From a virus (taxonomy: Duplodnaviria > Heunggongvirae > Uroviricota > Caudoviricetes), in the IMG/VR virus record IMGVR_UViG_2541047938_000008, positions 1 to 41,587 of that record: 41,587 nucleotides of DNA, one strand, 5' to 3'. The notes below the pieces were generated by a model, which was not told where the DNA came from, did not search any database, and saw nothing but the letters and a program-made list of their open reading frames with translations. Shown here piece by piece: positions 1 through 41,587 of this stretch (position 1 is the first letter of the stretch; every line of letters starts with the position of its first letter). The translations under genes were made by a program, and so were the position numbers.

Positions 1-10743: not shown

Positions 10744-12522
10744 TCACCGATCTCCTTCACGGTAATACGCAGTCAGGTCGCCTTTCATGATCACATTCTT
10801 CAGCCTAGTATTCTGAAGCTTACTTGCTTCATCCGCATAAACCGCATTAGCCTGCTTATAACGCCGCAGAGTGTCACTACCAAGGTTCTGACCAATGGCG
10901 CTATCGATATCGCCAGTCATAGCCTTATAGACACGCTGAACAGCAGCATCAGAACGCGTAGGCATGACAACACGCTCACCTTTAACATCTTGCCTGAACT
11001 GACTGCGAAGGCCACTAAGCTGTTGCAGGTCCATAGCCATCGGCCCACTTGAACCAGCATTTCGCGTTAACTCATCTCGGTACGACTGAAGCTTAGAAAT
11101 TGTCTCGTTATCAGCGACCTTACCAAGTTTTTGCAGGTTTGATATTTCAGTGTCAATCTGCTGAATAGCTCTTGATGGCTGAATATTAACGCCAGTCATT
11201 GCGTTCTGGACCTGCTCAAGCCGATTGCCGGCCGCTTGCTTGATACCTGCTGATTTTGCTTTTAGGCTACCGATGACAATCGATGGGTCGTACTCACCGA
11301 ATCGGGATGCATATTCATTAACTAACTGGCTGCGGCCTTCCTGTTGCGCCGCCCTCATTGAGCTAGTGCCCGCGAAAGGAATATTCTCTGCTGTGGTCTG
11401 AGCCATGCGACCTACGCGAGAGTTAGGTTGCAGAACGTCAGATGTGTGCAATGGAACATCTGCTGAATCAGCGAAACGGATAGCCTGTTGTGCTTCAGGT
11501 GAGATTGCTCCACGCGCACCACGATAAGCAGCGCCCGCAACGCGACCAAGTTGGTTAATCGCACCACCCAAAACAACACCAGTGCCAAGGTCGGTTGCCA
11601 GCGCTTCAGGATTATCCTGAGAGCTATTCGCAGCCATAGAACCAACGGTATTCTCAGCCAGCAATCTTGATGCACCCTGCGCTACTCTCCCGGCGATGGT
11701 AGGAGCTTGTGCGACTGCTCGCTCCGCACCAACTGGAGTCAGATAAGGCAATGCTTCAGCAAACACACGGCCTTCTGTTGTTTGCGGCGTCAAAGTGCCT
11801 CGTTGCAGCCCGAAATCTTGTTCCAGGCCCTGAGTAGAAACTCGAGGTGCTGGCTGGTAGGTACCATCACCAACCCCCAACTGCTTACCCGCCCATGCGC
11901 CAGCACTTGCCACCGCATCAGCGACAGATGCAGGGATGTTTGCCAGGTTAACGCCAGCCTGAAGCAATCCGCGCCCAGTTTCAGCAGCAGCATTGCCAAG
12001 GTCGGAAATGAAACCACCTTGCTGCTGTGGTGCTTCCTGTGTACTCTGCTGTACAGGCTGTTGTGTAGCTTGATTCTTCCTAGGGAGGTATTCATCAGCT
12101 TGCTGGTTGTGCAGACTCTCCGCATATGCAGTGGCATCGTCAGGATTGTCGAACATACCAAGATGCTTTCCCGTCCTCATGAAGTTATCAATAGCTTCAT
12201 CATCAGACATAATGCGACCATCATCACTAACGGTAGGAATAAGCACCTCTCTACCATCTATATTTGTAGACATGCTCCGCACAGTGCTAATGCTGCCATC
12301 AGAGTTTTTAACAACAGGCCGATTGTGAATGTCAATATTACCCTTCTCTAGCAAACCTCTAGGGTAAGCAGAGTAGAACGCTTGCTTTGCCTGCTCTGCG
12401 TTATCTCCAGCCTGAGGAGCGACTACCTCATTGAAGTATTGCTCCTGAGCCAACGCCTTCTGTTCTGGTGCCAGCGCCTGATATTGCTGGGAGGCGATAA
12501 CGTCTTTCCATGCCTTAGCCAT
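10744..12522 (-). CDS. Ejection (DNA transfer) protein, P22 gp16-like
   Basis: 592 aa, position and size in a conserved P22-order late operon; stop codon lies at the IS junction. Confidence 0.7.
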   Translation of the reverse strand: MAKAWKDVIASQQYQALAPEQKALAQEQYFNEVVAPQAGDNAEQAKQAFYSAYPRGLLEKGNIDIHNRPVVKNSDGSISTVRSMSTNIDGREVLIPTVSDDGRIMSDDEAIDNFMRTGKHLGMFDNPDDATAYAESLHNQQADEYLPRKNQATQQPVQQSTQEAPQQQGGFISDLGNAAAETGRGLLQAGVNLANIPASVADAVASAGAWAGKQLGVGDGTYQPAPRVSTQGLEQDFGLQRGTLTPQTTEGRVFAEALPYLTPVGAERAVAQAPTIAGRVAQGASRLLAENTVGSMAANSSQDNPEALATDLGTGVVLGGAINQLGRVAGAAYRGARGAISPEAQQAIRFADSADVPLHTSDVLQPNSRVGRMAQTTAENIPFAGTSSMRAAQQEGRSQLVNEYASRFGEYDPSIVIGSLKAKSAGIKQAAGNRLEQVQNAMTGVNIQPSRAIQQIDTEISNLQKLGKVADNETISKLQSYRDELTRNAGSSGPMAMDLQQLSGLRSQFRQDVKGERVVMPTRSDAAVQRVYKAMTGDIDSAIGQNLGSDTLRRYKQANAVYADEASKLQNTRLKNVIMKGDLTAYYREGDR

Positions 12523-13916
12523 TAATCACCCCATAGTGAAGAGAATCCGGCATTAGCCGATGGTTGTTGTGCCTGCTGGGTTTGAAGCTGACTGGTTTTA
12601 CCAACATCTACTTTGTACTGCTGGTTGTAGTTGTCTGTGTATTCGCTGATATCCCTGATTGATTGCTGCATTGCTTCAGGGCTTGAGTAGTCAACCTGCG
12701 GCATACCCTGAAAGTACATTTTCGCCTCTGCCACGGTGTTGATACCGCTTGCACCCATATCCCTTGCAGCAGCCACGCCCTGATTCTGCATGCGTCCCTG
12801 TATACGCTGAGCGGAATTGTACAGTTGGCGCTGCTCCTTGCCATTGAATCGGCTTCGCACATCAGCACCTACGGCAGGGTTACCAGAGCCTCCAGTTAAA
12901 CCTGTCATGAAGTCCAGAGACGATGAATCAGCATTGGCGATTGCATCAATGTCCTTCTTCATGGCGTAGTTTGTCGCATTGGTTGATGATGTAGCAGGTG
13001 CTGCAATTGAGCTTGCTGGCACACGAACGGTATTCCCGGCGTTATCTACGCCCTCATAGAACGCATTAGCGCCTGCGCCATGAAGCTTACCTACAATGCT
13101 GACAGTTCGCCCGTCTGACAGTTGTACAGTGCGTCCATCGTCACCAGCGGCTGAATTACCGCGCGACGCTGCTCTCTGATTGACCATATCCTGTCCACGG
13201 CGAGCGGTAGCAGCAGAGATATCCTGACCACGCATCTGAATATCCTGTCCTCGCTGCTGCAATGCTTCACCAGCCTGATTGCTGCGAACTTTTTCATTCA
13301 GCGTGTCACGATCAATGGCGCGACCAACAATCCTGTCCTGAGCTTTAAAATATTCATCAGGGCCAAGTGCCGACATACCAAGATGATCAACAAACTCCCC
13401 AAACTGTTGCGGGTTCTGCTGATACGTTTGCGCCACGTCCTGAGGGCTTAGACCGACACGTTGCAGGTCTGCAGCGTTGTTCTGAAGCCATGCTCCCATT
13501 GTTTCAGGAGAAGATGAGGCTAGACGTGCTCCAGCAGCCAGAGCGCCCACTGTTGAACGCTGGTCATCATCGACAAACTTCATACCGTTACGGACCGCTT
13601 CAATCTGGTCAGGATACTGCGCGGCAAGTTGACGCATAGCATTGCGGTCACCGGATGCATACGCTTCACCATACGCCTTCTGGAACTCTCCCTGTCGCTG
13701 CTGTTGCTGTCCTTGCTGGTACACCTGGGCGAGTGAGCTAATGCCCTGAAGCGCCTGAAGTCCTACGTTGTTACGACCTGAGCGCTCATCCTCATTGTTC
13801 TGCCGAATGTAGGCCAGTGCGGTATCAGCATCACTGGCGCGAGGCGCGTTCTGATTGTTAGTTCCTAACCCAGCCAGGAGACCGCCAGAGTTAACGCTTT
13901 GCTGCCATGTAGCCAT
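12522..13916 (-). CDS. Ejection protein, P22 gp20-like
   Basis: 464 aa, Gln/Ala-rich, synteny between gp7 and gp16 homologues. Confidence 0.7.
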
Positions 13917-13925
13917 GTTGTCACC

Positions 13926-14606
13926 TTAGAATAGAGAGCTGGCACCACCAATCAAACCACCGATACCTGCACCGATTGCCGTACCGTAACCAGGGCCAAA
14001 CATCGAGCCAATCTGCGCACCTGCAAGCGCACCACCTGCCGCGCCAGTGACGAAACCAGCGGTACCGGATGATTTATTAGCATTCGCTGCTGCTGCGTTG
14101 GCCTGCTGCTGATAGAGTTGGCTTGAGTTATTTGCGTATGACTGTCCGGCGTTGGCCTGACCCTGCAATGCGCCAAGACCGATGTTTGCAAGGTTCTGAT
14201 AGTTGTTCATCTGGCTGGACAGATAGTTTTGTCCAAGTGATGGGGCAATTGCCGCGAGTTGGTTGCCTGTTGCTGTTGAGCCAAGACCACCTGTCGCCTC
14301 TGCTGATGCCAGACTCTGATATCGAGCCTGACCAGCCATCTGTTTGTATTGGTCTGAGTTGTAGTAATCGTTAAGTGCTTGCCCCTGACCTTGCAGCGTT
14401 GAGAGGTTTTGCAATTGAGATACATATTGCTGTGCTAGGGGTGTAAACGGTGCGAGGTTGTTCATCACCGTCTGCCACTGCTCGCGTTGAAGCTCAATCC
14501 CTTTTTCTGTTGCGCGGGCCTGAGCTTTTGAGCCGCCATCACCGCCACCACCTCCGCAATAGACTGCGTTACTGAGGTGCTTATTCGCGATCTGGAAAAT
14601 TAGCAT
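13926..14606 (-). CDS. Ejection protein, P22 gp7-like
   Basis: 226 aa, Gly/Ala/Gln-rich, synteny. Confidence 0.65.
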   Translation of the reverse strand: MLIFQIANKHLSNAVYCGGGGGDGGSKAQARATEKGIELQREQWQTVMNNLAPFTPLAQQYVSQLQNLSTLQGQGQALNDYYNSDQYKQMAGQARYQSLASAEATGGLGSTATGNQLAAIAPSLGQNYLSSQMNNYQNLANIGLGALQGQANAGQSYANNSSQLYQQQANAAAANANKSSGTAGFVTGAAGGALAGAQIGSMFGPGYGTAIGAGIGGLIGGASSLF

Positions 14607-15061
14607 TTCAATAGCTCCTCATACTGTGAGCGAGTGAGTTGATAGAGAGTCACGCCAGCAGGTTTACCGTCTTTCAGATAGGCGTCATCCATATGACCAA
14701 TGCGCGTTGCACCAAGGAGGCGAATCAGTGCGCGGCCATATTTTGTGGAGTCTGGAACGGTGGTGATGCTGTTGGTGAAGGGGTTATTTTCGAGAAGCCA
14801 TTTGCAGAAGAGTCGATGTCCTTGCAATGCGTATTCGCCACGGAATCCGGGGTCATAAATCGCATGACATTCGACTACGGTGTACCAGAAGTTACGCACC
14901 TCATGGACGCCTACCAGCATTAATCCTTCATAGATTCCGATGTATTGCGCATCAGGCTTGATGACGTAGATGTCACCTTTATCTACGATGTTTCCTGTGT
15001 TTTCTGGATTATTTAGGAATTCTGCAAGCTTCATCGGGTTATCGACGAGCTTTATTTCCAT
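14600..15061 (-). CDS. Head-completion/ejection-associated protein, P22 gp14-like
   Basis: 153 aa, synteny between tail needle and gp7. Confidence 0.55.
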   Translation of the reverse strand: MEIKLVDNPMKLAEFLNNPENTGNIVDKGDIYVIKPDAQYIGIYEGLMLVGVHEVRNFWYTVVECHAIYDPGFRGEYALQGHRLFCKWLLENNPFTNSITTVPDSTKYGRALIRLLGATRIGHMDDAYLKDGKPAGVTLYQLTRSQYEELLKC

Positions 15062-15780
15062 TAGTTTATTAACCCATGTGTTCTCAATGCTGATTCCAGT
15101 GCAAGAATTCGCTGTCGTGCTTGCTGGAGTCCTGTAGCAATCGCTGAAACCTCGGTCTGAGTGTATGTAGAGCTAACGGTATAAGCCTGGTTTGCGTTAA
15201 ACGAACCAATCAGCGATGTCCCTGTTCCTGTTGTCCATCCTGTCTGACGCGCTCCAATAACCTTTGTGCCGCCTACTGAGTATGAGGTTGTCACGTTGAG
15301 GGGTGATGCCAGTGATTGCGATGTGGTTACAGTTTTAGATACGTAGTCGGCTTGCAGGTTGTCGATGTCAGTCTCTGCCGATGACACCCTGGTAGTTAGG
15401 TTTGACAGGTCTGTTTGCAGACTGACGATATTACCTTCAGCAGTAGTAAGGCGTATATCAAGGCCATTTATTGCTGAGGTGTTAGCTGTGATGCGGATTT
15501 CATGGTCGTCTACTTCAACCCGCAACTGGCTAATCCGTAATTCATGGTCTGCTAGTTCAACATCCTGCTCATCGTTTTTAACCTGCGCATCATAAGCTCC
15601 CTGCCCTGCCTCGTTAGCTTTGCCGGCTACATTGGTGAAGTCGACTACCTGAGAAAGGATGTATTGCTCATAAGCGGGGTTAAGACCGCGAGGTAAAGAA
15701 GATGCGTTAATACCTATCGCTCGAACAACGACGGGGTCTTTTAGTGAATCGTCAGCCATTACTCTATCCTTATCTGACAA
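15061..15780 (-). CDS. Tail needle protein, P22 gp26-like
   Basis: 239 aa with a long heptad-repeat coiled coil after the N-terminal tip; synteny. Confidence 0.7.
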
Positions 15781-17180
15781 CCTGACAGAGTTACAGGTGA
15801 TTTAGTGATGATACGGAGCTTGAATCCAATGTTTCGCCGGATTCGACCAACACGCTTCCAGATGACTCGCTTGTCATAAACAAACGGCTCGTTTTGTTCA
15901 ATCATCTGCTCGCGACCGTAGTTGATGCCGTCAGTGGTTGCAGATAAAAACAGCCTGTCAGCGTACTGAGCAACGCCCGTTGATGACTCGACCTCAAAGT
16001 CGAACACACGCGAGTTATCAGCCTTAAACAATGGCGTGAATAGCAAGTGCTCCTGCTGAGTTCCATACTGTGACGCGATGTCGAACTGAAGTTGCCCGGT
16101 TACTGGCTGAAGCTTGTCTCCGCAGGTTATCTGATTACCCTCATACATCAGGTCGATAGCACGATATACATCGTCATAAAGCCCGGTTTTAAGCACAGAC
16201 CATTGCGGACCGTTAGCTGCAGTAGAGCCGTCATAAACAAGAACGTGTCGGGGGAGATGAATCAGTAACAGTTCATGGGCATCAAAGCGCAATGATTCCA
16301 TTACTGTCTGAGATAGTTCATCAGCAGAATACGAGCGGATAATCTTCTCTATGCTCGCTGTTGCTATCTGATTAGCGCGTCCTGAGTCGATGATATAGAC
16401 GGAAGGGGCACCATTAGCCGGGCTGCTTACGATAGCAATCGCATCCATGAAAGGCGTCTTGCAATACGTTCCGGCAATACCCTTCTGCACCATATAGGCC
16501 GGGTTAGCCACATACAGTGCTGCGCCAACCGTTGTTGCACCTGTGAGCGTGAAGTACTCAATCGTCGAGGAGCCAAAGCAGACGATGAAGTCTCGCCACG
16601 TCCCAATGCCAACTATGCCGTCTGGTTGTGATTCCGCGCGATATTCAGCACTGTATCGGTCAGGATGCGATTCATCTTCAAGGTCAGAGATAAACCATGA
16701 GTCTGAACCATCTTTCGACCACGCGTACCGACCACGCAAGCGAGTGATGTCACGAACAGAACCAAGGTCGTATTGCGTGAATGTGCTGTCTACAGGCCAG
16801 TTACCCATAGTCTTAACGGTGCCATCATAACGGTATTCGACAAGATGACCGTTAACTCCTACCGCCTGAGATGTTCTACCGTGCGCCATTGATACGCGAC
16901 CACTTCCGGACACGCTTCCAGCCTCACTATCTCCCTTGTAAAGCTTTCCGCCACAGACGCGATATACAGCATTCTGAGCGGTGTTGTACTCAACCCCTCG
17001 CGATACTCCATCCACATCTGAACGCTTGGCTATGCCAGGGAATGAACGCAGATAGCCGTTACTGTTGAGTACTTCCTTGGGAGTTGCCAGCATGTTCACT
17101 GGCAGATAGTCGATATAGTCGGCGTTTTTGAAGTCTTTGCCGAATCCCTTCATCAATGGAACCTGCTGAACTGGCATCAT
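15759..17180 (-). CDS. Tail accessory/hub protein, P22 gp10-like
   Basis: 473 aa, synteny. Confidence 0.7.
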
Positions 17181-17677
17181 TCACTCCCATTGTCGCAAGG
17201 GTTCTTACGGTGAAAGAAGTTCCACCCATTCCAGGTTGCAAGACGATTTCCGCTACCAACAGGCATGCGGTTTGGATAACCGGACTTACATTTCGCTGAT
17301 TTCGCTCTGCTCATTGCAGAGAGCTTGATGAGTTGCTCTTTGCCATAACGTGCAGTGGTGATGAGCTTCGTCGTGGCTTCCTGACCGTAATCTGGTGCAA
17401 TTCGGCAGGCGAGGTTAAGGATTACGGCGTTCAGAGCGTTTTTATTCAGGCCATGCTCATCACCAGGGTCAGCAGGAACATCATCATCTGTGAAGATGTA
17501 CCCAATGCTGATACCAGGCGAATCATCACCACCAAGCCACTCAGCCATCATCATTTCGAGGTCGTTTACTGCATCCTCAATGGATTGCGGCTCTACATCG
17601 GTAAGCGTTGCGTTCGATGCAACCCCAAGTTTCCGTAAAGAGGCAAGAACGAGATCGCCTTTAGTCGTTAGATTCAT
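17177..17677 (-). CDS. Head-to-tail adaptor, P22 gp4-like
   Basis: 166 aa, same size as P22 gp4, synteny. Confidence 0.7.
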
Positions 17678-17885
17678 CTGTTGCCGCCTTAGGTTTTGGC
17701 CCCGGCTTTTTCTTCGTCTTCACTTCTGCATCAGTCTCTTTTTCAGCTTCCAGAAGCTTGTCAGGATGGTCTAGCCAGCCTTCATCAAGTCGTGACTGAA
17801 GTTCATCAGATGAGACAATCTGGAAGTCATATCCAACACCTTTCCATTTCTTGGCGCTGCCATGACGGAAAACCATGTGTGACAT
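17661..17885 (-). CDS. Hypothetical small protein with Lys/Pro-rich tail
   Basis: 74-aa ORF from ATG (MSHMVFRHG...) between coat and gp4, overlapping the gp4 start. Confidence 0.35.
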
Positions 17886-17930
17886 TTCGCTCTCCAAATA
17901 TAAAAGGGGCCGAAGCCCCTTGGTTGTTTG

Positions 17931-19229
17931 TTACAGCGCGGTCTGATTGGGCAGACCTACACCAATCGCTTCAGGTCGAACGGCGCACGCTGCATACCAG
18001 ACTGCGATACGCGCTTTTCCTGACAGCGTAGAGATGTCACCTTGAGTGGCGAAGATGCCGTTCACTCCAACACCAGGAATGCTGAAGGATGACGTTTTCA
18101 TGCCAGCAAACAGTTCATGAGTAACCGGGATTGGCTGAGACAGGAGGCGAATTGAATCGTCAGCCCAGAACACGTTTGCGGTAGTTGTTGCCACGTTCAG
18201 CAGGTTGATTGTCATAGCCGCAGCCAGAGAGGTGTTTACGTTGGCATAAGCCTTCTCTTCCGGCAGTAATGCGGTGTCGTCCAGGGCGATCGGCTTCGGC
18301 GTGATTTCAATGTGTGTGGCATCGATAACGCGAGTGATGGAGAAAGTCGCGTCATCAGTCAGCACGTTCTTAGCCATCTGAGACAGGAACTTCACACCAG
18401 TGAAGCTGATTTTATCGCCACGCTTCAGTCCGGTTGAGGATGAAACAGTGACGGTGGCTACACGGTTATCAACGTTCTCTTTGTTGCCATCGGTATCGGT
18501 GGTGTACGCCTGCGGCTTGAACTTCTGAGCGCCGGAAACAGCGATACCAGTTGCGGTAGACGCAACGACGGTTGGAAGTTTTGGAGATCGCAGAACTTCA
18601 TCAAAACCTGCAACCTGACGCTGAATGGTACCGTTGCGATACGCTTCTTCAGGAATCTGACCGAAGATATCCTTGTTCACCAGGTCACGGCCTGATTTAC
18701 GGTAATCATCCGGGTTGAAGAAGTAGCTCAGGCCCATATCGCGGTTCAGTTCGCGAGAGAACATCAGGCGCTCTGCATCGGATACGAAATCCCAGCCATT
18801 CAGGCCGGTAGTCGGACCGATAGAGCGAGCATCATGCACTACCAGAGAACCCATTTCAGTTGCCTGTTTGGCGATCGCGGTTTCGATGTTGTTCGCCAAC
18901 TTCTTGGCAGATGCGTTGATACGGCGACGATAAGATCGCTCATCACGCAGATCATCGGCGCGAAGCTGGAAGAAGTCGTTATCCGGGTCGCCCATGTTGC
19001 ACTTAACGGACAGTTCCAGTACGCCAGTTTCTTTACCAGTTAAATCCCAACCAGTTTGAGTCGGCGCTTCCTGCTCAACAGGCATCCACACGGTATTGCC
19101 AGAGCGCTGCATTGACTCAGCCGGAGGAGTGTATTTGTTTACCTTGGACGCCATAGGCGTAAGGTTCTGAACGGTTTCAATGATTTCGTCCAGTGCGTAG
19201 GTGACCAGTTGGCCTTCGCTTAATGCCAT
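17931..19229 (-). CDS. Major coat protein, P22 gp5-like
   Basis: 432 aa, collinear similarity to P22 coat protein (PMA.K..KYTPPA.SMQRS.NT.WMPVEQE). Confidence 0.9.
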
Positions 19230-20146
19230 TATCGATTTCCTTTATTCAATTGTGCCTTCAGCTTGCGATACGCTTCTACGTCACCCTTCGCTGCTGCTGC
19301 GTTCATCTGCTTTTCAATAGCTGAGATGTTGGCTGCAACAGCTTGACCCTGTACGGGTTCGTCAGGGGTGGGAGCTTCGGAAACTTGCTTGCTGCGAGGC
19401 TTGAGAGTTAAACGTTCTGAGAGTCGGGTGAGTTCAATCAGCGCCTGCTGCTGGTTCATTTGCAGGATTTGACGTGTTTTCTCCGGGTTAGCGCCTAAGT
19501 GGTACATAAGAGCCGGAGATTTTTCAGGGAAAAGCACCATCAAATCGGAAACAATCTGCGGAGGAACTAACTGTGCAAATGCTTCCTCTTTCTCCTGGTA
19601 ATCAGGGATGTTGAGCTTTTCCGCTGCGTCATAGTGCTTACGTGCAGCATCGACGTATTGCGCTGATTGCTGGGTGTACTCCTGAGTCTTGCGACCTTGC
19701 TCTGCCACTGCTTTACTGCGAGCGTCCTGAGCTTTGATGTTCCATTCGTTCGTTGCCTGCTGGAATGCAGCTGATGCCATTGCCGTGTCGCCGTTGTACT
19801 TGCTGTACAAAGCGTCATCACCAAAGAAATCATTAACGTTTGGTTGTGCTGGTAACTCAGGAGCCACCCGGATGTTCTCCGGCAATTCTCCGCGCTTTAC
19901 AGCTTCTGCCTGTTGCTCAAGCTCGCGCTGACGCTTGCGCTCAATACGTCGCTGTGCAAACTGCGCATTAGTTGCCGGGTCTTGTTTTGGTTTGTTCTCA
20001 TCGTCTTTCAGAACAATGTCGAAGCCTTCATCCTGACCTGCGTTGTCGTTGGCATTATCAACAACTGAGCCATCAGCAGATGCCGCTGCTTGATTGCCGG
20101 ACAGGGTTAAGTCTTCAGTTGCCTGAATTTCGGTGGTTTGGTTCAT
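19229..20146 (-). CDS. Scaffolding protein, P22 gp8-like
   Basis: 305 aa, acidic/helical, between portal and coat. Confidence 0.8.
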
Positions 20147-20159
20147 GATTAACTCTCTC

Positions 20160-22331
20160 TTATTGAGGTGTCTCAGCTACGCCGCTGGAGGGAATGTTTT
20201 GTCTCTGCGATTGCAGGAGGTTGGCGATATCAAGCCGCTGTGAATGCCGCTGACCTTCGCCTTTAAGGAGTAATTCAGCGTTCGCTCTCGCGTCATCGCT
20301 GTTTTGTTGCTGGAAGGATTGCATAAGCTTGAGGAATTCCCTGAATTCGGCTCGCTTATCCGTCTCCATGTTGTTGAATATCTCTGCAACCTTCGCTGCA
20401 TAGAGTTGGTTCTGACCTTCGACCTTAGCCGCATCAACCTGAATCTGCGCTTGCTTAGACTGAGCATTGAGAAGGTCGGCTTGCCCGGTGAGCAGTACAC
20501 CCTGCGCCTGAATTGCTTCAGGAGATGGTTGTTGTGGTTGCTGCTGCGCTTCCTGAACCATCTGAATCTCTTCAGGTGTTTCTGGTTTCTTCAGGCCCAT
20601 CATGACGAGTTGCTTATTGGCGTACTCACGCATCATCTCGACTCCTTTACCGTCAAGCAATGTGAAGTACTGAAGCAGCAGCATCTGCCACTCCGGAGTT
20701 CCAGGAGGAACTTTTGCAAGCAATTCCTGAATCTCTGCTCGGTTCTGCTCTTTCATGCTCTGGAATGATGGCCCGGTGTCCGTGTAACACTCATAACGAC
20801 CGCGAATATCGTTCAGTGTTACAACGTTACCCGACTGATAATCGACAATCTGAGCGTATAATTGGACGTCTTTCTCGCTGCCATCTTCCAGCGTCATCGT
20901 CACCTGTCGAGGGACGTCATACACATCATTAACCATCGATGCGTAGATTTCACCGTCACGGCGCATAGCTGTTGCGAGGTTGTCCTGAAACACGTATGTC
21001 TCAAGGTCTGCTCGCATGTTTAACTGGTTTACGGTATCGAAAGCCACCTGACCGCCTGCTGCTTCAGAGTCAACACCCAGACTGGCGACCTCTTTCACTG
21101 CTGCGGTAGCGGCCTCAAGCATGTAGGCATTGGCCTGTGGAACTTCAGGGTTATCCATGTAAGCCAGTGCGCCGATAGGAAGGTCGTTACCGTTCTCATC
21201 GGTTCGGTTCTGAAGGTAGTACGGATAGTCATCATTACCACCGTACATGTATTCATAGCCTTCAATCTGCTCTGGTGCGAAGATGGGTTTCTTCTTCGGC
21301 GTTCTGGCTACAATGTCAGCGTTGAAAGACATGATCATGTTGCGCAGTCGCTGACCATCTTTCGTCAGCCTTACAACACCTTCATATACCTCTTTGTCGC
21401 CAGCGAATGACCATTCACCGTAAACAGGCACGATTGGGATATGCTCGCCAGCAATCTTCTCCCTGTCTTTCAGGATTTCGGTGCAGGTGATAATTGATTT
21501 ATACACCCGGCGACGCTTCACTTTGCGCTCTGCGACTTTAACGAATCCCTGATTTGCCAGGTCATCAATCACATCTTTGATGTCTTGCTGGTAGTAACTA
21601 ACAGTCTCACCAGAAAGAGGATCGCGATAGATGAATACCTTCTCTTTCTTCTCCTCTACCTCATAGAACTCGCCAACGTAGACAACATCGTTGGAAATCC
21701 ATTGAAATAACCATGTCTGGTCAGGATTCTGAAATGTCGGATATGTTTCCTGGTCGATGCCGTACTCTTCCGCAAACTCTTTCCATCCATTCGTTGTGAG
21801 CGCATTAATCACCGTACAGTGTTTAGCATCGCTCTTGTCCATCTGCTTGCTGTTTGCATCCCAAATAACATGGGAGCATGCTTCATGAATGGGGAGTCGC
21901 CGGATAATCTGGTTATTGCTGGTTGGGTCGTTATCTTCGTACTGAGTAACCAGACGCCACGCACCAACGCCTGCCTCTATCTGTTCGCGAACGCCAACGT
22001 TAACTGCAATCTTCGCTGTATTGTGCCGCATATCGGTTCTATACATACCCATTAGAACATCAGCAGCATCAGGATTAGCGCCATCTTTCGGTCGGTATAG
22101 AACATCCACCGGGTTACGTCGCATCTCAGCAACAAGCTTGCGAACAACTGGGCGCACAACGTCGAATTGTCCACGGTATTGCAGGGTAGTGTAATTGGAT
22201 AGCCAGTCATCCCATTGCGATACACGGCTAAAGTACAGGTCGTTAGTCGCCTCGGTTCTGGCTTCATCGCTCGCCATCCAGTCCATGTCGAATTTGCACA
22301 GAATGGAGTTGAGTCTGTTTTCGTCGGCCAT
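20160..22331 (-). CDS. Portal protein, P22 gp1-like
   Basis: 723 aa, size and position, Gln-rich C-terminal barrel region. Confidence 0.85.
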
Positions 22332-23831
22332 TTAAGTTCTCCGTGCGATGGGCCTGATTGGGGCTGGTATCTTTTTCTCTTTTGGTTTTTTGATGTCGCG
22401 CATCATTTTGGCGAAGCGGCGCATCATGTATGCATAGCGAACGGCGGATAGCACGTCGTCGTTAAGCTTGACGATCTTCCCGTTTTCATCACGGTGATAG
22501 AGGCGGAACTCCTCAAAGAATGGCTCACAGGTGTTGAATACTTTGAAGCGACCATCAAGCATCATGTCGCGCAATTCAGTGATTCCAGGCTCCACAGCGT
22601 TACCGCCATCAGGCCATGTCGCATGCTCCTGCAACATCATAAAACCAGCGTCCGCGTACTGCCCTTTGAGCTGCTCACCGCCGCCCTTCTCATGCTGGTT
22701 TCCGTCATGAGGCCATGCGGTTGGCACTTTATGCGCCCATGATTTAACAGCTCCCCATGCCTGAACAGCTGTTTTTTCTTTCGCCTTCCACACGCGTGAA
22801 ACGTAGATTGTGTCTGCGTCCTTATCCCACCAAAGCTGAACCTGCGCCTGTGGGTGATCCCATCCAAAATCCATCCCACCAATTACGTAGAAGTGATCAG
22901 GACACTCGAACGGCTGACACTTAATAGTCTCTTCCGGTATCTGGAAGATTCGACCGCTACCCATCGTAGGAATACCGCGAGCACGCGCCTCTCTCTCATG
23001 CTCGGGATAGGATGCGATGATTTGCTCTTTCTGCTCGTCGGTGTAGTGCTCAGCGTCATAGATGGTCATGTTGACCACTTTCTGCGACTTGCTGGGATTC
23101 TTCAGGAACTTGGTAACAACGTCAGACATCCCCATCAGCGGGGTAAACGTCAGAATTGAGAATTGCCCGTATTTGTTGGTACGGGTAAGGCCTTCGCCAT
23201 AAATGCTGTATGGTGGCTCTTCGTCAAACCACACGCCGTGGATTGTGTCACCCTGCCAGCGAGCGCGACCTTGCGAGTATGGTTTGAAGTAGCAGATTGA
23301 AATGCCATCTTCAACGCCATCAGCCGTGTGATGCTTAACCAGAAGATGATCAACAAGGTTCGGAAAGAAAGGAGACTTCTTCCAGCTAATGATGTCTTCT
23401 TTAGGTATGGAACCGTAGCCTGGCTCATCATTCTCTTCGATACGACCACACAGGATGCGTTGAGTCGTTTTGGTTACAGTCTCGTTTGTCTCGCCGCCAA
23501 TCCAGAAGACAACAGGCTCATAGAAACGCTTACCTTTCCACTCCCCACCATATTTACCATCAGCCGGATAGCCTTTTGTTCCCGGATAACGCCCGGTAAG
23601 GTGAAACGCGACTTCAGCAGCCCCAGTAAATGACTTACCAAGCTGGTTACCAGCCATAAAACAGCGCTCTGGATAGTCATGCCCGGCATCGATGAACTCA
23701 CGCTGTTTGCTGTATGGCGTAAATTCATATAGCAGGTGTGTGTTCCGGTAGTTCTCTTCTTCTTCGAGTAGCTCGAGTAACTCGATTTGCTCTTCGTCGC
23801 TCAGGTTATCAAGAATCGCGTCCAGTTCCAC
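22332..23831 (-). CDS. Terminase large subunit, P22 gp2-like
   Basis: 499 aa, ATPase and nuclease regions. Confidence 0.9.
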
Positions 23832-24303
23832 GGTTGAATAGCTCCTTGATACGAGAGCGCCGCTTATCGCGATCTCCCTTATCAGGTGTCACGTCTTCAA
23901 CTTGCGACTGCTCTTTGAGGCCCAAATCACGGGCGATGATGTTAGCGTTGAGAAGGTCAGCGGCTGCGCCAGAGAATTTCTGGTCGTAGATGATGTCTTC
24001 CGCTCGTGATGTGACGTCAGAAAAACCTTCCATTGACCGGAAGGTTCCCCATGTTTGCCTGGTGATATCAAGGAAGGTACACAATCCTGAAATAGTCATG
24101 GCTCGCATCTTAGGGACATTAGCCTTAATTATTTCTCCCTGATATGAAAATACCTTACCCTCCCATAGCGGGTTATCATCAGCCCACTCGAAGTATTCAC
24201 AACAAGCAGCCCACAGCGCCTCAGGCGATTCGAATTTAGGGTTTCGCCCATGACTACTGCGGGCCTCCCAGAATCGGTTGCCCTTTGGTGCTGCCATATT
24301 CAT
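23809..24303 (-). CDS. Terminase small subunit, P22 gp3-like
   Basis: 164 aa, N-terminus [22 protein letters not shown] as in P22/Sf6 gp3. Confidence 0.8.
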
Positions 24304-24332
24304 CTCACTTAATCGTTATTTCAGGTTGAGCA

Positions 24333-24575
24333 TCATGCTCCGGTGGTGAACAGGTCTAACGCTTCCTTCGATTTACGCACCGCTTCAAATGTGCGGATCG
24401 TGATATCTGAATTAGCGCCACCTGACTGGAAGTGAATTTTGAATAGCTCAAGCTTCAGTTCGTCAGTGCCAATGAATTGAAATGCTTCTTCTGCGGCTGC
24501 GTTCTGGTTCATGACCAGTTTGTAAATCTCTAACTGGAATTTCTGTTCTTCAGTCATGGGAATAATCTCTGCCAT
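24333..24575 (-). CDS. Hypothetical protein upstream of terminase
   Basis: 80-aa ORF, no recognisable motif. Confidence 0.4.
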   Translation of the reverse strand: MAEIIPMTEEQKFQLEIYKLVMNQNAAAEEAFQFIGTDELKLELFKIHFQSGGANSDITIRTFEAVRKSKEALDLFTTGA

Positions 24576-25033
24576 TGTTGGCTCCGTTTATCCGTTAAAA
24601 GGGATATCAGTTAAGTTATCCCGTGTAGGGTATAAGCCATTATCAAAGCCACTCTGTAGGGAATGGCTTTTGTGATGGCATCACTTACTCTTTACGCTGC
24701 TATCCCACTCATCCCGGAATTTTGATGGGTTATTGAAACCTTCTGCTGACATAACAACTCCTTCAATGTTTGGCTGAAATTAGGATGTCTTTCCATCAGT
24801 CCGCCACCACAAAGAATCTTTTTTGCCATAAGGCAGGAGGTTCATCTTTCAGTGGCTGCCAGTGTTATTTCCCCACTTACTGGCTTGGGTTGTTTCGTGG
24901 TACTGCCGCAACTGGTGGTGCACAGACTTAGTTAAATCTGTTCTCGCCTGAACTATCTTTTACATACCCGGATTGTGGGGATGTAAATCACGGTTTCATT
25001 ATCAAGCCCACCCGTAGATGGGCTTTGGAATGA

Positions 25034-25552
25034 TCACTTTGGCAGTCCGGGGATCGATATTTGCGCCTGCTGCTCAAGCCTTTCGATTCTTGCTATGAGT
25101 TGAGGTTTTTTGATCCTGCCCCAGCGGTTCAGCAAGCGTCCTGACATACTGGCAACATCCTTTTCCTTCATGAACTCCAGCATTAACTCGTTGTGCTCTC
25201 TTTGGTATGAGTGAGCCATCTCCATCAGCCTGTCACGCATCCAATTAAATGCTTTGATAAACGCCTCTTTGATGGCGGCAGCTTTTTTGCCGGTAAACGA
25301 CATGATGATGTACATCGCACCGTCTTTGGAAATTTCATATTCAACATACTGATTACCCTTGTGTTCATAGGTAACCCGCGAAAAGTTGCTGGTTAGAAAT
25401 TCATCCGAACAGTCTAGCTTTTCGATTTTCTGAATGATGTGGTGATGCTGCTTGTCGAAGTAAGCTGCTACCTTGCGGGAGGTTGTGATCACGCGATCAC
25501 CAGAAACAACCACCATGTCCCGGAAATCTAGATTAGCCAATTGATGATTCAT
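25034..25552 (-). CDS. Rha-family phage regulatory protein
   Basis: VVVSGDRVITTSRKVAAYFDKQHHHIIQKIEKL matches the Rha N-terminal domain; start taken at MNHQLANL. Confidence 0.7.
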   Translation of the reverse strand: MNHQLANLDFRDMVVVSGDRVITTSRKVAAYFDKQHHHIIQKIEKLDCSDEFLTSNFSRVTYEHKGNQYVEYEISKDGAMYIIMSFTGKKAAAIKEAFIKAFNWMRDRLMEMAHSYQREHNELMLEFMKEKDVASMSGRLLNRWGRIKKPQLIARIERLEQQAQISIPGLPK

Positions 25553-25712
25553 AGCGTCTTTACCTTTTAGAAAGTGAGCCTGTCTCACAGAAAAGCCGCC
25601 CGAGAGAGGTCGCCACCTATAACGGCATTTCTCAGGCTCGCTTACTGAAAGGCTCTCGTTAATATGCGCGTGAGATGCGCTGTGAAATTCAGATATAAAA
25701 AAGCCCCGCGAA

Positions 25713-25742
25713 TGCGAGGCTAAATCCTGGTATTTGTAATGA
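25713..25742 (-). terminator. Putative intrinsic terminator after Rz
   Basis: Imperfect GC hairpin followed by a U-run on the minus strand. Confidence 0.4.
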
Positions 25743-25895
25743 ACTGACTCTTATCTCAACGCAGCCCCTTACCGCGCGCCATATGCTCAACTTCAAGCAT
25801 CAGCAATGAGATGTTTAATCTGGATTCACCCCAGAAGTGATCACCACCCTGTCTACAGAGCCAGATGTGAAGGATGATGAGTAAAATTATCGCTA

Positions 25896-26333
25896 TCATC
25901 GAAGGCATTGCGTCCTGATGTATTCCTGCAGGTAGTTAACCTGCGCGGTTATCCTGTCTATTCCACTTCTGAGACGGTAATAATTGAGTTCAGCATCTGC
26001 TGTAAGTCTTGGGCTTTCTCCATCGCCCATGCTGCTGGCTCCGGTCGTTGACTTTGCACAGGTGGCGGCGACTTGCAGGCGCTTACGCCCAGCAGAAACA
26101 TCAGCACGGAGGCTTTCGATAGTCGCGTTAGCATCAGCAAGCTCCTTTGTGTATCTGGCGTCAAGTTCTGCTACATCACGTTGACGCTTCTGCATGTCAG
26201 CGATTGTGGATGTGGCCTTATCGCGCTGCTCTTTGTAGGTCATGGCGTTATCACGGTAATGATTAACAGCCCATGACAGGCAGACGATGATGCAGATAAC
26301 CAGAGCGGAGATAATCGCGGTGACTCTGCTCAT
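25896..26333 (-). CDS. Rz: Spanin inner-membrane subunit Rz
   Basis: 145 aa, N-terminal TM helix then coiled coil, lambda Rz-like. Confidence 0.85.
25958..26134 (-). CDS. Rz1: Spanin outer-membrane lipoprotein Rz1 (embedded in Rz, +1 frame)
   Basis: Embedded ORF with lipobox LGVSAC and Pro-rich mature part. Confidence 0.7.
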
Positions 26334-26806
26334 ACCTCAATCTCTCTGACCGTTCCGCCAGCTTCTTTGAATTTTGCAATCAGGCCGTCAACCTTATGCT
26401 CGAACTGACCGTAACCAGCCCCCGGCAGTGAAGCCCAGATATTACTGCAACGGTCGATTGCCTGACGGATATCACCGCGATCAATCATCGGCAAAGCGCC
26501 ACGTTCCTTAATCTGTTGCAGTGCCACAGCGTCCTGGCTTTTCGGAGAGAAGTCTTTCAGGCCAAGCTGCTTACGATAGGCATCCCACCAACGGGAAAGA
26601 AGCTGGTAACGTCCGGCTGCTGTTGATTTGAGTTTTGGGTTTAGCGTGACAAGTTTGCGAGGGTGATCTGAGTAATCAGTGAATAGCTCTCCGCCTACAA
26701 TGACGTCATAACCATGATTTCTGGTTTTCTGTCGTCCGTTATCAGTTCCCTCTGACCACGCCAGCATATCGAGGAACGCCTTACGTTGATTATTGATTTC
26801 CACCAT
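26330..26806 (-). CDS. R: Endolysin, lambda R-type lytic transglycosylase
   Basis: 158 aa, near-identical to lambda R ([24 protein letters not shown]...). Confidence 0.9.
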
Positions 26807-27113
26807 CTTCTACTCCGGCTTTTTTAGCAGCGAAGCGTTTGATAAGCGAACCAATCGAGTCAGTACCGATGTAGCCGATAAACACGCTCGTTATATAAGC
26901 GAGATTGCTACTTAGTCCGGCGAAGTCGAGAAGGTCACGAATGAACCAGGCGATAATGGCGCACATCGTTGCGTCGATTACTGTTTTTGTAAACGCACCG
27001 CCATTATATCTGCCGCGAAGGTACGCCATTGCAAACGCAAGGATTGCCCCGATGCCTTGTTCCTTTGCCGCGAGAATGGCGGCTAACAGGTCATGTTTTT
27101 CTGGCATCTTCAT
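26790..27113 (-). CDS. S: Holin, lambda S-type
   Basis: 107 aa with dual-start motif MKMPEK and three TM helices. Confidence 0.9.
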
Positions 27114-27236
27114 GTCTTACCCCCAATAAGGGGATTTGCTCTATTTAATTAGGAATAAGGTCGATTACTGATAGAACAAATCCAGGCTACTGTGTTTAGT
27201 AATCAGATTTGTTCGTGACCGATATGCACGGGCAAA

Positions 27237-27268
27237 ACGGCAGGAGGTTGTTAGCGCAGCCTCCTGCC
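27237..27268 (-). terminator. Hairpin with trailing U-tract between the tRNA pair and S
   Basis: 9-bp stem GGCAGGAGG/CCTCCTGCC followed by GUUUUG on the minus strand. Confidence 0.4.
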
Positions 27269-27355
27269 ACCCGCTTTCACGAAGATCATGTGTAGAAGGC
27301 CGCAGCGTAACTATCACTGATGAGTTCAGGATAGCCAGTGGCTACGGCTCAGTTA

Positions 27356-27431
27356 TGGTGCTGGTTAACGGACTTGAACCGCTACCCATTCGCTTACAAG
27401 GCGACTGCTCTACCATTGGAGCTAAACCAGC
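27356..27431 (-). tRNA. tRNA-Thr (anticodon UGU), phage-encoded
   Basis: Hand-folded cloverleaf: 7-bp acceptor stem, D-arm GCTC/GAGC, anticodon loop CTTGTAA, T-arm AGCGG-TTCAAGT-CCGTT, CCA. Confidence 0.6.
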
Positions 27432-27436
27432 ATATT

Positions 27437-27511
27437 TGGCGGGACAGCGTGGACTCGAACCACGATAAGAAGGTTAACAGCCTTCCGTAATGACCTTTAT
27501 ACGACTGACCC
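27437..27511 (-). tRNA. tRNA-Asn (anticodon GUU), phage-encoded
   Basis: Hand-folded cloverleaf: anticodon stem GAAGG/CCTTC, loop CTGTTAA, T-arm CGTGG-TTCGAGT-CCACG, CCA; one U-U mismatch in acceptor stem and 4-nt variable loop. Confidence 0.5.
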
Positions 27512-27512
27512 A

Positions 27513-27575
27513 AATAAAAAATCCCGAAACCGTTATGCAGGCTCTAACTATTACCTGCGAACTGTTTCGGGATTG
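27513..27575 (-). terminator. tR'-like terminator ending the short pR' transcript
   Basis: Long stem AATCCCGAAAC...GTTTCGGGATT followed by UUUUUUAUUU on the minus strand, about 190 nt downstream of pR'. Confidence 0.6.
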
Positions 27576-27714
27576 CATTTTACAGACCTCTCAGCCTGCG
27601 ATGGTTGGAGTTCCAGACGATACGTCGAAGTGACCAACTAGGCGGAATCGGTAGTAAGCGCCGCCTCTTTTTATCTCACTACCACAACGAGCGAATTAAC
27701 CCATCGTTGGGTCA

Positions 27715-27743
27715 AATTTACCCAACTTTATTCAAAAAGTCAA
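27715..27743 (-). promoter_or_regulatory. Late promoter pR' (with qut region downstream)
   Basis: TTGACT-17 nt-TAAATT on the minus strand just downstream of Q, as in lambda pR'. Confidence 0.6.
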
Positions 27744-27785
27744 TATCATGCCGTTAATATGTTGCCATCCGTGGCAATCATGCTG

Positions 27786-28409
27786 CTAACGTGTGACCGC
27801 ATTCAAAATGTTGTCTGCGATTGACTCTTCCTTGTGGCATTGCACCACCAGAGCGTCATACAGCGGCTTAACAGTGCGTGACCAGGTGGGTTGGGTAAGG
27901 TTTGGGATTAGCATCGTTACAGCGCGATATGCGGCGCTTGCTGGCATCCTGGAATAGCCGACGCCTTTGCATCTTCCGCACTCTTTCTCGACAACTCTCC
28001 CCCACTGCTCTGTTTTGGCAATATCAACGGCCCGGCCAGTACCGTGGCAATCTCTGCATCTTGCGCCCGGTGTCGCGGCACTACGGCAATAATCCGCATA
28101 AGCGAATGTTGCGAGCACTTGCAGTACCTTTGCCTTAGTATTTCCTTCGAGCTTTGCCACACCACGGTATTTCCCCGATACCTTGTGTGCAAATTGCATC
28201 AGATAGTTGATAGCCTTTTGTTTGTCGTTCTGGCTGAGTTCGTGCTTACCACAGAATGCAGCCATTCCGAATCCGGCTTGTGATTGCGCCATCCCCATAG
28301 CAGCCATCACATCAGTACCGGAAAGAGAGTCAGAAGCCGTGGCCCGTGGTGAGTCACTCATCATCGGGCTTTTTGGCGAATGAAATTTAGCTACGCTTTC
28401 GAGTCTCAT
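27786..28409 (-). CDS. Q: Late antiterminator Q (lambda type)
   Basis: 207 aa, near-identical to lambda Q including the zinc-binding CRDCHGTG...CGRCKG. Confidence 0.9.
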
Positions 28410-29071
28410 GCGCCTTCTCCCTGTACCTGAATCAATGTGAGGTTTCCGCAGAACACTGCGCCGGTATCGATATACATCTGGTTGGCAAACTTGAGTGGTT
28501 TCACTGCTGGCGTATGACCAAAGATGAACGTGTCCGCGCCTTTGATTTCTTTCACGATCCCGTCTTGTGAGTTGCTGATTCGTTCGCGGTTCCAGATTAC
28601 CTGCTGATGATCAACTGGTTTTCCAAACTCGTATTCGTCACAAGGATAATCGGCGTGGCAGATGACATATTTTTTATCTTTGCTCACCAGTTCGATGATT
28701 AACGGAAGTTCATCTGCTTTATGGGCAAGAGCTTTAGCCAGAATTTCTTTGTCGTAATCGAGATTAAAGAACCATCCACCGCCATTAAGCAGCCAGTGAT
28801 TAACGTTTCCACGCTCTGATAAGCCATCAATCATCATTTGCTCATGGTTTCCACGTACAGCTCTGAACCAGGGGAATGTGATTAATTCCAGGCATTCGAC
28901 GTTCTCTGTACCGCGATCAACCAAATCGCCCACTGAGATAAGCAGGTCTTTTTTGGTGTCGAATCCTATCGTCTCCAGTTTTTTCATCAGGTTCGTGTAG
29001 CATCCGTGCAGATCGCCAACTACCAAAATATTTCGGTATTTGCTGCCATCAATTTTTTCGTAATAGCGCAT
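28406..29071 (-). CDS. ninI: Ser/Thr protein phosphatase NinI
   Basis: Metallophosphatase motifs GDLHG, GDLVDRG, GNHE; start taken at MRYYEKIDG. Confidence 0.85.
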
Positions 29072-29255
29072 CTCTTTCACTCCATCCGCGATGAACCATG
29101 AGAACGTCGTTGACGATGGCGTGCATTTTCCCGTCTTTATCATCAACGTATTTTCTGACCGTACCGCGACTACATTTCAGTCTGCGTGCTACTTCTGTCT
29201 GGTTTCCGTATGCTTCAACGAGCATGTCTGGAATGGTTTTTACTGAGAACGTCAT
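29049..29255 (-). CDS. ninH: NinH
   Basis: 68 aa, lambda NinH-like, HTH region. Confidence 0.8.
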
Positions 29256-29863
29256 GCGGCCTCACTTCTGCTATTTCGTAGGTCTTTGAGTTTCTGTTGG
29301 TACTCTGCCTTGATCGCCTTGCACTCTTCGATAGTCCAGCGATGGCGGTTATGGTTTGATTCGATTTCGTCTACTGCTTCCTGCCCGATGCGGCTAATCA
29401 GTTCGACGCGATACGGAACGAGATTTCCGCTTTTGTGCTGGTTGCACACCACGCATTGCTTGTGAATATTGCGTTCATCAAATCGGAGTTGAGGTGCCGC
29501 AGCAGTTGTCCGGTAATGCCCGGCATCCCACTGAGCAGACGTGAGCGTTCCGCACGAGATACATGGTAAGTCGCGGTCTCTTTCTCTGATGAAGGCGTTT
29601 ACGGCTTGTTGGGCTTGTTTAATCCAGTAACTGCGGGGCTTTAAGGCGAGTTTTCGAATCTTAAGTTTATCTTTCTGTTTCTGCTCCTCTCGTCGTCGTT
29701 TCTTCTCTGCTGCCTTTTCCGCTTTTTCGCGTTCTTTGCTTCGTCGTTCGAGTGCTATCTTGGTTCCACACTCTGGAGAGCACCACCACTGATTAGCGAA
29801 TGCAGGGTGAAACCATTCCCGACATTCATCGTTTTTACATCGTCTTCGCGCTGGTTTAGCCAT
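29252..29863 (-). CDS. ninG: NinG (Rap, recombination-associated)
   Basis: 203 aa, Cys-rich N-terminus and HNH-like CxxC, lambda NinG-like. Confidence 0.85.
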
Positions 29864-30032
29864 CGTCTTCTTCCTCGTACATTGAGCTATTCGGATCGCT
29901 CATCAGTTCTGCGCAGCAGTGCTCACACACGTGAACTTCCAGCACATGCAGCTTCTGGCCGCAGTTAGCGCACGTTAAAGCCCGCTCGACGCTTTCTTTC
30001 TGGTATTGAAGGGATTGGGATGGGCTAAGCAT
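29856..30032 (-). CDS. ninF: NinF
   Basis: 58-aa ORF found by hand, ending ...[15 protein letters not shown], stop overlapping ninG start. Confidence 0.75.
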
Positions 30033-30397
30033 TATTGGATTCTCTGCATCATGAGAAAGACAATCATGGCGGCGCGAAGGGGATTTTTATGTATAGCTCG
30101 CTTAGATTTACAGTAGGCCACACCACGTGCACCCCACTCGTCTTCATCGAGATTGATAATGCTAATCCTGTATTTTTCAATAATCGGCCATGAGTCTGCT
30201 GGGTTTGCGCATGGGTTAAAGGATCCGCGCTCAACTTCTACTTCAACTGCGTCTCCGTTTACAATGTCTCCCTCAAATGAGACAAACACCATATCGCCAT
30301 TCTCACCTTCTTTGTAATCCGGTGATCCGTTATGAATGGCTTCGAATACCGCCACGTTAATTTCAAAATCACTTAACTGTGAATAATCCATTGTCAT
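30032..30397 (-). CDS. Hypothetical nin-region protein
   Basis: 121-aa ORF from MTMDYSQ, translationally coupled (ATGA) to ninE; acidic, no recognised motif. Confidence 0.45.
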
Positions 30398-30570
30398 TTC
30401 CTCGCACGATGTCTTAGCCACCGGATATCCCACAGGTGAGCCGTGTAGTTGAAGGTTTTTACGTCAGATTCTTTTGGGATTGGCTTGCGTTTATTTCTGG
30501 AGCGTTTCGTTGGAAGGTATTTGCAGTTTTCGCAGATTATGTCGGTGATACTTCGTCGCTGTCGTCTCAT
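30394..30570 (-). CDS. ninE: NinE
   Basis: [37 protein letters not shown] matches lambda NinE; start at internal Met of the listed ORF. Confidence 0.75.
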
Positions 30571-31094
30571 GCCGCCCTCCTGACGCCCTGCCCGATCGCC
30601 ATCAATGCCGCTTTGGATACGGTAGTAAACATCCGTCGAGGACTGATGAACGGTCGCCAAATCAGCAGCATTGAGCCTTTGCTGTTTCCCTTCTTCTCCA
30701 GCCCCGTCGATGGTTCGATAAAATTAATCCGTCCATCAGTGATGATGCGAACTTCGTCAACGCTCTCCAGAGCCTTGCTGAACCATCCGACTGACATATC
30801 CTCTGGCACAAGCATCACTACCGTCTGTCGCTGTTGTATGCACTGCTCAGCGGCTTTTTCTACCCACGGCCTGATATTGCTGTACGGTGGGTTATTCCAG
30901 ATTGCACCGTGGCTTACCCACTCAGAATTGAGCGCGTCGTCGGCCTCAGTTAACCAGTGAGCGCACAGAGCATTTTTGTCGCTCGCTGCCGAATCCAGCC
31001 AGAATCCAAACTCAATATCCAGTGCATCAAAAAGCCAAAGCGGCGTTTGCCAGCAGTCCTTGTCGTGTGCTGGCGTATTTGATTTGATAGTCAT
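30567..31094 (-). CDS. Orphan DNA N6-adenine methyltransferase (phage Dam type)
   Basis: NPPYS catalytic motif; ATGA-coupled to ninB stop; no adjacent restriction gene. Confidence 0.75.
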
Positions 31095-31531
31095 GCAGCC
31101 CGATCTCCCCATCGCGCTTTCCACTCCAGAGCCAGTCGCGCTTCGTCTGACCACTTAACTCCACGCTCTGTACCGAATGCCTGTATAAGCTCTAATAGCT
31201 CCGCAAATTCGCTTACACGCATCCTGCTGGTTGACTGGCCTATTACCACAAAGCCATTCCCGGCAAGGTTAGGAACAACATCCTGCTGCTTTAATGCTGC
31301 GGTAAACACACACTTCCAGCTTTCTGCATCCAGCCAGCGACCATGCCATTCAACCTGACGAGAGACGTCACCAAGGCAAGCCCAAAGCTTTCTATTCTGG
31401 TCTAAGCTGCGGTTGCGTTCCTGAATGGTTACTACGATTGGTTTGGTTGGGTCTGGAAGGATTTGCTGTACTGCGTGAATAGCGTTTTGCTGATGTGCTG
31501 GAGATCGAATTTCAAAGGTTAGTTTTTTCAT
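31091..31531 (-). CDS. ninB: NinB (Orf recombination mediator)
   Basis: 146 aa from MKKLTFEIRS with SD; lambda NinB-like. Confidence 0.85.
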   Translation of the reverse strand: MKKLTFEIRSPAHQQNAIHAVQQILPDPTKPIVVTIQERNRSLDQNRKLWACLGDVSRQVEWHGRWLDAESWKCVFTAALKQQDVVPNLAGNGFVVIGQSTSRMRVSEFAELLELIQAFGTERGVKWSDEARLALEWKARWGDRAA

Positions 31532-31547
31532 GACTTCCCTCTCCCCC

Positions 31548-31580
31548 AAATAAAAAGGCCTGCGATTACCAGCAGGCCTG
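31548..31580 (-). terminator. tR2-like intrinsic terminator between helicase and ninB
   Basis: AGGCCTGC...GCAGGCCT hairpin followed by UUUUUAUUU on the minus strand. Confidence 0.55.
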
Positions 31581-31607
31581 TTATTAGCTCAGTGATGTAG
31601 ATGGTCA

Positions 31608-33044
31608 TCAGAATCCTCCTTTCTTCTTGGACTGCGGTTCCTCGCGTTCACGGCGGCGCATTTCAGCAGACTGTTGGTCTGTGTCATAAATAGCGCCATT
31701 TGCCTGAATGCAATACACCGTGCCGGTATTGCCATGACGATTGAGACGAAGGATTAGTTCAGTTTCACCAGGTGGAACACTGTCATCAAAAGCGCCTTCA
31801 CGATGGATCCCGACCCAATAATCGCAATCCTGTTCAATCTGCCCTGTATCTCGTGAGTCACTTGGTAATGGGCGTTTATTGGTTCGGCTTTCCAGTGCGC
31901 GGTTAAGCTGTGTCAGAAGCACAACAACGCAATCAAGCTCTTTGGCAAGGTTCTTCAGTCCTTTGGTGATCATGCCGTAAGCAAGGTCGTTGCGATCGGC
32001 CTTCTCAGCGGTCATTAGTGTCAGGTAATCGACCAGAATCATGCCAACACATCCTTTTTCTCGCTTGATTCGACGGCTTTCGCTGACGATTTGAGCCAGA
32101 GATAATCCCGGCGTGTCGTCGATGTAAAGCATGTCGATTTCACTCAAGCGATTTGCTGTTTCTATCGCCCTGTTGAAGTCACCATCGTAATCACCCTGAT
32201 AGCCGTCATCAGCGTCATTTGTCGCCGGAAGGTAAAAAATATTCGGGTTAACACCTGACTTCTGTCCTACCAGCTTTTCCAGTATCTGGTCGCCTGGCAT
32301 TTCAAGACTGAACATCAGAGCGGGCTTTTTCTCATGCACTGCGCAGTTGATTGCCATCTGGCTGTATAGCGTCGTTTTCCCCATCTTAGGGCGAGCGCCA
32401 ATGACGAACAGAGAGCCTTTCACCAGACCTTTCGGTGACAGCATCCTGTCCAGAGATGGGATCCCTGTGCTCATTCCTCGTTGTTCGCCTGACGGGTCAA
32501 ATCGCTTCTCAAGGTCGCTAACCCAGTCTTCCATGACCTCACCAAATGAGCGAAGGCCGCGACGCGATCCGGTTTTTGCATGGTCTGTCAGTTGCGTGAA
32601 AATCGCCTGAATAGCTTCGTACTTCTGCGTTGCAGTCATTCCGTTGCGGGAATAGAGCAATTCCGTCGCTTCAGTCATGCGGTTTATGGCGTAGCGTTCC
32701 ATTGCGGTTTCGCGAACCTGCATTGCATAGGCAACGATGTTTGCGGCGCTCGGCGTGTTCTTTGCGATCTCAGCGATATAAGCAAAACCGCCAACAGACG
32801 CCGTTAACGATTTACGCTCCAGTTCATCGAAAAGCGTCAGGCCATCTACTGGCTTTTGCTCCCGGTGCATTCTGGTTATTTCTTCGAAAAGGATTTTGTG
32901 TGGTCGGCTGTAAAATGAATCGGGCTTCAGCATCGCCAGAACTTTCTGGACGCGCTCACTGCTGTCATCATCCAGAAGCAATCCACCAATCACCGCCTGC
33001 TCTGCCTCGATGCTATGGGGCGGCGCATAAAAATTATCGGTCAT
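31608..33044 (-). CDS. Replicative DNA helicase (DnaB family, P22 gp12-like)
   Basis: N-terminal DnaB domain and C-terminal RecA-like ATPase (Walker A GARPKMGKT). Confidence 0.85.
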   Translation of the reverse strand: MTDNFYAPPHSIEAEQAVIGGLLLDDDSSERVQKVLAMLKPDSFYSRPHKILFEEITRMHREQKPVDGLTLFDELERKSLTASVGGFAYIAEIAKNTPSAANIVAYAMQVRETAMERYAINRMTEATELLYSRNGMTATQKYEAIQAIFTQLTDHAKTGSRRGLRSFGEVMEDWVSDLEKRFDPSGEQRGMSTGIPSLDRMLSPKGLVKGSLFVIGARPKMGKTTLYSQMAINCAVHEKKPALMFSLEMPGDQILEKLVGQKSGVNPNIFYLPATNDADDGYQGDYDGDFNRAIETANRLSEIDMLYIDDTPGLSLAQIVSESRRIKREKGCVGMILVDYLTLMTAEKADRNDLAYGMITKGLKNLAKELDCVVVLLTQLNRALESRTNKRPLPSDSRDTGQIEQDCDYWVGIHREGAFDDSVPPGETELILRLNRHGNTGTVYCIQANGAIYDTDQQSAEMRRREREEPQSKKKGGF

Positions 33045-33933
33045 CGTGTTCACCCTCACGAACTTTCAGGTAGGTATTATCGTTAAGCAGGAAATCAAAT
33101 CCCTTTTTGTGCCAGACGGTTCCGCGTTGATGGTTTGGGCGCTCTTCGAACATCCATCGGCAATTTTCGCCAACGTAGCTCAAATAATTTCTCCAGTCCT
33201 GCATCGTGAACCCATGCCCGTCAAGCTGGCGGGTTATCACTCCGGCTTTGCGCCAGAACGTTCGGATCTGGTTTTTACGCTTGTCATTCAGTGCGCGGAT
33301 TCTTGGAGCTTCAGGAAGGATTTCGTGGTAAGCATCGACAACATCCTGACAGCTGACGGAAGGTTTTTTCTTGTCAGACTTTTTGTCTGCTGTGGCACTC
33401 TCTAATACGTCAGTATTAGAGATAATATTATTATATTCTTTATCTGTGGTAATTTGCTGGTAATCTGCTGGTACAGCATTGCTTACAGGCATTGGTATTG
33501 CTGGCTTTGAGGTGGTAATTTGCTGGTAATCTGCTGGTACAAAATTTGACTGATAATCGTCATATTTCTCTACCGAGAAAACTGAGAATTTACCGTGTGA
33601 AACCCAGTCAATCATGCCGAGTTTTTTGAACTTTCTAAGCAGGTACTGAACGCGATCTGGTTTGAGTCCTGTTTCAAACGCCAGAGAGTTTCTACCGCCA
33701 AGTAGCTTCCCTCTGCCTACCAGAATTTCTCCTGCGTCAGTCATTACATACTCAGGCGTATGCTTTGCTTTGAGGATTAAGTGAACCCACAGATGCGCTG
33801 CTTCTGCATCCTTGTAAAACGGCACATCCATAATTTTACGGTGCAGCAAGGCATACCCCTTACCGCTGCTTTGATGCGGTTGTTGTAGCCTTCTGGCCTC
33901 TCTGGCTTCGGCTAGATTAGATATGTTACTCAT
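33034..33933 (-). CDS. Replication initiator (lambda O / P22 gp18-like) containing the origin
   Basis: 299 aa, position upstream of the helicase; iterons inside the coding sequence. Confidence 0.75.
33415..33545. repeat. Origin of replication: iterons plus AT-rich tract
   Basis: Two 29-bp direct repeats TGGTAATTTGCTGGTAATCTGCTGGTACA built from TGGTAATNTGC units, adjacent to an AT-rich stretch. Confidence 0.7.
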
Positions 33934-34072
33934 GACCTTTCTCCTTCTGCATCAGCTTCACTTTTTCCAACTCAGCCCGGAATCGACCAGGCTGCTTGAA
34001 GCTGGACAGGAAGCGATCACGTAGTATGTGTTTGTGAATTTTGTCCTGGTAAGGACTGAGTTGTTTTGTCAT
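33926..34072 (-). CDS. Hypothetical small basic protein between cII and O
   Basis: 48-aa ORF found by hand, stop overlapping the O start (ATGAGTAA). Confidence 0.3.
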
Positions 34073-34104
34073 AATTACTCCTGTGGATTGATCCAGTAAT
34101 TCCC

Positions 34105-34401
34105 TCAGAATTGCATATCAATTTGCTTAAAATCCTCGGTGGCGGCCGGGGATTTTTTCTTTGTGATTTCATCAAGCGCATACTTAAAAGCCCTGCTAAT
34201 CGGACTGATGTCTGATGCCATTCCGAAAGCACACAAGACCGAAGCAATAAATCTCCAGTCCGTTCTGCTTATCTTCGATTCATGACAGCCAATCATCTTT
34301 GCCAGACCGCGCTGGGTAAGCGTTGACAGGTTGATGAGTAAATCAGTTTCAGCGCGATCAATTTCTCGCTGTGTTGGCTTGCTGTAGCTTGCTTGTGCCA
34401 T
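34105..34401 (-). CDS. CII-like transcriptional activator (lambda CII / P22 C1 family)
   Basis: C-terminus [18 protein letters not shown] resembles lambda CII; position directly after cro. Confidence 0.7.
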
Positions 34402-34467
34402 TTGTTAATTTTCCTATATTGATATTGAGTTATAGCGGCACACCCAATGGATTTGCCGCTGATGTTT

Positions 34468-34510
34468 GCTCACCCGGTTAGAGGTGAAAGGCCAGAACTG
34501 TTAAAGAGCA
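34468..34510 (-). promoter_or_regulatory. nutR (boxA plus boxB hairpin)
   Basis: Minus-strand TGCTCTTTAACA followed by a TCACC...GGTGA hairpin, downstream of cro. Confidence 0.5.
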
Positions 34511-34516
34511 ATTTGC

Positions 34517-34702
34517 TTATGCCGCTTGGCGGTAAGCACTTTCTTGATACTTCAGGGCGCCAGCTGTAACGATTTCCAATCGATAGGCGTCTTTCTCTGG
34601 GATAACTTCTTTCCACTGAGAGACTGCTGCATCGCTAATGCCTAGTGCTTTAGCAACAGCACGCTGGGTTCCGAAGTGGTCAATAACATCTTTTTTGTAC
34701 AT
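34517..34702 (-). CDS. cro: Cro repressor (P22 type)
   Basis: 61 aa, MYKKDVIDHFGTQRAVAKALGISDAAVSQWKE... Confidence 0.9.
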   Translation of the reverse strand: MYKKDVIDHFGTQRAVAKALGISDAAVSQWKEVIPEKDAYRLEIVTAGALKYQESAYRQAA

Positions 34703-34782
34703 AGACTCGCTCCGAAATTAAAGAACACTTAAATTATCCACCAAAGGAATCTTAAGTCAAGTTTATTTAAGATGTCTTAACT
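34703..34782. promoter_or_regulatory. OR operators with divergent pR and pRM
   Basis: P22-type operator half-sites (ATTTAAGATGTCTTAA and AAGAACACTTAAAT) between divergent cro and c2. Confidence 0.7.
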
Positions 34783-35433
34783 ATGAATACACAACTGATG
34801 GGTGAGCGTATTCGCGCTCGCAGAAAAGAACTCAAGATTAGGCAGGCTGCCCTTGGCAAGATGGTTGGCGTGTCTAATGTTGCTATTTCCCAATGGGAGC
34901 GATCTGAAACTGAGCCCAATGGCGAAAACCTATTGGCCTTAGCCAAGGCTTTGCAGTGCTCCCCTGATTACCTGTTGAAAGGAGAGGATAGTCTTTCAAA
35001 CATTGCCTATCACAGCAGGCATGATCCAAGAGGTTCGTATCCTCTAATTAGTTGGGTAAGCGCAGGATGTTGGATGGAAGCTGTAGAGCCATATCATAGG
35101 CGTGCAATAGATAACTGGTACGACACAACGGTAGATTGTTCTGAAGACTCTTTTTGGCTCGACGTTAAAGGCGATTCAATGACTGCCCCGGCAGGACTGA
35201 GTATTCCTGAGGGGATGATTATTCTCGTCGACCCAGAAGTCGAACCACGTAATGGAAAGCTGGTAGTCGCCAAACTTGAAGGGGAAAACGAGGCGACATT
35301 CAAAAAGTTAGTTATTGATGCCGGTAGAAAATTCCTGAAACCACTCAATCCACAATACCCAATGATTGAAATCAATGGGAACTGTAAAATCATTGGCGTT
35401 GTCGTTGATGCCAAGCTAGCAAACCTTCCTTAA
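34783..35433 (+). CDS. c2: Prophage repressor C2 (P22 type, LexA-like autocleavage domain)
   Basis: 216 aa, near-identical to P22 C2 (MNTQLMGERIRARRKELKIRQAALGKMVGVSNVAISQWERSETEPNG...). Confidence 0.95.
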   Translation: MNTQLMGERIRARRKELKIRQAALGKMVGVSNVAISQWERSETEPNGENLLALAKALQCSPDYLLKGEDSLSNIAYHSRHDPRGSYPLISWVSAGCWMEAVEPYHRRAIDNWYDTTVDCSEDSFWLDVKGDSMTAPAGLSIPEGMIILVDPEVEPRNGKLVVAKLEGENEATFKKLVIDAGRKFLKPLNPQYPMIEINGNCKIIGVVVDAKLANLP

Positions 35434-35456
35434 GGGGCTTTCGCCCCTTTTTTATT
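35433..35456 (+). terminator. Intrinsic terminator after c2
   Basis: AGGGGCTTTCGCCCCT hairpin followed by TTTTTTATTT. Confidence 0.6.
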
Positions 35457-35494
35457 TCCCGTTAAAAATCAAAGACAAACTAAATTCACGCCCA

Positions 35495-35552
35495 TAAAAT
35501 TAAGTTTTCTTCAAAAATGCACTTGACCAATAAATTAAGAAGTCTTAAATTT
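35495..35552 (+). promoter_or_regulatory. OL operators and pL
   Basis: TTGACC-17 nt-TAAATT overlapped by the palindromic operator ATTAAGAAGTCTTAAAT. Confidence 0.55.
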
Positions 35553-35596
35553 AAGCCATCAGCAGGACGCTGGAAGCCAAACGGAACAGATTGGCA

Positions 35597-35637
35597 GGCT
35601 CTTTAACATCGACGGACTCTCAACCTAACCGTTGAGA
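35597..35637 (+). promoter_or_regulatory. nutL (boxA plus boxB hairpin)
   Basis: GGCTCTTTAACA followed by a TCTCAAC...GTTGAGA hairpin upstream of N. Confidence 0.55.
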
Positions 35638-35747
35638 CCAGAACTTGAGTGGTTTTGGGGATGGCGCGAATTGCAGCTGCAAGACAGCGATCGAGAAGAT
35701 AAGCACCTCGACGCGTCATGCGCCAAAGCCACTTAAAGGAGACCATC

Positions 35748-36053
35748 ATGGTAACCATTGTCTGGAAAGAATCCAAAGGTACGGCAAAAAGCCGCTACAA
35801 AGCTCGCAGAGCAGAACTTATTGCCGAGCGACGCAGTAATGAAGCACTGGCGCGAAAAATTGCGCTAAAGCTCTCTGGTTGCGTCAAAGCAGACAAAGCA
35901 GCATCACTAGGAATCCTTTGCTGCAAGAAGAAAGAAGAAGTTGTTCGAAAAAATAGAAGTATTTATTACAAAGATTCAAACCCATTAGGAAACAAAATAC
36001 ATGCAGTCCAAAAAATAAAATTGTACAGTAAACTACCGTACGGTGCTTATTGA
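35748..36053 (+). CDS. N-like early antiterminator (P22 gp24 family)
   Basis: Arg-rich motif GTAKSRYKARRAELIAERR near the N-terminus, strong SD AAGGAGA, position after pL/nutL. Confidence 0.6.
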   Translation: MVTIVWKESKGTAKSRYKARRAELIAERRSNEALARKIALKLSGCVKADKAASLGILCCKKKEEVVRKNRSIYYKDSNPLGNKIHAVQKIKLYSKLPYGAY

Positions 36054-36055
36054 GT

Positions 36056-36394
36056 ATGCTTATGGTGAAAAAGACTATTTATGTTAATCCTGACCGCGGA
36101 CAAAACAGAAAAGTATCTGATAGAGGTCTTACATCTCGAGACAGGAGGAGAATAGCGAGATGGGAAAAGAGGATAGCATATGCATTAAAAAACGGTGTAA
36201 CACCTGGATTTAATGCTATAGATAACGGTCCTGAATATAAGATTAATGAAGACCCAATGGATAAAGTTGACAAAGCATTAGCAACACCATTTCCTCGCGA
36301 TGTCGAAAAAATTGAAGATGAAAAATATGAGGATGTAATGCACAGAGTTGTTAATCACGCTCACCAACGAAATCCAAATAAAAAATGGTCATAG
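36056..36394 (+). CDS. Hypothetical protein downstream of N
   Basis: 112-aa ORF followed by an intrinsic terminator; no recognised motif; start uncertain. Confidence 0.4.
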   Translation: MLMVKKTIYVNPDRGQNRKVSDRGLTSRDRRRIARWEKRIAYALKNGVTPGFNAIDNGPEYKINEDPMDKVDKALATPFPRDVEKIEDEKYEDVMHRVVNHAHQRNPNKKWS

Positions 36395-36416
36395 CCCACT
36401 TCGGTGGTTTTTTTAT
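36394..36416 (+). terminator. tL1-like intrinsic terminator
   Basis: CCCAC-TTCG-GTGG hairpin followed by TTTTTTTATT. Confidence 0.55.
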
Positions 36417-36597
36417 TGTCTGAACTAACCGAATTTATTACAGCAAGCCACGCAGTGAAATGGGTGTGACTTGTGTTGGTCGCCAGAAAATGAAATTAGG
36501 CAGCAAACCACTTATTTGAGGTGATATATGGAAGAAGAATTTGAAGAGTTCGAAGAGCATCCTCAGGATGTGATGGAACAATACCAGGACTATCCGT

Positions 36598-36798
36598 ATG
36601 ACTACGACTATTGATAAAAATCAATGGTGTGGACAATTCAAGCGATGCAATGGATGCAAGCTGCAATCGGAATGCATGGTTAAGCCTGAAGAAATATTTC
36701 CTGTAATGGAAGATGGGAAATATGTCGATAAATGGGCAATACGAACGACGGCAATGATTGCCAGAGAACTTGACAAACAGAGCAACAAGGCTGCCTGA
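36598..36798 (+). CDS. ral: Restriction alleviation protein Ral
   Basis: 66 aa, near-identical to lambda Ral (MTTTIDKNQWCGQFKRCNGCKLQSECMVKPEE...). Confidence 0.85.
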   Translation: MTTTIDKNQWCGQFKRCNGCKLQSECMVKPEEIFPVMEDGKYVDKWAIRTTAMIARELDKQSNKAA

Positions 36799-36878
36799 TG
36801 GTAGCCTTTATCTTTGGCATAAACAACAGAATAAACACTGCACTGTGTATTCATTCCAACGAGTGAATACACGGAGCA

Positions 36879-37943
36879 ATGTCGCTCGTAACTAAACAGG
36901 AGCCGACTTGTTCTGATTATTGGAAATCTACTTTGCCCTCCAGTGTGAGGGCAATTTTTTTTGATGGAGGATATATGAGTGAAGTAACAGATTTAGTTGT
37001 TATTGAAAAAGCAAATGCAATGACTGTATTTCAGTCTGCCGACCAGATTGAAGAAATTCTCCAAAAGGTTGAACGTGAAGTTATGTCCTTTGTGCCTGAT
37101 ATCACAACGGCAAAGGGCAGAAAGGAGATCGCTTCTCTGGCGTATAAAGTTGCGCAGACGAAAACATATCTCGATGGTCTTGGCAAAGACCTTGTTGCTG
37201 AACTGAAGGAAATTCCAAAGCTAATTGATGCCAACCGCAAGACAGTGCGTGATCGCCTTGATGAGCTGAAAGCCAAGGCACGCCAGCCTCTTACTGATTA
37301 TGAGGAAGAACAGGCGCGGATTAAAGCCGAAGAAGAAGCTAAGGCAGCAGCTGAAGCTATCGCAAAGCAAATTGAGTCTGACCATGAAATAGCGATTTTG
37401 ATGGATCGCGAATTTGACCGCCAAAGAGAAGAGGCAAGACTCAAAGCGGAGCAGGAAAAGCGAGAGCATGAAGAACGCTTAAAAAGAGAAGCTGAAGAGA
37501 AAGCCAGAGCTGAAGCCGAAGCAAAGGCAAAAGCCGAAATTGAAGCAGCAGCAAGGCGAGAAGCAGAAGCTAAGGCAGCAGCGGAACGTGCAGAGCGTGA
37601 ACGCATTGAAGCCGAGCAACGAGCACAGCGCGAAGCAAAAGAGGCAGCAGAACGAGCTGAAAGAGAAAAGCAGGCGGCAATTGAAGCAGAACGCCGAAAA
37701 GCACAGGAGGAGGCTGAACGAATCCGGCGCGAAGCTGAAGCAAAAGAGCAAGCCAGAATAGCAGAAGAAAAAAGAATCAAGGACGAAGAAGAGCGTAGAG
37801 CAAAGGATAAAGCTCACCGGAAAGAAGTAAATAACAAAATACTTGCTGACCTTATCAAGGTTGGTGCATCAGAAGATGTTGCTAAAAATATCATAACAGC
37901 CATCGTAAAAGGCGAAGTATTCGCAACAAAAATAACCTACTAA
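36879..37943 (+). CDS. Hypothetical protein with a long E/A/K/R-rich single-helix region
   Basis: 354 aa (323 aa if started at MSEVTD, 36975); about 150 aa of charged helix with DNA-level internal repeats; SD and hairpin upstream. Confidence 0.6.
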   Translation: MSLVTKQEPTCSDYWKSTLPSSVRAIFFDGGYMSEVTDLVVIEKANAMTVFQSADQIEEILQKVEREVMSFVPDITTAKGRKEIASLAYKVAQTKTYLDGLGKDLVAELKEIPKLIDANRKTVRDRLDELKAKARQPLTDYEEEQARIKAEEEAKAAAEAIAKQIESDHEIAILMDREFDRQREEARLKAEQEKREHEERLKREAEEKARAEAEAKAKAEIEAAARREAEAKAAAERAERERIEAEQRAQREAKEAAERAEREKQAAIEAERRKAQEEAERIRREAEAKEQARIAEEKRIKDEEERRAKDKAHRKEVNNKILADLIKVGASEDVAKNIITAIVKGEVFATKITY

Positions 37944-37967
37944 TAAAACCAACATAAGGAACCACCC

Positions 37968-38099
37968 ATGATTTACGCAATCGCGGGAGGCGCTCGCATG
38001 GGTGCCTTCCAACTAAATGAATCTTTACTAGAACGAATTACCCGTAAATTACGTGACGGATGGAAAAGAGTTGAGGTCTTATTATGCGCAATGAAATAG
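37968..38099 (+). CDS. cIII: CIII-like FtsH inhibitor
   Basis: 43-aa ORF found by hand; core SLLERITRKLRDGWKR matches lambda CIII. Confidence 0.8.
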   Translation: MIYAIAGGARMGAFQLNESLLERITRKLRDGWKRVEVLLCAMK

Positions 38100-38236
38100 C
38101 CATCAATCACCAGATACTTCGTGCAGCACAGAACAAAGCAGTAATAGCCAGATTTATTGGTGATTCCAAAATGTGGCTTGAAGCAAATAAAGCGATGAAA
38201 TCAGCTATCAACCTTCCGTGGTATCGCAGGAAATGA
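38084..38236 (+). CDS. Kil-like small protein
   Basis: 50-aa ORF overlapping the cIII end; ATFIGD-KM-like motif and position as for lambda kil. Confidence 0.4.
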   Translation: MRNEIAINHQILRAAQNKAVIARFIGDSKMWLEANKAMKSAINLPWYRRK

Positions 38237-38492
38237 GTTTTACAGATAACTGGTCAGACGAAGAATTCATTCGTCAGATGAAAGATTTAATCGGTAACGA
38301 AGGAGATATTCATGTCACTTGCAACCACAGTGAAGGAGAGCAAGTTACAGAGACGCATGTACACGCAGAAAGCTCTCTGGTATCGCCATAATGGTGACCG
38401 CGAAGGAATGCGGGTATGCCTTAATTTGTCCCGAGTCGAAGTATTAAATCAGCGTTATTTTCTTGGGCCGTGTCCATTCTGAGAACAATCAT

Positions 38493-39098
38493 ATGAGCAA
38501 AGAATTTTACGCAAGACTGGCAGCTATTCAGGAGAATCTGAACGCGCCAAAGAATCAGTACAACTCATTCGGCAAATATAAATACAGAAGCTGCGAAGAT
38601 ATTCTTGAAGGCGTTAAGCCGTTACTGAATGGTCTGTTTTTATCAATCAGCGATGAAGTTGTGTTGATTGGTGATCGGTATTACGTGAAAGCCACGGCAA
38701 CTATTACCGATGGCGAAAACAGTCATACGGCAACCGCTCTTGCACGAGAGGAAGAAAGCAAGAAAGGAATGGATTCTGCACAAGTTACGGGAGCTACAAG
38801 CTCTTATGCACGCAAGTATTGCCTCAATGGTTTGTTCGGCATTGATGATGCGAAAGATGCAGATACCGACGAGCATAAACATCAGCAGAACGCAGCAGCA
38901 AAGCAATCAAAACCATCACCTACACCTGAACAGGTTCTAAAAGCATTCACTGACGCAGCATTGCAGAAAAACACCGTGGAAGAGCTTAAACAGGCGTTCG
39001 CCAAAGCGTGGAAGATGCTCGAAGGCACACCGGAGCAGCACAAAGCGCAGGACGTTTACAACATCAGACGAGACGAATTAGAAGGAGCTGCTGCTTAA
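38493..39098 (+). CDS. erf: Erf single-strand annealing recombinase
   Basis: MSKEFYARLAAIQENLNAPKNQYNSFGKYKYRSCEDILEGVKPLL matches P22 Erf. Confidence 0.85.
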   Translation: MSKEFYARLAAIQENLNAPKNQYNSFGKYKYRSCEDILEGVKPLLNGLFLSISDEVVLIGDRYYVKATATITDGENSHTATALAREEESKKGMDSAQVTGATSSYARKYCLNGLFGIDDAKDADTDEHKHQQNAAAKQSKPSPTPEQVLKAFTDAALQKNTVEELKQAFAKAWKMLEGTPEQHKAQDVYNIRRDELEGAAA

Positions 39099-39481
39099 TG
39101 GCGCATTCGATTACTGTAAGACTAAACAAGCCCGCAAGAGAGTTTCAGGCCGGGGAAAATATCGGATTCAACATCCGTGCTGGCGTTCAGTATTACGATC
39201 GCCAGACAAAAAAGAAAGAATGGACAAACTACAGCGCCGTTGTATTTGCCAAGCCGGGAGCGCAAGCGGATTACTACCGTAGTGTTCTTGTTGAAGGTGG
39301 CATTGTAGAAATTACCGGAGAAAACATCAGGGTTGATGTTTATCAGGGGCAAAATGGTCAATCAATCACTCTTGAATTACTGAATGCAAAGATTGGATTT
39401 GCAGCTTCAGGAAATGGCCCGCAGCAGCAAAGTAGTAATCATCAAAATCATCCTGAATACGACGATTCAATTCCCTTCTAA
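39098..39481 (+). CDS. Phage single-stranded DNA-binding protein (SSB-like)
   Basis: 127 aa, OB-fold-like, ends with an SSB-type acidic tail ...EYDDSIPF; start overlaps erf stop (TAATG). Confidence 0.6.
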   Translation: MAHSITVRLNKPAREFQAGENIGFNIRAGVQYYDRQTKKKEWTNYSAVVFAKPGAQADYYRSVLVEGGIVEITGENIRVDVYQGQNGQSITLELLNAKIGFAASGNGPQQQSSNHQNHPEYDDSIPF

Positions 39482-39504
39482 ATTAGCAAAATAAGGATTC
39501 CATT

Positions 39505-39801
39505 ATGCCAGCGCCTCTGTATGGTGCGGATGACGCGCGCCGCTGTTCCGGCAATTCCGTATCGGAGGTGCTGGATAAATTCAGAAAAAACTACGATCGG
39601 ATAATGTCGCTACCGCAGGAAACGAAAGAGGAAAAGGAATTTCGCCATTGTATATGGCTTGCAGAGAAAGAAGAACTCGAGCGAATTTACCAGACATCAA
39701 TCCGACCATTCCGCAAAGCCACATATACCCACTTCCCTGAATATATCGACCCGCGCTTGCGTAATTACCGCTCACGCTATGGCGCTATCAGTAATGACTG
39801 A
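39505..39801 (+). CDS. Hypothetical early-left protein
   Basis: 98-aa ORF with SD; no recognised motif. Confidence 0.4.
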
Positions 39802-39811
39802 GGAATTTACC

Positions 39812-39979
39812 ATGAGAGGACTTGCATACAATCCCGGCATTCTTCCGGCAGAAATGATTATTCGCCAACGCGTAAAGCCAATGCCATCGAGAGAGGAATT
39901 ACTTAAGAGAAAGAGTTTCGGTTCTGTTAATGACAACAAATATCTGAATGCGATGTTGCGCAAAGGAGGCAACCAGTGA
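39812..39979 (+). CDS. Hypothetical small protein
   Basis: 55-aa ORF from ATG with SD GAGGAA, stop overlapping the next gene. Confidence 0.3.
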
Positions 39980-40542
39980 GCAAGATTGACTATCAGGTAC
40001 TGCGTGCTAAGGCAGAAAAAGCAACGTGTGGCGAGTGGTCGCTCGAATATGGAGAGAGCCGATTTGATGGTGATGATGCGCTAATTCATCGTGAAGTTGC
40101 TGGATATATTCCCATTTGCAAAATTGAAGGAGCGCATCCAGAAAGCGGTTTCGATGAAGATTTCCAAATGGAACAGCAGGCCAATGCTGAATTCATCGCC
40201 GCAGCCAATCCGGCTACCGTCTTGGCGCTGCTTGGCGAGCTGGAAGCAGCAAAAAAGCGCATAGCAGAACTGGAAGCCGAACCTGTAAGCCAAACTTGCA
40301 AGTTGAACGATCCATCGGGCAACTCTCCGGTAACTCCGGGTGGTTGGATAAGCTGTAGTGATCGAATGCCGGAAGACACCAAAATGTTACTGGCATTTAG
40401 TCAAGGTGAAATCGTGGCCGCATATTGGAACTGGGTTGTAAATCCAATTGATTACAAAAAATATAGAGCTTTCACGTATTTATCAGGAAATATCTTGGAT
40501 GACGTAACTCACTGGATGCCGCTACCAGAGCCTCCACTTTGA
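39976..40542 (+). CDS. Ead/Ea22-like protein with DUF551-type C-terminus
   Basis: 188 aa; central [11 protein letters not shown] coiled segment and C-terminal W...HWMPLPEPP motif. Confidence 0.55.
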
Positions 40543-40638
40543 AAGCGAAGCTTATACATATCTTTTACATCAGCAATCTATTGTTAATCTCCAATCAATG
40601 TTACGTTGTCATCTCACTCATGCTTTGGAGGTAGTGAT

Positions 40639-40818
40639 ATGTCTTGTCCAAAATGCGGTTCTGGAAATATTGCAAAAGAAAAAACAATGCGTGGATGGTC
40701 TGGTGATTATGTGTGCTGCGATTGCGGATACAACGACTCTAAAGACGCATTTGGAGAGCGTGGTAAAAACGAGTTTGTCAAAATTAATAAAGATCGCGAA
40801 GGCAACGGAAAAAGCTAA
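40639..40818 (+). CDS. Small zinc-ribbon protein
   Basis: 59 aa from MSCPKCGSG with two Cys pairs (CPKC, CCDC) and SD GGAGG. Confidence 0.4.
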   Translation: MSCPKCGSGNIAKEKTMRGWSGDYVCCDCGYNDSKDAFGERGKNEFVKINKDREGNGKS

Positions 40819-40883
40819 TTTATTTATTCATATATGAAAACAATGTAACCAATATTCGAATTGAAGAACTGAAAGAACACCAA

Positions 40884-40905
40884 GCCGCCTGATGGCGGTT
40901 TTTTA
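40884..40905 (+). terminator. Intrinsic terminator
   Basis: CCGCC-TGAT-GGCGG hairpin followed by TTTTTTATT. Confidence 0.55.
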
Positions 40906-40918
40906 TTGGAGACAAGAA

Positions 40919-41263
40919 ATGTCAGATTTGGCTATGAAGGTTTTGAAATGGCAATCAACTGGCGATGTCGGTATCAGTAGCGCAACTCTTGCCTCAATCG
41001 CATGTGGGCTGAAAAAGAATATCTATGGTCATCACTTCGGCGCTCCACATGACGCAGCCGATTTCAGACGATGCGTTGCACTTGTTGAGCAGATTCCAGA
41101 AATCAGAGATTCATTCGACAAGGTTGCAAAGCGCGTTCCGTCATTCAAAGGAATCCTCAACGAATGGGATTCACTCGTCGCTCTGTTGAAGTCTGAAATG
41201 AAGACGTACGGGAACAAAGCACCAGAGACTTACAGAAGAATCAGCGAGCTACGCAAGGACTAA
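40919..41263 (+). CDS. Hypothetical protein
   Basis: 114 aa from MSDLAMKVLK; the upstream part of the listed ORF lies inside the terminator. Confidence 0.45.
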   Translation: MSDLAMKVLKWQSTGDVGISSATLASIACGLKKNIYGHHFGAPHDAADFRRCVALVEQIPEIRDSFDKVAKRVPSFKGILNEWDSLVALLKSEMKTYGNKAPETYRRISELRKD

Positions 41264-41320
41264 CCCGCCTCACACTCGATGAGGCATTTTCATTTATCAA
41301 GATATCCAGACCTACCATCG

Positions 41321-41342
41321 CCGCATCAATGCGGTTTTTTTA
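41321..41342 (+). terminator. Intrinsic terminator upstream of torI
   Basis: CCGCA-TCAA-TGCGG hairpin followed by TTTTTTTATT. Confidence 0.55.
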
Positions 41343-41351
41343 TTACCTGAT

Positions 41352-41587: not shown

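Follow-up and report, generated by a model that had tools for sequence, protein, structure and literature searches.

How is a tRNA gene expressed when its first nucleotide follows directly on the T-tract of a transcription terminator? The question arises in a lambdoid element, IMG/VR record IMGVR_UViG_2541047938_000008 (positions 1 to 41,587, the whole 41,587-nt stretch analyzed here, hereafter the window), in which two tRNA genes stand between the late terminator tR' and the lysis genes. The initial annotation read the locus as a lambda-like late region and proposed that the tRNAs are made only under Q antitermination, together with the lysis and structural genes. We consider it quite probable that both tRNA genes are functional, come first in the late operon without a promoter of their own, and are read from pR' through tR' with a boost from Q.

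The tRNA pair and the late control region

The element is a lambda/P22-type E. coli prophage. Its left end retains host yfdC and argW (tRNA-Arg CCU, 1009-1083), a flank that matches 5,426 of 5,426 complete E. coli genomes. An integrase ORF lies next to argW, and the att core of Kapi1, Sf6 and HK620 is found at 1069-1084. The virion genes are P22-like and only ~86% identical to those of any isolated phage. On the minus strand the late control region runs in the order Q, pR', leader, tR', tRNA-Asn, tRNA-Thr, second hairpin and S (S start 27113), with these features:

27786..28409, minus strand: late-gene antiterminator Q of lambda type; 207-aa ORF, 206/207 identical to lambda Q
27715..27743, minus strand: late promoter pR'; -35 TTGACT, 17-nt spacer, -10 TAAATT; the spacer is the Q-binding region by lambda homology
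27512..27708, minus strand: late leader resembling lambda 6S RNA; ~197 nt, with the A of AACGAT taken as +1 by homology
27520..27574, minus strand: tR' intrinsic terminator hairpin; found by folding and identical to lambda tR' in alignments
27512..27521, minus strand: tR' T-tract, TTTTTTATTT; from alignment with lambda and Sf6, ending at G1 of tRNA-Asn (27511)
27437..27511, minus strand: tRNA-Asn(GUU); 75 nt, encoded CCA, G73; ARAGORN and Rfam
27356..27431, minus strand: tRNA-Thr(UGU); 76 nt, encoded CCA, A73, G1-C72, C2-G71; ARAGORN and Rfam
27228..27274, minus strand: second hairpin before S; core GGCAGGAGG...CCTCCTGCC at 27268-27239, then GUUUUG
26790..27113, minus strand: holin/antiholin S of lambda type; 107-aa ORF, the first late protein-coding gene

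The lambda-like layout first seen by inspection is therefore borne out, from Q through pR' (TTGACT-17-TAAATT), the leader and tR' to two tRNAs, a hairpin and S. pR' has the -35 and -10 of lambda, with two differences in the spacer. Between pR' and tR', six positions distinguish the window from lambda; the stretch keeps AACGAT at the leader start, which we take to be the sigma-dependent pause element, and its tR' hairpin is identical. This hairpin (27574-27520) folds at -26.9 kcal/mol (z = -6.0), and 0 of 200 shuffles fold as well. By homology, the region is a lambda-type Q antitermination unit, with a Q of that family, pR', AACGAT and tR' all in place. Two lengths shift slightly. The leader, first put at roughly 190 nt, measures ~197 nt from the lambda-homologous +1 (~27708) to the end of the T-tract; both this +1 and the 194-nt length of lambda 6S RNA are assumed here from the lambda literature. 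The tRNA start does adjoin the tR' U-tract as claimed, but the 2-nt gap becomes 0-3 nt, depending on where the U-tract is taken to end. As a separate observation, two pR' substitutions turn the surroundings of the -10 into a perfect 7-bp inverted repeat, but haplotypes with an intermediate form occur, so that covariation is not strict, and the candidate was rejected.

The further hairpin proposed ahead of S is also present. It lies ~90 nt beyond tRNA-Thr and folds at -28.1 kcal/mol (z = -3.3), and the terminator scan did not call it because its T-tract is too short. This hairpin is common to lambda and Sf6 and occurs in 55 of 119 surveyed loci; the Sf6 form has a GCUUUG tail and a broken pair, as against GUUUUG in the window. 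It presumably corresponds to lambda's secondary late terminator, and it may act as a weak secondary terminator here. The homologous S site is annotated as holin in HK446, mEp506 and Sf6.

Both tRNA genes are recognized by independent programs. ARAGORN calls Asn(gtt) at 27437-27511 and Thr(tgt) at 27356-27431, rejecting neither, and with Rfam RF00005 they reach 55.3 and 61.5 bits, respectively (gathering score 29). They lie within the coordinates given in the initial annotation, but on the minus strand, with 5 nt (AAUAU) between the two genes. The oddities it had noticed in tRNA-Asn are real too: the acceptor stem contains a U4.U69 mismatch, and the variable loop has 4 nt where that of host asnT has 5. 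A further mismatch, U13.U22, sits in the D-stem, and the tRNA-Asn fold is not clearly better than that of shuffled sequence (z = -1.7).

Natural variants of the pair carry more information than a single fold. The variant set comprises 128 Asn copies (17 distinct sequences) and 116 Thr copies (20 distinct sequences), and covariation was tested on the full-length distinct sequences against 500 shuffles. Compensatory changes fall in the acceptor, anticodon and T stems. In tRNA-Thr they affect four pairs in six cells, which 0-2 of 500 shuffles equalled, and all 18 distinct variants keep a fully paired acceptor stem. In tRNA-Asn, where 107 of 128 copies are identical, four pairs show compensatory change (equalled by 1 of 500 shuffles); here the search pattern itself kept the anticodon and T arms constant, and a few sequences supply the informative variation. 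The U4.U69 mismatch is kept in 11 of 13 distinct tRNA-Asn variants, which marks it as a conserved feature and not as decay. Taken together, both tRNAs appear to be under selection for structure.

The residues expected to direct charging are also preserved. An E. coli genome search at E <= 1e-5 detected no host tRNA genes as close relatives of the pair. tRNA-Asn and K-12 asnT share 58% identity; the anticodon loop (CUGUUAA) is the same in both, and G73 is kept. tRNA-Thr and K-12 thrU share 66% identity, again with the same anticodon loop in both (CUUGUAA), and A73 and the G1-C72 and C2-G71 pairs are retained. The identity elements for AsnRS are G34, U35, U36 and the discriminator G73; those for ThrRS are G1-C72, C2-G71, G35 and U36, with the discriminator A73 also listed. 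All of these are present in the respective phage tRNAs, and charging itself is predicted. G1-C72, C2-G71, G35 and U36 of tRNA-Thr are moreover invariant in 18 variants. On covariation, identity elements and encoded CCA, both phage tRNAs look functional.

A shared module and its boundaries

The pair and its position are not peculiar to the window. Kapi1, itself also a P22-like prophage at argW, and HK446, mEp506 and phiv205-1 are 98.7-100% identical to the window from the end of Q to the start of S, and nothing in this Q-to-S region sets them apart from it. The same module stands in the same place, downstream of Q, in Sf6, SfI, BTP1, SPN9CC and other P22-like or lambdoid phages. Identity of the tRNA pair to phage 21, Sf6, SfI and BTP1 is 99.4% over 166 nt, and 98.9-99.4% over a 181-nt query that includes the junction. 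Phage 21 (OL657228, AJ237660) shows the order pR'21, QBE, tR', tRNA-Asn, tRNA-Thr and S21; like the window it has the TTTTTTATTT tract before the pair and lysis genes after it, but it combines these with Q21, a ~50-nt leader and a different terminator hairpin, where the window has lambda Q, ~197 nt of leader and lambda tR'. Sf6/SfI-type phages likewise carry mostly Q21/gp23-type antiterminators (85 of 106 surveyed loci), in contrast to the lambda Q of the window. Judged from sequence, the window thus shares with the 21/Sf6 module the pair itself, its abutment on the T-tract and the adjoining lysis genes, and has neither Q21/gp23 nor the 21-type terminator.

Two other systems frame the comparison. 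The tRNAs of Stx phages, ileZ, argN and argO, are a different set. In phages of the Sp5/933W type the tRNA genes lie, as in the window, just past the late terminator and upstream of the late genes, and in lysogens transcription from a constitutive pR' ends at tR' (PMC7547250). In Sp5, however, a stretch of DNA separates the tRNAs from tR', and a start site of their own has been mapped (PMC7547250), whereas the window has no such spacer or promoter. With 0-3 nt between T-tract and tRNA, and pR' as the only promoter predicted, the window does not present a Stx-type tRNA cluster with its own promoter. Lambda provides the opposite case: Q, pR', leader, tR', second hairpin and S are nearly identical to those of the window, but an unrelated 163-nt spacer takes the place of the pair and holds no detectable tRNA or relic.

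Alignment places the left joint of the exchange inside the T-tract. Lambda reads GGGATTTTTTAT followed by ATCTGCA, the window reads GGGATTTTTTAT followed by TTGGGTC, and Sf6 reads GGTGGCTTTTTTAT followed by TTGGGTC; past the joint the window and Sf6 both continue as TTGGGTCAG, and lambda as ATCTGCA. On the other side, lambda homology resumes directly after the CCA of tRNA-Thr, so that a 159-nt tRNA module in the window replaces the unrelated 163-nt spacer of lambda (44782-44944). On this alignment the T-tract is the recombination joint between a lambda-type hairpin and a 21/Sf6-type tRNA module, with the crossover falling inside the shared TTTTTTAT tract. We also considered the lambda spacer as a decayed copy of the module and rejected it: 149 of 2000 shuffles gave a global alignment score as high, local similarity was at chance level, ARAGORN found nothing in the 163 nt, and Rfam found no tRNA there at E <= 10.

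A survey of natural junctions extends this picture. A scan of IMG/VR for the Asn anticodon/T-arm sequence yielded 119 loci, which with the window and five reference phage loci make 125 pattern-bearing sequences. In all ~120 copies with a readable junction, G1 of tRNA-Asn adjoins a hairpin and TTTTTT(T)ATTT. Most of these hairpins are of the 21 type, preceded by at least four distinct leader sequences, and lambda-type hairpins are rarer; the upstream sequences comprise at least three unrelated leader types with only the T-tract in common. Among the 106 loci with 1 kb of upstream sequence, the antiterminator is of the Q21/gp23 type in 85 and lambda Q in 19, which makes the lambda-Q form a minority recombinant, and terminator type agreed with Q type in every case. 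Three copies that seemed to lack the terminator (L045, L105 and L106, with the left tR' arm replaced) still fold a strong hairpin before the T-tract, as does L050, a seemingly scrambled tR' in which the hairpin interior is inverted. On the 3' side, differing downstream sequences start right after the CCA of the last tRNA.

These junctions define the module. The constant T-tract junction and the differing downstream sequences indicate that its limits are exactly the T-tract on one side and the tRNA 3' end on the other, and the unrelated leaders and differing Q types indicate that it carries nothing upstream of the T-tract. Its position is kept across E. coli, Shigella, Salmonella and Klebsiella phages.

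The arrangement had been singled out as noteworthy, a view that prior documentation does not sustain: the phage 21 and Sf6 records already annotate it, several papers discuss it, and the module, 98-100% identical, is documented next to the late terminator of phages 21, Sf6, SfI, BTP1 and Kapi1. In the Sf6 record (AF547987), a Q of phage 21 type, pR', qut and tR' (36019-36063) precede tRNA-Asn, which starts at 36065, and tRNA-Thr; the record calls both tRNAs 'similar to phage 21'. In the full genome record of phage 21, where the late transcription start is marked as well, tRNA-Asn begins on the base after a terminator feature that cites PMID 1704887. The SfI paper describes tandem Asn(GUU) and Thr(UGU) genes downstream of Q, with one or both likewise in Sf6, ST64T, PS3 and p21, and the epsilon34 paper marks Asn (GTT) and Thr (TGT) tRNA genes in P22-like prophages. 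The module is also common: it occurs in 361 of 5,426 complete E. coli genomes (~7%), where PGAP annotates tRNA-Thr and tRNA-Asn, and in 61 records of a phage collection, five of which (four phages) have the lambda-Q form. In the tRNA pair behind tR', the initial annotation correctly rediscovered a lambdoid module that is both known and common, here as its lambda-Q recombinant. As a discovery it carries little weight, the pair having been annotated since the Sf6 record AF547987 and being present in the textbook Q21 system. It is of use in two respects. Several reference records are still without the tRNA annotation (HK446 in both GenBank and RefSeq, phiv205-1, ST64T and SEN22), and the survey gives a sequence-based answer to the promoter question that the phage L authors left in 2020.

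Probable transcription through tR'

That answer favors readthrough. A sigma-70 scan of 26800-28400 found pR' as the sole promoter-like site on the minus strand and none on the plus strand, and on the coding strand of Sf6, too, pR' is the sole such site. The phage 21 tRNA begins at +51 of the late transcript as mapped, a single base past the terminator feature that cites PMID 1704887. With no room for a promoter, and with leaders that are unrelated, the tRNAs must be read through tR' from pR'; the same follows for the module at large, which has nothing upstream of the T-tract that could hold a promoter of its own. Transcription of the tRNAs by reading through tR' is thus strongly supported by the comparison of loci and the promoter scans. 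We infer Q-dependent readthrough of tR' in the window from its near-identity to the experimentally studied lambda system, and Q should strongly raise tRNA synthesis.

The steps can be laid out as a model. RNA polymerase would start at the constitutive pR', and without Q most transcripts would end in the tR' T-tract, 0-3 nt before tRNA-Asn. When Q loads onto polymerase at pR', the complex would pass tR', both tRNAs and the second hairpin and continue into S-R-Rz and the virion genes. RNase P would presumably cut at G1 of each tRNA and thereby free the leader, and trimming of the 5-nt spacer and the 3' trailer would leave the encoded CCA as the 3' end. Once mature, the tRNAs would add decoding of AAC/AAU and ACA (and of other ACN codons through the U34 tRNA) during bulk late-protein synthesis. 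Imperfect termination at tR', together with the stability of tRNAs, would probably also provide a basal pool in uninduced lysogens.

The claim that the tRNAs are made with the late genes by readthrough of tR' is therefore strongly supported, whereas the claim that they are made only under Q is not. To our knowledge, no intrinsic terminator is perfectly efficient. pR', moreover, is constitutive (PMC7547250), and on these two grounds strict dependence on Q is not supported. Data from BTP1 point the same way: in uninduced cultures of BTP1 lysogens, five genes were reported at TPM >100 'excluding the two tRNA genes' (PMC7067206), wording which implies that the tRNAs are abundant without deliberate induction. 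Two reservations attach to this reading: spontaneous induction affects ~0.2% of BTP1 cells, and tRNAs are poorly quantified by standard RNA-seq (PMC7067206). In Kapi1 lysogens, an antisense RNA-seq signal over the tRNAs is reported in the Kapi1 literature; the sigma-70 scan found no antisense promoter for a signal of this kind on the plus strand of 26800-28400.

The abutment of tRNA-Asn on tR' might itself have a function instead of being a side product of recombination, a reading we hold to be unlikely but worth stating. RNase P would then free a 6S-like leader from each read-through transcript, with or without Q, leakage through tR' from the constitutive pR' would sustain a stable tRNA pool in uninduced lysogens, and the second hairpin would shield the lysis genes. 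If this were so, late mRNA would begin with a processed 5' end. Beyond supplementing late codons, the module would then act in lysogenic conversion and as an insulator based on RNA processing.

Alternative readings and codon usage

Other accounts differ over when the tRNAs are made or what they are for. They might act mainly in the lysogen, with leakage through tR' amounting to lysogenic conversion of the tRNA pool and the second hairpin guarding the lysis genes; expression driven by Q would then take second place. A constitutive pR' (PMC7547250) would allow this, as would the two hairpins that flank the tRNAs; the module is common in natural E. coli prophages (the 361 of 5,426 genomes), and in BTP1, whose module is 99.4% identical, the tRNAs are set apart from the five other features above TPM 100 in uninduced cultures (PMC7067206). 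The BTP1 signal, however, must be read against ~0.2% spontaneous induction and the poor performance of RNA-seq on tRNAs, the second hairpin has a weak U-tract (with the broken pair in Sf6) and is present in only 55 of 119 loci, and the excess of Asn codons is specific to late genes. We regard a mainly lysogenic role as improbable. An unrecognized promoter independent of pR' and Q is much harder still to accommodate. The precedent is Stx2a phage Sp5, whose tRNAs appear to be transcribed from a primary start upstream of them, between tR' and stx2AB (PMC7547250), and the phage L authors had left the possibility open. Against it, only 0-3 nt separate the T-tract from G1, a promoter in the leader would still meet tR', the unrelated leader types share no sequence, the scans return pR' alone, and the whole phage 21 leader is ~50 nt. 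Such a promoter is very improbable.

A different purpose altogether would be served if the tRNAs were replacements or decoys against a defense system or competitor toxin that hits host tRNA-Asn or tRNA-Thr, rather than a codon supply. The tRNA bodies have diverged from the host (58% and 66% identity) with the identity elements kept, and the peculiarities of tRNA-Asn, its U4.U69 mismatch (11 of 13 distinct variants) and 4-nt variable loop, are conserved. Colicin E5 cleaves Q34 tRNAs, including tRNA-Asn, and T5 tRNAs have been reported to evade anticodon nucleases. But the anticodon loops are the same as in the host, so an anticodon-loop nuclease would cut the phage tRNAs too; no linked defense or counter-defense evidence was found, and codon usage is the simpler reason. 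We give this reading little credence. Least credible of all is that the genes are decaying passengers or recombination scars without function. tRNA-Asn does have two stem mismatches and a marginal fold, lambda and P22 are without the module, and in phage L/ST64T the second tRNA is aberrant, with a shortened anticodon loop, and is rejected by ARAGORN. Yet 107 of 128 Asn copies are identical, stems are kept by compensatory change, identity elements and CCA are intact, and the position is kept in E. coli, Shigella, Salmonella and Klebsiella phages.

Codon usage bears on the preferred reading, in which Q-boosted readthrough from pR' yields functional tRNAs for late translation. Late and early genes of the window were compared with 42 K-12 genes by Fisher test. 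ACA reaches 16.3 per 1000 in late genes against 5.4 per 1000 in the K-12 sample (p = 2.5e-12), a 3x excess, and the Asn codons AAC and AAU together reach 53.8 against 37.7 per 1000 (p = 4.5e-7), a 1.4x excess. In early genes the Asn codons stand at 37.7 per 1000, equal to the K-12 sample, so the Asn excess is confined to late genes. The expected enrichment in late genes is therefore there for both sets of codons, but for ACA it is less telling: the ACA share of Thr codons is just as high in early genes, and the coat gene, which uses AAC at 48.7 per 1000, hardly uses ACA. In addition, AGG, AGA, TCA, ATA and CGA are more enriched than ACA in late genes and have no phage tRNA. For these reasons codon usage gives moderate support to a supply role. 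Counting against this explanation is a further observation, that lambda and P22 thrive without the tRNA pair. Similar usage is on record for related phages: the SfI paper reports the same ACA bias, and in the phage L paper 24 of 25 coat Asn codons are AAC.

Chimeric, aberrant and additional tRNA genes

The tRNA-Thr gene of this late-region module can exist in hybrid form. In one IMG/VR contig (L094, 1358-1433), tRNA-Thr is an exact chimera of the phage gene and E. coli K-12 thrU, in which nucleotides 1-26 are as in the phage tRNA-Thr and nucleotides 27-76 are as in the host gene. The crossover point lies inside GGTAGAGCA, a stretch common to both parents. All acceptor pairs of the chimeric tRNA are formed, part of them as wobble pairs, and a tRNA-Gly(UCC) follows next in the array. 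This arrangement suggests that phage and host tRNA genes have recombined.

Phage L carries a further departure from the Asn-Thr pair. Its second tRNA (L125, 1285-1356), annotated as tRNA-Leu(TAA) and shared with ST64T and PS3, is an aberrant derivative of tRNA-Thr. The gene retains a Thr-type acceptor stem and A73, has a shortened anticodon loop, and scores 42 bits with Rfam; ARAGORN rejects it.

Elsewhere among the surveyed loci, the array is expanded:

L126, 1201-1520: expanded tRNA array
L128, 914-1147: expanded tRNA array
L129, 901-1135: expanded tRNA array

An Asn-Thr-Gly(UCC) order occurs in JLK-2012 and nine IMG/VR loci, Asn-Phe-Thr in Tbat2_3, and Asn-Phe-Thr-Arg(UCU) in Klebsiella phage Mulock, where tRNA-Asn lies ~85 nt downstream of the annotated terminator rather than abutting it. 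The tRNA genes are unannotated, despite the presence of the module, in JQ086372/NC_019714 (HK446), MN340231 (phiv205-1), AY052766 (ST64T) and KT630648 (SEN22).

Sequences around the module and the corresponding lambda spacer

Some late terminators are variant in sequence.

L050, L045, L105, L106 (the 90 nt that precede tRNA-Asn): variant late terminators
L004, 1288-1450 (lambda 44782-44944): lambda spacer, from tR' to the region upstream of S

L050 has a lambda tR' hairpin whose interior is inverted. In L045, L105 and L106, other sequence stands in place of the left hairpin arm, with pairing retained. A hairpin and T-tract adjoining tRNA-Asn are kept in all four. The lambda spacer is nearly equal in length to the corresponding tRNA module (163 versus 159 nt), and within it neither homology to the module nor a tRNA signal was detectable.

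At the late promoter, a perfect 7-bp inverted repeat (GTTGGGT...ACCCAAC; window 27706-27726) flanks the pR' -10 and was flagged on the plus strand by the terminator scan. Two base changes from the lambda sequence produce it; one lies within the pR' spacer and the other directly after the -10. Strict covariation of these positions is ruled out, because other loci carry intermediate haplotypes.

For lysogens of Kapi1, a P22-like prophage with the same module, a published RNA-seq study reports clear antisense signal over the two tRNAs (window 27356-27511, plus strand) (PMC12922286). A search of the plus strand across window 26800-28400 found no promoter-like site. The antisense signal could be a library artefact.

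Integration at argW

The left end of the window (within 1-2402) includes host yfdC and argW:

1-933: host yfdC
1009-1083: argW, tRNA-Arg(CCU)
1069-1084: att core of Kapi1/Sf6/HK620
1209-2402: integrase ORF

Together these four features identify the window as a P22-like prophage inserted at argW. Only one att copy lies inside the window, and the right prophage end is therefore beyond it.

Follow-up and report, generated by a model that had tools for sequence, protein, structure and literature searches.

The Locus

The DNA analysed here, called the window in what follows, is a stretch of 41,587 nucleotides representing a P22/Sf6/IME10-like prophage, which lies beside a tRNA-Arg(CCT) and a gene of the formate/nitrite transporter family. 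It carries an integrase (1209-2402), a gtrABC-like cluster for O-antigen modification (2836-5530), a tailspike of the P22 type (5568-7499, minus strand) and the antiterminator Q (27786-28409, minus strand), downstream of which two tRNA genes are located. In the early region the genes cro, cII, orf48, O, a DnaB-type helicase and ninB follow each other in this order on the minus strand, with cI on the plus strand. The gene for the transcriptional activator cII occupies positions 34105-34401 (Pfam Phage_CII, E 3e-33). The replication initiator O at 33034-33933 encodes 299 amino acids of the HK022 type, is recognised by PHROG 345 ('replication initiation O-like', E 1e-87) and is annotated as O in mEp235 and VT2-Sakai. 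In the position of P a phage-encoded replicative helicase of the DnaB type is found at 31608-33059 (Pfam DnaB, E 3e-31; DnaB_C, E 3e-60). All three are on the minus strand.

Between cII and O a short open reading frame had been pointed out by an earlier reading of the sequence alone, which described it as a basic protein of 48 amino acids encoded on the minus strand. An open reading frame listing of the window returned exactly the peptide quoted there, starting with ATG and occupying positions 33926-34072 of the minus strand with the stop codon included, and its placement between the two neighbouring genes was correct. The product is indeed basic, with 12 lysines and arginines versus 6 aspartates and glutamates and an isoelectric point of 10.1. 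The start codon at 34072-34070 is preceded at a spacing of 5 nt by a Shine-Dalgarno sequence AGGAG (34078-34082), seen in the sequence and in the alignment to lambda. By itself the length of the frame is only weakly unusual: when the 179-nt cII-O interval was shuffled, 4.7% of the shuffles contained an ATG-initiated frame of at least 45 codons in a sense frame. That orf48 is more than a chance frame follows from comparative evidence, namely the Pfam match, the conserved length and junction, and purifying selection specific for the frame.

Identity and Previous Annotation of the Gene

The peptide matches the Pfam family PF10872 (DUF2740) over profile positions 1-43 of 43 with 99.4 bits (gathering cut-off 27, E 8.9e-29), and PHROG 1913, which bears the label 'tail protein', with 98.7 bits (E 2.7e-28). 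It agrees with the DUF2740 consensus at all invariant columns, including the HK.ILRDR.L core and the KGHE end. Score, a single domain of about 47-48 amino acids and the location from cII/oop to O with an overlap of the O start all place it in this family. Proteins 100% identical to that of the window are encoded by HK022, HK620, HK630, mEp235 and VT2-Sakai. In public records the gene is found as ORF48 or orf48 in P22, H0097 'HK022 Orf48' in VT2-Sakai, hkaW in HK620, gp43 in mEp235, orf66 in Stx2 phage 86 and orf28 in SE1, and the NCBI pipeline (RefSeq) annotates a 'DUF2740 family protein' in 400 of 5,426 complete Escherichia coli genomes. The frame in the window is therefore the orf48 of lambdoid phages of the P22/HK022/HK620 type, a real gene which is already known. 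That the gene carries a name and an annotation had escaped the sequence-only reading. Its finding was correct but not new, as the frame is the long-annotated orf48 (DUF2740).

The label 'tail protein' of PHROG 1913 and of RefSeq records is not credible. The gene is located in the early replication operon in every locus, encodes 48 amino acids only and resembled no tail protein in structure searches; the label seems to be a mistaken annotation which passed into RefSeq records.

In the literature searched, no reported function, phenotype or experiment at the protein level was found for orf48. No paper was found under the name DUF2740, and a search for hkaW gave unrelated word matches only. The layout cII-oop-"orf"-O-P and the absence of orf48 from lambda have been described by Hayes et al. 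2012 (PMC3349717). The gene appears simply as part of the construct in a P22 cro-c1-orf48-O-P phagemid (PMC8585504) and as part of a c1-orf48-18 replacement (bioRxiv 2023.08.15.553423). An 'orf48' occurring in accessory-gene screens (PMC12373910 and a related preprint) is a library index (gnarl1, lytic phages), and the supplements contain no DUF2740 sequence.

Predicted Structure and Family Searches

Structure prediction by AlphaFold2 from the family alignment yielded a hairpin of two helices, comprising residues 7-23 and 28-44, with a mean pLDDT of 79, as the predicted fold of the basic product. Members of the family occur only in lambdoid phages of Enterobacterales. When 1.84 billion representatives were searched with a profile of the family, 17 matches were obtained, which were members of the same small family, fragments and artefacts, among them a repeat protein (P0060) and a read-through artefact of cII into orf48 (P0061); an informative domain fusion was not among them. 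Fold and profile searches gave no functional lead. Membership in the helicase loader families (lambda P, DnaC/IstB-like) was considered and rejected for this hairpin of 48 amino acids, as no similarity was detected in Pfam, NCBIfam or PDB. This argues against family membership only and not against an accessory role of the protein. An FtsH inhibitor of the Lambda_CIII type was likewise dismissed, a Pfam scan up to an E value of 1 giving only DUF2740 and a sub-threshold match to DUF896. PADLOC gave no match.

Conservation and Selection

A search of 5.8 billion proteins yielded 55 relatives, all of them belonging to PF10872, all from Enterobacteriaceae and nearly all 47-48 amino acids long. For comparison at the DNA level about 180 orf48 loci were gathered from species genomes, IMG/VR viral contigs, annotated phages and assemblies encoding divergent members. 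Of 179 related loci, 175 have a frame of 47-48 codons, and in 178 the last 8 nt of the frame read ATGAGTAA. Frame and overlap with O are conserved in phages of E. coli, Salmonella, Klebsiella, Citrobacter, Pluralibacter, Atlantibacter and Erwinia, the Erwinia phage protein retaining the 8-nt overlap at 58% identity. Length changes occur as whole codons only (variants of 47, 48, and 54 amino acids), and the identical peptide is encoded by many distinct DNA sequences.

In a minimum spanning tree of 34 distinct sequences the pN/pS ratio was 0.33 in the annotated frame compared to 1.3-1.7 in the two shifted frames. For codons 10-40 in the centre, which overlap neither the promoter nor the O translation start discussed below, it was 0.24. 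Substitutions at the three codon positions numbered 74, 49, and 114, the third position being the richest. For the excess of synonymous change a one-sided binomial test gave p values of about 1e-16 to 1e-18, which are approximate since the edges of the tree are not fully independent. Conservation in related elements and synonymous-site analysis were among the checks named by the sequence-only reading, and both came out in its favour: the frame is kept in related phages with the same overlap with O, and synonymous changes are in excess. From these comparisons the peptide is judged to be under purifying selection, and orf48 is very probably a real translated gene.

The Start Region and the OOP RNA

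In an alignment of the window to positions 38539-38839 of lambda, homology runs through the 3' end of cII, the whole OOP RNA template, the Shine-Dalgarno sequence and ATG(ACAAA), and then ends; at the start of orf48 the window has AATTACTGGATCAATCCACAGGAGTAATTATGA and lambda has CATTACTGGATCTATCAACAGGAGTCATTATGA. As the homology stops at this point, orf48 uses the translation start of lambda O, a gene whose translation is established. The ribosome binding site of orf48 is also given as the positional homologue of that of lambda O by Hayes et al. 2012 (PMC3349717, legend to Fig. S1).

On the plus strand the template of an OOP-like antisense RNA is predicted at 34083-34160 from homology to lambda oop, a terminator scan and RNA folding. 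Its 5' end at 34083-34086 adjoins the Shine-Dalgarno sequence of orf48, and it overlaps the final approximately 55 nt of cII. The terminator consists of a stem of 12 pairs at 34129-34156 and a T-run, and the RNA is predicted to fold into two hairpins (z = -4.2). This is the layout known from lambda, with an RNA of about 77 nt antisense to the 3' end of cII, an intrinsic terminator and a start beside the Shine-Dalgarno sequence of the next gene. The putative promoter pO of this RNA, derived from reading the sequence and from the lambda alignment, is located at 34047-34075 of the plus strand inside codons 1-9 of orf48. It has a weak -35-like hexamer TGGTAA (34047-34052) and an extended -10 element TGTCATAAT (34067-34075), the CAT of which is the complement of the orf48 ATG. 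A promoter scan using the strict consensus did not pick it up. A terminator-like hairpin at 34043-34056 of the plus strand, which overlaps the putative -35 element, is probably a chance match. An Rfam scan of 33500-34900 with E values up to 1 gave chance matches only, and Rfam contains no OOP family.

In the RefSeq record of P22 positions -3 to +26 of orf48 are annotated as 'oop promoter', and the 3' end of c1 contains an 'oop terminator'. According to Hayes et al. 2012 (PMC3349717) the -10 region of pO is shared, and the -35 regions are specific for the module. Experiments have detected OOP RNA in two phages carrying orf48, P22 and BTP1, and in P22 its 5' end is located 14 nt upstream of ORF48. 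The complement of the first approximately 26 nt of orf48 would serve as promoter region of the predicted OOP RNA opposing cII. This putative second use of the 5' end had also been overlooked by the earlier reading.

The Junction with O

The start codon of O is at 33933-33931 and the stop codon TAA of orf48 at 33928-33926, so that the two genes share the 8 nt ATGAGTAA (33926-33933, minus strand). The statement that the stop of orf48 overlaps the O start codon needs to be modified accordingly: the genes do overlap, but the TAA lies 2 nt downstream of the ATG and not on it. A Shine-Dalgarno sequence of its own, AAGGAG, is available to O at 33941-33946 of the minus strand, inside codons 43-44 of orf48 and 7 nt before the ATG; relatives of the P22 type have GAGGA at this position. 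The last approximately 20 nt of orf48 (codons 43-48) hold both the Shine-Dalgarno sequence and the ATG of O, which accounts for the nearly invariant C-terminus KGHE and for the fact that every partner O begins with MSN.

Folding of the messenger RNA suggested a long hairpin between 33927 and 34026 of the minus strand (z of the minimum free energy fold -3.3, pair map), which has to be regarded as hypothetical. In this fold orf48 codons 16-20 (34026-34015) would pair with the region of the O AUG (33937-33927), CGUGAUC of codons 18-20 pairing with GGUCAUG at the O start and CUUC with the Shine-Dalgarno sequence of O. Among 25 distinct sequences the helix over the O AUG is kept in 97.5% of cells and is almost invariant, and the helix over the Shine-Dalgarno sequence is paired in 76% and broken in about half of the sequences. 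No measure of covariation for the hairpin over the O start rose above the shuffled controls in these 25 sequences.

A stop codon overlapping the start of the downstream gene with a conserved geometry of 8 nt is the arrangement of a coupled pair and fits termination-reinitiation. Judged by sequence, coupling of orf48 and O, which the earlier reading had taken for granted in calling the frame translationally coupled, is plausible, albeit unproven. On its face it is not required, as O has a good Shine-Dalgarno sequence of its own. A programmed frameshift fusing orf48 to O was rejected, there being no slippery heptamer at AAAGGTCATGAGTAA and O having its own Shine-Dalgarno sequence and ATG.

Mosaic Joints and Partners of the Slot

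Identical orf48 DNA is found joined exactly at ATGAGTAA to two unrelated N-terminal domains of O, which makes this sequence a mosaic joint. The N-terminus of O downstream of orf48 was of the lambda/P22-like Phage_rep_O type (MSNLATV...) in 104 loci and of the HK022 type in 70 loci, and at least four different types of O C-termini occurred. Upstream of orf48 at least three types of cII/oop 3' sequences were seen. One locus (L180) has a ParB-like gene between cII and orf48, with orf48-O left intact. From these sequence comparisons orf48 appears as a separate mosaic unit which stays with O rather than with cII.

Which genes may stand at the conserved ATG, in the slot between oop and the replication module, was surveyed in 120 loci on viral contigs. 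These were seeded on the conserved block of oop 5' end, Shine-Dalgarno sequence and ATG, and loci without orf48 were thereby included. In 33 classified loci O itself stands at this ATG and is followed by lambda P (31 loci) or a DnaC/IstB-like loader (2 loci). With orf48 at the ATG, 23 loci could be classified, and here the gene after O encodes either a Toprim+AAA primase-helicase or a DnaB-type helicase belonging to one of two families. The same three types of O/helicase modules were found in 37 classified loci which have Gp53 of HK97 in the slot. Further cargo included a 47-amino-acid frame in one locus, probably a distant relative of DUF2740 (hhalign 85%), and a 214-amino-acid T5orf172/MUG113 gene inserted at the ATG in three loci. 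A DnaB-type helicase is likewise present in divergent orf48 loci of Klebsiella, Pluralibacter, Erwinia and others, and two checks starting from the helicase (Cronobacter ENT47670 and Stx2a_F349) found a slot frame in both cases, one of them unannotated. In the sampled loci neither orf48 nor Gp53 ever preceded a module with lambda P or a DnaC-type loader.

Orf48 and Gp53 are not homologous by these analyses: the hhalign probability is 0.5%, and the likeness is limited to the first approximately 11 residues, which overlie pO. The association of slot frames with helicases is perfect in the samples, but few independent combinations of modules underlie it, about three types of O/helicase modules combined with two or three families of slot frames, and it is a lead and not a proof of function. 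It could have arisen without any function if the junctions share a common ancestry. The presence in the same slot of two unrelated families of reading frames, and sometimes of a T5orf172 gene, fits 'exchangeable cargo' as well as 'replication accessory'.

Interpretation

Taken together, orf48 is probably a small protein-coding gene forming the first cistron of an orf48-O-helicase cluster in the early rightward (pR) operon. A small early protein would be translated from what was ancestrally the start of O, and the coding sequence would double as promoter of OOP and as translation start of O. Ribosomes ending at the UAA, 2 nt past the O AUG, might aid translation of O by re-initiation, and they might in addition or instead open the helix in which the O AUG pairs with orf48 codons 18-20. 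That translation of orf48 helps translation of O has a somewhat better than even chance. The product itself may act as an accessory factor of replication modules which bring their own helicase. This suggestion derives from slot frames preceding O and a phage helicase or primase-helicase in every classifiable locus, whereas loci beginning with O have loaders, and it is put forward tentatively, the odds being rather against it. More specifically, orf48 and, by convergence, Gp53 might be dedicated accessories, serving either as an adaptor by which O recruits or loads the phage helicase or as an inhibitor of host DnaB/DnaC. Inhibition of the host DnaB/DnaC pathway would be affordable only to phages carrying their own helicase. 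A dedicated accessory would explain why slot frames never occur with lambda-P or DnaC-type modules despite the same flanking recombination block; in this specific form the proposal is unlikely.

Three other explanations have to be weighed against these. The peptide may be functionless and only the act of translating through may matter, orf48 being a leader which delivers ribosomes to O and bridges the conserved oop/pO/Shine-Dalgarno/ATG block to those O genes for which this ATG cannot be the start. The start region being that of lambda O, the exact end of orf48 at the conserved joint, and the predicted pairing of the O AUG with codons 18-20 would all suit such an adapter, as would the unrelated Gp53 of similar size (53 amino acids, 14-nt overlap) which fills the slot before the same O/helicase modules. 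However, purifying selection specific for the frame is strongest in the central codons, which overlap no known signal (pN/pS 0.24), motifs such as HK.ILRDR are retained in phages from E. coli to Erwinia across numerous synonymous changes, and O has a Shine-Dalgarno sequence of its own, so that a mere leader is quite improbable. Conservation might, in a still more reduced reading, stem from overlapping nucleic acid signals alone, that is pO, messenger RNA structure and the O start, with the frame being incidentally open. Such signals do lie at both ends of orf48, the sequences of helix 1 are invariant including the third position of a CGT codon, the N-terminal MTK..YQ(D/E)K, which the unrelated Gp53 has as well, overlies pO, and about 5% of shuffles yield a frame of such length. 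Yet this leaves unexplained the concentration of substitutions at third codon positions (74/49/114), pN/pS values above 1 in the shifted frames, and the same start and stop with an open frame in about 180 loci in which insertions and deletions comprise whole codons only. Nor does the RNA structure show covariation, and an incidental frame is hardly credible.

That the protein functions and has nothing to do with replication is a different matter. Orf48 might be exchangeable cargo, a small early protein acting on the host or on the decision between lysis and lysogeny, for example by modulating CII or its proteolysis, in host takeover or in counter-defence, with the conserved 33-bp oop/pO block as the hotspot of exchange. 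Small basic helical proteins are typical phage effectors. The alternative unrelated occupants of the slot (orf48, Gp53, the 47-amino-acid variant and the 214-amino-acid T5orf172/MUG113 gene), the very narrow family with its 17 matches among 1.84 billion representatives, and the vicinity to cII and oop point in the same direction. What speaks against cargo is that orf48 has neither promoter nor terminator of its own inside an essential replication operon, that it stays with O where cII has been separated (L180), and that it was never seen with modules of lambda P or a DnaC loader, which share the flanking recombination block; PADLOC gave no match, and Pfam none to Lambda_CIII or any regulator family. 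A role as cargo is considered unlikely. The reading of orf48 as first cistron of the replication cluster, translated into a conserved protein, is retained here.

As a discovery the gene matters little, since P22 and HK022 have had orf48 in their annotations for decades, a Pfam family exists for it and the NCBI pipeline calls it as a matter of routine. Its analysis is an example of how conservation and synonymous sites can validate, from sequence alone, a reading frame below the size cut-off, and it flags a wrong 'tail protein' label spread through RefSeq phage records. It provides a lead for the function of DUF2740, which about 7% of complete E. coli genomes encode, as do model phages such as P22, HK620, Sf6-like and Stx phages. 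The one mildly new point is the exclusive association of slot frames with self-encoded helicases, a strict co-occurrence suggesting a testable role in the initiation of replication. With coding sequence, putative antisense promoter and downstream translation start, the 147 nt would have three uses, illustrating the compact organisation of phage genes.

Comparison with Known Systems

With the orf48 of P22, HK022 and HK620 there is no substantive difference. The P22 protein is 85% identical to that of the window. In this group, as seen in mEp235, VT2-Sakai, P22 and HK630, the gene likewise stands between cII/oop and O and overlaps O by 8 nt; the copy in the window precedes an HK022-type O and a DnaB-type helicase in a P22/Sf6-like prophage. 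In IME10, a relative of the window prophage, an 'Orf53' of the Gp53 type occupies the slot before the same O and P genes. Gp53 of HK97 (the 'Orf53/orf54' family, 53 amino acids) uses the same slot and the same Shine-Dalgarno sequence and ATG over pO and also overlaps the O start. It differs in that the overlap is 14 nt instead of 8 nt and that it has no Pfam family.

Classical coupled pairs (ATGA overlaps, trpE-trpD, trpB-trpA) resemble orf48-O in having the stop within a few nucleotides of the downstream start in a conserved geometry. In contrast to them, O has a strong Shine-Dalgarno sequence of its own, and the putative occluding structure lacks support by covariation.

The reference for the start region is lambda, in which the 3' end of cII, the OOP template with its terminator, the -10 region of pO, the Shine-Dalgarno sequence and ATG(ACAAA) are homologous to the window. 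In both, OOP starts beside the Shine-Dalgarno sequence, and pO is located within the first codons of the gene at that ATG. In lambda this ATG opens O itself, and the partner P is a loader of host DnaB. In the window, unlike lambda, the ATG opens orf48, O follows with its own Shine-Dalgarno sequence, and the partner is a phage helicase.

Annotation of orf48 in public records

In the PHROGs database (PHROG 1913) and in several RefSeq phage records, namely NC_019708 (mEp235 gp43), NC_002371 (P22 orf48), NC_019723 (HK630) and NC_070949 (an Erwinia phage), the DUF2740 gene to which orf48 (33926-34072, minus strand) belongs is labelled 'tail protein'. Despite this label the product has 48 amino acids and comes from the early replication operon, and the label looks like a misannotation that has been propagated. 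In other records the gene was missed. The 48-aa reading frame was matched by tblastn at 85-100% identity in NC_002166 (HK022), NC_042346 (BTP1), NC_004348 (ST64T), AP000363 (VT2-Sakai) and M10074 (P22), where the sole feature under the match is the O or gene 18 coding sequence, and it is therefore unannotated in these five.

A 100% identical copy of the orf48 region, annotated as 'DUF2740 family protein', was found in Escherichia coli DH5alpha (NZ_CP026085.1, 1450445-1450615). It presumably lies on a resident lambdoid, phi80-derived prophage and would suit experiments. The database relatives of orf48 include a few variant proteins (P0061, 152 aa; P0001, 58 aa; P0056, 77 aa). One of the variants, P0061, is a read-through fusion of cII and orf48, one carries an internal duplication of 10 residues, and some are calls extended at the N-terminus. 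All of these are probably due to frameshifts or miscalled starts and do not reflect biology.

The strand opposite orf48

A lambda-type OOP antisense RNA unit is predicted on the opposite strand at 34047-34160 (plus strand). Its putative promoter has an extended -10 element, TGTCATAAT, at 34067-34075 inside the first codons of orf48, its predicted 5' end at 34083-34086 adjoins the Shine-Dalgarno sequence of orf48, and its terminator at 34129-34156 lies within the 3' end of cII. The unit is covered by no Rfam family.

A 14-nt inverted repeat, GTCCTGGTAAGGAC, at 34043-34056 (plus strand) overlaps the putative -35 element of this promoter. It corresponds to the codons for SP(Y/D)QD and was scored as terminator-like in the terminator scan. 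P22-type relatives have GTCCTGGTCAGGAC at this site, which is a better inverted repeat. The repeat may have arisen by chance or may be a protein-binding site.

Other features of the window

The left end of the window (1-5530) looks like a prophage junction, with a gene of the formate/nitrite transporter family (1-933), a tRNA-Arg(CCT) (1009-1083), an integrase gene (1209-2402) and a cluster of gtrA/gtrB/gtrC-like genes for O-antigen glucosylation (2836-5530). The phage also carries two tRNA genes of its own at 27356-27511 (minus strand), tRNA-Thr(TGT) and tRNA-Asn(GTT), which closely follow the Q antiterminator gene (27786-28409) and precede the lysis genes. Two plus-strand reading frames of the early-left region, of 354 aa (36879-37943) and 111 aa (35718-36053), gave no Pfam match at E values up to 1e-4; the latter occupies the position expected for an N-like antiterminator.

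Other occupants of the orf48 position

The position between the oop block and O is also used by a family unrelated to orf48, that of HK97 Gp53 ('Orf53'), which has 52-53 aa and belongs to no Pfam family. Its members start at the conserved ATG of orf48, overlap O by 14 nt and precede the same O/helicase modules. They were found in HK97 itself (L181, 1221-1382), in 37 of the 120 loci seeded on the conserved oop-5'/SD/ATG block (L182-L301), and in two further loci (L304, 1220-1381; L303, 1170-1328); in Cronobacter phage ENT47670 the reading frame is present and unannotated. Mobile-type genes are attracted to this position and its surroundings: L224, L262 and L289 have a 214-aa gene with a T5orf172/MUG113 domain, inserted upstream of O at the conserved ATG, and an HNH and NUMOD4 homing-endonuclease-like gene lies between O and the primase-helicase gene in L217 and L240. 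In L217 the position itself holds a 47-aa reading frame, MPKKHAVYQAEMHKNIARIELCKGF..., ahead of a 289-aa O. Judged from profile alignment (hhalign probability 85%, 33% identity), it is a probable distant relative of DUF2740, from which it differs in lacking the GRFRAE segment and in overlapping O by only 4 nt.

What the first reader, a model, noticed from the sequence alone, without database searches (positions are those of the whole stretch)
39505..41263. Accessory island of five small genes between ssb and torI
Five tightly packed ORFs (98 aa, 55 aa, an Ead/DUF551-type 188 aa, a 59-aa zinc ribbon, 114 aa) lie between two terminators in the highly variable stretch before the excisionase. None has an assignable function from sequence. 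This region is where lambdoid phages usually hold anti-defence and host-modulation genes.
Basis: inference. Interest (0 to 1): 0.5.

Follow-up and report, generated by a model that had tools for sequence, protein, structure and literature searches.

The report
Ordinary P22-type early-left accessory genes
The five small genes are real, but they are the well-known "ea" (exo-xis) end of the early-left operon of a P22/HK620-like prophage, and the first gene is the characterised RecBCD-hijacking protein Abc2, so the finding is ordinary.

Summary
All five ORFs exist at the stated coordinates and sizes, each with a Shine-Dalgarno site. The "island" is the distal part of the N-antiterminated pL operon of a P22-like prophage at argW/dsdC.

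- **ORF1** is Abc2, about 89% identical to the P22 protein solved on RecBCD, with P68 conserved.
- **ORF2** is DUF2737 (P22 orf56). It travels with abc2 in 209 of 238 phage records.
- **ORF3** has an Ea22/EaD-type N-terminus fused to an EaA-type DUF551 domain.
- **ORF4** is EaG, 91.5% identical to P22 EaG.
- **ORF5** is 97% identical to HK022_32. It occupies the P22 eaC slot, as a cassette bounded by two hairpin terminators just before torI.

There is no terminator ahead of ORF1; only ORF5 lies between two terminators. Variability is real for 39976-41340. A phage 98.8% identical upstream carries a different gene set there, and only 23 of 5426 E. coli genomes share the arrangement. Every module, however, has near-identical copies in published phages.

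The statement that no gene has an assignable function is wrong for abc2. It holds only loosely for ORF2 to ORF5, which belong to named families of unknown function.

One item is mildly interesting. The ORF5 family has about 2,800 clusters, no Pfam model, and a confident all-alpha model with no structural relative in the PDB.

The parts
38493..39098 (+). erf (ERF-family single-strand annealing recombinase). Upstream context; start of the recombination module.
   Evidence: Pfam ERF E=2.1e-44. PHROG 155.
39098..39481 (+). 127-aa SSB-like protein with a C-terminal ...DDSIPF tail.
   Evidence: PHROG 44 SSB E=2.5e-27. No Pfam hit. The HK022 homologue is annotated 'likely analog of P22 Abc1'.
39505..39801 (+). 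ORF1 = abc2, the anti-RecBCD protein 2 (binds RecC, recruits host PpiB through P68).
   Evidence: PF11043 E=4.9e-60, 200 bits against a cutoff of 25. PDB 8b1t_A E=1.7e-54, full length, P68 conserved. Mechanism from PMC9836394.
39812..39979 (+). ORF2 = DUF2737 protein (P22 orf56, HK620 hkaI, HK97 gp38). A constant companion of abc2.
   Evidence: PF10930 E=1.9e-30. Contiguous with abc2 in 209 of 238 phage records.
39976..40542 (+). ORF3 = Ea22/EaD-type N-terminal region (aa 1-102) fused to an EaA/hkaE-type DUF551 C-terminal domain (aa 123-187). A short variant lacking a 51-aa middle segment.
   Evidence: PF13935 E=3.7e-20 and PF04448 E=3.4e-21. Alignment with HK620 hkaG/hkaE, P22 EaD/EaA and the 239-aa E. 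coli form. Mosaic blastn pieces.
40639..40818 (+). ORF4 = EaG, a 59-aa zinc-ribbon protein (P22 eaG, HK620 hkaD).
   Evidence: 91.5% aa identity to P22 EaG and 94.9% to HK620 hkaD. Only sub-threshold zinc-ribbon and Lar hits.
40848..40892 (+). Relic of the last 15 codons (TNIRIEELKEHQAA*) of the HK022_33 / 434 gp34 gene. A conserved mosaic boundary sequence that runs into the hairpin.
   Evidence: Same sequence in Sf6, HK620 and P22.
40882..40909 (+). GC-rich hairpin plus T-run (intrinsic-terminator-like), 10 nt before the ORF5 ribosome-binding site. Identical to the P22 eaG-eaC hairpin, which is annotated there as the terminator of the antisense aI RNA.
   Evidence: dG -13.4 kcal/mol, z -2.67..
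40919..41263 (+). ORF5 = 114-aa all-alpha protein of a large uncharacterised phage family (PHROG 1229; HK022_32; 434 gp33). It sits in the P22 eaC slot.
41267..41285 (+). Weak hairpin directly after the ORF5 stop.
   Evidence: dG -9.1 kcal/mol, z -4.1.
41320..41342 (+). Second intrinsic-terminator-like hairpin plus T-run. It closes the ORF5 cassette and is homologous to the terminator annotated upstream of pI in phage 434.
41343..41355 (+). Counterpart of the HK620 cII box of the pI promoter. Here it reads TTAC-N5-TTGC, against TTGC-N5-TTGC in HK620.
   Evidence: HK620 annotation. Alignment.
41387..41587 (+). torI (excisionase / TorR inhibitor). Right end of the prophage.
   Evidence: RefSeq annotation of the 99% identical locus, followed by dsdC. 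PHROG 66.

Best explanation
The interval is the promoter-distal end of the early-left (pL) operon of a P22-like (Lederbergvirus, HK620/Sf6-type) prophage integrated at argW next to dsdC. This is the 'ea' region, equivalent to the lambda exo-xis region. It has two parts.

**1. 39505-39979: tail of the conserved recombination module (erf, ssb-like, abc2, DUF2737).**
- Abc2 binds the RecC subunit of host RecBCD and engages host PpiB through P68. It converts the nuclease from a phage-degrading enzyme into one that serves Erf-dependent recombination.
- This role is shown for the 89%-identical P22 protein and is inferred here by homology.
- DUF2737 is a small basic protein that almost always follows abc2. 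Its role is unknown. I infer that it belongs functionally with the recombination/anti-RecBCD module.

**2. 39976-41340: a mosaic of exchangeable cassettes.**
- An Ea22-type protein. Its conserved N-terminal/coiled-coil part probably oligomerises and presents a small beta-barrel DUF551 domain as a binding module. By analogy with Ea22 it would bias the lysis-lysogeny decision.
- The EaG zinc ribbon.
- A 114-aa all-alpha protein in the eaC slot.

**Expression (inferred).** The genes have no promoter of their own. They would be transcribed from pL after infection or induction, with the N-like antiterminator encoded upstream letting RNA polymerase read through the hairpin at 40882 and the terminators after ORF5 into torI.

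**Origin of the mosaic (inferred).** Cassettes are swapped between phages by recombination at short conserved boundary sequences: the gene relic plus hairpin at 40845-40908, and the terminator tail at 41320-41344.

**Functions of EaG, DUF2737 and ORF5.** These are not known. My best guess is that they are small host-protein binders acting early in lytic growth.
For: **Identity of the element.**
- yfdC, argW tRNA-Arg(CCT) and intS lie at the left end.
- torI is followed by dsdC in the 99.1% identical E. coli locus.
- The best phage matches are HK633, HK620, Sf6 and HK022.

**Operon context.** Repressor, N-like antiterminator, Nun-like, Ral, Kil and erf are all on the + strand upstream.

**No independent promoter.** No sigma-70-like promoter was found in 38400-41587, against 4.5 expected in shuffles.

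**Abc2.**; mechanism from PMC9836394.

**abc2-DUF2737 unit.** 209 of 238 phage records carry both, down to 71% nt identity.

**ORF3 architecture.**. The Ea22 variant with a DUF551 CTD is described in PMC10834534. The pro-lysogenic phenotype of ea22 is reported in PMC7093339. The DUF551 model is a small beta-barrel with core pLDDT above 90 and weak Tudor/SH3-like matches.

**EaG.**

**ORF5 cassette and its junctions.**. The same cassette sits directly before three different excisionase types: lambda-type in HK022 and 434, AlpA-type in Stx2 phages, and TorI here.

**Mosaicism.**
- phiv205-1 is 98.8% identical over 6.6 kb upstream but has a different gene set between abc2 and torI.
- The same anchors span 2.5-4.4 kb in other E. 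coli genomes.
- Only 23 of 5426 genomes hold 80% or more of the arrangement.

**Published view.** For most early-left genes of P22-like phages, functions are not known (PMC8022706).
Against: - Transcription was not observed. Read-through of the hairpins by N-modified polymerase is inferred from the P22 and lambda paradigm.
- The Ea22 phenotypes come from lambda and Phi24B proteins that share only the N-terminal region with ORF3. ORF3 matches only positions 1-89 of the 139-position Ead_Ea22 profile.
- The link between DUF2737 and Abc2 is synteny only. A few phages carry one gene without the other.
- Nothing indicates what EaG or ORF5 bind.
Confidence: 0.85

Rival explanations
1. A dedicated anti-defence island. 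All five proteins would be inhibitors of host immunity (restriction, RecBCD, CRISPR, abortive infection), and the variability would reflect an arms race.
For: - abc2 is a bona fide RecBCD countermeasure.
- ral lies upstream in the same operon.
- Phage accessory regions are enriched in counter-defence genes, and P22 abc1 and abc2 sit in one (Silas et al.).
- The interval is a hot spot of gene exchange.
- EaG has a sub-threshold resemblance to the Lar zinc ribbon (PF14354 E=8e-5). Sf6 carries a Lar-like gene in the same region.
Against: - ORF2 to ORF5 have no match in any named anti-defence or defence family.
- The Lar hit is below the curated cutoff in both libraries: 23.2 against 28.6 bits, and 15 against 39.6 bits. 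It rests on the CxxC motifs.
- EaG is 91.5% identical between Salmonella P22 and this E. coli prophage. abc2-DUF2737 is a stable unit. Neither is the pattern of fast arms-race turnover.
- The only experimental phenotype for the ORF3 family is developmental: a lysogeny bias.
- None of ORF2 to ORF5 was tested in the published screen.
Confidence: 0.2
2. ORF5 is a 'moron': an autonomous cassette bracketed by terminators and expressed from the repressed prophage as a lysogenic-conversion or superinfection-exclusion gene.
For: - ORF5 is a discrete 0.4-kb insertion relative to HK620, Sf6 and HK633.
- It has a hairpin terminator on each side.
- It is present in 914 of 5426 E. coli genomes.
Against: - No promoter-like site was found anywhere in 38400-41587.
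- Only 10 nt separate the T-run of the upstream hairpin from the ORF5 ribosome-binding site, so there is no room for a promoter after the terminator.
- The same family occurs in virulent phages among early genes: Sergei and the Vibrio oyster phages.
- The model is soluble and all-alpha, with no signal peptide or membrane segment evident.
Confidence: 0.07
3. The genes are decaying leftovers of recombination with no current function.
For: - ORF3 is a shortened chimera of two genes that are separate in HK620 and P22.
- A 45-nt gene relic lies at 40848-40892.
- The cII box upstream of torI is altered.
Against: - All five ORFs are intact and have ribosome-binding sites.
- ORF3 keeps both Pfam domains above threshold.
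- ORF5 has invariant residues across homologues only 30-40% identical.
- EaG and abc2-DUF2737 are conserved between Salmonella and Escherichia phages.
Confidence: 0.03

Closest known systems
Early-left 'ea' region of Salmonella phage P22 (erf, abc1, abc2, orf56, eaE, eaF, eaD, eaI, eaA, eaG, eaC, xis, int)
   Same: - Same operon position and direction.
- abc2 (about 89% aa identity), orf56/DUF2737 and eaG (91.5% aa identity) are present in the same order.
- The eaG-hairpin-SD-ATGTCAG junction is base-for-base identical.
   Different: - abc1 is replaced by an SSB-like gene.
- eaE, eaF and eaI are absent.
- eaD and eaA are represented by one fused 188-aa gene.
- eaC is replaced by the unrelated ORF5.
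- xis/int are of the TorI/IntS type, with attP between them.
Coliphage HK620 hkaJ-hkaC region and phage HK633
   Same: - Same integration module (torI/intS at argW).
- hkaJ (abc2), hkaI (DUF2737) and hkaD (EaG) are 95-99% identical at the DNA level.
- Same terminator and pI region before torI.
   Different: - HK620 has hkaH, hkaG, hkaF and hkaE as separate genes where the window has the single ORF3.
- HK620 has no ORF5. Its hairpin is followed directly by the cII box and torI.
Coliphage HK022 genes 41 to 32 (also phage 434 gp33)
   Same: - Same order: erf, 127-aa SSB-like, abc2, DUF2737, Ea22-like ... ORF5 homologue (HK022_32, 97.4% aa), then the excisionase.
- The ORF5 cassette with both flanking hairpins is 96% identical.
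   Different: - HK022 has four extra genes between the Ea22-like gene and ORF5.
- It carries a different 59-aa gene instead of EaG.
- It has lambda-type xis/int.
Lambda / Stx-phage exo-xis region and Ea22 (variant V2 with a DUF551 C-terminal domain)
   Same: - Non-essential genes between the recombination genes and xis, transcribed early from pL.
- ORF3 shares the Ead_Ea22 N-terminal signature and the DUF551 CTD of Ea22_V2.
   Different: - No orf60a, orf61, orf63 or ea8.5 homologues.
- ORF3 is much shorter than the Stx Ea22 variants and matches only the first 89 of 139 profile positions.
- Tetramerisation and the pro-lysogenic effect are untested here.

Membership tests
Abc2 / Anti-RecBCD protein 2 (PF11043) | Full-length match to the family profile above the curated cutoff | tested here: met
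   200.2 bits against a cutoff of 25, residues 1-98 on profile positions 1-97 of 97. PHROG 656 'abc2 anti-RecBCD' E=2e-55.
Abc2 / Anti-RecBCD protein 2 (PF11043) | Close similarity to the experimentally characterised P22 protein, including the RecC-binding helices (aa 3-66) and P68, which engages PpiB | tested here: met
   8b1t_A E=1.7e-54. By my count of the alignment there are 4 substitutions in residues 1-66, and P68 is present. The roles of these residues come from PMC9836394.
Abc2 / Anti-RecBCD protein 2 (PF11043) | Encoded next to a phage recombinase (erf) in the early-left operon | tested here: met
   erf at 38493-39098, one gene upstream.
Abc2 / Anti-RecBCD protein 2 (PF11043) | Physical binding to RecBCD and modification of its activity | not testable with these tools
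   Needs co-purification or nuclease assays.
DUF2737 (PF10930; P22 orf56 / HK620 hkaI) | Profile match above cutoff and position directly after abc2 | tested here: met
   104.9 bits against a cutoff of 25. Contiguous with abc2 here and in 209 of 238 phage records.
Ead/Ea22-like (PF13935) | N-terminal segment plus central coiled-coil signature | tested here: met
   73.4 bits against a cutoff of 27. The match covers only profile positions 1-89 of 139 (residues 2-102), so the coiled coil is truncated. The N-terminus is nearly identical to HK620 hkaG.
Ead/Ea22-like (PF13935) | Lambda-type Ea22 C-terminal domain (the NMR structure) | tested here: not met
   The C-terminus is DUF551 instead. No PDB sequence match. 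This corresponds to the 'Ea22_V2' architecture of PMC10834534.
Ead/Ea22-like (PF13935) | Tetramer; favours lysogeny | not testable with these tools
   Phenotypes are reported only for lambda and Phi24B (PMC7093339).
DUF551 (PF04448) | Profile match above cutoff with the W-I-x-C-S ... H-W-M-P-L-P-x-P-P motifs | tested here: met
   76.3 bits against a cutoff of 22. Motifs are conserved in alignment A7. The model is a small beta-barrel.
P22 EaG | Orthology to P22 eaG by sequence and by position (last conserved ea gene before the hairpin) | tested here: met
   91.5% aa identity over 59 of 59 residues. Identical downstream junction.
Lar restriction-alleviation family (PF14354 / TIGR03655) | Profile match above the curated cutoff | tested here: not met
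   PF14354: 23.2 bits against a cutoff of 28.6. TIGR03655: 15 bits against a cutoff of 39.6. Pairwise similarity to Sf6 gp20 is confined to the CxxC knuckles.
PHROG 1229 (ORF5 family; HK022_32 / 434 gp33) | Full-length profile match with the conserved S20, P43-x-D45, D48, R51-C52 and W83 positions | tested here: met
   E=2.8e-51, residues 1-114. Invariant columns in 51 diverse homologues.
Moron (autonomous promoter-gene-terminator cassette) | Own promoter upstream of the gene | tested here: not met
   No promoter-like site in 38400-41587. The hairpin T-run ends 10 nt before the ribosome-binding site.
Moron (autonomous promoter-gene-terminator cassette) | Terminator downstream, and presence/absence polymorphism between related phages | tested here: met
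   Hairpins at 41267-41285 and 41320-41335. The cassette is absent from HK620, Sf6 and HK633.
Known anti-defence proteins (Ocr, ArdA, Ral, Gam, Acr, Tad, Gad and others) | Sequence or fold similarity of ORF2 to ORF5 to a characterised inhibitor | tested here: not met
   - No Pfam, NCBIfam or PADLOC family.
- No PDB sequence hit.
- No dedicated anti-defence library was available.

The most novel reading that the evidence does not exclude
ORF5 (40919-41263) represents a large, unnamed family of phage early proteins.
- About 2,800 clusters at 50% identity, spanning Enterobacteria, Vibrio, Haemophilus and Arthrobacter phages.
- A confidently predicted seven-helix fold with no relative in the PDB.
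- An invariant S...PxDxxDxxRC...W signature.

In lambdoid phages it travels as a terminator-bounded cassette that always lands as the last pL gene before whichever excisionase the phage has. It could be an unrecognised host-takeover or counter-defence factor. Alternatively, given its fixed position, it could be an accessory factor of the excision/integration decision.

Rare fusions hint at a nucleic-acid-related partner: zinc ribbon::ORF5-domain in three cluster representatives, and a CCA-adding enzyme::ORF5-domain in one short contig.
Probability: 0.25. Interest if true: 0.5.

Novelty: already known. Interest (0 to 1): 0.2.

Why it matters
As an island it matters little. It is a textbook example of the mosaic early-left region of P22-like phages. 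Its one functionally understood gene, abc2, is already characterised structurally.

The practical points are these:
- The left boundary of the variable region should be drawn after DUF2737, not before abc2.
- abc2-DUF2737 behaves as a two-gene unit. This makes the 55-aa protein a cheap candidate for a missing partner in the Abc/Erf-RecBCD system.
- The ORF5 family is abundant (17% of complete E. coli genomes), structurally confident and wholly uncharacterised, so it is a reasonable target for anti-defence or host-interaction screens.

Tried and rejected
- **Lar-type anti-restriction function for EaG.** Rejected as a membership claim. The hits are below the cutoffs and confined to the cysteine knuckles.
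- **Domain fusions of the ORF5 domain.** Most N-terminal extensions have no Pfam hit. The Cca fusion sits on a single 1.9-kb contig, so it may be an artefact. The zinc ribbons fused to ORF5 domains are not detectably related to EaG.
- **Conserved neighbours of ORF5 in distant phages.** None found beyond 'small early genes near recombination genes'.
- **Genome-contig scan.** The diverse alignment failed. The close alignment returned only three near-identical loci.
- **Structured RNAs.** No Rfam match in 38400-41587 at E<=1.
- **Composition.** Unremarkable, GC 0.39-0.50.
- **Defence-system models.** No hits.
- **Literature.** DUF2737 appears in one unrelated paper. No functional study of EaG or of the ORF5 family was found. 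The Silas screen supplement contains Abc2 but none of ORF2 to ORF5.
Full report
**What the window is.** The window starts with yfdC, the argW tRNA-Arg(CCT) gene (1009-1083) and an IntS-type integrase (1209-2402). It ends at the stop codon of torI. In the best E. coli match (NZ_AP021891, 99.1% identity over 39098-41587), torI is followed by dsdC. The window is therefore a complete P22-like prophage at the argW/dsdC site. Its nearest phage relatives in this region are HK633, HK620, Sf6, Sf101 and HK022. On the + strand upstream of the finding lie the following genes:
- the repressor (34783-35433);
- an N-like antiterminator (35718-36053);
- a Nun-like gene;
- ral (36598-36798);
- kil (38084-38236);
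- erf (38493-39098);
- a 127-aa SSB-like gene (39098-39481).

The finding is thus the promoter-distal end of the early-left (pL) operon.

**Check of the observation.** The five ORFs exist with the stated sizes:
- ORF1: 39505-39801, 98 aa.
- ORF2: 39812-39979, 55 aa.
- ORF3: 39976-40542, 188 aa, with a GTG start overlapping the ORF2 stop as GTGA.
- ORF4: 40639-40818, 59 aa.
- ORF5: 40919-41263, 114 aa.

Each start is preceded at 6-7 nt by AAGGA, GAGGA, AAGGAGG, GGAGG or GGAG (read). RefSeq annotates the same five CDS in the near-identical chromosome.

The statement that they lie between two terminators does not hold.
- The 23-nt spacer before ORF1 does not fold (dG -1.2 kcal/mol, z +0.66).
- The terminator-like hairpins are at 40882-40901 (dG -13.4), at 41267-41285 (-9.1) and at 41320-41335 (-8.3).
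- One hairpin is therefore inside the island, and only ORF5 is bracketed.

No sigma-70-like promoter was found in 38400-41587, against 4.5 expected in shuffles. No Rfam family matched. Base composition is unremarkable.

**ORF1 is Abc2.**
- It matches Pfam Anti-RecBCD_p2 over its full length (E=4.9e-60, 200 bits against a cutoff of 25) and PHROG 656 'abc2 anti-RecBCD'.
- It aligns end to end with the P22 Abc2 chain solved in complex with RecBCD (8b1t_A, E=1.7e-54). By my count of that alignment, 87 of 98 positions are identical, with four substitutions in residues 1-66.
- Wilkinson et al. [quoted passage not shown] They also showed that P68 sits in the active site of the co-purifying host PpiB. 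P68 is present here.

**ORF2 is DUF2737.** It matches PF10930 at E=1.9e-30 and corresponds to P22 orf56, HK620 hkaI and HK97 gp38. A search with abc2 plus ORF2 (39505-39979) against 50,697 phage records found 238 with any match. Of these, 209 carry at least 80% of the pair as one contiguous place. This holds even at 71% nucleotide identity, and across Salmonella P22-likes, coliphages and Stx phages. The first two genes therefore belong to the conserved recombination module, not to the variable island. No function is known, and the only paper that mentions the family is unrelated.

**ORF3 is a chimera.**
- Residues 2-102 match Ead_Ea22 (PF13935, 73 bits), but only profile positions 1-89 of 139. 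Residues 123-187 match DUF551 (PF04448, 76 bits).
- The N-terminal 100 residues are nearly identical to HK620 hkaG and related to P22 EaD. The C-terminal part ([19 protein letters not shown]...[10 protein letters not shown]) is that of HK620 hkaE and P22 EaA. A 239-aa E. coli version carries an extra 51-aa middle segment that the window lacks.
- The exact 567-bp form occurs in only five E. coli records.
- This N-terminus/coiled-coil plus interchangeable C-terminal domain design is what Donaldson and colleagues describe for Ea22. One Stx-phage variant (V2) carries DUF551 (PMC10834534).
- Deleting ea22 from lambda and Phi24B lowers lysogenisation (PMC7093339).
- DUF551 also occurs in YfdS of the CPS-53 prophage at the same argW site (PMC4776307).

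**ORF4 is EaG.** It is 91.5% identical to P22 EaG and 94.9% identical to HK620 hkaD. It is found in only 40 phage records, all enteric P22-like or lambdoid. It has a CxxC...CxxC zinc ribbon. Its matches to Lar (PF14354, 23.2 bits against a cutoff of 28.6; TIGR03655, 15 against 39.6) are below threshold. They rest on the cysteine knuckles. I do not file it as Lar.

**ORF5 and its cassette.**
- ORF5 has no Pfam or NCBIfam match but matches PHROG 1229 (unknown function) over its full length.
- It is 97.4% identical to HK022_32 ('N15 early protein homolog') and 94.7% identical to a phage 434 protein. It is common in Stx phages.
- Relative to HK620, Sf6 and HK633, the segment from about 40909 to 41344 is an insertion. 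In those phages the hairpin ...GCCGCCTGATGGCGGTTTTTTATTG is followed directly by CCTGATTTGCAGGTTCGATTCCC (HK620's annotated cII box and pI) and torI.
- In the window the same hairpin is followed by the ORF5 ribosome-binding site and gene, then by a second terminator, GCCGCATCAATGCGGTTTTTTTATTA, and only then by CCTGATTTGC....
- The hairpin, the ribosome-binding site and the first seven coding bases (ATGTCAG) are identical to the P22 eaG-eaC junction. ORF5 therefore occupies the eaC slot, and the mosaic joint lies just inside the gene.
- In P22 that hairpin is annotated as the terminator of the antisense aI RNA.
- The 45 nt before the hairpin loop (40848-40892) encode TNIRIEELKEHQAA*, the C-terminus of a different small gene present in HK022 and 434. 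They are a gene relic that serves as a conserved boundary sequence.
- The whole 40845-41340 block is 96% identical to HK022 and 93% identical to 434. It sits immediately before three different excisionase types: lambda-type, AlpA-type and TorI.
- The cassette is present in 914 of 5426 complete E. coli genomes.

**The ORF5 family at large.**
- A profile search of 1.84 billion cluster representatives found 2833 proteins at E<=1e-3 and 634 at E<=1e-10.
- tblastn finds relatives in Vibrio oyster phages, the virulent Salmonella phage Sergei, Arthrobacter phages and the Mu-like SuMu. They always lie among small early genes near recombination functions, with no conserved partner.
- Across 51 homologues with 30-60% identity, S20, P43, D45, D48, R51, C52 and W83 are invariant.
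- The AlphaFold model is confident (pLDDT 93.4, pTM 0.87) and has seven helices.
- A few representatives are fusions. Three have an N-terminal zinc ribbon. One has a CCA-adding enzyme, but it sits on a single 1.9-kb contig. The fused zinc ribbons are not detectably related to EaG.
- I found no experimental work on this family. The Silas et al. accessory-gene screen included Abc2 but none of ORF2 to ORF5.

**Variability.**
- Only 23 of 5426 E. coli genomes carry 80% or more of 39098-41587 in one place, while 3475 carry some part of it.
- Between the same anchors, other genomes span 2.5-4.4 kb. They carry HNH endonucleases, dATP/dGTP pyrophosphohydrolases, DUF7446, DUF7739, DUF5405, DUF4752 or IS elements. 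The window has the shortest version listed.
- Phage phiv205-1 is 98.8% identical over the 6.6 kb upstream (P through erf), yet has six unrelated genes between abc2 and torI.

The interval from 39976 to 41340 is thus a hot spot of cassette exchange, as published for P22-like phages. The phage L analysis describes 'a very highly mosaic relationship' and notes that for most early-left genes 'functions are not known' (PMC8022706). At the same time every cassette has 91-99% identical copies in long-published phages.

**How it most likely works.**
- *Shown by homology to solved or tested proteins:* Abc2 binds RecC and redirects RecBCD.
- *Inferred from anatomy:* there is no internal promoter, the ribosome-binding sites are good, ORF2 and ORF3 are translationally coupled, and an N-like antiterminator is encoded upstream. 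The genes would therefore be expressed from pL after infection or induction, with N-modified polymerase reading through the hairpins into torI.
- *Inferred by analogy:* ORF3 oligomerises through its Ea22-type N-terminal region and presents DUF551 as a binding domain. It may bias the lysis-lysogeny decision.
- *Unknown:* DUF2737, EaG and ORF5. I guess that they are small binders of host proteins acting early. DUF2737 is the most likely to be tied to the recombination/anti-RecBCD module, because of its near-constant linkage to abc2.

The anti-defence reading for all five genes remains possible but unsupported (about 0.2). The moron reading for ORF5 fails the promoter test (about 0.07).

**Verdict.** The ORFs are real. 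The thing itself is an already known kind of phage region, built from already sequenced modules. Interest is low (0.2). The residual novelty lies in the uncharacterised ORF5 family.

Noticed in passing
It matches PHROG 44 (SSB) and ends in ...PEYDDSIPF, which resembles the SSB C-terminal tail. It sits in the slot that abc1 occupies in P22. The HK022 homologue is annotated 'likely analog of P22 Abc1'.
   Followed up: partly
window 39505-39979: abc2 and the 55-aa DUF2737 gene are inherited as one unit: 209 of 238 phage records with any match carry both, down to 71% nt identity. This suggests a functional link that has not been studied.
   Followed up: partly
window 40848-40892: The 45 nt before the hairpin loop encode TNIRIEELKEHQAA*, the C-terminus of an unrelated small gene of HK022 and 434. 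This is a gene relic conserved as a recombination boundary in P22, HK620, Sf6 and the window.
   Followed up: yes
window 41343-41355: The counterpart of HK620's annotated cII-binding box of the pI promoter reads TTAC-N5-TTGC, against TTGC-N5-TTGC in HK620. The ORF5 cassette brought its own terminator tail. cII-dependent transcription towards torI may therefore be weakened.
   Followed up: no
window 40919-41263; proteins P0097, P0155, P0193, P0171: The ORF5 family has about 2,800 clusters at 50% identity, no Pfam model, a confident all-alpha fold with no PDB relative, and invariant S, P-x-D, D, R-C and W positions. Rare fusions exist: to N-terminal zinc ribbons (three representatives) and to a CCA-adding enzyme (one, on a single short contig).
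   Followed up: partly
L005 (HK022), L006 (434), L018 (Stx2a_WGPS6): The ORF5 cassette with its flanking hairpins is always the last gene before the excisionase, although the excisionases are of three unrelated types (lambda Xis, AlpA-type, TorI).
   Followed up: partly
window 39976-40542 vs L013 2501-3220: ORF3 is a 51-codon shorter, in-frame variant of a 239-aa Ead/DUF551 protein found in other E. coli prophages. The exact short form is in only five E. coli records.
   Followed up: yes
window 35718-36394: An N-like antiterminator gene (111 aa) is followed directly, with overlapping stop and start, by a 114-aa gene matching PHROG 5632 'Nun-like transcription termination factor' (E=1.7e-70).
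   Followed up: no
window 36879-37943: A 354-aa early-left protein with a long, highly charged E/A/K/R-rich repetitive middle (PHROG 1376, unknown function). It is reminiscent of the repeat-containing orf232 noted in phage L.
   Followed up: no
window 27356-27511 (- strand): Two phage-borne tRNA genes, tRNA-Thr(TGT) and tRNA-Asn(GTT), lie side by side inside the prophage.
   Followed up: no
L007 (phage phiv205-1) 11196-13385: This phage is 98.8% identical to the window from gene P to erf. It has six different genes, including an XRE-family regulator, in place of ORF2 to ORF5, and lacks DUF2737 after abc2.
   Followed up: partly
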